From contig NC_043004.1 of NCBI RefSeq assembly GCF_006345805.1, positions 43,710,001-43,774,000 on the forward strand: a stretch of 64,000 bases of DNA. The letters are read 5' to 3'. Position numbers and translations under genes: made by a program. Within the stretch, counting starts at the first letter, position 1, and each line of letters opens with the position of its first letter. Below, piece after piece: positions 1-64,000 of this stretch. The notes under the pieces are model-generated. The model was not told where the DNA came from. It ran no database searches and saw only the letters and a program-made list of their open reading frames with translations. This DNA is from Octopus sinensis (Eukaryota).

Positions 1-139
1 GTCCAGATTTTTAACCATTGGTTTCGTGGTTGTTGTGTAAGGTATTGCATTTTTCAGCAGTTTTTTCTTCAATTTGGGTTGTTTTTTACTTACCTTTTTA
101 CATTCAGTGAGTTGGGTTGCTTTTTACTCAAGAACAACA

Positions 140-480
140 TAATTAACGAAACCTGCAAACAATCAGCAGGCAAATACATAAATATCCTAGCGCCAGAAAA
201 TTTAAAGTTATATCACATTATAGTCCATTATAGCTGGCCCAACATCTGAAACCCACCGCCTAAACAACATACTAGGCATCTTATTGAAAACCTTGCTGAA
301 ATACATCAACGGTTTCATTAGAGACGATCTAGATATGCATAAGCCCCTACGAAAAACAACTAATGAAGAGATATTGTTGGTTTCGTTCGATGTTATTAAT
401 ATTTACACCAATATCTCACATGACTATGGAATATAATCGATACAATTCTGACTGTAAAAGTATCCCCCAAACTTCCAGAA
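140..480 (+). pseudogene. Penelope-like element reverse transcriptase fragment (decayed)
   Basis: Frameshifted translation gives PIIAGPTSETHRLNNILGILLKTLLKYINGFIRDDLD and ILLVSFDVINIYTNISHDYG (PLE RT motif xLVSFDVxxLYTNIP); same family type as 58200-60035. Confidence 0.75.
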
Positions 481-531
481 CGCATATGTGTGTTTGCGCA
501 ATATCGATAACGTTACAGTGAAAATATTTGC

Positions 532-587
<56 letters not shown>

Positions 588-2265
588 GTTGTTGAGATTT
601 TCAACGAATTGAATTCCTAATATATAATGTCGGTGGGCCTAGATAGGTAATGCCAAGTTTTCCAGTACAGACAGGAGGCATACCTTTGGAAAATATGAAC
701 TATGGAAAACATAGTTCGCTCAAAATCAGATCGCAGCGTCCTATTGTAATCGATGGAAGAAGTGAAAAATGTCGAACTGTTATTGGAAGGGCGATAGGGT
801 AGTTGTCCAAAGTAAATAGGATGCGCATTTTGGGACTCTGGACGCGGGACCTGGAGTGAAGTGCGTACTACTTGTATCTACAAAAACACGTACATATCGC
901 ATTTCGGTCACCATCTTTTCTTCCTTACGTTTTCGCATATACTTGCAAGCACTCTCAGTCGTCTCTTTTATTTTTATACAAACGCATGCTCACACTTGCA
1001 CACTCAAACTTTCACACATACTTTCATACTCCCTGACCGCTACGTTTTGCTTAACAACTGTATTTCAGACCATATTTGCACACCACTCGCGTACTCATTT
1101 TCATACATACACACGCACCTAGTCGCACCCAAATTTTCTTTCTTGTGTATCTTATACCGCTTTCTCTTCGATCTCCTTTATAAAGGATTTCATTTCCCTA
1201 AGTCATATTTTCCACTACCTGATTGTTCTATCTGTTCAAAACCACACATTCGCACTCAACTCTGTGATTTGTCAATTTTCCTTTCGCAGCAGATTGAAAA
1301 CATTCCCCATTTTGGAATCTCAGCATCTTAAGGTTCTCAGGGCTTTCTCTTTTTCTCCTTTTCCGTTATAAATGATTTGCTATCCGCTGCATGGTTACAG
1401 ATCAATTGGTAATCTTTCTAACTGCAACTCTTCTTTGTTTATTTTTCATCTGCTCCTCACTATCATATGGATAGCCGGAATTTGCACTTGAGCACTACTC
1501 TGGACAGCCATTGCATTTTAGTTATTTATATATTTTTATGATTTTTCTCCAAGTTTTCTCACACTTTTCTCTTATTCTCCTTTCACTTCTCTTTCTCTCT
1601 GAAATCTTTTGTCCATTAATTCAAATTTTTCGTGTTTTCTCTGTTGAGAAATTTTCTTTTACTCTTCCATTCGTTTATACTCTTTTTGTTTTTGTGTTGA
1701 ATTTTGTACGCTCTTCTGGCGCCTCCCTCGTTACTCAGTTACTTTCTTCTTTCTCAGATCTTCTTTCTTTTCTGGTGTTTTATTCTTTCCTCTTTTACTT
1801 CTCTTGTTTCAGAAGTCTCTTTTATATTTGAGCACCTGACACCCATAACCGTACATACACTTCTATCTATTATACACTGATACTTCACGTCTTACATTTA
1901 ACCACACAATCCCGCCCATTAAAACCTACTTAATCCCACGATTTCCTCGCACACTTTTAATGATTAGACATGCACAAATATCACTGTCCAGTAAACCAGA
2001 TCACCATAATCCCATACATACAAGCGCCAACAGTGATACACATTCACCAGAAAATCATATGTAGCCACCCTCATTTTGCACACCACAACACAGTTATGGA
2101 GTCCTACATGCCATTATACCTGTCTTAACTCCTCGCATAGAACTACAGTCCCACCTAGTTCCTAATCCCTCCATCAATTTTTACCTGTTTAATCACCTCT
2201 TCTTTTTGCTTCTGTTCACTGCCTTCACAATATCTCTTTTATAGACGCAAATGATAGAATATATA

Positions 2266-2339
<74 letters not shown>

Positions 2340-2345
<6 letters not shown>

Positions 2346-2769
2346 TGTAGGATAAAACTTTTTCGAAAAATATTTTTATCAATGGCCAGCATATTAAAAG
2401 ATACATTTAAAGGTTAAATTTATATACAACTTATAAACAAGGGCAAAAGAAACAGATTCTAATGCCAAATATGCCGAAATTGACTTAATCGTCAAAACCA
2501 TGTAATTTATCACTATAAGCACGTATTTCGAAGAGAACCGACGGAAATTTCTAAAAAAATTCCGTTATTACCATATCGGACCTGATTTCAGAGTTAGTTC
2601 CTAAGAACCTTCCCTTCGTCAGTGATAAATGCGGCAAAGGAATAAATGAAATACTTACTCATACCCATGGAAGAAGCAATCACTAAGCCACGAGCACAAT
2701 TAAGTACCCCAAATATATCCAAAATAGAATTTCTCCAGCCCATTCGAGACACGTGCAATTTGAACCGAA

Positions 2770-2770
<1 letters not shown>
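2340..2770 (-). mobile_element. PLE terminal (pLTR-like) remnant between (TA)n arrays, carrying a hammerhead
   Basis: Non-coding segment flanked by (TA)n and containing the hammerhead at 2568-2628; PLE assignment inferred from the hammerhead type. Confidence 0.5.
2568..2628 (-). ncRNA. Type I hammerhead ribozyme
   Basis: Minus strand TTATCA-CTGACGA-AGGG aag GTTC ttag GAAC taa CTCT-GAAA-TC aggtcc GAT-A-TGGTAA: intact core, 6-bp stem I, two-part stem II, near-palindromic stem III, AUA triplet. Confidence 0.75.
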
Positions 2771-2813
<43 letters not shown>

Positions 2814-2826
2814 TATATATATTATA

Positions 2827-2859
<33 letters not shown>

Positions 2860-2876
2860 ATATATATATATATATA

Positions 2877-2994
<118 letters not shown>

Positions 2995-2998
2995 TATA

Positions 2999-3080
<82 letters not shown>

Positions 3081-3544
3081 AAGTGCAGCACATACAAATA
3101 ACAGGAAACATGATTCATCACTCATGAATTTGAATTCAAGAATTGATATGGAACTAATATACAGAATGAAAATCTGGTCTCAGCATATTGGCAACTTCAG
3201 GGTTAATAGAAGAATGAAGTTTCAGTGTAAACTGTTAATCAAAAGTCTTCGAAAGCACACCCCATATTATAAGTTGCTTGAATCTACGAGAAAGACAGAA
3301 CGGATGTTTAAACTGCATCAACAAAGCACCTGCTCCGAAAGGTAATTGAGTTTAGCAGATCATATGTAACCATCGCCAGCAGTGACATATATATGATAAT
3401 GATCGCAAGGAAGCAATTATTCTTTCATAATGTTTCATAATGGGTGAAAGAGAGCTATGGTAATGCAGGAATAACTGATTTAATTGGTTTTCATCTCATA
3501 AATGTTATTATAAAACAGATAAAAGAAGTGTGTGTGTGTGTGTG

Positions 3545-3576
<32 letters not shown>

Positions 3577-3592
3577 GTGTGTGTGTATCCGC

Positions 3593-3647
<55 letters not shown>

Positions 3648-3825
3648 ATATATAATATACATATATATATTCAGGAAGTAAGTGGTGGAAAAATAACAGG
3701 AATAAGTTGGTCGTTTGCGATAGTAAGACATTAATTTAATTAATTAATAAGGTGGTAGTAATAGTACATTTAGGATTTTTCTGTTTACCAGTTGTAGTGG
3801 TAGACGTCATCAGAATGTGGAGCCA

Positions 3826-4700
3826 TATGGAGAGATAAGAAGAGCGAAACACATTGGGACAAATTTTGGCAAAAGATTGGCGATACCTGCTCAGAGGCCT
3901 ACGCACAATTTTCTGAAAGTTTTTATCGTTCTCGACACAAAGAGATCTTGTCCAACTGAAGCTCGATTGTCCCTTTGGTCAGCGGAAAGCAGTATTAGAA
4001 CAAACTTCGCAGATACGCGTCTCATACCCAACTATTCAGTGATAATGAACTGAACACTGACTAATCTGCACACCCTCTGATACCTCACGGATGGTGGTTT
4101 GACGATTTTTCCTCACAGCTGCACGCTTGGTGAGCTGGCAAAAGCGTTAGCACGCCGGGCGAAATACGTGGCCGTATTTCGTCTGCCGTTACGTTCTGAG
4201 TTCAAATTCCGCCAAGGTCTACTATACCTTTCATCATTTCGGGGTAGATTAAATAAGTACCAATTACGCACTGGGGTCGATATAATTGACTTAATCCCTT
4301 TGTCTGTCCTTGTTTGTCCCCTCTATTTTTAGCCCCTTGTGGACAATAAAGAAATATATATGTGATGTTTTTCTCGATTCTACAGGTTGCAGGTCACCCA
4401 GAACGTTTGTCAATATCGACATTTTTTCAGCCATCTTGGAAACTTGTGAAACACTGATACACTTGTGTGTGGCTCATACACTCCTTTACATACATTTTCT
4501 GCAACATTGCGTAGGCCACTGAGTAGGAGTCACCATGGCAGCTTTCTCTGTCATGGTCAAAGCGACGACCACATGCTACACACTTGCACTCCCAGCAATG
4601 CTGTAAACAGCGGAAAAGAGCTAGAACGTTATAATTTAATGTGCCTGCTCATCAGAGGTGAGGGTGAATCTGTGCTAAGCGGCTTCACTGTAAGGGCTGT
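3826..4700 (-). mobile_element. Decayed mariner transposon, interrupted by a SINE and with an inverted N-terminal piece (3826-3930, + strand)
   Basis: Minus strand encodes AYAMLQKMYVKECMSHTQVYQCF...KRSG (HTH) and RAAVRKNRQTTIREVSE...LGMRRVSAKFV; plus strand 3826-3930 encodes FWQKIGDTCSEAYAQ. Confidence 0.8.
4129..4356 (+). mobile_element. tRNA-derived SINE (family B) inserted in the mariner
   Basis: GGTGAGCTGGCA...GTTAGC head, GAGTTCAAATTCC B-box, shared body with copies at 13228-13346 and 60133-60348. Confidence 0.85.
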
Positions 4701-5075
4701 ATCTTAGATATTATGGCGGCAATCCCTATATGTATTGGTCAGAACTCATTTGAATATGTATAATCTAATACAAGGAAACAAGCTCCCCTTATAGTTGATA
4801 TATAAACGCATGTACTGGTCGATGAATACGTGTTATAACTAAGATTATATAACTCTTTCTATAATGTTTTTATGTACGACTTAAAGATTATATATTTTTA
4901 AGCGCATTTGACACAAACTTTAAATATATGATTGAGTACATATACAAATAAATTTATTGTAAAGTTTATTGTAATTTCACTGAATTGTTAACATATTTAA
5001 CATGAGGTAATTGTTTTGTATTTGTAATGAATCTTCTTAATGATTCATAAATTTATTGATAATTTATTTTTTCAT

Positions 5076-5398
5076 GACTGGCTCTGTGGTAAGTAGCATG
5101 CTTACTAACCACATAGTTGCCGGTTCAATTCCAATGCGTGTGTGTAGGTGTGTGTGTGTCTGTATGTGCATGTTTGTGTGTCTGTGTGTGTATGATTGTG
5201 TGTGTGTGTGTGTTTGTCCCCCCACGGTCGCTTAACACCCGATTTTGGTGTGTTTACGTCACCATAACTTAGCGGTTAGGCAAAAGAGAACGATAGAATA
5301 AGTATTAGTATTACAGTAAGTACTGGGGTATATTTGTTCGGCTAAATGCAGTCCTCCAGCATAGTCACAGCCAAATGACTGAACCGAATAAGAGAATA
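5076..5398 (+). mobile_element. tRNA-derived SINE (family A), degraded and internally deleted
   Basis: TGGCTCTGTGGTAAG...GGTTCAATTCC head, (TG)n middle, 3' half similar to 6811-7190. Confidence 0.75.
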
Positions 5399-5501
5399 TA
5401 AGAATATGACGTACATGTTTATTTATATAAAGATTTGCCATAAGTTTCTAACTATTAAATAAAGGGTTTTTAAAGATTGTTAGAACACTTTTATTATAAT
5501 A

Positions 5502-5905
5502 ACTAGCAGTATCGCCCGGCGTTGCTCGGGTTTGTAAGGAAAATAACTATATAAGCATTTTTAGAGAGTTATAGCCAAAAAATAGCAAAAAATGCATTAA
5601 AAATGGAAAAAAAAATTATGGTAAATTTTTATTTAAATCGTTGACTCATCGTAGACATTTTTAGAGAGTTACTTCCCTTATATAATAGCGAGAAAATGCA
5701 TAAGAATGGAAAAAAATGATGGTAATTTTTTTTTTAAATCGTAGACTCATCGTAGACGCGCGCTAATACCCAAAAGGGCTCGATATGAATCACATCTATA
5801 AGATACCCGGTTTTGGTTACACTGCACCGCAAAATGTGGGAGTAGTTAGGAATCTAAATCGTAGGAGACAGACACTCACACAACTTCACTTTTATATATA
5901 AAGAT
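5502..5905 (+). mobile_element. Non-autonomous Helentron/HINE (Lep1/DINE-1-like) element, copy 1
   Basis: Starts ACTAGCAGTATCGCCCGGCGTTGCTCGGG (subterminal hairpin), has an internal tandem duplication, ends TTTTATATATAAAGAT; second copy at 56164-56548. Confidence 0.65.
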
Positions 5906-6032
5906 GTTATTTTTGGAACATATGGATGCATACACATAAATTTACATGAGCTTATAGTTTATTTTCTTTATAACAGAAATAGCAAATATACGTAACTTTT
6001 GATTGAATTATTTTACGTACACATTCGTATAA

Positions 6033-6366
6033 ATCCTTAATCCTTTAATCCTTAAAAATGTTTCAGCCCGAAAGCTGTGGCCATGTTGGGGAACCACCGC
6101 CGAATGAGCTACACTAGTACGTAAATCCACCTCTGATATGTGGCACTTGGTCAACAAGGGAGTTCGATGCCGCTGCCCGCATCCGTGTCTCCTGCCGAGA
6201 GGTAGGTTCATCTGGGACCCCCAACAAGAAGAGATCCAGTTTAGTTTTAAAGAAATCCGCATCCACACCATGCAAGTCTCTCAGACAGTTAGGGAGGATG
6301 TTGAAGACCTGTGACCCTCTGAAACTCAAGCTGTTGCAGTATCTGGTCCTACATTTTGATGGTGAC
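6033..6366 (-). mobile_element. 5'-truncated CR1/L2-group LINE 3' end
   Basis: C-terminal ORF2 peptide RYCNSLSFRGSQVFNILPNCLRDLHGVDADFFKTKLDLFLLGVPDEP, then a 3' UTR stem-loop and short TTAAGGA-like tandem tail. Confidence 0.8.
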
Positions 6367-6810
6367 GTTTGAAAAAAAAAATTATACGAGTATAATTTAT
6401 AATATCGGCGTATTGAGGATAAGGGATATTTTTTTCTGAGAAAATTTTTGTGTAAGAGATGTATTTTACTGTTTCAGCATAGATTCATTACGAATTGTTT
6501 CGGTTTTAAAATACTAAGACGCAGAAACATACTTAATTCAATATTCTTGAATATACACACATGCATTTTATCGTAATATTAGATTTTATTTTAACGTTTT
6601 TGACGCTCACACTTTAAGCATAAGCATATATTCATTAACTCAGTCTGTTTAAGGATTTCAAACTTCTATGTAATTTTTGTCTCCTTTACCCTAATGACAT
6701 TTTTATTCATCATATTTCCCAAATATGAAATAGCTTTCATACATATCATTCTAGTTTTAAGTTTAAATCAAATAATTGTAGGAATTATTAATAGTTATCT
6801 CTTTTATTTC

Positions 6811-7190
6811 TCTTTTACTTGTTTCAGTCATTTGACTGTGGCCATGCTGGAGCACCGCCTTTAGTAGAGCAAATTCTTTGTAAGCCTAGTACCTATTCTA
6901 TCGGTGTCTTCTGCCGAACCACTAAGTTACAGGGACGTAAACACACCGGCATCGGTTGTCAAGCGATGTTGTTGGGGGGGGGCAAACACAGACACATAAA
7001 CAAACACACATATGCATATATATACGACGGGCTTCTTTCAGTTTCCGTCTACCAAATCCACTGACAAGGCTTTGGTCGCCGGGAGGCTATAGTAGAAGAC
7101 ACTTACCCAAGGTGCCACGCAGTAGAACTGAACCCGGAACCATGTGGCTGGTAAGCAAGCTACTTACCACACAGCCACTCCTACGCCTAT
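6811..7190 (-). mobile_element. tRNA-derived SINE (family A), full length
   Basis: A-box TGGCTGTGTGGTAAG, B-box GGTTCAGTTC, central body, LINE-like 3' tail GGCGGTGCTCCAGCATGGCCACAGTCAAATGACTGAAAC; near-identical copy at 62075-62474. Confidence 0.9.
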
Positions 7191-9430
7191 ATTATAAATA
7201 ATAATATAATATTATGTTAATAAATTAACATGTGTCAGTTTAAATTCTCCATTAATTTTATTAGACATATATATATATATATATATATATGCGTGTGTTT
7301 CTGTGTGTGTGTGTGTGTTTTCGCGCGCGCGTGTGTGTGTGTATGTGTGTGAATGTGACAAATTTCGTCCAGTACCAGTTGCATAGTTCTACAAACAAAC
7401 CTCTAAATGTACGATAGATACCCAGTAACCAATATTCTGGCCATATTATTTGACATATTATAAAAACCTATTTTTAGTAGTTTTGTCTATCGTCTTTTTT
7501 TTTGTGTTAAAACAAATTTGATGTGCACAGGTAATACTACACAATTGTCTGAAATACGTTGTGTTCAACCGATATAAAATTTGCATCCATTGCTTTACAC
7601 ATATATGGGAACGGCTTTGGGCAGTAATGTAATTTTTATGCTTGCATTTTTCGTGCCCATAATTTCATATAAGGCTACATATTGCATGTTATTAATAACA
7701 TGATATAGGGCACTTTTGAAAACGTAGAGATTAAAAATATCAATCTTTGTTACAAGAAATTACTCCAATGTAAACTGCAGAAGCCTTACCCCACGTAAAT
7801 CTCAATAACACATGAGTATCAAATATAGACTATATGTTACAGAAAACATGTGTGTGTGTGTGTGTCTGTCTGTCTGTCTGTCTGTTTGCGTGCGCCTGTA
7901 TATGGCTGTGTGTATGGATGTGTATGGACATGGATTTTATCTTCACCGCGTCAGAATCGGTACTTTTTCCAACCTGTCCCTGAAAACAATTAATTCCGCA
8001 AAATTGAATAAGCGATTGACACGTAATCATATCAGTATTGATGCAATGTTATCGACTAAACGCTTCGAGGTGGTTCCCTGACATGCTAGCAATCCAGTGA
8101 CAATTGAATTGATAACAGTATTAAATGTTTACAACCATTCGAAGCACCACCGTTATGGTTTCATGATAACATAGGCAATTTATACAAATATAATCATCTA
8201 GGAATGTTTCTATGCAAAGTTTAGGCTTCAATACTGTTCCTCATATACACAGAGGTACACGACAACATATCTGAAACTTTCATTGTTGGCGTTTGTTTCC
8301 TTCAGTTTCGTAAAGAAGATGTGATCGTTTTTTCTAGTTGTGAACGGTATGATATCGAATGCTATATAATGATATTTTAATCTATTTATGATTGATATAG
8401 TCTACATGTAAATGACGGACATTTTAGAAATGTTTATTTTAAAATTGCATTTTATCTCGAAGCACATAAGACTATAAATAGTAGTATTTAAATAATTGGG
8501 GTGAAAAGTCAATATTTATATGCAATTTTCTATCCCAAAAAAGGCTTGGCTTTCAAACCAATAATTATATGCTAATATGTATATCCACGTGGGCTTCAAG
8601 GGCCGTTGTTCTAGAATAGAAACGAAGTATTTCACATTCACCCGAGAGTTTATAAATTTTCTCATATTAATAGAATAACTCAGATTTGAAAATATATTTC
8701 AAACGCAACTAGAAATTGAAGAGGGATCCCCAACGGATAAAAATCAATCTCTTCACCCCGCATCTGGAGAGGATTCCTTTTTTTCATCACAAATTCAAAA
8801 ATTGCGGAAATGTAGACATTTTGTTTACAAGATGCTACATAACGCAGTTATGAGACCAATGATACAATGCTGAAATTATTAGTTTTCGTGTTATTATTTT
8901 AAATCATTATTTTACCAGGTCAGTTACTCTGATGCTAACTTAAATTTCGTTACCAGACATATTGTCATAATTTTCTTTTGCGAATTCAATAAAAACTCTC
9001 TAACGATTGGTATACTTCAATAATTTCTGGTTTCTTGCATTAAGAGTAGTAAAAAATAAATATATAAATAAATGACATGAAAATTGGAAATGTTTTCGTT
9101 ATCCTGCTAAAGTTTTTAGACATATATACTCCAATTAAAGCAATGTTTTAGTAAACCTTACGTCTAAGTGTAGACGCGCAATAAGTTTTTATGTCTCCTT
9201 TTTATTCTTCCCAATATATAGATTACAAGTAGTTTCATTTAAAACTCTGACAAACATTACCAAGGAGATTGTAGACAAAATGACATTTATTGTGTTTAGT
9301 TTGCTATGAAAGCCAAACCAGAAAACTGAACTGATCAATAAAAGCATTAATCTGTTCGAAATAAATAGAACGCGTAGATAATGATAATGTACATGATTAT
9401 GTTTCTCTTATGGTGTTGATGGTGATGATA

Positions 9431-9461
<31 letters not shown>

Positions 9462-10080
9462 CGATGATGATAATGATGTGGAGGAGGAGGAAGAGGAGGG
9501 GGAGGAGGAGAAAGATTGGAAGAAATTAGAAAAATCTTGTGATTTCATTCAATTATACTATTGGTCTCGCAAATCCTATTATATATTATAAGCTAATGTA
9601 TCGTTAACTGTTGGGATTTATGCCTGTTTTTGGTGAAATTTCTGAAGCAAACGGTGATTGGCACTTTTTTAATATTTCGACTTAGCATCTTCTAGAAATA
9701 TTTTTTTTATTCCTGCAATTCAACCTTTTTTGCACTGAACTTACAGTAATATTCCGACTTTTATAAGTTAAGTACTTATATATAGGATACAAAATAACTT
9801 AATTGTGTGAGAAACTTACTTTATATGAAAATTCTAAAATACTGGACTTATATTCCTATTCTTTCACTATCTAAAGGAAAAAAAGAGAATCATTGAATCA
9901 GGTGATTTGAAAAATATATTTCTCATCATCTGATATTAGATACTGCCTAACCAAGAATATTTGACTATTCTTCATTACTCGTTTCACTATATAAATATTA
10001 AAGCAATGATTTGTTTTTGCAATAATTAATTATCAATTTCATTTCACTTCATTATGAAATATAGATATTTCATCTAATGA

Positions 10081-10118
<38 letters not shown>

Positions 10119-13100
10119 ACAAAGTGATGTTTTATTGTCCCTTTTTGTATCACCTAGTTGTCCAGATGTTTTGTATTCTTGTCCCAGTTTGTATTATATA
10201 TATATAATATATTTATAGCAATTTACCAACCGACGAATATCAAGCAGGCAATGTATTTAATAAATGTTTAGAAATATAGCTTGCAAGTTGTGAATTACAC
10301 AAAACAATGATTAGCTTTAAAAGAAGGATTTCATTAAAATTATAACATATTATTTTACTTTTCAAAATCTTAGTAATGATAGACACAATAGCATTGTTCT
10401 TCTTCTGCATTTAATTATCTAGGCGCTCGTTTGTTAGGCTAGGAGCTAATCCAAATTATATTTTACAGAGAATAAATGGTAAATATACAGATAATTAATC
10501 TGGATTTTTTTCTCACATATGAATTAGTTCATTCGTTGCAGGAGCTTAACTCATATCTTGTTAGTTACAAACTAATCGCATAAATTCCATTGCGTTCGGT
10601 TGACTGAAATCTAGCTTATGATACCTATACACACAGCACAAATTGTTTGTAACTTTGCTAATATAAAGTAATTTAACTCTAGACATGTGGATTGCTCTCA
10701 AGACTCAGAAGATTATAATGCTTTACTAAAATATCATCCAATTTCACTATTGAAACGGAACGTGATGATAATAATTATTCCTAAGTACACGACGACTGTT
10801 CTCCTCTACAAGTTTCTGCGATTTTCTAACGCTTAAAATGTATTTTAACTGCATAAATTCTATAATATCTTATTTTCTTGTAAATTTCATCTAAATTCAT
10901 ATGAATAAATATTTAAAAGACTGACAGGAATTAGCATTTCAAAAGGACCATGTTCTCCTCTTGTTTAAAGTAGAATTTTTGTTTCTGCATTACCATTATT
11001 AAACAATAAATTAAAGTGAATATTTCTTCATTAAATGAAATGATGAACATTTCTGTGTTTGTTCTTCATGTGAAAATTGTCAAAATTTTTCATTTCACTG
11101 TACATTAATTTGTCACTTATGTACAGGACAGTGGCATGCTGGTTTATGTACACATTTCAAGCCGTAATATTGTATGAACATTCTATAGCTTGTTATATCT
11201 GATAGGTTTAATTATCTAGGCACAACAGTCAGCATTGAAAGTTAGACGCATGTTAAGATTGCTAGAAGCATATTACTTCCCAAATTAAGAATGCTTATAG
11301 AGAAAAAGAATATAGCTATATACTTCATGAGAAAGATAGGACAAAGTGATACCACACCATAAATATTCTTCATAATAACAATAAAGTTACCAAACTCATT
11401 TGTAGATAGGAATGAGTAGCATACTGGAGATGAATTGATTGCCGAAATTTATTAACTGTAGTATATGAAGTGTTAACTTTCAACTTGTTTTATGTGTTGA
11501 TGTATAGAATGGGAAAAGTAATACTGCACATTCCGGTAATACCGTATAGGGAGACGTGATCAGCCCCAATACATTTAAATCATAGGGATTTGAAAATCCA
11601 GATTTTGTTTTAAATTCATTATGTCTAGAGGTGCATTATCTTGGAAGGTAGTTATTATTCATTCATTTTTTGAAGACGATAATAATATTTTTTTCAGTAA
11701 ACACCTTTGTTTAATTCTCAAATTTACGTAAAAAATATTTGATGAGACAAATCCTTCAAAATTTCATATTTCATACATTTGATAATAGTATACATCTAAG
11801 GTGAGAAATATCTTAATGATATGTTAGCTAGACATAAGTTCCGCAAGCAATTTGAGGTAGAGCAAGTATTACAAACAATCATTCAATTCAAAAACATGGG
11901 GCCCAAGTAGTCATTAGGTATCACAGTATTAAAATATACAGGAAAGTGGTTATTCGTTGCTATGGTTCCGTCTTATTCCGAAGAAAAAACATTGTAACAT
12001 ACACATCCAACTTTTCTTTTAGATATATTATATTCAAAACAGTCTTGCTTGCAATCAAAGCAAAACAATATATTCTTTATATTTGTACTATTTAAATTTC
12101 CTTCTGTTACTTTTTTTTACGTAGAGAAATACATAAATGTTTCCAGTTTACATTTATAAAGGACCTTTGAACCCCTTGAAAGTAAAAAAAAAAAGAACTT
12201 CTTAACTTGAATAGAGTTTTGTGACTTCACGAAAAATATTATTAAATGTTTTATGTTATTTTACAACAAAACCAGAAATCAAACTACGGAAGTAAATGTG
12301 CGTAAATATGTTGTACCTTAACCTTCAGCTTCCAAAATTATTCTAGTTGAAATTTGGTCCTCATAAAATACCGTCTATCAGTACCTGTCTGCGTTGCTGT
12401 TCAGTCCGAAGATTTCACTTTATTTACTTTATAATAAATTATCATGTAAATTAGTTGTTGACGGATGCGGTTAAATGAGATAAGTACAACTCTGAAAGCT
12501 ATGATGGGTGTTTTTAAAATTCTGAACGCCTTGTCAAGATTGGTTACTCTATAATACTATAATTTCTAAGTAATCTTCTTTTAACATGAAGCACTATAGG
12601 ATGTTTTATAAATCAATGACTGATGAGTACTGATTAGATTCATGCAACTCGCAATAAATACGTATTAACATGAAGGACTCTTTAGTGAAATCGAAAAAGA
12701 GAATAGCAGTCTATCAAACTATGATATATTCCATCCCGTCAAATTTTAATCCCATTACCAAACAAATTAAAAATACCTTTTGTTTCACTGATAAAGAACG
12801 TGTCATGAAGTACAGTTGGCACTTTTATCTCCCCCTTCAATATTCCTCTATATACCCTCACGCACATGCACAGACGCATACACACACATACACACACAGA
12901 CACTGACACACATATTTGTTTACGAATGATGGCAGAGTCAGTGGACCTAATATATATACACACTATACATTTGTATCCCTGTGGATTACCTACATTTACG
13001 CCAATTTCGATATAAGACGAGGGCAAGGAATCGACATGACAAAAGAATGACTAAAATGAAATTGTTTAGTAAGCACGCTAGCTAGTGAGACGTAAATAGT

Positions 13101-13227
13101 CGAAAATTATAGAAAAAAGACATAAAATAATAATAATCTTGAAGTGCGTAATCACTTCTTATGAAACATATTCCAGCGCATATACGCTGCTTCAATGTAT
13201 GACGTAATATAAAAGCAAACAAAAGTC

Positions 13228-13346
13228 GGCGAGCTGGCAGAAATGTTACCATGTCCGTTATTTCATCAGTCTTTTCATTTGGAGTTCAAATTCCGCAGAG
13301 GTCTGTTTTGCCTCTCATCCTTTCAGGTTCGATAAATTAAGTAACC
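13228..13346 (+). mobile_element. SINE family B fragment
   Basis: GGCGAGCTGGCAGAAATGTTA...GAGTTCAAATTCCGC matches 4129-4356. Confidence 0.75.
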
Positions 13347-13352
13347 GTTGTG

Positions 13353-13772
13353 GGATCTTTTCGGTTTTAACATAATTTCTAGATAACTAAAAAATTTTAA
13401 ACTTCGTATACTGGTAGAATGTGTATATAAAACATCTTTTTCTCGTGGCTTTATTGAGAAAATTCTATAGTTTGTAAGATATTTGTTGTTTTTTTCTTCA
13501 ATTTCTGCAATTTCAATCAATCAATTACGTCCATTGAAGTAAAGAAAAACATTCTGTGCCGTATGAATATGTCCCTCGTTTAAGGAACAGATTGGGTTTA
13601 TTTACATTTGTGAAGAAAAAAAGATACCCTTCCCCCACCACTAACCCTATCCCTAACCCTAACCCTAACCCTAAAACATTGAAATGCAATAGATCGATAA
13701 TAGGGTCATAATTATGGGTGACAATTTCATATGACACCGCTAGAAAAACTGTCGTTCAAACCGAAAAGATCT
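13353..13772. mobile_element. MITE with about 25-bp TIRs and an internal telomere-like (CCCTAA)n, copy 1
   Basis: Ends GGATCTTTTCGGTT.../...CGTTCAAACCGAAAAGATC; (CCCTAA)n near 13645-13672; inverted copy at 57565-57991. Confidence 0.8.
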
Positions 13773-14091
13773 CAGTTGTATAGTGGGGACAATCTAATCA
13801 ACTGGCACCTTCTCCAAAAATTTTGGGCCTTATGTATAGAGTAGAAAAGAATACAAAAGCTAACAAGAGTATGTTGAAAGCTAACGTACCTAAGTCAGGC
13901 GAGTGATATGAATACGAGACAACAGGTTTCCAAACGGATATCTTCAGGCAATATTCTGGGCAAGAGACATCAAAATATCCTGAAATTAACGAAATCTAAC
14001 GATAGTTAAATGAGGGAAAGTACATCGTATACTTATACATGTATACATACATTCATACAGTAACACACACACATGCACGCGTGTGTGTGTG

Positions 14092-14375
14092 TGGAAGTTT
14101 AATGGACTAGTGGTTAGGGCAGCGGACTCACGACCGTGGGATCACGGGTTCGATTCCCAGACCACAACTTTCTCTCCTTTTTTGTTCCTGGTCCTACTGT
14201 ATCTGTATTTCAAAGGACCAGCCTTTTCACACACTGTTTCACGCTGAATTTCCCCGAGAACTACCTTAAGGGTACACGTATCTTGGGAATGCTTTGTCAC
14301 TTGCACCTTAATTTCACGAGTAGGATGTTCTGTCGATCAGATCAACTGGAGCCCACGTCGTCGTAACCGACAGAC
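14092..14375 (+). mobile_element. tRNA-derived SINE (family D)
   Basis: TAGTGGTTAGGGCAGCGGACTC...GGTTCGATTCCC tRNA head; body shared with 45445-45668. Confidence 0.8.
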
Positions 14376-14399
14376 TGACACATACACACACACACATAC

Positions 14400-14441
<42 letters not shown>

Positions 14442-16347
14442 CGTCACATAAAATGGTTTCAAATAATCGAGTAGTACTCATAGAAAATAGTCCTCAGGGT
14501 ATCATTCTACAAAACATATAAAACATATCAAATATATAGCACATTACAACAGAAAGGAAGTTTATTTATTATTAAATATAATTATATAAATTATTTACAT
14601 ATTTTTAAGTTACGAAACAATTTCAAACCTGCCACCTATCCAGTCTATGGGATGCAAATATTTTAGATGCAAATATTATGGAGTGGTGTTCTCCACTTGA
14701 GTCACAGAAACCGAATGCTAGCACTGAAGAAGAGATAACCACTCTGAAATGCTTGCATCTCACGGTCTGGATAGGTGGCGCTGCAACCTGATTTAGATGC
14801 ATTTATAGCATTTGTCTACATCGGGAAATTTTCTCCTTGACAAAACAGAGTGAATGGGTTGTTTACAAGTCCCAACATAGCTCTGATGGTAACATTGCAT
14901 TCGAACTGGTAATAAGGGAATGTTGTGTGTTCACTATATAGTGTACAACACTAATTATTTTGTAGGATTACCAGTAATGTTGCAGAAAAATGAGATAATG
15001 ATGCTTAGCTTCTTTGAAAATCGTACAGCGTTTCTCACTAGAAAATCTATAAGGAGAAGCGAAGGAAGTTTAAAGATTAAATAACAATGTTATATAACAC
15101 ATTGATATTACTTATATGATTATCACCACCTTACATCTAATGTATTTACACACTTAAGCAAACGGCATATAATTTTAATTTTAAGTACACCTCTGTATCT
15201 CACCACTCTATTGTTCTATGCACTCGATAATTTAATATTAATGAGTTACTTTGGCCACTTACACCATTTGTTTGGGAACTTGCTAGAGCCACGTATACTT
15301 TCTGACACGTATACTCACAATACTTACTGACCAGTTGCTGATACATGCTAGAAAATATGTGACACAAACTAAACTATATTATTCTGATAAATTGCTACTG
15401 CATCGTATAAACCTTTGAATATTACACACACAAAAAAAAAAACAGGAACAGGATGTAAGTAAGAAAACTCTTTACTATCGATAACTTGCAATCGATGTCA
15501 GGTCAGAAACTTGACTCACTCCAAATTGATATTATTTATATATTTTTCTGATTAATGAAACACGTATAACTGTTTTTGTGTTCAGTAAACAATTTCGCGT
15601 TGTAAATGGATCCGTATAATTATAAAGAAAGCAACATATATAAATTAAAGTGTATTTTCTACTTACTTGCATAGATATTACTTCAAAATATAGACTTGTT
15701 TGAATATCTAAGAGCAATTATTGTGAAAGAGATTTACAATTGATACAAAGTATATTTCTATAACTGGTCTTCATTTTCAAAGTGTTTATAATATTAATAA
15801 TAGCATTAAAAGTACTTAAACTGGGAACGAGCGTTTTCTGTCAATACTCTTTCTATTATACCGGGTGAAATCCTTTAAAATATAAAAGATGCGATCGACA
15901 AATCATTCATTTTAATCCGACTTCTGATTGAGATAACAAATTAATAAACCCTTGTATTAGAACATGGACTGTGAAGAAAATAATGGTCGTAGATCTGTCT
16001 TTACTCTTAAGTACCTGTGCCAAGATAATTTACGAAGCTGATCCTTGACAAATGTCTAACATGTGCAATGTTACACAAATCTACATAAGCCATTTCAGAC
16101 AAACTTTAATGATAACATGTTAAATAACGAAATTCCAAAACTGCCAATTCACAATTCACCTTTTTTCATTGATTTAAATGTAATTCATAAAACAAACATG
16201 ACACAAACAGTACAAATATCAAAATAGCAATCATGAAAATACAATAATTTAAAAAGTAATAGCTCCATTCTCATATACATAGATTAACAATCAATAAAAT
16301 GTAATTGTTATATATTGTCGTACGACAGCTATAATTTGTTCGTAGAT

Positions 16348-16477
16348 TGTTATGTAGATGCCCCCATACAATGAAGTAGACTAGCTCAATACGTAGATAT
16401 AGAAGGAGAAGTCTAGACCGAGAGTAGAGTAGAGAGAGTCGAGCTGAGTATCAGTCATCCGAACGTGCGACATAACA
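16348..16477 (+). mobile_element. 130-bp solo LTR with 5-bp target-site duplication
   Basis: TGTTATG...CATAACA terminal inverted repeat, TAGAT duplicated at 16343-47 and 16478-82; homologous LTR at 52656-52768 is followed by a PBS-like TGGCAACGAGG. Confidence 0.8.
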
Positions 16478-16930
16478 TAGATATATGCTTGGAATAAACT
16501 AAGTTAACGCCATTGGTCAAAACATTTTATACAAGCTTGTCAGCTTTAGGGGACCAAGATTTAAACAATAGCACCCAATGCATTTAATCTGAATAGGATC
16601 GACTGATACCAATTAATTCTGATTATAATTAATATCTGAAATTCTCTCTATGTTCATTCTTTAACGTATTCATAATTTTTATTAAAGACGTGCTTATAGA
16701 TAAATACTTTAAAAGAATTATATATGCATGTGTGTATGTGCAATTATTTATCCACATACATAGAGAGAGAAAGACAGAGAGGGAGATCTTATATGCATAC
16801 CATTCTGCCTAAATAATGGATCTACAGATGCAATAATCCTGCATATCTCATGTCAGTTTTCATTCCTCACCTTCACTCTCTATATCATATCATATCTGAA
16901 ATAACTATTCATCAACCATTTTCTCACACC

Positions 16931-16978
16931 GTCTCCGATGAGGGGATATATAACATATCCCGGAAACAGCTGTAAGAC
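16931..16978 (+). ncRNA. Degenerate hammerhead ribozyme (core mutated, probably inactive)
   Basis: GTCT-CCGATGA-G GGGATAT ataac ATATCCC G-GAAACAGCTGTA-AGAC: stems I-III present with palindromic ACAGCTGT, but U4>C in the core. Confidence 0.6.
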
Positions 16979-17973
16979 CTTCTATTTGTAAGTGTTCTAA
17001 AATCTTTCACAGCCTTGGATTTTTATCTCATTCTGTAAATTTTTTTATAAAATTATATATGGCGGTATGTGTGTGTGTAAAATTTTATTGAATTTAGAAT
17101 CTTTATCTTTGCAACATACATAATTGATTAATATGTACACATTTATGATGAGGTGATTAAGCTAACGCAGAAATAAATATGCTTTCTTTTTCAGATTCTA
17201 ATGAATTTAATGAAATGAAGCTAAATATAGCGAATGTAATTTTGGTAACAAATCTCACAAATTTCAATGATACATTTATTTTACACAGAGGTGCTATGCA
17301 GATATGCGAAATATGCGCAAATAGAAATATATAAAAATATCACATGTTACCGTGTGTACAGAACTGCAAAAAACGAGGTGAAGAAATTTATAAAGGAGAA
17401 TCACCACTTATAGGAGGCAAGTTAATTACAAGAATATCGAATATTACATGGGCGATTATGTATCTGCGTGTAAGGAGGAATAATATCCTGCAAACGCTTG
17501 CATATACACAAAGAGGCACATATCAACTCATATAGATAAACGTTGTTTATAAATTTACATACGTCAAAGTAACAATCTATCTAATATATAGAGAGATATT
17601 TAGATGGATAAGTAGATAGGTAAATGAATAGATATATAGATAGATTTATACATACACATATATACATATATATATATGAAAATATATACATATATATAAC
17701 TATATATACATATATACACACATGTGTATATATATATATATAGAGAGAGATATAGATAGATAGTAATACATGCTCATGTATATACATATGTCTATGTACA
17801 TATGTGTATGCGTGCGCGTATATGAAAATAGAACACGTGCAGCTCATTAGACACCATTTTCTAATTTTCCATATATATATATATATATGTAGGTCCCGGG
17901 TTGAGTCGGGGTTAACCACAGTAAATAGGGTACTCAATACATAGCAGAGTAAATTAATTTATTTTATAGAAGG

Positions 17974-18024
17974 AGCTTCTACAGGACTAGAACTGTTTCA
18001 TTCAAAAGAAATCATCAGGAAGCT
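17974..18024 (-). ncRNA. Type I hammerhead ribozyme (left arm of inverted repeat)
   Basis: Reverse complement of 18336-18386, identical sequence. Confidence 0.7.
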
Positions 18025-18335
18025 AGGTGACAAGAGTAGTTTTGGCATTTATACATTCAGGCAGGTTTAAAGGGGTGGTGGTGGGGGACTTTTTGTATAT
18101 GCGTGTGTATATATATATGTATATGTATAAGTGAGAGTCTCCTTATTTACCTAAAACTCTATTTTTCTATTTATTCTTTTATTCTTTTATTTATTCTTTT
18201 ATCTACTTTACCACCGATTCCTTTGACCACTCCCCTAAGAATGATAGTTTGCGCCATGCCTACCCCCAAAAAGTCCCCCCACCACCCCTTTAAACCTGCC
18301 TAAATGTATAAATGCCAAAACTACTCTTGTCACCT

Positions 18336-18386
18336 AGCTTCCTGATGATTTCTTTTGAATGAAACAGTTCTAGTCCTGTAGAAGCT
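18336..18386 (+). ncRNA. Type I hammerhead ribozyme (right arm of inverted repeat)
   Basis: AGCTTC-CTGATGA-T TTC tttt GAA T-GAAA-CAG ttctagtc CTG-TA-GAAGCT: 6-bp stem I, intact core, 4-bp stem III, GUA triplet; 10.1-11.1 position is U.U. Confidence 0.7.
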
Positions 18387-18401
18387 CCTTCCATAAAATA
18401 G

Positions 18402-18441
<40 letters not shown>

Positions 18442-18999
18442 TCTTGCAAATACACAAGTGTTTTTATGTGCATCTTTATGTGCACACTCTCATTCATGCA
18501 TGTAGGTATATTTGTTTGTGTATGCACATATATCCAGTCACACAAGGACCACATAAATACACGTGTGTACAGACAAACGTTGTGCGTGTAGATATATATA
18601 TGCGGTTCAAATTTACAGAAAGCAAAAGACGAAGGAATAACAAGCAGGCGTATTTGCTGTACGCTCGGGAAGAATAGAAAAGTCTTTAACGCGTCGTGCC
18701 TACGCTGTCTAAGTAAACTAGTGCATACATTATGTGGAGATATGTACTGTTGTATGTTGTGTGTGTGTGTGTACGTACTGCCGTCTGTAGTTATGTGTGG
18801 GTTATAATGTATTTGCGCAAACGTATGGGCCTGTTTGTATATGTACAAGTAAAGTAGTTTATTCGATGTATGAGTAATGTGCGTTCCATGTATTTGTATG
18901 TGTGTGCGTATGGGTTTGTGAATATGTGTGAGGCTATCGTTTGTGTCTGTTTAAGTATGTATGTTCCATAATACAAACTGTTAGACTCACCATAAAATA

Positions 19000-20600
19000 T
19001 ACAGGTATAGAATTTGGCATAGATAATAGCTCAATATTAGCCATAAAACCGAGACAGGTAGTCATCAATGAAAGCTTCCTATTGCCAGATGGTCAAACAT
19101 TAAAATCACTGAATGAATGAGAGACATATAAGTATCCAGGGCTATTACAATCTGAAAGAGTACTAATTGTGGAAATGAAAACGAAAGTTGAGAAAGTGTA
19201 TATCAGACGTGTGAGGAAGCCAATGAAGTCAAAGCTAAACGATTCGAATCTAGTGAAAGCTGTGAATACTGGGGTGCAATCGTTACTTAGATATTCAATA
19301 GCTTTTATACATTAGAGAAGTACAAAGAAGGAATTCAATATGAATGGAATACTTCGCCCGAGAACAGGAGTTGCACGATTATACCTACCTATAAAGGAAG
19401 GTGGTCGGGTCGGGTCGGGTCGGGACCCCCTTCGGTCACGACACTGACCATGGGATTGCACCTAGAAAGTTACTCTCCTAGTCACAAGTTTAGGCAAGGT
19501 GGTTTATGGAAGACCAGCAGTCGCCCATACATACCAGCCTCCCCTCTCCACGCCACCAGTATTATCCAAGGGAAAGGCAAGGGCCGATACAGCTTGGCAC
19601 CCGTGACGTCGCAACTCATTTCTACGGTTGAGTGAACTGGAGCAATGTGGAATAAAGTGTCTTGCTCAAGAACACAACACGCTGCCGGGTCCGGGATTCG
19701 AGCTCACAACCTCACGAGCGTAAGCTCGACGCTCTAACTACTGAGCCATGCGCCTTCACTGGTGGTAGTGGGTTAATATTAGTAGAAGATAATACTGGCG
19801 AAAAGTTTTAGGAATTGCTAGAATAACCGTATGTCATGGGGAGCCATGCAGTCAAATGAAAATAAAAAAAAAACGAAAAAAGAAGAATAATTATCTGACG
19901 GGCACAGAAGACTTTGCATGGTAAATTCTCAAAGATAGTTGCAGGAAATAGTAATAGCGAGTGTTTGTTATGCTTGCAGAAGTAAGGCTAAAAATGGAGA
20001 CAGAACGTCTGATAGTATCAGCACAAGACCAATCGTTCAGGGCTAATTGGATAAATCTATAAATAGTTAGATTCCCATTGTAGGTTAAATAAAACAAAAG
20101 ATGAAAGTGAATGTAGCATTCTGGCACCGAAATTATACCAGAAAAGATATGTCAACGTCTTGAGAGATATGATGAAAGCTACAATTTGATCTTACTGAGA
20201 TAGTGCTTAAACATGAGCCTAGGAAAGTGCTAGAGTATAAGAAATATAAGATGTGAATTTTTAATATTCAGACAACGTAATAGAAGATAGAAGGCCTGAT
20301 TTACTGGTAGTAGACAAACAGAATAGAAAGTGCCAAGTAACTGACCTACAGTCCCAAATGATGAGACAGTCAATATGAAAGGTAAATAGAAAATAGCAAA
20401 GTAACAGTACTTAGCCACTGATTTTCAGAGACAATAGAAAATGCGACTAAAATGTAGCTAAAGGTGCATTAGGAACTCTGCCTCTAGAGTTGAACAGATG
20501 GATAACGGAAATAGGCATAGAACCTCGTTTACTGCAGCTCCAGAAAACAGTGTTATTACAGACAGCTGGGATACATAGAAAGGTTCTTGGCATTTATTGT
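19000..20600 (+). mobile_element. Decayed R4/Dong-clade non-LTR retrotransposon, 3' half (RT thumb plus restriction-like endonuclease)
   Basis: Frameshifted peptides GIEFGID, YKYPGLL, YIRRVRKPMKSKLNDSNLVKAVNT, RLYLPIKEGG, LIVSAQDQSFRANW, RRPDLLVVDK, GALGTLP, QLQKTVLLQTAG..RKVL. Confidence 0.85.
19406..19760 (-). mobile_element. tRNA-derived SINE (family C) nested in the R4/Dong element
   Basis: GGCGCATGGCTCAGTAGTTAGAGCG...GAGCTCGAATCCCGG head, CTTGAGCAAGACACT core-like motif, (ACCCG)n tail, TSD GGTGGT at 19400-05 and 19761-66. Confidence 0.9.
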
Positions 20601-20901
20601 AGTCCTACATTTATATACTTATTAGATTCTGATTTTAGAAAATTTTCTTTTCCAACTATCTAATCTCTTGTGAGCATATAAAATAATAATCCTTTCTGCT
20701 ATAGGTACAAGACCTGAAATTTGGGGGAAGGTTATAGGTGATTATATTGGCTCCAGTGTGCAACTGGTACTTATTTCACCGACTCCAAAGAGGGGAAAGG
20801 TAAAATGAATTTAAGCTCAGTCTATAAGGAAGGACAAATTGCCGCTAAACATTTTGCCCAGCATGCTAACGATTCGGCCAGCTCAACACCTTAATCAATA
20901 A

Positions 20902-20903
20902 TA

Positions 20904-20949
<46 letters not shown>

Positions 20950-21023
20950 CGATGATGATAACGATGCTGATGATAACGATGATGATGATAACGATAATGA
21001 TGATGAGGATGATGATGATGATG

Positions 21024-21060
<37 letters not shown>

Positions 21061-21167
21061 CGACGATGATGATAACGATGCTGATGATAACGATAGTGAT
21101 GATGATGATGATGATGACGACGACGACAATGACGATGGCGATGATGATGATGATGATGATGATGTTC

Positions 21168-21198
<31 letters not shown>
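20902..21198. repeat. About 300-bp imperfect (GAT)n microsatellite
   Basis: Direct reading; source of the poly-M/H/I/S pseudo-ORFs in the track. Confidence 0.95.
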
Positions 21199-21199
<1 letters not shown>

Positions 21200-21723
21200 A
21201 AGGAGAGGGAGCATATGTAGAGGAGGAGAGGCTATCTTTTCCATTTTTTACTGCTAGCATTACAGAATAAAATCTCCATTTTTTTTTTTACATTCAGTAT
21301 TACAGATTAATTCTTCTTCTGTAGACATAGTAACTGCTGTGATATACAAATTATTATTGTGAAACCAATGGTGTTATAAACAACTCAGATAGCACTTTGA
21401 TAAATGAAGATACACACATACATACAATTTTAGAAATATTGCTGACTCACATCATTCTTTAGGTGCATTTATGCATTTATACGTTTGTGTGTGTATACAT
21501 AGTTATGAATATCTGTATAAATGTATAAATGCGAACGGGCCTGTGCACATATATAATATATATGCATGTTAAAACACATGTGTATAAGCATGATATATCC
21601 GTTAACACTTATGAATATACGCACATACACACACAACTATACAATCGTATATGCACAAACAGACACATATATAAACGCATGTATAAAAAGAAGTATACAT
21701 AAACATATGCATACGTACATAAA

Positions 21724-21766
<43 letters not shown>

Positions 21767-22527
21767 TTATATTTGTGTGTGTGTGTATGTGTGTGTGTGT
21801 TCGTGCAGACATGACATTCCTTCCAAACTTAAAGAATACGAATAATTCAAAGAAACGGAATTTCGTGAGCGTGTTACATATTTCATGGATTTCATTGAAA
21901 GGGACACTTTGGTGTATTCTTGTAGAAACATGCGTAAATAAAGGTTCGGGAAAATTTGAATAAAAAATAAATGACCTGCCGAAGACCAGGAATTTCTTTC
22001 GTGTTCAAATTCATATTGTTTCTATTCTTCTGATTTCTTCATTTCCTTATTTTTCGAATTATCTGATCATTTTTTTTTACGATGTAAAATAAGTATTGAG
22101 AAGCATGTTACATATATGCATACATACATATACACGCACATACACACGCAAACACACACTCACACATGTATAATGTATAAGCGCAAACGGGCCAGTGCAC
22201 ATACTTATATTTGAATATATTGCCATATTATGTTCATATAATATATTGATATTATATGTGGATGTGCGTGGGTGTCTGTGAGACCCTATCTTTAGATGGG
22301 AAATAAATAATTACTAGTTAACGGGAAAAGTATGGACGCTGACATGCTGCGTGTAGTATAGACTTCAACATAGTCAACGGACAAAATAACTCTTGTGGCA
22401 TGTTATATTGATGAAATTTCAAATCAACATTGCATTGCAGTTTATATAATAAGTGTGTGAGATCCATAAATTATACAAATCTAAAGAAGCTTGAACAAAG
22501 ACGCGCGCACGCCTTTCACTATATATA

Positions 22528-23747
22528 TAGAGTGCTAAGATATTTGAGGACAGATTTATGTTTATAAAAGAAAGCAGATATGTGATAACAGATAATTACT
22601 TATTTTATCAAAGAATGCTATGAGGATAAGAAAAAATAAACGTTGTTTTCTATACTGTTATTCAATAAAGCCACCTTCAGCTTCAAGAACTACTTCTATG
22701 TGAGATCTAAATCCCCTTCATGCTCGAATCAAGTTGTCCTGATTCATTTTGGTCATTACTTTGACTATGGCAGCTTTCTAAGAATGTTTGTTGTTACGGG
22801 GGTGTTCATTGACCTCTTTCTCAACAAGGCTCCATATGTCCAATGAATTGAAATCTGGGGAATTAGGAGGTCAAATGTTAGGAGTTATCTAATCATCAAA
22901 GTTTTCCGCCACCTACTCCTGTGTTACTAGAACTATGGTTGATAATGCAGATCTTACTGAGTCACATATGACCTCCCATCGCATACAATGTCTATCCAGG
23001 GCTTAACAATTATTCCCAGTACATCAATGTAGACAGTAGAGTTAACCGTAAGGCCTTGTGAAAAGAAGTACTCATCACATGTCCTTCATTGCTGACAACC
23101 CCTAAAACCATAAGAGTTGTAGGAAATTTTGTATGCATAACACTTGGAACTTCTTTTTTTAACTTTTTGATCTTGGTCGAAGTTCTCGTTTGAGGAAAAC
23201 CGAATCAAATCTTCTGCTGGATTTTTCAGTTTGTTTAAGAGCCTTTTAGATCTGATGCAGTGATTTTCTTTTGTTTTTTTCTGACAAATTGACCTTTCTT
23301 CATCCTATATGACATATATTTGATGAATTCGCGGGCAGTATTTGTTACTGTTCGTTCTGACACATGGAGATATTTTACAATTGACCTCAGGAACACTCTG
23401 GGATTGTAATCAACGTTTTGATGAGCTCACCGAATAATTTCAGGTGTTCTTAGTATTTCATAATGTTTAGAATGCCTTCTATGCTTTGATAATGGTGATA
23501 CGTTTCCATCGTCAGTCTCTAGCTCATTACACACGTTGTAGACGAAAATCTGGCAACTTTTAAAAATTGAGATGTTTTTTGATCGGTATACTCAGCCTTT
23601 ATAACCGCAATAACAGCATGCCTCTTCATTTCTTGAGTAATCTGAGAGTCTGTCATTATTATATTCTGAAACAAGATTATAGAGAGTTAGCAAAATATGC
23701 AGCAATGACCCCAAAAATGTATGCTCTCAAATAATTTACGCACCCTG
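22528..23747 (-). mobile_element. Near full-length decayed maT (DD37D, Bmmar1-like) transposon
   Basis: Peptides VMHTKFPTTLMVLGVVSNEGHVM, IVKPWIDIVCDGRSYV, PPNSPD, VLEAEGGFIE*; imperfect TIRs TATAGAGTGCTAAGATATTTGAG / rc TACAGGGTGCGTAAATTATTTGAG with flanking TA. Confidence 0.85.
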
Positions 23748-25604
23748 TATATTGCTATTCATTGAACAAGTTTTGTGTAAAGATTAGTTTATGCATTATT
23801 TAAACGAGTTTGTCGGCTTTTTGATATTTGACTTTTGCATGGAGGCCGAAAATATGTGCTTCTGAAACTTATATATTCATATCGAGTCAGAAAAATCATT
23901 ACAATACGATTTTACTGACTTATTTCTATTTGTAAACATTTTTTATTTTGCAGTTTACGAATTCTGCATCACAGTATTTATTTTTTTATATTACTATAAA
24001 TATGTTTTTCCATTTTCATGTTGATATGTATACTCCTCTAATAACTCGATAGATCATTTCATACTCCTACAACTGATGCATATCTTCCCAATAAAATTCC
24101 TTTGTTGTCAGTATCACCATCTATTAGGATCTTTTTTTGCTGAGAAGCGTATGATACACTTTTAGTTTTCCCTGATTATTATACACTTTCTCAGAATTAT
24201 ATCCTTAATATTCTCACTTACAAAATTCTGTTTTGCTCTCGATCTGATGTACCTAGGCTGTGGTGTAATCAATATTTCTTATAGGTGATTATTTTTTATT
24301 ATTTGCTCATTTCATTCTAAACTCTATATTCTTTCACACATATATAATTTATGTAATGATATTAAGTAGAGTAGAAGGGTAGATATTAATAGAGTGAGGG
24401 AGTATTTATCCAACATCTTATTCTATATACTTTAGATTTTATTTTTCCTTTAGATGTTACATCAACGGATGGCTGAGCTTCTCACTCTGTGAATGTTAGC
24501 AGATGGTTGAGTAATTAGTCGATGAAGCATCGTAACTGGATACTATTTTATAGAGTATATGTTACAATGAACCTAAACTTACCCAAAGCAACTGAAGTTA
24601 TATATACAACATGGTGTTAACAAGACATTTTATCCGGGCCATGAAAAATTGCCAACAGTCTTTACGTATTAATGGTTTACAATACAACTAGAACACCTCG
24701 GTCTATTAGGAAGGTCGGGATACGTCTGTGCTAAACAAACCGTTCTTATCGTTTTCTATGCTTGCGTTTACCATATGAAGTGCGTGTTACTGGTTGGGGT
24801 ATGTTGACCGAATATTATCACTTCTGTGGTAAGTTCAAACGTTATCTATCTGTAAATTTATCTGTTGGATCAATAACATTTCCAGTATCAGCAAAGGTCA
24901 CAGCAACTAAACTTTAATCAGTGATGGCTTCCTCACACCGAAAGACACTTCAAGAAAGACATGTTTAAATTCTAATAACGGTAACATTTCATTTGGAGGT
25001 GTAAGTCGATGCTCTTTTTATGTAGCAGGAACAAAAGCTAGATGCTACCTTTTTCAAGAAGCATGTCGATGAATGTTGATCCATTCGGTGAAGTAAAATG
25101 CCCGGCGACATGATTACTGTCATGAGTGCAGCTTCAAAGACAACTGCAACATCGGTAGAGTATATAAAGCTACGACAATACAAAACCAATATTTATTGGT
25201 GCTGTTGCTGACGAATTTGCAGTGTGATGTACACCAAAAAATAGGACTAACACAAATAGCAATATTATGAGCGACGCAACGTACATGGTCATATCATTTT
25301 TCATTTCAGCCTCCTCATGTGGAGCCGAATAGATGGACGTGTTGATCAGAAAGATCTGCGCTGGGTTCAAACACAAATAATAATGATATATATACACATA
25401 CACACACATACATACGCACGCACGAATAATGTATACATACATATATATATATATAAAAATAGGATAAAATCTTTATAAGAATTTATCAAGTAGTGTGAAA
25501 AACCTCATAAGGGAAAAATTAATTAATTATTCCCTTTAAATATATTTATTTATATTAAGGGCATTACAATACATAAATGTCTCACGCTAGGAGGGACATG
25601 TATA

Positions 25605-25683
<79 letters not shown>

Positions 25684-26894
25684 ATAAACAGCTAATTTAG
25701 TTATTTCATGAGGAACATTGGACAAGACGACATTAATATTAGTACAGAAATAACATTGGAAATCACTGTTGTATGGCGTTTTTGACGGACATATCATTAG
25801 TCACGGGTTGTACTTTTCTAAGATTCAAAGAGAAAACATGTTTAATGTATGACGCAATCTGACAAATTCGAACGGTTGTAAGTTTTGAACTATAATAACC
25901 AGAATGCACTTACTTTTCGAAGAGGGAATTGGAGTTGTGTGTTTCTCTTATTGAACGGATGTGGATGGTGTTTTTTTAGAAGAAATTATATTTTACATAA
26001 TTGCATTATTTTCATGTCTATTAAATTCTCTATCTAGTAACCAAAAAGTTTGCGCATTCCTTTGAAATAGATCAAATTCATCATTTCATGGCTAAACAAC
26101 CCATTATTATTAACGTAAATTCAGTTAATTTCTCATTATAACTCGTGTGGAATTTTTAGGTCTTCGATTCATAATAATTTTAAAAAACACTGCCGAATAT
26201 TTTTTTTGTTATTCCTCCGCTGTTAGCAGCAGTAAAGTCTATGCTTGTGAATATAGATTTCTCTCCGTGTTGTTTACCTATATTTTCCAACGCAGTTTCC
26301 TATTTTATATGTTTAATATGTGCATATTAAACATAAAATAGAAGAAAAAGTAATAAATTTCTGTAGCAGAGTTTCATTTCAAAAAATAATATTTTCGTCT
26401 TGTGCAGATCTCTGTTTTCTTCATTTTGGTTCTTTGGTTTTTTTATTTTTTGTTTTCCATCTGTTTTTATTTTTAAAATATTTCTTTTCCGCCATTTGAA
26501 ATCTGTTACATTGCAAATTATTTAGATAGATATTTTATGAATAGGCTTAGCTTCCACGTAAACAGTATTTCTGCGTGTATGGGTCTATATTCAATGCCTT
26601 CGCATTGGTGTTATTCAAAAGTATTGTTAAAAATAGATAAGAACGCGAAAAAAATTAAATAACAATATGTATATATTAATTACTACAAAAACATTCAATT
26701 TTGGAAAAAAAATATTGGTTCTGACAATAGCATCTCAGGTACAGTTCAACTGAAATCATATAAGTTGTTTTCAATTCTACATAAGGAAGAACTTATATAT
26801 TTCAAGATTTCGACTTTTTTAAAGATTGTAGTACTTCTATCTTTAGCGATCCTCTGTTATAAATTTTCTTTATCTATCTATATATATATTTATA

Positions 26895-26969
<75 letters not shown>

Positions 26970-27204
26970 ATCTATCTATCTATCTATATATATATATATA
27001 TATAATATATATATATTATATATGTGTATATATCTATATCCCTATCTCTCAATGTATATAATTATACACACATATATAGATATGTGAATGCGTATATATA
27101 TTTATAATATTTATATATATGCATTCATATGCATATATATATGCGTGTATAATTACTTACTGATGTATATATATGTATGTATGTGTGTGTGTGTGTATGC
27201 GTGA

Positions 27205-27253
<49 letters not shown>

Positions 27254-27349
27254 CATGGAGTGAGGAAGAGAATTAGAAAATTTGTTTAAATCTTCAACTT
27301 ATGTATTATGCTTGAATATGACACAAAAGTGGTAAATTTCTGAGACACT

Positions 27350-28890
27350 ACATTAGACATTATCTGGGAATTATACCACTCCTATAGGAAACCAGGTGAA
27401 ATTATGAGATGCGTGAACAAATTATCAAATCACCCACCTCCATGTGTTACAATCAGTGGTTAAAAGAATTTCTAAGAGAATTACGAAGTTATCAGCGAAT
27501 AAAGATATATTCAATACGGATATATTCAATTTCCACCATTACAACTTTGCTTTGTCTAAGGCAGTATACGTCAAAGAAATTAGTTTACTTGGTCCTGAAA
27601 ATATAGCACCTAGTTATAGTGAAAGTAGAGATATTTTAAGTGATAGAGGGATTACAAACCTACTTGGTCGGGAAAACTAACGAACTAGAAATGCGTCCAG
27701 CAAACCTATCAATATAAATTTTCAAAATAAGCAACAACAGAAAATTAGATACTATAACAAGTAGGAATTTTAGTTTAGATAATATGGGTAGTGAAGTAAA
27801 TGGACAGGTTGCTCTACTCTATAAGGATAAAAAAATACTGGCAATAGAAACATACCTAATAATCAAGCCACGATTTTGAAAGACGTTGAGAGAACAGGTA
27901 GATTCCGCCCTTAAATGCGCCATAAATCTGCAAAGGACTTCATCTGTTATAACGTTCCGTTCAACTAAGCCATATCCATAAACATATATAGGACATTTAT
28001 GACAATTTTAGAAATAACCCTACCTGTTTTCCATAGATATAAGGGAGTTTTTTCCCCATAAGTTTGAATCTCATACTCTACTCTCCCCAATATGGGTACC
28101 ATCATAGCAAAGTTAAATAGAAAGAATTTAAATTAACATGAGGTAGTAAAAATAACAATGTTAATGTCAATACTAACTTAAACCCAATACTGTGAATAAT
28201 AATATTAATAATGATGTAGAGAATAGAAACAGCTTGTACTAATGCTTCTAATATATACAATATGGACTATAGCTCTGAGATCCATACTAGCACAGGGACT
28301 GCTGATATGCCTGATGATGCTGAGATGAATGTGAATGATAATGCAATTGAAGGATGGAGAGATAATACCGGATATGAAAATAACACATACAATTGTAGTA
28401 GTAGGATTAATATTAATAGTAATATTAATAATAAAAATAGGATGGATATCAATAATATTAATAGTTGTAATTCTCCTTCTTGCAATTGTATGGTTAAATC
28501 CCATTGCCCTTTATTAGGCCGATGTCTAACCCAAAACGTAATCACAACTGTAGCAGGTAAATTTGGATATATAGGATGTTCAATAAATATTTAGAAAAGC
28601 ATGGATAACCATTGTTCATCTTTTAAGCGCGAACATAAGGCCAATTGTACGTCTTTATCTGGCAATATTTGGGAACTGAAGGAAAGCAGAATCGATTTTA
28701 GCCGTAAATGGGATATTATAAAGAAAGCACAGCCTTATAACGATAGTCGATACCGGTGCGAGCTGTGCTCTATGGAAACTCACAAAATTCTAAAGTATAG
28801 GGACAAAGAGCAACCTAGTTAAAAATAGATTAGATCTATGGGTATCATGCATACATAGGGTCAACAATACATTTAAATATTTTCGAAATC
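27350..28890 (+). mobile_element. Decayed Penelope-like element, 3' half (RT thumb plus GIY-YIG endonuclease; Neptune-like)
   Basis: YRKPG..VNKLSNHP, VLQSVVKRISKRITKLSANKDIFN..YNFAL, PNMGTII, CNCMVKSHCPLLGRCL, YIGC, NHCSSFK..NCTSLS..IWELK, RCELCSMETHKIL. Confidence 0.85.
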
Positions 28891-28894
28891 AGCG

Positions 28895-29450
28895 TTTATA
28901 GGTGCTACACTTGAAGCTTTCCTGTCGACTGAAGATGCTTCTCTATAGCAGTGTGGGAGCATTTCATTTTATCTGCAAGTTCCCTTGTCGTTTGACGAGA
29001 ATAATCGCTCTTCATCGAACTCAACTGGACGGCCAGAACGAGGTGCGGCTTTGAGGTCAATATTACCATTTTTCAACGTGGAATGCCAATCACGAGCGGT
29101 TCTTTCAGCTATGGCACCCTCTCCATACACAACATAAATGTCACCAGTAGATTCTGCGGCCTTAGAATCTTGATTAAAATCAAAATGAAGGAGTTGTCGA
29201 AAATGCTCTTTTTTCTTAATTTAATGATTGATTGATTGATTCTAGTTTCAGCTTATGAGCTGTGGCCATGCTGGGGCATAATGATCTGAAATAAACAAAA
29301 AATAACTAAGATTATCTAGAAAAATAACAAAATAGATTCCAAAATGATTCAAAAATAGAATTGTCGAAAAAAAATATTTCCAAATTTAAAAAGGCAATAA
29401 ATTTCAAAATTTAAAAATAAACGGCGGTAACTTAGTTTGCCAACCCAATA
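28895..29450 (-). mobile_element. Mariner 5' fragment with TIR
   Basis: KKEHFRQLLHFDFNQDSKAAE...VYGEGAIAERTARDW...APRSGRPVEFDEE..RQTTRELADKM; TIR rc TATTGGGTTGGC near 29438-29450. Confidence 0.85.
29229..29278 (-). mobile_element. 50-bp retroposed LINE 3' tail with 7-bp TSD
   Basis: TGCCCCAGCATGGCCACAGCTCATAAGCTGAAAC plus (AATC)n; TAATGAT duplicated at 29222-28 and 29279-85. Confidence 0.75.
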
Positions 29451-30739
29451 TTTGAAATTGCAACGTTTGATGAGATGTTGTAGAACATTCATTACTTAGT
29501 TAAACAATTCTCATAAGAAAAAAAATATCTGCAGTATTGGAGGTCTTCTGTTGGTTTTTCATCAAAATGTTATCTGAGCACTGGACAATATCATACCCAC
29601 TTAGAAAACATCTAACGCTTTTGTATCATTATCACAACTACTACACTGCAAACACGAATACGAAGATAAACAGCATTTAGACCTATCATTGTTTTATTAC
29701 TACGATACATAACCTAAATCATTGGCCTCTAATATCATGTTCTCTCATAAATGGAGCAGCAAAAGAAAGAAAAAATCTTCTACAGAAACTTCTCAGACAT
29801 ATTATTTAAAAGTTATTGATGTTTATTATGTTACCCATACAAATTAAAATAGAAAGTTAATTTATACGGGTCCTCTCCAAAACGCCGTTTTATGTTCATT
29901 TCGGGATTTTTGGATACTAAATGAAGATATTTATGCCTTATTTAACTGAGGTGCATTGTGACTGGTTCCTAGAAAACTAATGCCAGTCGGGAATCATTAT
30001 ACATTACAATTTAGATTGAATAGAACACCTCGCATTATTTGTCCTGAGTCTCTCAGGTCTGAGTTCATATTCTCTCAGGTCAAAGTCTGAGTTCATAGCC
30101 TCTCAGGTCTGAGTTCAGTCGAGGTTAAATTTCCCTATCATCATTTCGTGTTGGATAAACAAATAGCAGTCTAAGGCAGTGCATTAGTGAAATGGTTAGC
30201 GCGTCTGTCATTACGAATAATAGCAGCTATTCTGAGTTCATAGAACCTGAAGAATTCGAATCTGACGCTGTCGCTTCTGATAAATTGTAACCATACCCTC
30301 GTAGTTACGAACCCCAAATATTATCAGCTAACTGGATAACTAATGTGTATCGCATCATTATTTCGATCGGAAGATAATGCTACACCACTGGTATGGTATA
30401 TTCTGATCTAATAGCATGCAAGCTGGGAAATATAGCACATCATAATACGATGCCTTAATTACTGTCTTCAAGGCTGTTATAATTTATGGATGAGTAACTT
30501 TCATCAGATTATCTCTTCATTACACGTTGTTGTTTCATTTCTGCCGTTTAATTTCGAGGTGTTATCTACCGAGTCTGCAGTTTACAATTCTTGACACCAC
30601 TTTTCTAAAATTATAAACTTAAAAAAAAAAAGCTTTAGTTTCGATTTTAGCTTTGAAATAAACAAAATTATTCGCATTTTTTTTTCTGATCTTGTCTTCA
30701 TATTTACTATGCATAATTTAGATACATATGATGAATTAG

Positions 30740-30883
30740 ATATATGCTATTTATAGATATATGCTAAAGTGATATTTACAGATACATGCTATTTATATAT
30801 ATATGCTAAAGTAATATTTATAGACGTATGCCATTTATATATATATGTGAAAGTGATATTTATAGATACTTTCTATTTATATA

Positions 30884-30943
<60 letters not shown>

Positions 30944-31200
30944 TTCAGCTCAGAGCTGCGACCATGCTCATGCACCGCCGTTAAAAAATACAATGTGTGA
31001 TGCTTACAGCACCTAGGGTTCCCAAGCGGTCACCCATCTAAGTACTAACTAGGCTCGACGTTGCTTAACTTCGATGATCGGACGAGAACCGGTGCCTTGA
31101 ACGTGATATGGCCGTAGGCTAAAGTAATATTTTACAGATATATGCTTAAGTGATATTTATTGATATATGCGTTTTATAGTTGTATGCTTTAGTGATATTA
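30740..31200. repeat. Degenerate roughly 40-bp AT-rich minisatellite interrupted by the 5S insertion
   Basis: Repeated TATGCTAAAGT(G/A)ATATTTA(C/T)AGA units on both sides of 30943-31119. Confidence 0.8.
31000..31119 (-). rRNA. 5S: Full-length dispersed 5S rRNA copy (likely retroposed pseudogene)
   Basis: GCCTACGGCCATATCACG...GTCCGATCATCGAAGTTAAGCAACGTCGAGCCTAGTTAGTACTTAGATGGGTGACCGCTTGGGAA...GGTGCTGTAAGCAT; boxes A and C recognisable, C3.A mismatch in helix I, T6 about 12 nt downstream. Confidence 0.95.
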
Positions 31201-32101
31201 TATCAATAAATAAATTTTTTAATTGTAGACATATATCTATCGAATTGCGCATTAGTATTGTACAGCTGTAGTAAATGGGATTCCTGAAATACCAAATTAC
31301 TTTTGAAGATAAATGCAATAGCTATTGCATTAAACAGATTACGTACTGATGTGGACAATCGTGCGTAATAGCGCAAGCTATGGCCGTTAAATCAGTGGAG
31401 AGAAGAGCCTTCCAAAGCAACAGACTGGATTAGAAATTCGAATTTGAAATTACTGAATGCGTGGAAGAAGGTAATATTTCAGTGAAATCTGTTGGGTAGT
31501 TCTCGGGTTTTAGCGATGCCCACATACACAAACACAGGCAGACAGACACTCATTATCAGTTTTATATATATAGACATAGTATATATACATATATACACAC
31601 ATGTATATACACGCTCTTGCATTTGATTTCTTTTATGCGTTACGATGCTCATATAATTTCTAGATGATATTAATTATATGTAGCATTACTTTATCGTTTC
31701 TGAGAAGGGGTGGTATAATTTAAACCGTTAATTGATTATCAAATAGATTGCGAAAAGGGACATATCACAAAAAATGTAGATACAATTAATTAGTTTAGCA
31801 GAAAAATATGATATGCTTTTCGTTTTGTTCATAAGATGTCAAAAGTGAGAGAAAGCGTTATATTTTAATATTATATACTAGGAAAGATACCCGAGGTTGC
31901 AAGGGATTAAAGTGGTATAGGTTCGTATTTTTTCGCTACTTTCGGTCATGTGACAGTGGATATGATAGGGTAGCGCATTCAGTCGAAGAAATCGAACCAA
32001 AGATTTATTCTTTGTAAGCCTATTACTTATTTTTTCAGAAAACACAGCATTATCGTTTGTGAAGCGAAGGTGGGAGTACAAACACAGATACACAAACATA
32101 G

Positions 32102-32242
<141 letters not shown>

Positions 32243-33033
32243 TACATATATATATACACACACATATATATAAATAACAAACAGATGTATTAGTTTAACG
32301 CTCGGGCAATCAGAAAGTATTTTACGTTTCGAGACTACGCTGTTCGACAGAAAGAAACACAGAAATAAACAGGGAGAGAAAATAGGAAAAGGTTTAGTGG
32401 CTAGGGATTTATCATGGCGAATCTCGGACAGAGGGATCACACAGAAGTGCTAGGAGGAAGGGGAGATAATAAAGTAGTGGTGAGCCAAAAAGATGGTGCA
32501 CGTGAGTGTGTATGTCAGAGAGTGTAGTGGTGTGGTGGTGTGTGGCGTATGGTGTGGTGTAGGGGTGATCGAGCGTGGGGAATGCAAGAGTAGGGGAAGC
32601 AACGGTTGGGGTCGAAGTGATGGGGTGGGGTGGGATGTATAGGGATGGTAGGGTAGAAATGTATACGGGTGGGGTAACGAAGGAGGTGACGATGAAGGGA
32701 GAGGGTTGAAGGCTTGAAGGTGGGTATATACAAATACATATATATATATGCATATATGAACATATATATACATATATATATATACACGCACATATATATA
32801 CTATATATACATAAATATATTCATATATATGTATATATACATATTTATATATATGCATATATACATATATATATATACGTATGTATATATATAAATATAT
32901 GTATATATGTATATATATATATATATGTGTGTATATATATATATACATATATATACGTATACATAAATATATATATATATTTATATATATATATATGTAC
33001 GTATATATATATACACATATATATATATATGTT

Positions 33034-33103
<70 letters not shown>

Positions 33104-33368
33104 GCAATTAAGGACAACTACTTAATAAGGAAAACTTAACAAGAAATTGTCAGGTAGATAGCGTAAAAACCTCATAAGAGAAAAAATTTCGAACATAATT
33201 ATTTCTTATTGAACATATTAATTTATATATAGAGGGCATTATACATACATGCCAGAAGGCATTATACATACATGCCAAACGCTAAGAGGGACAATTAGTC
33301 ATTTCTACCAAAAATATTACTAATCCCACCGAATGCAATCTTTCAAAGTAAGACATTTAAAAAAATAT

Positions 33369-33416
33369 AGACCTGTATCACAGTGATTTCATACTTACGT
33401 ACTCATCAGCAGGCCT
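33369..33416 (-). ncRNA. Minimal type I hammerhead ribozyme, copy 1
   Basis: Exact reverse complement of 33798-33845. Confidence 0.85.
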
Positions 33417-33797
33417 GAATGTATTATAAATAAACAGCGACCCTGCCCCGCTTAAGCCGATCAGCTAACTGCTCAACATCAACGAAGCACATGGGTGAGT
33501 TTACATATATTACATCCGGATAAATGGCAAACTTCTACGAATTGCATTTCGGGAGAGGAAAAGTTTTTTTCGGAATAAAAATTTAGCAATTAAGGACAAC
33601 TACTTAATAAGGAAAACTTAACAAGAAATTGTCAGGTAGATAGCGTAAAAACCTCATAAGAGAAAAAATTTCGAAAATAATTATTTCTTATTGAACATAT
33701 TAATTTATATATAGAGGGCATTATACATACATGCCAGAAGGCATTATACATACATGCCTTCTGGTGGGCAGGGTCGTTGTTTATTTATAATACATTC

Positions 33798-33845
33798 AGG
33801 CCTGCTGATGAGTACGTAAGTATGAAATCACTGTGATACAGGTCT
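33798..33845 (+). ncRNA. Minimal type I hammerhead ribozyme, copy 2
   Basis: AGGCCTG-CTGATGA-GTAC gtaa GTAT-GAAA-TCACTGTGAT-A-CAGGTCT: 7-bp stem I, 4-bp stem II, palindromic stem III ATCAC-T-GTGAT, AUA triplet; predicted cut after 33838. Confidence 0.88.
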
Positions 33846-34279
33846 ATATTTTTTTTAAATGTCTTACTTTGAAAAATTGCATTCGGTGGGATTAGTAATA
33901 TTTTTGGTAGAAATGACTAATTGTCCCTCTTAGCGTTTGGCATGTATGTATAATGCCTTCTGGCATGTATGTATAATGCCCTCTATATATAAATTAATAT
34001 GTTCAATAAGAAATAATTATTTTCGAAATTTTTTCTCTTATGAGGTTTTTATGCTATCTACCTGACAATTTCTTGTTAAGTTTTCCTTATTAAGTAGTTG
34101 TCCTTAATTGCTAAATTTTTATTCCGAAAAAACTTTTCCTCTCCCGAAATGCAATTCGTAAAAGTTTGCCATTTATCCGGATGTAATATATGTAAACTCA
34201 CCCATGTGCTTCGTTGATGTTGAGCATTTAGCTGATCGGCTTAAGCGGGGCAGGGTCGTTGTTTATTTATAATACATTC

Positions 34280-34327
34280 AGGCCTGCTGATGAGTACGTA
34301 AGTATGAAATCACTGTGATACAGGTCT
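34280..34327 (+). ncRNA. Minimal type I hammerhead ribozyme, copy 3
   Basis: Identical to copy 2, exactly 482 nt downstream; predicted cut after 34320. Confidence 0.88.
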
Positions 34328-34438
34328 ATACTTTTTTAAACGTCTTACTTTGAAAAATTGCATTCGGTGGGATTAGTAATATTTTTGGTAGAAATGACTA
34401 ATTGTCCCTCTTAGCGTTTGGCATGTATGTATAATGGC

Positions 34439-34525
<87 letters not shown>

Positions 34526-34957
34526 GAATATATATATATATATACGATGTATAGGCGTAATGTGTGTCTGTCTGTATTTGCGTATGTATGCATCACTAAA
34601 ACTCGAGAACTACCCAACAGATTTCATTCAAATCTTACGCATGTTTTTCTTACGGTACATGCAGTGTCATGCACCAAGAACTTCTCATCTTCTTGCATGT
34701 TGCGTGTACGGACCAATTTCTTATATCTTGTCTGGGTGTGAGGGAGAGAGAGAGAGTTTGACAGCGTCTAACAAAAACGGTAAAGACAAAATGTGTGTGA
34801 TGTAGAAGAGGGTGAATGACATCAATAGAGCGTATATACGGTGTCCCTCACCTACCACCACTCCACCCTTTCAGGGGTCGATGAAATATGTGTCAGTTGA
34901 GTACTGGAGTCGATGTATACGAATAAGCCTCTCCCAAAATATTGCTGCCTCGTGCTA

Positions 34958-35714
34958 AAACATTAATTTAAAATATACTCTCCTTCATTTTCTACAATGC
35001 TCTTCCACCTATCTGGTAGACTCGCAACGCCCCGCTTCCAAAATTCATTTGTTCGTGATGAAAAATACTCGTCCAGTATTGTTCTGACCTCGTCTATAGA
35101 ATTTGTATCTTTTCCGTCCAAATGATTTTGAAGATTGTGGGATTTAACGATATCAGATGGGGTAATGTCGGCGAATATGTTGGGTGGGACATCGTTTCCC
35201 ATTCAGATTGCTCAAGCCTTTTGAATGTCATCCTCACTGTATGTGGCTGAGCATTATACTGATAGAAAAATACCTCACGTTTTGAAACCAAAGTTGTTTT
35301 TTTTCTTCTAGCGATGACCCGTCGAGTTCTGCAGATCTTCCAGGACGAGTCTCCTCTTTTAGACTATAGTTTCTGGCTCGGAAATTTTGGAATCACGGTT
35401 GACACTGGCTTACGCTTATTGTCGGATCCCCATATACTGCATTCATATTCACCGCACTTTCTGCTGCGCTATTGCCTTTATTGAACTCTTAAATAGAAAT
35501 ATACCGAAAACGTTCCTTTGTCACTTCAATTACAGCTTCGAAAATATAACTTGAAATCGAACTGCACACTTCAAAACTTGCCTTAAAAATAAGTACAAGG
35601 TAAAATTACTAACCGTTTTTATAATAAGTTTATGCAAGTAGTTTATCCTGTCCCCACTCTGATATTTAGTTCATGCAATTGAAACAACACGCATTATGCA
35701 TGGGAAAACCCAAT
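34958..35714 (-). mobile_element. Internally deleted mariner with 5' TIR
   Basis: MEVTKERFRY..NKGNSAAESA..VYGD..RPGRS, then YQYNAQPHT, HPTYSPT, SLPDRWKSIVENEGEYILN*; TIR rc TATTGGGTTTTCCCATGCATAATG. Confidence 0.85.
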
Positions 35715-35749
35715 ACATAGTTAAATGAAAGACTCTTTTTATTCGGGGG

Positions 35750-36370
35750 AACGAAAAACGGTTGCAGGGAGCAAGATCGGGTAAACGGGGGCATTCAATG
35801 TTTGGTCATAAACTGTCTCACTAACAAGACAGTGTGCGAAGTTGCATTGTCGTGAAGAAACCAGCACTCTCCACGTTTTCGTCTCGCCATATCTTGCAAA
35901 CACTTCAGAACTGCTAAGTAAAATGTCTAGTTATCAGTTTGACCAGGAGGAAAAAATACTCTGTCGACAATTCCTTTCGCATCGATGATACAAATCAGCA
36001 TCGTTTTGACATTGGACTTGATGTACTTTTGATGTACTTGATGTACCTTTGAAGGGCGTTGTGATATTGAATGCTCCCATTGACTTCATTGCTGTTTCGT
36101 TTCCGGTTTTTAGCCGTAGAAACAGCTTTTGTAACCAGTGATGACCTTCGAAAAAGGTTCGGGTCAACTTCTATCTGATATTTCAGTTCACGACTCACAT
36201 TCAGTTGTGACTGCTCCTGTGAGCAGTGATGCACATATTTAGCTGCAACTCTTTTCATTCACAATTCCTCGCTGAAAATTCGTTGGAAGTAGCTCCAAAA
36301 CACACCAGTCATATCAACAAGTTCGTCAATTGTTCGGTGACGATCCCCCATGATCAGTTCATAGACATAA
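35750..36370 (-). mobile_element. Decayed mariner fragment (second family)
   Basis: MKRVAAKYV..EQ..ELKYQIEVDPNLF resembles the mariner RRVAAKFVP linker and catalytic-domain start. Confidence 0.7.
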
Positions 36371-36653
36371 ATGCCACTTATCATTGATAATTATATATGA
36401 GTCGTTTTCCTCACAGACTCTAGAAGATGTTTAAGCACCATTTCGATAGTCTTAACCAAGTCGAAACATCTAACAATAATATGATGATTATTGTTTATTT
36501 TAGAATGGAGAGGAATTATAATCAGATCCGTGGTCTAGTTTGTTTAACAAAGCTTTTGAAACAATTTGCCACGCCATCATCAAGGACGCTTCTAATGTTA
36601 CCTCTAAACACTTCAATGACATTTGACCACATCTCTGTCTGTTTGTGTGTCTG

Positions 36654-36690
<37 letters not shown>

Positions 36691-36889
36691 ATCTCTCTCT
36701 GTATCTCTGTCTCTGTCTCTCTCTCTCTTATCGGTCGTGTTATTCTTTGCTCCGCAGTGAAAGATTGTTTTTGTGCTCAAAAGTTTGAAAATTTGCTGTT
36801 TTGGTCGTCGAGGCCACTTCTTTTCTGCTGTTGCAGCAGAGTTCTGCTGTTCTTTCCCCCTTGTTTCAAGGGGGAAGTGACGAAAAGAC

Positions 36890-38212
36890 ATGAATTTGCA
36901 ACCAGTCTCCTCCGAGTCGGAGGAAAACGTTGAAAATTTGTTTGAAGGCATGAAGGCGAAAATGCGGGAGGAGGAAGGTAGAAGTAAAGAGACGTCTCAC
37001 GCGAGCGTTACAAAAGCAGAAGACAATATGTCTGGCGAAGCTAGTAAACGACAAGAAAAAGCAAAAATAAATTTTGCGAGTGCAGCAACTCGCCCCTGTG
37101 AAAATATAGTCATCAACAAGGAAGAATTAAAGAAATACCAAGGACTACTAAAAAAAGAAGGTGATAATGTGAAGTTGTTCCCTCCCAGTGAATTGATTTA
37201 CGCGACGGAGAGAAAAACTGTCATATATAAGACGTATAATGTAAAAAATAAGAAAATTGACTTCGTACATAGAGAAGCCATTGAAAAATGTTTGAGGCCG
37301 ATATGGCAACAAACTACATTTATAACAAGGGGTAGTCGCTTCGGCACGGTAGAGGTGCGTTTCCCTAGCGAAGAAATAGCTAGGGAACATTCAACAAGAA
37401 CGTTGAAGTCAGAAGAGGTAGTTCTTTTACCATTTTATTTAGGAATGAGAACTAGCAGAATAACGGTTACGGACATTCCGCCCGAAGTAGATGTGGATTT
37501 CATAACAGCAGCGATTCTCTTAGGCAAAGAGGAAGAAATTGCCATTCTTCAGTCTAAAAGATATCGCCCCACAACCTGGTATGGACAGGACTTAGAGCTT
37601 GTGATCCAAGCGAACCCCTCGGACTTGGAAAAATTGCCAAGCTCCCTCACCATTGGAGATAATACCACCTTGATGGTAATAGTCGAGGGAAGAAAACCGA
37701 GGTGCTATAAATGTGGCGAGAAAGGCCACATAAGTTCGAGCTGCAAGAAGACAGCGAAAGAAAATACTACAGAGGCAAGCACGACGCCGAAAACAACTTC
37801 ACCGCTAGAAATAGCAGCCACGTCGCGCACCCCAATTGCCGAAATTCAGCCGACAACGGGAGAAAACAACGATGACAACAACAACAACAACATCCAGGAG
37901 TGGGTCAACGTGGAAGCTTCAAAAAGAAGACGGAAACGGAAAAATCCACCCTCTTCGGATACACAGGACTATACTCTGACACAGACAAGCACACCCACAC
38001 CCACAAATACAGTCGCAAACACACACGTAGCCAAAAAAACACACATACTGGAAAAAGCACACACAATCACTCACACACCTACCACAAGCACGCACACACT
38101 TACAAACACCCACGCTTCTACAAGCACACACACACCCACAAACACACACACACAGCCCCCTCCACAATCACCTAACAAAAAAAAAAAGAAACACATTCAC
38201 GGCGATAAATAA
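36890..38212 (+). CDS. LINE ORF1 nucleic-acid-binding protein (Tx1/L1 type, one CCHC zinc knuckle)
   Basis: 440-aa ATG ORF; CYKCGEKGHISSSC at 37703-37744 preceded by an RRM-like region; Thr-rich tail. The original ORF may have extended to about 38498. Confidence 0.85.
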   Translation: MNLQPVSSESEENVENLFEGMKAKMREEEGRSKETSHASVTKAEDNMSGEASKRQEKAKINFASAATRPCENIVINKEELKKYQGLLKKEGDNVKLFPPSELIYATERKTVIYKTYNVKNKKIDFVHREAIEKCLRPIWQQTTFITRGSRFGTVEVRFPSEEIAREHSTRTLKSEEVVLLPFYLGMRTSRITVTDIPPEVDVDFITAAILLGKEEEIAILQSKRYRPTTWYGQDLELVIQANPSDLEKLPSSLTIGDNTTLMVIVEGRKPRCYKCGEKGHISSSCKKTAKENTTEASTTPKTTSPLEIAATSRTPIAEIQPTTGENNDDNNNNNIQEWVNVEASKRRRKRKNPPSSDTQDYTLTQTSTPTPTNTVANTHVAKKTHILEKAHTITHTPTTSTHTLTNTHASTSTHTPTNTHTQPPPQSPNKKKKKHIHGDK

Positions 38213-38499
38213 AAACAATAACCTATTAAGGGAAAAAATTAATTTACTGAAATCGGCGAAAAAATATATCGCAACAGATATAAATAGTATTATATCTGAA
38301 AATGTAGAATTTTATACAATAGATAACGCGGATTATTTTGAAATTAAAAAATATTTTGCGGAGGACGTAGGCCCGTTACAGATGAACTTTTCAAGCCATC
38401 TGTACAAGCAATTCGCAAAAAAACTGACCTCGCAAAACACAACACTCACAGACAGAAAAGTTTTAAACATTCGACTAAATTTTCACTTTCTCGTTTAAA

Positions 38500-41400
38500 C
38501 TCGGTTGTATAAATACTCGCGGCCTGGGGTCGTATTGGAAGCAAGGCTACCTCCTTAACGACCTTAGGTCGCATCGTTTGGATGTAGTGGTAATTACCGA
38601 ATCCAGACTGAGTGGACTGCAGGCTTTTTCGCCCCGTCTAAACGGCTACGAGAAATACATTTCTCCCTGTCGACCTGGAGGGGGAGGAGGAGTGGCAGTG
38701 CTGGTCAGAAAAAACCTGGATTTAGAGATTAGAACTGTCTTTATAGATCCGGAAGGCAGGTTGATCGTTTTGGATGTGACGCACAGCAGTGGTAAAGTGT
38801 TCAGGCTGGTCGCTGTCTATGCTCCCTGCGAAGGAAAAGCCGGGCAGAAAGAGTATTTCAAAAGCCTAGAGAATTTTGTTGGCACGTCGAACACGTTAGT
38901 ATTGCTAGGTGACTTCAACATAATTTGTGATGCAAGCGTAGATTATGTTGGCTCAAGAAAGAATACGAGGGGATTACCTCACCTCAACGATATGCTAAGT
39001 CGTTTCGAATTGGCAGATAGATTCAGACTGGACCATCCAGACACTCCAGCGTGGACCTGGGCAAGAAACGACGGGTCGTCCAGATCTTATATCGATAGAA
39101 TCATAACTAGAAGAAAAGATAAGAAAATACTTAGCTGTCCACAACACCATATCGTCAGCTACAGCGATCACAAATTAGTGACCTGTACGCTCGACATAGA
39201 TAGCATGTGTAGACGAGGTACCGGCTACTGGAAGCTAAACAACTCACTATTGGACTGTGAAGCCTACAGGAATCGGATTAAACAATTAGTAATGAGGGCG
39301 TTAACCGGATCCATTATCAACAATAAATGGTGGTACGCCCTGAAAAGAGCCATCAAATTTGAGTCAATTAGGTTTAGCGAAGAACTAGCTAGTGCTAGAA
39401 ACAAAGTAGAAAAGGAACTAGTTAAGGCAATAGAGGAGGCAATGAGGTCAGGCAGTGCATCGAAAGTGTTAGCGGCGAGGTTAGCACTAGACCAACATCT
39501 CAAAGCTAAACATGAAGGGTGCATTGTCAGGGCTAAGATCCGTGCAATGAGACAGGAAGGGATCAACGCAGCCGGATGGGCCCGGGTGGTAGAGGGCCAG
39601 CGTGGCAACAACTCAACCATTCGATCCTTGACGGGCCCAAATGGTCGATTAGTAAACGAACCCGAGGAGATGTGCAAGGTGTTTCATGATCATTTCGCCC
39701 AGCTATTCGGGAGGAGCGGCGGGCTGGAGCGCGGGGAGAAGCTCGCAGACTTCCTAGTCGGTTCTCCGCGTCTATCGAGGCCGGACGCGGAATCTTGTGA
39801 GGCGCCGATCACAGCCAAAGAAGTCGAGGATATGTTGGCAGACTGCGGCGGGGACAAATCGTCGGGACTCGACGGTTTGCCTTACGAACTCTATAGTAGC
39901 ATGCCAGACTTGTTTGGGCACCTACTTGCATGCGTGTACACCAACTGGCAGCAGAACGGGAGAATTCCTAAGTCTGTGAGCCGAGGGGTGGTAGCGCTGT
40001 TAAGAAAGGACCCAAACAAGGGGGATTTAATTGATAATTTCCGGCCTATCACTCTGCTTAACGCAGAGTTGAAGATCTTGGCCAAGGTCTTAGCAAAAAG
40101 GTTGGCGAGGGTCGTGGGCGAACTTGTTGGCGAGGCGCAAACTTGCGCCATCCCTGGAAGGACCATCCACGACAATCTCCACTTTCTACGCTATGCCTTA
40201 GAAAGGGTAAATAGGATTCCTGGCAAGGGTGGGGCTATAGTCCACTTGGACCAATCGAAAGCGTTTGATAGGGTGGACCATCAGTATCTGGAGGCGGTCC
40301 TCGCGGCGGCTGGCCTCGGCCCGACCTTCCGCGGATGGATCATCGTTTTATACAGCAACATCGAATCGGTAGTTCGGGTAAATGGTTTCCATTCGGAACC
40401 GTTCAGCATTGAACGTTCGGTACGTCAAGGGTGTCCTCTCTCCCCGCTTCTCTACGTTTTGGCCCTCGAGCCGTTGCTGAGGGGGTTGGAAACTATGAGA
40501 GGCACCCCGCAAGATCTAGGGTGCGGAAAGTCAGCTTCGGCGTATGCGGACGACATCACCGTCATCGTTTCCCGAGTCGAGCACCTACAGTGGGTGGGTG
40601 AGGCCTTAAGGGACTACGAAGCGGTGGCAGGAGCGAAAGTCAACCGGGATAAATCGGTCGGCTTGCAACTCGGCACCTGGAGGGGCAAGTCGATGTCTTC
40701 CGACAGCGTCGTAGGACGTTGGACGGAAGGACCGGTGAAAATGCTTGGGATCTGGTTAGGTCCAGATCTCCAGATAGAGAAGTACTGGAGCGAGGTGGCG
40801 AGAAAGGTGGCTCTCCTAACTCAGACATGGTCTGAGCGGAAACTGTCCTTGAAAGGGAGGGCTGAGGTTGCAGAAGTGTTTATCGCCTCTGTAATCACTT
40901 ACCGCCTAACCGTAGTGCCTTGCTCCGATTCGTGGCTGAACAAACTGGAACGCATGCTCTTTCGCTTTTTGTGGAGGGGCAGCAGACCTCTTGTAAGGCG
41001 CTCTATTTGCTGCCAAAAGCCGCTGAACGGTGTTAGGGATGCCGTGGCTAAAAATGCGCAGACATGCGCTCAGGCTTAGGCACCTCTGGATTTACCTGGA
41101 CGGTGAGCAGGTGTGGTCTCCGTTTGTCAAGCTGTTATTTCTACAGTTCACATCGTTTAACGAACTGAACCCATGGATCAAGTGTAGACCGAGGTTGGGC
41201 ATGTGGCATGCAGAGTGCTATCAGGCACTCGTGCTTCTCTCCCAGTCGGGCAACGCCGGTGGCGGGGCTACTACCGCTTTCTTCTATAGAGGGTTAGTAG
41301 AGTTTAAGTGTGACGACGTACTAGGAGAAACTCTGGGCTTCGACGAAAATCAACTGGCCAGCCTGTTCCAAAGAACATTCGGTCCGGGGCCTATGGATAA

Positions 41401-41893
41401 TTAACAAAAGTCCCTGGCCTGGCAATGTTACAGAGGAGCTTTACCGGTTCGAGATAAGCTCTTTAGACATGGGTGTGCACCTTCGCCGGTTTGTGCAAGA
41501 TGTAAGAGGGACAGTGGAACTGTCCTGCACGCGATTGTGCAATGCCCCAAGGTGACTGAACTCTGGACTTATGTCGAACACCTGCTGTCGCATTCGAGAA
41601 GAGTACAACTGTCGAGCGAATCTGTAATTAAGATAGTTCCGCCGACCTTCCTGAATAGGGAGGAGCGAGCCTGTTTTCTTTCGGTAGTTGCTATGGCGAA
41701 AGAAGTAGTGTGGAAGACGAGAGTAAAAGGAATTGCAACAGGCATGTTTATCTCCAGTCTCGAGCTAATCGACTTTTTCGTTTTCCACATGAAACGGAAA
41801 ATAAGGCTGGAGAAGAAATGCCTGTCGCAAAGTGTGTTTCGTAAAAGATGGAAGTCTATAGCAAGTATGTTGCGATTGAAAGAACCTGTTTAA
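38500..41893 (+). pseudogene. LINE ORF2 (APE endonuclease, RT, C-terminal CCHC), one frameshift and one nonsense codon
   Basis: GCINTRGL, ITES, LGDFN, TW..YIDRI..SDH (APE); KSSGLDGL, FRPITLLN, DQSKAFDRV, RQGCPLSP, YADD (RT); frameshift near 41030, in-frame TAA at 41402, CARC..TVLHAIVQC; no ATG at the natural start. Confidence 0.9.
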
Positions 41894-42344
41894 TCGAGAT
41901 TGTAAAAAAGGATAAAGCAAGTCTTCAGTGTGAGTATGTGGTTTGTGGGGTCGACCGCGTCCTCCGCTTCATTTTTTGTTAATCACTCATTCTCATTTAA
42001 TTGTATATATTTTGTTTGTTTATTCATATGTTTCGTCTCATTCGATACCCTGACCCCAACGTTTGTTTTGTCCCCTCTTTTTCTCAACCTTATGGTGAAT
42101 AAAGAAATACTCTCTCTCTCTCTCTCTTTCTCTCTCCTAACCACAGAAGACTTTGTTAATGATGCTAGAGTTTATGAGAAGAATGCATCCGAAATTTCTA
42201 ATCTGCGCTAATAAGGGAAAAGCATATACTTTTAGTTTAAACTGTAGCAGATGAAATATTACAAGCTGAATATGCATAAATATATATTTACACTGACACA
42301 CACTCATAAATTTATACACATCCATGCAAGTGTACATAGTATAC

Positions 42345-42410
<66 letters not shown>

Positions 42411-42854
42411 TATTGGTGTGTATTCATTTATAAATACTTGTTTATAGTTTTTAATATAATGTTACGTCTGTGTGTGTACACACATGTGTATATGTATTTG
42501 TATATGTACATAGGTATATACGTATGTACATATGGGTATATGTATTTATGTATATGAGGAGGTGTAAAAAAGTAATTCCAAAACAACAACCTACCAAGGA
42601 ACAAGCGAAAATGTATTCGTCTGTCAGTTATTTAGAACGTTGTCATTTTTTTTTAGATTTATGACGCAATTTCCTTTGCAAATTTATCTCTATCCCATTA
42701 TTTGAGAAAAATAATGCGTAAAGAACTTGTCTTATATATATTCCAATCAATCATATTCTTGCGTTTCTTTTCGTTATTAATGAAATTATTGGTTGATAGT
42801 AGTGCGTATGTCTTATTTATTAAATATATTTTTGATGTTCCTTTCGCATTTTTC

Positions 42855-43320
<466 letters not shown>

Positions 43321-43663
43321 TGCATATCTTTGTATGTGTAAGTGTGAATGTGTGTGTACGTGTGTATATTATATATGTGTACCTTACGTGTGTGTGGATA
43401 CTGGTCTTCATTTTAGGGCATATAGCCATCAAAGGGCAAATAGGGGACATCTATCCGTGAAGTTTATCCTGTACTACAAACAATAAAGCCATTACGTCGG
43501 CCACTTCAACCAGTTGCACGAGATTAAAATTCGCTTTCTTTCTGTAATTACCTGAATCACGGCTTAACAGAATACCTGTCGATCAGCTAAACTACTAAAT
43601 TAAAATGCACGCAGCATGTATCGAATTTATCGTTTCAATCGTTTTCTATAATGTATATATATA

Positions 43664-43694
<31 letters not shown>

Positions 43695-43696
43695 AT

Positions 43697-43756
<60 letters not shown>

Positions 43757-44892
43757 CATTATATTTATATATATATATACATTAATACATATGTATATAT
43801 ATATTATAATATAATATAATGTAATATAAGTAATGTATAAATATATGTATATATACGTACATATATGTACCTACTTACACATATATGTATATATACATGC
43901 ATATATGTGTACAGGACATCAAAAAAACCTTGAACACAATGAGAAACGAAAACATAAAAACAAAGCCATAGAAAACGAACTTTTTTCGAACAACGAAATA
44001 AACAAACAGAAAAACGAAACATGTAACATAAAGAAATTTCATTGTATTCATCGTTTTTTTTTTGGATGTCCTGTACCCATATATGCATGTATATATACAT
44101 ATATATATGTAGGTATGTACATATATATACGTATATATGAGTATATTTATATATTACTTATATTAGACGTTCGAACTCCACGCATCCTTTTCCGAGTAAG
44201 TGTTATCTTAGTAATTACGATGCGCACTCTTCTCTCTCTCCTATCTCTTCCTTGTCTATATCTCTCCCTGTCTTGTTCTTCAACTATCTCTACTACTCCC
44301 TATCTCTACCATCTCTTCTCTGCCCATCTCCCTCTCTTTTTCTTCATCCTTTCTGGTTTTCTCTCCCACCCTTCCCTATTCTTCTCCTCCTCTCTTCACC
44401 GTTCACTCTCTCTCTCTCTCTTCCTCCTTAACACCTCCGTCGCTGACACGTTAGGTAAGGGAATGTTTTTCCTGCCCATTTCTTTCCTAAAGGCAACGCG
44501 TGCTTATACCTGTCTCCTCTCATAAGGTCGTCTTCCTAGCGTTCATAATAGTTTTTCTATCGTCTTGGCTTAACAGCCCCCACCGTTTGTTTTTATTGTC
44601 TTCGCACCGTCCTGTTCTTGTTACCACATTCACCCTCCGCAAAAAATCCCAAATTTTATATAATTTCCTTTGCGGAAATATATATATATATATATATATA
44701 ACAAAATTAGAAAATGGAGAAACATACTTAAATCAATCAAACATCAACCAACAGATGATACCCAATCAATACTTTATTACACTATTACATAACAGTAAAG
44801 GCATTATACAAAATATATTGTAAATATAATTAGACAAGAAAATAGAAATATAAAATATAAAATATAATATGTAATTATATAATTATATGTAT

Positions 44893-45030
<138 letters not shown>

Positions 45031-45444
45031 TTATTTATATATATGATAGAAAGGAGATGATTTATTTTCAACGCAGAGTTGGCGTAAGAACAGAGGAAAT
45101 ACTTGATAAACTACACTTAGAAGGCAGGAAAATGTGTCAACAATCAGCCATGGGACTCGAACACATATCCTTCAAAGACTTCGTGTGAGTGTTTTACCGT
45201 TAAGCTTAACTGCACGCTGAGATATTAACCCGCCGAATTAGACGCTCAATAGTTTACTCAAACGCTCGAGGAATTATATATTGCAGGTTTCTAACAGCAT
45301 TAAGAGTTTTTAATTCTTATTTCTGCAATATAAGTATTTCTGCATCTTCAATCACAATTAGTTACGCTAATATTTTTCCTTTATTGTATTATATTGCGCC
45401 TAGTTTTTGTATTAATTCATAATAATGTTTAAATATATATAGTA

Positions 45445-45668
45445 GACGTGTGCCCTTAATGTGATTTTCAGGGAGATTCAACGTGACACATAATGTGACC
45501 AGGTCGGCACTTTTGTATTACAAGTACAACTCATTTTTGCCATTTGGTTGGACTGGAACGACGTAAAATAAAATTGTCATACTCAAGGGCAAAGCGCACC
45601 GCCGGGAATCGAACTCACGACCACACGATTGCGAGTTGATTACCCTGACCACTGACGCATGTGCCTTC
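45445..45668 (-). mobile_element. SINE family D, partial
   Basis: CAGTGGTCAGGGTA...GAGTTCGATTCCCG head; body similar to 14092-14375. Confidence 0.7.
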
Positions 45669-45707
45669 ACACATACACATATATATGTACTTACATTTAT
45701 ACATATA

Positions 45708-45769
<62 letters not shown>

Positions 45770-45792
45770 CGCAGCATATGTATATACATCAT

Positions 45793-45876
<84 letters not shown>

Positions 45877-45892
45877 AGAAAGATAGATAGAC

Positions 45893-45936
<44 letters not shown>

Positions 45937-45960
45937 GGATAGATAGATAGATAGATAGAG

Positions 45961-47168
45961 ATAGATAGACACACTTTCTGACCCAAATACACTGCATACC
46001 AATATGAGTCCACATTGTAAAATTCTAAATCATTCGTTTGCCGAAGCTACTGGAGGAGTCGTTGTCGAAGGAACTATAGAGAACTGAACGCGAAAACATG
46101 CGGTTACATTGCCAGCTTCTTAACGACACAAGAACACGCACACGCACACATGTACACGGACGCATATGCACATACACAGATATACATATTTAGCTTCATA
46201 GCGAAGTATAAATATGTGAAATTGATAAAAAAGAAAATGATTCTGAAAAAAATAGCATACCAATTTTGTGATAGTTCCGCTGAATAAGCACACACCCTCA
46301 CAGTTTATAGCCGTGATATCTAAATTATATCTCTGAATATCCTATTCCTCGTAACTATTATATTTATATTTACAAGCATACATTAATATCATAGCACTTG
46401 ACGCTGTAGGAATGTTACCCATTAATTTTCCCTTTTGAGAACGTGTACATAATTTAGGTAAATAACAGACAAATATGTGGACAATGCATCATTACTTTGT
46501 TATGGTCCATAAAATATTTATTTCAATAGTCCATTCTTGTTTAATTCCCCCAGAAGTATCTAGCGTATAGTGTCAGATATACTGAGTGTTCATATGGCAA
46601 ATGTCCGCCGAAGCTTTGCACACGTTGCGAGAAATTTTTATACACATTTCTCCAACAGTTTATTAACTCTGCTTCCGTATATCGCCTGCATTCCCTAATA
46701 ATTCTTTAAAATGCTGTTTTGATTTGTGATATGTCTGGCATTTAAATGATTTGACACTGAATTTCCGTTGCTTCAGTGAAATATTGTATCAAAATTCAAC
46801 TGCGTGTACTATTGTATTCTTCGTGATGTATTGAATAACCAAATAATATCATGACAAGGGAATTCTCCATTCCATATTTAACCCAATACAACTTCGTTGT
46901 TTACCCTTGAACTATTATTAGCCTTGAAACCGTTTTATTCGAAGCTATACTATATCTTAAAAAGAACTGGATTGTGTTATGCACAGGGTTTCAACCAATA
47001 CCATTACAATTCCATTAAAAAAAACCCACATATTTAAGTATACGCGTGTATAGTTCCTTCGACAGCGACTCCACCAGTAGCTTCGGCAAACGAAATATTT
47101 TGAATTTTGCAATGTGGATTCATATTGGTATGCAGAGTATTTGAGTCAGACATTTTGTATATCTATCT
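45961..47168. mobile_element. About 1.2-kb element with about 115-bp terminal inverted repeats (MITE/fold-back)
   Basis: 45961-46078 and 47049-47168 are roughly 85% reverse complements by eye; both outer ends run into (GATA)n/(TATC)n. Confidence 0.75.
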
Positions 47169-47252
47169 ATATATCTAACTATCTAGCTCACGTACAGCAG
47201 CAATTTAAATTAAATATATATGCACCGGTAGATTTGCTGCATGAGCAATTCG

Positions 47253-47286
<34 letters not shown>

Positions 47287-47304
47287 TGTATGTTGTATGT
47301 ATGT

Positions 47305-47548
47305 GCACACCTTTGAATGCAATGTATGCCAGAAGGTTTGCAAATCCAACGGAGTCCTCACAAGATATTTTAAGATCCACAAAGAACAGAACTTATCTGC
47401 AGCTCTTGGTCGTCCAAATCGGAGTTGCAATCTATGTGGGTGTCTTTTCAGAACTTTATCTCGTTTAAAAAACCACATCAGATGCCATGATGGTGACAAC
47501 GTGTAGGTGCAGGTGGTCAATCTCTATATAAGGAGTAGACAACAACCA
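47305..47548 (+). mobile_element. Probable RTE-type LINE 3' fragment with two C2H2-like fingers, inside (TATG)n
   Basis: CNVCQKVCKSNGVLTRYFKIH and CNLCGCLFRTLSRLKNHIRCH*, short UTR, (TATG)n on both sides, no TGEKP linker. Confidence 0.5.
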
Positions 47549-47795
47549 TGTACGTATGTATGTATGTATGTATGTATGTATGTATGTATGTATGTATGTA
47601 TGTATGTGCACTCCCCTGCCTATTTTGTTCTTGTTTGAGTGTATGCACATACTTGTGGAAGTTAATTACTCATGTTGGAGGAATGACAAAATAGGTCTAG
47701 GGTCATGTTTAGAATCTCGATGTGTGATGTTTTTCCTTATGCAAGCGGTGGGAGAATGTCTCATTCCTAACAATTCAAATGTTCACTGTTGAGGT

Positions 47796-48100
47796 TATGA
47801 GGGTCAGCTGAAAAGTCCATAGGCTGACCAAGATGTAATGAGGCCGAGTGAGATGAATTTTTCAATACAGTCCCACTTCCGGTCCACACACAACTTCCAT
47901 CTGTGTTGTAGAGCTTGGAACCTTTTGGTCAAGGCGTTTCTATCCTGTTGGTCAAAAATTCCAGCAGTAGCATCATGATTGCTATACTGGTCGCCAGCCA
48001 AGTGGTTCTTAAATTTAGGGAATAGATGATAGTCAGACGGGGCAAAATTATGAGAGTAGGGTTGCTGATCAACAAGTTTAAGGACACTCACGTACAGCAA
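47796..48100 (-). mobile_element. Mariner 3' fragment with TIR
   Basis: PYSHNFAPSDYHLFPKFKNHLAG...QALQHRWKLCVDRKWDCIEK; TA-TGAGGGTCAGCTGAAAAGT terminus. Confidence 0.85.
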
Positions 48101-48938
48101 CCACACGTATAATACTAGATCTAGGAAAACTAATATAAAATCTTGAAATTCTCCTGTAGCACACGCAAGAAATTAGACTTCCCCCAAATTTACCTAATAA
48201 AAGTGGTTGGAGATCAATTCTATGGTACCCACCTCCATTCGCCTTAAACGTTAAGGGTCATGCTAAAGTATTCTTTAAAATAGTAGGTTCTAATTGTCCA
48301 CCTAACCACAAATACCACTCTATCTTTGCCAGACCGACTTTAAATTATCCTATTCCTTTACACCTAATAGAGAATATATTATCATATCAGCTAACAAACG
48401 CAGACATAGCTCTTACTATCTAAATGCATAAAACCCTACCATGGATGTATACAACGTAAAATAGCACATGCAGAATATAACACCTGGCTCCGAGGTAGCT
48501 GGTCGCACAGCTGGAACAAATGGTAATACTAATGATAACACTAGTAATAACAACACTAAGTCCACTATAACCACTATAAGCACTAATTACGATACCACAA
48601 CTAATACTACTAACAATAATACTAACACTACCACCAATGATGATACTACCATTAGCGAATCGCTAAATCAGCCATTAATTTGGATGACGAAAACATACAC
48701 TGATAGAGAACAAAAGCCGAAAATAGCCGGGATCGAGCGGGTTAAACTGATAAGGCAACGGAAATTGCCGAAACTGATGTCTGTATTAAGATATCTCGAT
48801 ATGCATCTTTTGGACGATTCAGGTCCCTGTTATTGTATATATATTCGTTCGTGTGTATTAACTACAATATTAGAGCATTTTAGCTCTTATTTCTAGCAAG
48901 GTAGGTACTTTTTAACACTCTTGTAACATTTAGTGACA

Positions 48939-48989
<51 letters not shown>

Positions 48990-49327
48990 GAGTGAGAGAG
49001 CAGTCCATGCCATCAAAGTGACACTGGGGTAAAATATACGAAGCCCAATATACCCATCATGACTACCCGTCTGATAAGGGTACACCAGGCACATGCATCA
49101 CATCCATATGTGCGCGACATGGTGATCGCATATCAAGATAAACAGCACATGACCTTGCAGGTGGGGCCCAATTAGAATTTTCTTCAGGTTGAGTAGCCCA
49201 TCCCAATCAAACCCTCCCTGAATAAGGGTTGTTTAAGGATGTTGAAAGAACCACCCATGTTTCCAGAGGTGAATTATTCAAACCCCAAAGAATCCCTCTC
49301 AACACATCGCTATGATGCTCCCCCACT
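48990..49327 (-). mobile_element. 338-bp non-coding element inserted in a (TAA)n microsatellite
   Basis: Unique GC-richer sequence precisely flanked by (TTA)n at 48940-48989 and 49328-49427. Confidence 0.7.
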
Positions 49328-49353
49328 TATTATTATTATTATTATTGTTATTG

Positions 49354-49433
<80 letters not shown>

Positions 49434-49848
49434 CATCACTGGACAAGAAAAGGGAGAATATGTGTTTTCTTCAAGAATTCCGGATTATAGCAAACGTGCT
49501 CTTTGAATTCAAGAGACTTCAATTTTCAAAGAGTTAGTTTTGCAATGCCAATTAATAAGAGTCCAGGAAATCACTAAATTTTTTTGGATTTCACCGCATG
49601 CAGCATTGTTTTTTCCAGAGAAAACGGCAACAATCTCTTCATACTCACAGCAAGTGGTACAACCAAGAAGATGGTTTACTCAGGTGCAATGGTCTCAAAA
49701 TGTCGCAGTGATACAACATTCTCCAAATATGATAATCTGTTGAATAAATCTGAGACGCTAGCTATATATAGATGCATTATTATTATTTCTCTCTTTAGTA
49801 TATCTATGTATCTATCAACGTATCTATTTATCTGTCTATCTTATCTAT

Positions 49849-49894
<46 letters not shown>

Positions 49895-50068
49895 ATGTAT
49901 AAGAGAGACAGATAAATAGATAAGTTGATAGATACATAGGCATACTAAGAAGAGAAATAGTGTATGTATATATATATATATATATATATAATGCCTATAA
50001 ATTTATCTAGTTTATCTACATAGATTTATATCTATATATGTATGTATATGTATATATACATATATATG

Positions 50069-50126
<58 letters not shown>

Positions 50127-50218
50127 GTGTGTGTGTATGCATATATATGTATACATACATATGCATATATATATATATGTTTGCATGTATGTATATATAC
50201 ATATACATATGTATATAA

Positions 50219-50264
<46 letters not shown>

Positions 50265-51899
50265 TATATATATGAATATACATATATGTACGTGTGTGTG
50301 TATGTGCATATATATACTTATACATGCGCGTATATGTGTGCGCGTGTGTGTCTCTGAGTGTATTTGCTTGTATGTTTGTGCGTTTATAGTTTGAAGACAT
50401 CTATAAGTCTGCATATTCATATGAGAGTTAAATAGAATTTCCAGAATGTATAGTGAAAATTTGTGTTCTCATATTTCAATGTTGCCACTTATATGTTTCT
50501 GTGAGTTCATATTAATGTATGGTTTAATAAGGTATTTCGTTGAATTTATCTATTTCGTGTAAAGAACATAATTTACCTGTTAATGTGATTTTGGCGAATA
50601 TTTTATAAACCTACGGAGAGTATCATGTACTCACAGATATATTTCATCAATAATAGAAATTGAAAATGAAATTACTAATGGTAATATTATAAAAATATAT
50701 TTGCATGGCGATAATTGAATTCCTATGTTGCATATTATATTATGAGCGTTGCCATTGATGTAATCAAAAATACAGAAATAGAAAGCCGAGGAAAATTTAA
50801 GCCCATTTTTGAGGTTCATTAAATATAGTATATGACCTTGATGTAAGGAATCTCCGTTTCAGTGATAACATCATGGAACTTGTAGATGTCAGTTTTGGAG
50901 CAGATTTAATTATTTTGTCACTACTCTCTTAAAATATACCTTAACATCTATATCTTCGTCGTTCATGTATAGCAGGTAATAAATTAAACAGTAAGGTTTG
51001 ATAGTATCTATGTACCAATGAGAGTAATATTGCAAATATTTGGAACTTCTTTCGGAACTGTAGCAATTGTTTTAATTGTAATTGTGGCAAATTTTTCTTT
51101 ACCATTCCTCGATATATCAAAGATCAAGTTGCATATTGTTTTCTAATATAGGCATTATATAATTCTGTGTCTAAACTTTTGTCTTATTTCGTAGCATATC
51201 ACTGTATAAGGAAGTTCGTGTGTAGTGTGAATTATATTAAATGGCGCAGGAATAATAATAAAATCGTGAACAGCTCAAAAACATCTCATGGCTAAACAAT
51301 GACCGCAACAAGGCAACTGCAATAAGTGCAAACAGTTCAACTAACAGTTTACGATTTCAAGTATTTTTCAATCTCATTTTTTTAATGATTTTATATCACT
51401 GTACATGCAAACTCTTCTGGAGAGAAAATAGTGTTTTATTGCAAAAATGTATTTCTTCTTTCTTTTTCTATAACTTTTGAATGGATTCCTGTGGAAGGAA
51501 TGGGTGTGTATGTGCGTGGTTCATTGGACATACCACTTCTGCTAGAGCCAAGGCCCGAATGATGATTTTTAGAAAATTTCAAAGAGGGAAAATACATTTC
51601 TTTTATAAAAATATGCATCTATGCGTGTCACTGTGTATCTCACCACAATCCTTGAAAACTTCCAAATCTAGCGGCAGTCATAAACGACAGAGTAAGTGTC
51701 AGATTGAAATGGAATAACTGTCATAGAGTATTTTCTTGACAAAAAGCTTCAAGAATGGTTGCCGCCCAACAACGGAAACGAGTAAAAGAATAAGTGAATA
51801 AACATTCTCTTTATACATAAACACCTGCTTCTTAGAAAATATCAGAAACATTACTTCATTAACGGATTAGATTATTAACATGAACCGTGATAAATGTCA

Positions 51900-52560
51900 T
51901 AGTTCATCATGGCAGAAGTGGTACACTGCTTTCGTCGTGTAACTTGGGTCGTTTCGCTTTCCTGAAGGCCGTCTGACATATTATCTCTTATTAGAAAGCG
52001 AAACGACCCACATTACACTTCGAAAATAATGAAGTTTGGGGATAAGAGTTTGATGCTTTGGGTATACATAAAAAGTGATGTTTCAAGAAAGTTGGTTAGA
52101 ATTGACGGTAACTCGAATAGTGCCAAAATACATCCAGTTGCTGAAGGAGAATTTGATACCAGACTTGAATGAACGTGAGATTTGTCAGCATCATAGAGCT
52201 CCATGCCCAGATTGCATGCAACACAACAGAGTCTGGTTGATGAAGGTGTTACCGTATTGAAAGCTTGGCCAGCTCAGAGCCTTGAATTAAATATCATCGA
52301 GTAAATGTGGAGAGAACTAAACAGAATAGTTCGTCAGAAGAAACCACGCAACCTTGAAGGGTTGTGGGAACTCAGCCATAGAGAGTGGCATCTCATACCT
52401 GTGAAGATGGCGAAGGATTTGTACGCATCTTTTCCCACATGCATTGAAGCAATTATTAAAGCTAAGGGAAGCCACACGAAATATTAACAATGTACAGTAA
52501 CTTCTTGAAAGGAACATTATGCTATACATTTTCATTATATACATTTTTATGTTTTAAAAC
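51900..52560 (+). mobile_element. Decayed Tc1-like (DD34E) transposase 3' fragment
   Basis: KFGDKSLMLW, SAKYIQLLKENLIP, WPAQS..NIIE, MWRELNR..PRNLEGLW..EW..IP..IEAIIKAKGSHTKY*. Confidence 0.85.
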
Positions 52561-52655
52561 ACTTATCTTGATTGGTTTATGTGAGGTGGACGAAAACTTT
52601 AACACGGCCACTGTGATCGTCGTTTAATATCTTCCTCTCTCATTCAGGACCCTTA

Positions 52656-52780
52656 TGTTGTGTCGACGCCCCCAGACGATGAAGTAGGCTAGCCCAATAC
52701 GTAGATATAGAGGGAGAAGTCTAGACGTCGAGGGTTGAGTAGAAGTCATCCGAACGTGCGATATAACAGTGGCAACGAGG
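52656..52780 (+). mobile_element. Short LTR (113 bp) followed by a PBS-like motif
   Basis: TGTTGTG...TATAACA then GTGGCAACGAGG; homologous to the solo LTR at 16348-16477. Confidence 0.7.
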
Positions 52781-53694
52781 ATTTCGTAGCTCACACAGCC
52801 ACTGTGTAGTATTGCGCTATAACACCTTACTACAAAATATAATGATTAGCTATGGAAATAACTCCAACAGGGCCAATGTTTCGTCTGTAAAATCGCAATG
52901 CGAAACATCTTCTTCTGACTGTTTCTCATTCCCTATGTGCCTTTACTAGAAATTTAAACACATATACACACAAAATATGAACTAATAAAATATTTACCAT
53001 CTACTGCTTATCGTATGATCAAATCATACAAATGCAAAACCTGGAAACAACACTTTGCAGGGAAGGAAAAAAAAACTTCTCGTTGCAGCGGAAGGAAAAC
53101 AAATAGAAACTTCATACGAATACATACATGTTTGATGGTGAATGTACTGACATTCTCTTTATTGACTAGATTCATAAAAACGCATTTCTGGACGATTATC
53201 TCAAATACTTTATGCACATGATTAGTTTCTAATATAAATATAATATTGCTACTTTGGATTTCAAGAAGAAAAAGAGAAAGAAAAACAATAAATTATTTTA
53301 AACGTGGCAGAGCAGCATAATATATTTCATTTCAACCTCGGGCGAAACATATTTTTTAAAAAGTGCTAGTAAGAAGGACAATAAAAATAAATGAAATAAT
53401 AATGATGATGATGATACAGTATTAGTAATAACACAACAATAATAGTAGTGGTAGTAGTGGTAGTAGTAGTAGTAGTAGTAGTAGTAGTAATAGTAAATTT
53501 AAGAAGAAGAAGAAGAAGAAGAAGCAGAAGAAGAAGAAGAAGAAGAAGAAGAAGAAGAAGAAGAAGAAGAAGAAGAATGTTCCAATAGAAAAGAGACTAC
53601 GTTCATCTAAATAATATGTACAATTGCTAGTGTGTATAATAATGCAGCAATAAGGACACACAATGAAACACTAACAAACGCACAAAGATACACG

Positions 53695-53763
<69 letters not shown>

Positions 53764-53882
53764 GCATGCAGAGAAAGAGAGAGGGAGAGAGAGAAGAAAA
53801 TAGACATGTATATAGACCGACATACATATATGCTTTTCTATAGGCATGTATCTATACATGTCTATGCATGTGTAAATATATG

Positions 53883-53915
<33 letters not shown>

Positions 53916-54899
53916 GTGTGTGTGTGTGCGTATCTCTATGTATATTTATATACATCCATATTTCCATGTGTGTACCACTGTCTGTGTGTCTGTGAGTGTG
54001 CGTGTGTTTGTGTGTGTGTGTGTGTGTGCTTGTGTGTGTCTGTGTGTGTCTGTATTGCAAATATTGTGTCTTCTTTCCAAATATACGCATTGTAAGCCAA
54101 TAGTATTATCAGCAATACGCAATTTCCTCGAGCACGTTTTCAAAAGCAATTACAACATTCACAACCAACAAAAGTAACCCCAAACAGAAAATGAATAATA
54201 ATGACGTTTACGATGATGATTATGATGATGACGATGATGGAGGTAGTAATAATAATAACAGCAACAACAATAATAACAAATATAATAACGATGATGATGA
54301 TGATGATACTGAAAGCAATAAGAAGAGGCCAAACAAACAAAAAAAAATGAACGTGTAGAAAAAAAAATAATACTAAAACCCAGATACCCAAGTATACAAA
54401 AAAAAATGTAATAAAAATATGCAAACGAAACAACGCATCAAAATTGCAAGAAATATACAAATAAATAAAAATCCACGTGTGATTAACGAAATAGTAATAT
54501 ATGTTGCAGGTGCATAGCTGAGAGGCAGGATAGCATCAGAGCTCATTTGTAGAGAAAGATAAGAACTTTAATCTAATTATGGAAAAGGAAGTAAAGGTTA
54601 TGAGAAAAATGGGATACTCAGTCAAAAATATTACATCGATATTGCTTTTATATTTTCTCGTGAAATATCACACGAGCGCCCAAGTAAACACACAGTCTCG
54701 TATTCTTATACACGTACACATTCACAAACGCACAGGTGTATGCATATTTAATCGTTCATGCATTTATACACAAATAAGTTGATGTGATGTTCACTAGCGT
54801 ATAGAAAAGCAATTCCATTGCATGAGGTACATGTCAATATGATACATATATGTATGTATGTATGCCTGTATATATCAGTATATATTTGTATGTATGTGC

Positions 54900-54963
<64 letters not shown>

Positions 54964-56163
54964 GCATGTATGTATAAATGAATATTCATGTCTCCGAGTG
55001 GTGGGTGTGAATTGATATATAAGTAAAAATGACTTACCAACACTCGTAGCAAAACTTATGCACACACACACACACACAGAGCCAAACACACACACACACA
55101 CACAAACATAAACATGCACACATAAACAGAAGGCATGGCAATATGATTTACAACGCATATCTATATGATTGCTGACGTAAATACGCTGTCCATTCTTGTG
55201 CACAAAATATAGTTGTAGTTGCAGGCTTAGGTAATTTGACTCGTCCTATTTTAATCCAAGTTTTTCACTCAAATAAAAAAAAATATTAAATTGAGGGATG
55301 TAGACATGACCGTCTCGTCCTGTGCTTTGACATCTTATATCTTGCGTAACACTATCCTATGAGAACGCATTCAAGACGGATTTGTATCATTCAAGTGATA
55401 CTTTGGCAATATTCAGCGTGTGGATAAAGCATATGAACTCTCTCACATGAACTCAAGTGTATTGGCTTTATAGTAATTAATATAAGACGATTAATTCGTT
55501 AGCGAGTTCATGATTGTTTTAAACGTACTGCACTTCATAAAAGTTTTCACACGCTGATGCAGACATATTCACACCCACATAAAACACGCGCGGACACATA
55601 AACACACACACACCTGTATGTATATGCTCGTATACATATAATCATCGAGAGAAGTGTATCGACTGAATAATCAGAGCATTGGGTAGATTGCCCTGCGATA
55701 ATCTTTCCGGACCTCCACCAATGAAATTCAATTACCGCAAATTAACATTTTACACGTTAGCTCTTAATAAATATCATAAAATTCCGTTACTGTGGTAGAA
55801 TGTTCTCATTTCTTAAATTTCTTTCTTAATATCTTGTTTTCCATACTTTCCTCTATCATTCTATCTCTCTCACTCTATCTTTCTCTCCCTCTCTCTGTCT
55901 CTCTCACTCATTACTTCTATCACCCTTTCTATCACTCTCTAACTTCCTCATTCTGTTTCTTGCAAAAATCGGTTTAGATCGAATCCGGAAAGGTACAGCC
56001 TCCACTATATTTAATAATGCTCATCACAGAGCGTATGTCATGGTGACTCTTTAAGAGGTGTGTGAGTGTGTGTGTACGAGCGTATGAATGTGTGCACGTA
56101 TTTTTCATATGCTAACGTTGCTATCATTAGCTTTTATATATTTCCAGTATATTTATATTAAGT

Positions 56164-56548
56164 ACTAGCAGTAACGCCCGGCGTTGCTCGGGTTGTAAGG
56201 GAAATAACTATATAAGCAATTTTAGAGAGTTATAGCCAAAAAATAGCAAAAAAATGCATTAAAAATTGAAAAAAAATTAAGGTAATTTTTTTTTAAATCG
56301 TTGATATTTTAAGAGAGTTACTTCCCTTATATAAAAGCGAAAAAAATGCATTAAAATGTAAAAATATGATGGTAAATTTTTTTTAAATCGTAGACTCATC
56401 GTAGACGCGCGCTAATACCCAGAAGAGCTCGATATGAATCACGACTATAAGATACCCGCTTTTGGTTAAACTGCACCGCAAAATGTGGGAGTAGTTACGA
56501 ATCTAAATCGTAGGAGACAGACACACAACTTCACTCTTATATAAAAAT
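56164..56548 (+). mobile_element. Helentron/HINE-like element, copy 2
   Basis: Highly similar to 5502-5905. Confidence 0.65.
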
Positions 56549-56559
56549 GCTTTTTTTTT

Positions 56560-56877
56560 TCAGTCATAGAGTTAGATTTATGAAGGTCTTCAGTAGAAAA
56601 TCCTTCGAATTCTGACTCGCTGCTTGATATAATGAAATTCGTATCAATTTTTTGTCAGAATTACAAATTTTGAAAACACAATAGGAACAAATTTCGGAAA
56701 AAAATCTCCCATAATTCACGGAATTAAAATTACACTTCGATTTTTGTACAAAACTGTATTTGAAGTGTTTACGAAGTATAATACGTGTTTTCACGAATGT
56801 ACTAAAGAGATTTACTCTGATATTCTCATTTAAATATGAATAGGTAAATTCGGGCGGTTTGGTAACGAAAGGGTTAA
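56560..56877. mobile_element. piggyBac-like MITE end
   Basis: Ends ...GGTAACGAAAGGG-TTAA (CCC/TTAA terminus typical of piggyBac); partner end not found. Confidence 0.5.
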
Positions 56878-57564
56878 ACGGATGCATACATAACTATATA
56901 TAAGTGTCGTCTGTTTATACATAAACACTGTTTCATACTTTCAGTGTAGTCTTCCTCAAATCACTCTGTCGCTATTTACTCTCTTCCAAGAACATTTTCA
57001 CTCACTCTTATCTCTTAGCTTGCCATACATTTTACTCATGTATCTATCAGCGTGATAGACAGAAACAAATATTACATCGCCATCGCATTCTATCGTCTAC
57101 CTGTCAACACACACACAGTGAATTAGTTTCAGTTTATTCGTTGCACACTGTGTGTGTGCGTTTGCGTGTGGTGTAAACCAGACTAAGAAAAGCATTTGAC
57201 ATACACACCAGAATGTGAGTTTTCTGTAAATTTTGCTTAATTGGAGTTTAAATTTTTAAAACTGGACCTGGCATGACCCGATGCATTCTACTCTTAATAA
57301 TGCTAGGTAAATTGTAATTGAAGAAATCCTATATTGTAGATTTCTATAAGTGACAAAGGGAGGCAGATAAAATCTGCCTTTTATAATAAGAGATGCATAA
57401 ATGTTTTGAAATTCTAACATGCCCTACCGTTTTTCAAAGGTAGAGAGAAGTCCTATTTCCTGGACGACAGACGGCCCCGCCTGCTTTGATACTTTAAACA
57501 CACATCTAGACACATCTTAACCAGACAATATAACTTTTCCCTCTATCCCTATAAGAAAATTAAC

Positions 57565-57991
57565 GGATCACTTCGGTTTGAACGGCATTTTATTCTAGCG
57601 GTGTCATATGAAATTGTCACCGATAATTATGACCCTAGTATCGATCTATTGCATTTCAATCTGTTTTAGGGTTAGGGTTAGTTAGGGTTAGGGTTAGTGG
57701 TGGTGGGAAGGGTATCGTTTTTCCTTCAGAAATGTAAATAAACCCAATCTGTTTCTTAAACGAGGGACATATTCATACGGCACAGAATGTTTTCAATAGA
57801 CGGTCAGTGATTGGTTGAAATTGCAGAAATTGAAGAAAGAAACAACAAATATCTCACAAACTATAGTATTTTCTCAATAAAGCCAAGAGAAAAAGATGTT
57901 TTATAAACACATTCTACCAGTATACGAAGTTTAAAAGTGTTTAGTTACGTGGAAATTATGTTAAAAACTGCCGTTCAAACCGAAAAGTTCC
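57565..57991. mobile_element. MITE with internal (TTAGGG)n, copy 2
   Basis: TIRs GGATCACTTCGGTTTGAACGGCA / TGCCGTTCAAACCGAAAAGTTCC; inverted homolog of 13353-13772. Confidence 0.8.
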
Positions 57992-58199
57992 AAATTAAGA
58001 ATAAATTTAACCCAAAACACATCAACTATAGACAGTATAATCACATTCAGAAATACCATAATCCAAGTCCACTACTCAGTCACCGCACAACAAGCATACT
58101 ACCACATCCAATTTCTCCACTCGAACCCAAATACAATACATATTTCCCACAACAATCTACCTACTACAAACATTTTTAAACGTAAATCAGAGACGGAGA

Positions 58200-60035
58200 C
58201 GTAAAGTGGAACAAAACATATATGAAAAACCGAAAGTAATCAACTTATCAAAGACAATCCTGATTAGTATACAAACTAATATTTTACAAACGGTCTGAAG
58301 TTTATAACAACCTCCTGCAGAACTAACCAGAAAGATGTCAAGGCCAACGTTATTGACTTTTACCGAAATTTACCTCTCAGAAGCACTTCATAACTACAAC
58401 AACGAAGATGATTCGATAGTGAAAAACAAAATCGAATACTTTCCATCTAAAGGTAGAAATAAATTACTTGATGACTTATGTGAACACATTACCAATTGTC
58501 CATTCAATGTCCTGCAAGGACAAAGAATTAAATCCAGCCTCAACATAAATGGATGGAAAAATTTAATCGAGTTACAAAACGATATAATCCTGACGATTAA
58601 ATAAGCCGATATAGGAAGTGCTGCAGATGTGATGTACACAGGGTACTATGAAACTTTAATACTATCCATTCTGGAAAACAATACCTACTATGAGAAGATA
58701 GAGAACTATAACGGACTGAAGGCACTAAAAAACTTGTTCTCAATAATTCAAATAGATGGAAATGGCCTCACGAGAAATGATATCGATTATGTATCCAATT
58801 TTAAATGCAAACCAAGTATCTTCTACTGCTTACCCAAAAATCAGAGAAGTCCAAAGATTAGTAAAGCTTGCAAGGAATCGTCAAGTCTAAGCATTAATGG
58901 TCTTTCCTCTGCTGACTTCAAACTAAGACCCATCAATGCTGTCCCACTTAAATCATTTTTGAAATATGCTAAAACATTCATCAGATATGATCTAGCCATT
59001 CTTAACCACCTCTTGAAAATAATAAATGAAGGGACCTTGTTAGTATCATTCGATGTGGGGAACTATTGCACCAATATTCCACACAATTATGGTATAGAAG
59101 CAGTCACCTTCTGGCTAGAAAATATCCGTAAGAGATCTCAGGATGCATCAGTCACAAGTTCATTTATCCTCCAGAATATCTATTTCATATTCGATAGAAT
59201 TAACTATCGATACAGGTGTGGAATTGCAATGGGGACTCGAGCTGCCCCAGTGATTGCGAACCTTGTAATGGGCTATTTAGAACTTAAAATATACAAAGCC
59301 TCATGAGAAAAATATGGTAGCTAATTTATTGCTATTTAAAGCAGAACTGGAAAAAGTACTTAGATGATTATTTTATACACTGGAACAATATTATGGACAA
59401 ACTCCTCGATTTCAAAATAATGATCAACAATGTCAATAGCAACATACAATGCACCATGTACAACAGCAATAGACAACTACCTTTTCTTGACATCCCAATT
59501 AAAATAGTCAATAACCACATTGAAACGGATATCTTATATAAAACCACAGATTCAAAACAATACCTATTATTCAACTCATGCCACCCAAAACACATAAAAA
59601 TGAATATACCTCATAATCTAGCGAAAAGAATCTGTACCATAGACTCTGATGCCAATAACCGTGAACTACGTCTTCGTGAACATAAATCAACATTAATCAG
59701 GGAATATAATCCCACATCATTAATAGACGATGGGATCAAACGAGCAAAGAATATAGACATACAAACATTAAGTGAAGTCAGACGAAATGTTACATCAGGT
59801 TTAAAATGATCCCTTACGCTGCCACTCACAACCCAAGAAACAATGAGGTATTCATTCAAAATCTGCCCATTCTCTCTAGAAATAAAGCAATGAACAAAAT
59901 TTTGGATTTACGCAACTTTGTCAAAAAGCAATATATAACCAAAATCATTGAAAAGACTGTTAACCGTCGCAAAACTATAATCCTTAACAACGGAACCAAA
60001 AGTGAAGAAATGTAGGCGTCCTAAATTTAGCACAT
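58200..60035 (+). pseudogene. Penelope-like element RT ORF, broken by several frameshifts and stops; GIY-YIG absent
   Basis: FYCLPK..PKI, LRPI, LVSFDVGNYCTNIPH, GIAMGTRAAPVIANLVMGYLE, KYLDD, LPFLD, YKTTDSKQYLLFNSCHPKHIKMNIP; ends in a Cys-rich linker before the SINE at 60133. Confidence 0.9.
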
Positions 60036-60132
60036 GCCCCCCCCCCTCCAACGTTTGGAGAGTTCAGAATTTTAATCTATGTTATTACCTGGTTAGGTTG
60101 CGGAAACTAGCAAATATATGTGTGTGTGTATG

Positions 60133-60348
60133 TCTTTATTGGGGTTAAACATAGAGGGGACAAACAAGGATAGACAAACGGCTTCAGTCGGTTACATCGA
60201 CCCCAGTGCATAGCTGGTGCTTATTTAATTGAACACGAAAGGATGAAAGGCAAAGTCGACCTCGGCGGAATTTGAACTCATAACGTAGCGCCAGATGAAA
60301 TACTGCTAAGCATTTCGCCCGGCGTGCTAACGCTTCTGCCAGCTCGCC
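60133..60348 (-). mobile_element. SINE family B
   Basis: Reverse complement of the 4129-4356 family. Confidence 0.85.
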
Positions 60349-60389
60349 GAAGACGGATATACCTCAGACGAACAGCAAAACTTCACAAC

Positions 60390-60625
<236 letters not shown>

Positions 60626-60859
60626 ATGAATAATGGACTTACAGCGCGTGGACGTATCTTCGCTGCTCTGACCTGTCAACAGCTGTAGACACAGAAACAC
60701 TAATACAACTCAACAGGTCAACTGAAAAATAACTCTAAAAGACTGGAATATCTACAATTTCCTGTGAGTATTTTGAATTTCCCTCAAAATAAGTTAAGGA
60801 ACTTACATATCTACAGCTTTCTAACACATAAACAATCAGCTTTAAAACCTTTGAATAAC

Positions 60860-61760
60860 TATCATTTTCTTTTCCCTCTGAGTATTCGAAAATGTAAACA
60901 TCCTCTTTATTCCAAGTACACTACAGTTTTCTCTTTATCTCCAGTAAATTTTGAAAACTTCATATCTACAATTTTTCTGTGAAATAAGTATATCTTCCTT
61001 TTCTCTTCAGTTTCTTCCCTGAATATTCGAAAATGTAAACATCCATTTTATTGTAAAAAAAAACACCAGTTTTCTCTGAACGGGCATACAAACGAACATC
61101 TCAAAAAATTTAGAAATTTTAATATCTAAAATTTTGTGTGAACATTTTGACTTTCCTTCTTCCCTGACTGACAGAATATGTAAACATGCCTTTTATTGTA
61201 ACAGCACACTTAAATGCACGATAAAAATTAAGGTAGTAAGTACCTCCCAATATATACATAATGCACAACTACAAAAATTGCAAACCACAGTAAAACTTTT
61301 TAAAAGAAACTGAAAATCCCAAAAGTAAAAGAAATTCAGAAATTCAAAAATCCAACAAGGTGAACATCTCTTTCTCCTACTATTCCCAATGACTAGAAAA
61401 TCTACGCTTTCCTGTTAATATTTTAAATCTGACACCAAATAAAATAAGTTAGTAAACTTACATACCTATAGTTTTCGAACGCAAAAACCATCAGCTATAA
61501 AAAAAGACCCTTTTATATCTACGACCACTCTATCCTTTCCTTTCTTCTTGAGTATTCGAAAATGTAAACATCGTCCTCTTTTGTATTCTAAGAACACTAC
61601 CATTTCTCTTTGTGCGGTCATACACAGGGCCATATTTAATAAATCTTAAAATGTACTATATACAATTTGTTCTCTTTTCTTTCTAACTCTTCCTGAGTAT
61701 TCTAAAACGGAAACATCCTTTTCATTGCAAAAGTCCTACAAAGGAACATCTCAAGAAAAC
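60860..61760. repeat. Degenerate tandem repeat, about 140-145-bp period
   Basis: CTGAGTATTCGAAAATGTAAACATCC-like motif near 60880, 61020, 61165, 61550, 61695. Confidence 0.7.
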
Positions 61761-61887
61761 CTAACAAACTTTAGTATATTACCCAAATACTTAAACACAC
61801 CTTGTATTGAAACAACAAAATTCAATTTAGAAATTCAAAAATTCAACGACGTGAATATTAATACACATGTGTATGAGTGTGTGTGTG

Positions 61888-61980
<93 letters not shown>

Positions 61981-62074
61981 TATATATATATATGCATATA
62001 TATATGCACACACGCACACATATATAAGTATGTATGTGTGCGTTTGTATATATATATATATATATATACATTCT

Positions 62075-62474
62075 CTCTTTTACTTGTTTCAGTCATTTGA
62101 CTGCGGACATGCTGGAGCACCGCCTTTAATCGAGCAACTCGACCCCAGGACTTATTCTTTTTGTAAGCCCAGTACTTATTCTATCGGTCTCTTTTGCCGA
62201 ACCTCTAAGTAACGGGGACATAAACACACCAGCATCGGTTGTCAAGCAATGCCAGGGGGACAAACACAGACACACAAACACACACACGCGTATATATATA
62301 CATATATACGACGGGCTTCTTTCAGTTTCCGTCTACCAAATCCACTCACAAGGCGTTGGTCGGCCCGAGGCTATAGTAGAAGACACTTGCCCAAGGTGCT
62401 ACGCAGTGTGACTGAACCCGGAACCATGTGGCTGGTAAACAGGCTACTTACCACACAGCCACTACTGCGCCTAT
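62075..62474 (-). mobile_element. tRNA-derived SINE (family A), full length
   Basis: Near-identical to 6811-7190. Confidence 0.9.
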
Positions 62475-62899
62475 ATATATATATATATTATAGTATTATA
62501 TAAATAATACTACAACTACTACTATTATGACAGCACAGGAATCTGAGAACCAACTATCACCCTCACCATTATCCCTACCCCTGCTACTGTTGCTGTTGCT
62601 GCAACCACTGCTGCTAACACACATAAACCAATAATATCAGTGATATCAATGATGATAATAATAATAACAGTGGAACGAAACGGGCGGAGCCTCCCCATAC
62701 GTTATTTTATGACACATCTAGTGATGGAGTCACAATAAAAACGCTGATAATTGCGCAACCTGATAATCGCTACCTCATATGAGTGACAATGAAAAAACAA
62801 AATAATGGTGGTAATGAAACAAAAGCCAATGATGGTAACAGTGTTACACCCGGTAGGCTCAGATATTCCGATCCGGATCCAGCCTCTCGATATCCAGAA

Positions 62900-63720
62900 A
62901 GAGACCACCACACAAGGCGTAAGTGAAGCAAGCAAATTAATGCTGTGTTCATGGAGTGTTACTACTTGAGCAACCCGGTAGATGAAAATAGTACTCAGAT
63001 TAGGTGTTACCGACAACGTATGTATTATCCTCAGAGAGAAATGGGATTGTTTCAACTCGTGGAACAGAGGCTATATGACCAAGCTAGAGCAATAAGAGAA
63101 AATTGTTGTTTCACGGAAGTAGAGCTCGAAGATATCAAAAGACGAGTCATGGAAAATTGCAGCAGAGATAACAAGGAAAATGCAATAGCACAGGAAAGGA
63201 ACTTTGGTAGTATACTTGATGAGAGACAAATAGATGATCTAAAAGAAGACAATGAAACTAATGGCGTCATGACAGATGAACAAAAGGCAATCTACGACAG
63301 AATAAAGGAAAGTCTACAGGAGAATGATAGCGACATTATTTGCCACCTTAAAAAGGTTGATCGATGGAAATTGAAACAAGAAACGAAAAATGTCAATGAA
63401 ATTCTGAAATACATCAAAACAAACAACATCACACAAACAAATAATTTGATCAAGGCAGCAAGTATTGTTGTAGCAGAAAACGTGGGTGTCGATGTCAAGA
63501 ATAAGAAACATAATGGGAATGGCAAGAGAAAATATCCATGGTGGAAAATAAGAATCCAAGCAGGGTTAGAACGCTTGTGAAGGAAATCTTTGAGTTACAC
63601 CGATCGAAAAAAGGGACCAAAAATTATTTGAGGATGATCCTTGGCTTACCATCCATGCAGGTAGTGCAAAAGATTGTCTGCACTGGTACGTCACACGTAT
63701 TAAGAAGAACATTGTCGTGA
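62900..63720 (+). pseudogene. R4/Dong-clade LINE N-terminal ORF fragment
   Basis: MECYYLSNP..RCYRQRM..EQRLYDQARAIREN..FTEVELEDIKRR and LKKVDR..NEILKYI..NITQTNNLIKAASIVVAE..YPWWKIRI; window ends in (CAA)n(TAA)n. Confidence 0.75.
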
Positions 63721-64000
63721 GAAAATTCTTTCTTTTTTCCACTTTATTTTCTTCGTTTTCTTTTCATTTTTTTTGTTTCCTTCTTTCCTTTTTCTCTCTG
63801 TCTTCCTTTCCCTTTTTTAATTATCACATGACTATAAATATGAATAATCTTGTGCATTTAATTTGATGGCCTACCAATGCATACAGTGAATTTCGTTTTT
63901 CAAGGTGTCAGGAAGACACTTGGTAAGAAATGGAAACAAAATTGAGAGACAACAACAACAGCAACAACAACAACAACAATAATAATAATAATAATAATAT

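What the first reader, a model, noticed from the sequence alone, without database searches (positions are those of the whole stretch)
30943..31119. Full-length 5S rRNA fused to a LINE-recognition tail: SINE3-like chimera
Seen (minus strand): 120-nt 5S, then a short trailer CACACATTGTA, T6, AA, then CGGCGGTGCATGAGCATGGTCGCAGCTCTGAGCTGAAA. This last segment matches the 3' tail of the CR1-type LINE at 6061-6101, the family A SINE tails and the 50-bp insert at 29229. The whole unit interrupts a minisatellite at a (TA)n|GCTAAAGT junction. Established: 5S-headed SINE3 elements borrow CR1/L2 tails, and U6-L1-type chimeric retrocopies arise by template switch or RNA ligation. Inference: this is either a one-off chimeric retrocopy of a pre-5S transcript (T6 lies before the tail, so Pol III would normally stop there) or a member of an undescribed cephalopod SINE3 family.
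Basis: partly seen in the sequence, partly recalled or inferred. Interest (0 to 1): 0.75.

Follow-up and report, generated by a model that had tools for sequence, protein, structure and literature searches.

The report
5S rRNA copy fused to LINE tail
A full-length 5S ribosomal RNA copy joined to the 3' recognition hairpins of a CR1-like retrotransposon was pasted in one event into an AT-rich minisatellite; it is most likely a one-off by-product of retrotransposition, an aborted "proto-SINE", not a proven new mobile-element family.

Summary
Rfam finds one full-length 5S rRNA at 31001-31119(-), scoring 101 bits. It is followed by a 20-nt linker (TCACACATTGTA-T6-AA) and a 38-nt segment at 30943-30980. 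That segment has no close copy in the window. It does carry the two-hairpin 3' module found on a CR1-like LINE fragment (6.1 kb), a tail-only LINE insert (29.2 kb), three tRNA-headed SINE copies and a LINE 3' UTR from another assembly. The resemblance is beyond chance, and hairpin 2 shows compensatory changes. Deleting 30890-31118 (5S, linker, tail and a (TA)~26 run) restores an intact minisatellite unit exactly. The 229-bp block therefore went in as one retroposition event, without a TSD. One-off chimera versus SINE3-type family could not be settled, because no genome of this species was reachable and every outside search was empty. Internal evidence leans to a one-off template-switch chimera. 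The head is a complete, near-intact 5S (32 of 34 pairs). A T6 Pol III terminator lies between head and tail, whereas the true SINE copies here almost lack T4+ runs. Only one copy lies in 64 kb. The finding is a known kind of event seen with a tail-specific LINE in a probable cephalopod, of moderate interest.

The parts
31001..31119 (-). Full-length 5S rRNA-derived head (119 nt by the Rfam alignment). The first G (31119) is shared ambiguously with the flank ACTTTAG.
   Evidence: Rfam RF00001, 101.1 bits, model 1-120. 32 of 34 model base pairs are standard; the broken ones are C3.A116 and C21.C57. It is the only 5S in 64 kb.
30981..31000 (-). 20-nt linker TCACACATTGTA-TTTTTT-AA. It is either a pre-5S 3' trailer ending at a Pol III terminator or the last codons plus TAA stop of the partner LINE. 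It contains the T6 that would stop Pol III before the tail.
   Evidence: Sequence read. The TAA-N-GGCGG spacing is shared with L001, where TAA is the ORF2 stop, and with the SINE tails.
30943..30980 (-). LINE-type 3' recognition module: hairpin 1 (CGGC.GUGC-AUGA-GCAU.GUCG), hairpin 2 (CAGCU-CUG-AGCUG) and AAA.
   Evidence: Fold energy -16.8 kcal/mol, z -2.3. The architecture is shared with 5 other tails, with compensatory changes in hairpin 2. Similarity is beyond chance. There is no close copy in the window.
30890..30942 (-). (TA)~26 terminal microsatellite belonging to the insert.
   Evidence: Deleting 30890-31118 restores ACTTTAG|CATATATATATAAATAG, identical to the intact unit boundary at 30812. 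Other module-bearing copies each end in their own microsatellite: (TA)n at 62.0 kb, (AATC)n at 29.2 kb and ATTAAGG-like at 6.05 kb.
30737..30889 (.). Target: AT-rich minisatellite (42-bp unit) on the 3' side of the insert in the element's sense.
   Evidence: TRF: period 42, 3.6 copies, 83% matches. Unit boundaries are listed.
31120..31170 (.). Target: minisatellite units on the 5' side of the insert (25-bp variant unit).
   Evidence: TRF and unit boundaries.
6061..6345 (-). 5'-truncated CR1/L2-like LINE 3' end. The ORF2 C-terminus (...FNILPNCLRDL...FKTKLDLFLLG...) ends at a stop 11 nt before the same two-hairpin module. It is comparison material, not part of the insert.
   Evidence: ORF and translation; sequence; fold.
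29229..29278 (-). Tail-only (5'-truncated) insertion of the same module type with an (AATC)n microsatellite, flanked by a 7-bp TSD (TAATGAT at 29222-29228 and 29279-29285, + strand). It shows that this LINE clade is or was active here and truncates severely.
   Evidence: Sequence and motif.
62040..62480 (-). A ~400-bp SINE with a tRNA-like head carrying the same tail module and ending in (TA)n. Further copies lie at 6809-7192(-) and 5079-5395(+).
   Evidence: blastn self-comparison: 84% over 408 nt and 76% over 205 nt. Tail parse. No T4+ runs in the two better copies.

Best explanation
This is a chimeric retrocopy made in a single target-primed reverse transcription event by a CR1/L2-like, tail-recognising LINE. 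The reverse transcriptase started on the 3' end of a LINE RNA, or of a SINE RNA carrying that LINE's tail. The evidence for this is the terminal (TA)n microsatellite, the two-hairpin 3' UTR module and probably the stop-codon region. After about 40-60 nt it switched template onto a complete 5S Pol III transcript and copied it to its 5' end. The cDNA was joined into an AT-rich minisatellite at ACTTTAG^CATATAT, with no target-site duplication and 1-2 nt of microhomology. The product has SINE architecture, a 5S head with internal promoter followed by a LINE tail. A T6 Pol III terminator sits between head and tail, so transcripts of this copy should lack the tail. It is therefore most likely a dead-on-arrival 'proto-SINE' and a single or very low-copy event, not a member of an amplified SINE3-type family. 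Shown here: the anatomy, the single-event insertion, the conserved tail structure and the T6. Inferred: template switching as the joining mechanism, and the single-copy status.
For: (1) The head is a full-length 5S in sense orientation. 32 of 34 pairs are intact, as expected for a copy of a real 5S transcript. (2) The 38-nt tail keeps every pair of a two-hairpin module. The same module forms essentially the whole 3' UTR of CR1-like LINEs: the ORF2 stop lies 11 nt upstream at 6.1 kb and 1 nt upstream in L001. Hairpin 2 covaries across copies: CAGCT/AGCTG, CAGTC/GACTG, CAGCCC/GGGCTG. The similarity is beyond chance. (3) Deleting 30890-31118 recreates an intact minisatellite unit exactly, so 5S, linker, tail and (TA)n arrived together. 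(4) The same LINE clade left a 50-bp tail-only insert with a 7-bp TSD and a 285-bp fragment in this window. This shows activity and very early termination or switching by its RT. (5) A T6 lies exactly between head and tail. The genuine Pol III SINE copies here have 0, 0 and 1 T4+ runs in 400, 384 and 317 nt, against a background of 8.5 per kb. (6) Only one copy lies in 64 kb, and none in 48 kb of related DNA. (7) The pattern 'full-length small Pol III RNA, sense, 5' of a LINE 3' end' is the described U6/L1 chimera pattern, attributed to template switching or RNA ligation. Template switching onto 5S is also the proposed origin of 5S-headed SINEs.
Against: Copy number in the genome was not testable. 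A single window cannot tell a unique chimera from a low- or medium-copy family. The T6 could have arisen in this copy by one T/C transition, or Pol III could read through it. There is no TSD, although the neighbouring tail-only insert of the same clade has one. The exact partner LINE, one with a near-identical 38-58-nt 3' end, was not found, so 'the tail is the end of an active LINE' is shown at the module level only. The tail begins within a few nt of the 5' base of the recognition module, which could hint at selection for a minimal functional tail, as in a SINE. Human 5S/L1 chimeras are mostly antisense and truncated, so the 5S precedent is imperfect.
Confidence: 0.55

Rival explanations
1. 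The unit is a member of an undescribed cephalopod 5S-derived SINE family (SINE3-type, simple head-plus-tail design). It would be transcribed by Pol III from the 5S internal promoter and mobilised by the CR1-like LINE through the two-hairpin tail. This copy would have acquired its T6 by mutation, or Pol III would read through it.
For: The architecture is what defines such SINEs: a 5S head, a complete LINE recognition module and a terminal microsatellite. The canonical T-run right after the 5S 3' end is absent, since the sequence reads ...AAGCATCACAC, and loss of that terminator is what a 5S-SINE master needs. The same LINE clade demonstrably serves an abundant SINE in this window. The tail starts close to the module's 5' edge and is structurally perfect. 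One copy in a random 64 kb would be common for a family and rare for a unique event.
Against: A T6 between head and tail would end Pol III transcripts before the tail, and bona fide SINE copies here avoid T4+ runs. The head is almost unaltered 5S, at 101 bits and 32 of 34 pairs. Described SINE3 heads are conserved mainly in the promoter boxes and diverge elsewhere. There is no second copy or fragment in the window. The literature I could search lists 5S-SINEs only from fish, mammals, reptiles and insects, despite several octopus repeat surveys. This is negative evidence only.
Confidence: 0.3
2. Two separate events, or a DNA-level fusion at a source locus. Either a 5S retropseudogene or orphon gene came to lie next to an independent tail-only LINE insertion, or a tail-only insert landed just downstream of a 5S gene elsewhere and a read-through transcript was then retroposed here.
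For: Tail-only insertions of about 50 bp exist in this very window.
Against: The tail has no TSD of its own. The outer boundaries of 5S...(TA)n coincide exactly with one breakpoint in a minisatellite unit. Two independent insertions would need the second to hit the precise 3' edge of the first. The source-locus version needs Pol III to read through a T6.
Confidence: 0.08
3. It is a functional or variant 5S rRNA gene, and the downstream sequence is simply its normal spacer.
For: The 5S scores high and keeps 32 of 34 pairs. A T-run lies 12 nt after the 3' end and could be a terminator. A Drosophila-type pre-5S with a ~15-nt trailer is a precedent, recalled from memory.
Against: It is a single 5S with no tandem array in 64 kb. 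It sits as a clean insert inside a minisatellite. Two helix pairs are broken. The 'spacer' is a LINE recognition module followed by a LINE-type microsatellite.
Confidence: 0.04

Closest known systems
U6/L1 (and other small-RNA/L1) chimeric retrocopies of mammals (Buzdin 2002; Garcia-Perez 2007; survey in bioRxiv 10.1101/2025.02.02.635956)
   Same: A full-length Pol III small RNA lies in sense orientation, immediately 5' of a severely 5'-truncated LINE 3' end. It is inserted in one event. Each is a one-off product of template switching (or RNA ligation), not a propagating family.
   Different: The LINE here is a stringent, tail-recognising CR1/L2-like element with a two-hairpin 3' UTR and a microsatellite end, not poly(A)-dependent L1. 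The RNA is 5S, and in human L1 chimeras 5S is mostly antisense and truncated. There is no TSD here. The host is a probable cephalopod.
SINE3 / 5S rRNA-derived SINEs (zebrafish SINE3, Kapitonov & Jurka 2003; HaSE3 and other insect SINE3, PMC3272025, PMC10886601; MEG and Ped-1 in mammals)
   Same: A 5S-derived head with the type 1 internal promoter region is joined to a 3' end borrowed from a partner LINE. The proposed origin is template switching from a LINE or SINE RNA onto 5S rRNA.
   Different: Those are families with many copies, usually have a body region, have heads diverged outside the promoter boxes, and have no terminator before the tail. Here there is one known copy, no body, a near-native head and an internal T6.
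UnaL2/UnaSINE1 and other stringent LINE-SINE pairs sharing a 3' stem-loop (Kajikawa & Okada 2002; the L2/CR1 tails of bivalve SINEs with compensatory changes, PMC4824008)
   Same: A conserved 3' stem-loop followed by short terminal repeats is shared between LINE and SINEs, with compensatory substitutions that keep the stem.
   Different: The module here is two adjacent hairpins plus AAA. Recognition by the LINE RT is inferred here and was not tested.
AmnSINE1 / 5S-Deu-L2 type SINEs (Nishihara 2006)
   Same: A 5S sequence was added at the 5' end of a LINE-tailed retroposon by template switching.
   Different: Those carry a tRNA-derived part and a Deu core domain, and they are amplified families. 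None of that is present here.

Membership tests
SINE3 (5S rRNA-derived SINE), by the SINEBase definition (PMC3531059) | 5' head with at least 60% identity to 5S rRNA over at least 60 nt | tested here: met
   Rfam 5S_rRNA, 101 bits, full model 1-120.
SINE3 (5S rRNA-derived SINE), by the SINEBase definition (PMC3531059) | Extra non-5S sequence (body or LINE-derived 3' region) that distinguishes it from a plain RNA pseudogene | tested here: met
   A 20-nt linker plus a 38-nt two-hairpin LINE module plus (TA)n.
SINE3 (5S rRNA-derived SINE), by the SINEBase definition (PMC3531059) | [quoted passage not shown] | not testable with these tools
   No genome of this species is in any collection. There is one copy in the 64-kb window and none in 48 kb of related loci. 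The protein-ORF search and the metagenome and genome pattern scans were empty.
SINE3 (5S rRNA-derived SINE), by the SINEBase definition (PMC3531059) | Pol III can transcribe from the head through to the LINE-recognition tail, with no internal terminator | tested here: not met
   A T6 lies at 30983-30988 between head and tail. The tRNA-headed SINE copies in the window have 0, 0 and 1 T4+ runs, against a background of 8.5 per kb. This is sequence-level only; transcription was not assayed.
SINE3 (5S rRNA-derived SINE), by the SINEBase definition (PMC3531059) | Diagnostic substitutions shared with a SINE source gene and not with the cellular 5S rRNA | not testable with these tools
   No reference 5S of this species or of a cephalopod could be obtained. 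I refrained from comparing with a sequence recalled from memory.
LINE-mediated chimeric small-RNA retrocopy (U6/L1 type) | The small RNA is full-length, in sense orientation, directly 5' of the 3' end of a LINE | tested here: met
LINE-mediated chimeric small-RNA retrocopy (U6/L1 type) | Both parts arrived in one insertion event | tested here: met
   The empty site is restored exactly by deleting 30890-31118. This rests on minisatellite periodicity, not on an orthologous empty site.
LINE-mediated chimeric small-RNA retrocopy (U6/L1 type) | Target-site duplication flanking the whole chimera | tested here: not met
   No TSD beyond 0-1 nt. A tail-only insert of the same clade has a 7-bp TSD. Insertions without a TSD, or with target truncation, are known for non-LTR elements.
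LINE-mediated chimeric small-RNA retrocopy (U6/L1 type) | The 3' part is identical or near-identical to the end of a LINE family active in the same genome | tested here: inconclusive
   The module is shared with CR1-like LINE ends at 6.1 kb and in L001, but the best identity is about 70-85%. The exact partner was not found.
Functional 5S rDNA unit | Tandem array of 5S genes with a common spacer; all helices intact | tested here: not met
   A single 5S in 64 kb; 2 of 34 pairs broken; embedded as an insert in a minisatellite.

The most novel reading that the evidence does not exclude
[quoted passage not shown] It would be a minimal 'head + 20-nt linker + two-hairpin tail' SINE3 mobilised by a CR1-like LINE. 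As far as the literature I could search shows, it would be the first SINE3 reported from Mollusca. The T6 would be a private mutation of this copy or would be read through by Pol III.
Probability: 0.28. Interest if true: 0.5.

Novelty: new member of a known kind. Interest (0 to 1): 0.35.

Why it matters
SINEs are thought to be born when a LINE reverse transcriptase jumps from its own 3' end onto a Pol III transcript, but the raw products of that jump are rarely seen outside mammalian L1. This locus is a clean, datable-looking example for a stringent, tail-recognising CR1/L2-like LINE in a probable cephalopod. It carries a complete 5S, the complete recognition module and the terminal microsatellite, and its empty site can be reconstructed exactly. 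It also shows why most such products go nowhere: a terminator lies between promoter and tail. If a genome-wide search instead finds a family, that would extend 5S-derived SINEs to molluscs. Either way, it is a modest addition to known TE biology and not a new principle.

Tried and rejected
(1) I searched the 5.8-billion-protein collection with the antisense-frame translation across tail, linker and 5S, hoping for spurious ORF calls of sister copies. No candidate was found. The unit has stops in all six frames.

(2) I tried to sample same-species DNA through LINE proteins. The CR1-like C-terminus gave a single hit, P0001/L001, on a 746-bp contig of GCA_024449705.1. The ORF2 of the intact LINE gave a best hit at 65% identity on a 3-kb contig and Argonauta hians at 51%. 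The window's own ORF2 is not on record. The loci fetched, 48 kb in all, held no 5S, and outside L001 itself (fetched for its LINE 3' end) no module.

(3) Exact-pattern scans found nothing. Metagenome contigs were scanned with the tail-specific and the 5S/linker junction patterns, and GTDB genome contigs with the generic module.

(4) I tried to obtain a reference cephalopod 5S rRNA. Walker & Doolittle 1983 is not held, and a sequence-string search of papers found nothing. I first read several G-to-A and C-to-T differences as CpG decay relative to a 'canonical mollusc 5S' recalled from memory. I dropped that argument because CUUAG...CUUGGGAAC is the normal form in some protostomes, and 32 of 34 pairs are intact.

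(5) I considered the argument that the tail starts exactly at the module boundary and was therefore selected. I weakened it after seeing that TAA-N-GGCGG is shared with L001's stop codon, so the LINE-derived part may extend into or through the linker.

(6) I rejected the reading that (TA)35 is an expansion of the minisatellite's own TA run. The unit's own CATATATATATAAATAG is intact after it.

(7) The mir-297, mir-3149 and similar hits of the permissive Rfam scan are TA/CA microsatellite artefacts, all far below the gathering scores.

Full report
OBSERVATION

On the minus strand the window reads, 5' to 3', as follows. First comes minisatellite sequence ending ...AAAATATTACTTTA. Then comes a 5S rRNA sequence, GCCTACGG...GCTGTAAGCA (31119-31001). 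Next are TCACACATTGTA, T6 and AA (31000-30981). Next is CGGCGGTGCATGAGCATGGTCGCAGCTCTGAGCTGAAA (30980-30943). Then a TA run. Then minisatellite again.

Rfam places a complete 5S_rRNA at 31001-31119(-), with 101.1 bits against a gathering score of 38 and model positions 1-120. It is the only 5S in the window, even in a permissive scan. The other low-scoring hits of that scan are TA/CA microsatellite artefacts. ARAGORN finds no tRNA genes. Parsing the Rfam alignment shows 32 of 34 model pairs are standard; only C3.A116 and C21.C57 are broken.

THE TAIL

The 38-nt segment has no close copy in the window: with up to 3 mismatches it finds only itself, and blastn-short likewise. It does belong to a recognisable class. 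Local alignment and a motif scan find the pattern GGCGGTG-N5-9-CATGGYCRCAG-hairpin-CTGAAA at five places:
- 6061-6102(-);
- 29246-29276(-);
- 6.85 kb(-);
- 62.1 kb(-);
- in degenerate form, 5.3 kb(+).

The resemblance is beyond chance. Local scores were 36, 36, 36, 34 and 32, against a mean of 25.9 and a maximum of 31 for 100 shuffles of the tail. Five tiles scored at least 30, against 0.06 expected.

All versions fold into two adjacent hairpins followed by AAA. A hand-registered parse gives these results:
- Hairpin 1 is conserved (GGC/GYC outer stem, GUGC/GCAU inner stem).
- Hairpin 2 varies by compensatory changes: CAGCT/AGCTG in the 5S tail and the 29.2-kb insert, CAGTC/GACTG in the SINE copies, CAGCT/GGCTG at 6.1 kb, and CAGCCC/GGGCTG in an outside locus.
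- The 5S tail keeps every pair.

WHAT CARRIES THIS MODULE

At 6.1 kb the module closes a 5'-truncated LINE. The upstream frame reads ...SFRGSQVFNILPNCLRDLHGVDADFFKTKLDLFLLGVPDEP...GGFTY*, a CR1/L2-type ORF2 C-terminus by my knowledge of the FN.LP...FK..L motif. Its stop lies 11 nt before the module.

The only database relative of that peptide is P0001, 68% identical, from the 746-bp contig L001 of assembly GCA_024449705.1. It shows the same design: ORF2 stop TAA, one base, then GGCGGTGCCCCAGCATGGCCACAG-hairpin-CTGAAAC. The module is therefore essentially the whole 3' UTR of a LINE clade.

At 29229-29278 sits a 50-bp tail-only insert with an (AATC)n end and a clean 7-bp TSD, TAATGAT on the + strand.

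At 62040-62480(-), 6809-7192(-) and 5079-5395(+) lie three copies of a ~400-bp SINE with a tRNA-like head. It ends in the same module plus CAAGTAAAAGAG, and one copy is followed by (TA)n.

So this LINE clade has been active here, truncates severely, and serves SINEs. The intact LINE at 36.9-41.1 kb (zf-CCHC ORF1, APE+RT ORF2) has a different 3' end and is not the partner.

ONE INSERTION EVENT

Intact minisatellite units read ...AAATAT(T/C)ACTTTAG|CATATATATATAAATAG... on the sense (minus) strand, for example at 30812. At the 5S locus, ACTTTAG is followed by the 5S. After the tail and a 53-nt TA run, the sequence resumes with exactly CATATATATATAAATAG.

Deleting 30890-31118 recreates the unit boundary perfectly (a cruder version is). 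Three things follow:
- The 5S, linker, tail and (TA)~26 form one 229-bp insert.
- The TA run is the insert's own terminal microsatellite, like the microsatellites ending the other module-bearing copies. It is not an expansion of the host repeat.
- There is no TSD (0-1 nt), with a G or GC ambiguity at the 5' junction.

The tail has no TSD of its own.

THE LINKER

That remains possible.

There is a second reading. The sequence reads ...ACA CAT TGT ATT TTT TAA-C-GGCGG. The spacing TAA-N-GGCGG is the same as at the ORF2 stop of L001 and in the SINE tails. The LINE-derived part may therefore begin inside the T6AA, or may even include the whole linker as the partner LINE's last codons. In that case the head would be a mature 5S rRNA. 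I could not decide between these readings without the partner LINE or the 5S rDNA flank.

FAMILY OR ONE-OFF

This is the crux, and it needs copy number in the genome, which I could not obtain. Every attempt failed or fell short:
- The protein collection holds almost nothing from this species. The junction-ORF search found no candidate.
- The window's own ORF2 is not on record.
- The best LINE relatives are 65% identical (on a 3-kb contig) and 51% identical (Argonauta hians).
- The 48 kb of loci fetched contain no 5S, and apart from L001 itself, which was fetched for its LINE 3' end, no further copy of the module.
- Exact-pattern scans of the metagenome and GTDB genome collections found nothing.

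Internal evidence leans towards a one-off:
- A T6 lies exactly between promoter-bearing head and tail. The three genuine Pol III SINE copies have 0, 0 and 1 runs of T4+ in 400, 384 and 317 nt, against a window background of 8.5 per kb per strand. This copy should therefore not transcribe its own tail.
- The head is a complete, nearly native 5S. Described SINE3 heads are conserved mainly in boxes A, IE and C and diverge elsewhere.
- There is no other copy or fragment in 64 kb.
- 'Full-length Pol III RNA, sense, 5' of a truncated LINE end' is the described U6/L1 chimera pattern.

Some points count the other way:
- The architecture is exactly that of a simple SINE.
- The usual terminator directly after the 5S 3' end is absent.
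- The tail is complete and structurally perfect.
- A single transition could have created the T6.
- Finding one copy in a random 64 kb is more likely for a family.

I put the one-off chimera at about 0.55 and family membership at about 0.3.

MECHANISM (INFERRED)

The CR1-like LINE's endonuclease and RT primed on the (UA)n/module end of a LINE or LINE-tailed RNA at an AT-rich target. It copied about 40-60 nt, switched to the 3' end of a 5S transcript and copied it to +1. The 5' end was then joined with 1-2 nt of microhomology. RNA ligation before reverse transcription is an alternative way of joining the two RNAs. The sequence cannot tell these apart.

COMPARISON AND NOVELTY

The closest known cases fall into four groups:
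- U6/L1-type chimeric retrocopies. These show the same logic but with a different LINE type. Human 5S/L1 chimeras are mostly antisense and truncated.
- SINE3 families, including HaSE3. These share the architecture but are families with bodies and no internal terminator.
- Stringent LINE/SINE pairs that share a 3' stem-loop with compensatory changes.
- AmnSINE1-type elements, with a 5S added by template switching.

Reviews list 5S-derived SINEs from fish, mammals, reptiles and insects only. A cephalopod family would therefore be a taxonomic first, but that is unproven here.

The host assignment to an octopod cephalopod rests on two things. The other is that the best named LINE relative comes from Argonauta hians. 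I did not verify the species.

VERDICT

The feature is a new example of a known kind of event and is of moderate interest (0.35). A single BLAST against the source genome would settle the remaining question.

Noticed in passing
window 36427-41900 (+): A nearly full-length non-LTR retrotransposon. ORF1 is 440 aa with a CCHC zinc knuckle (36890-38212). ORF2 is 833 aa with APE endonuclease and RT (38578-41079). Coding-looking sequence continues to about 41.9 kb (a Cys/His-rich, zf-RVT-like end), so ORF2 appears interrupted at 41079. Its 3' end lacks the two-hairpin module. The best relatives are 65% identical (GCA_024449705.1) and 51% identical (Argonauta hians).
   Followed up: partly
window 62040-62480 (-), 6809-7192 (-), 5079-5395 (+): Three copies (84% and 76% identical to the first) of a ~400-bp SINE. 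It has a tRNA-like head (GGCGCAGTAGTGGCTGTGTGGTAAG...GGTTCCGGGTTCAGTC), an internal (GT)n-rich stretch and the LINE two-hairpin tail plus CAAGTAAAAGAG. ARAGORN does not call the head as a tRNA.
   Followed up: partly
window 29222-29285: A 50-bp tail-only LINE insertion (hairpin 1 truncated, hairpin 2 intact, (AATC)3 end) flanked by a perfect 7-bp TSD, TAATGAT. It is a very clean example of extreme 5' truncation by this LINE clade.
   Followed up: yes
window 6061-6345 (-) and L001 440-600: In this CR1-like LINE clade the ORF2 stop lies 1-11 nt before the two-hairpin module, so the functional 3' UTR is only about 40-55 nt. Each genomic copy ends in a different microsatellite: ATTAAGG-like, AATC, TA, or AAAAGAAT-like.
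   Followed up: partly
window 30737-30889 and 31120-31260: An AT-rich minisatellite with 42-bp units (variant 25-bp units on the other side) of the form CATATATATATAAATAGCATGTATCTGTAAATATCACTTTAG. It serves as the insertion target. Its own origin is unknown.
   Followed up: no
window-wide (e.g. 27.1, 32.1-33.0, 42.3-44.1, 49.8-50.3, 61.9-62.1 kb): Very dense TA/CA/GT microsatellites produce dozens of sub-threshold Rfam 'mir-297/mir-3149/mir-1277/mir-466' hits. All are far below the gathering scores and are low-complexity artefacts.
   Followed up: yes
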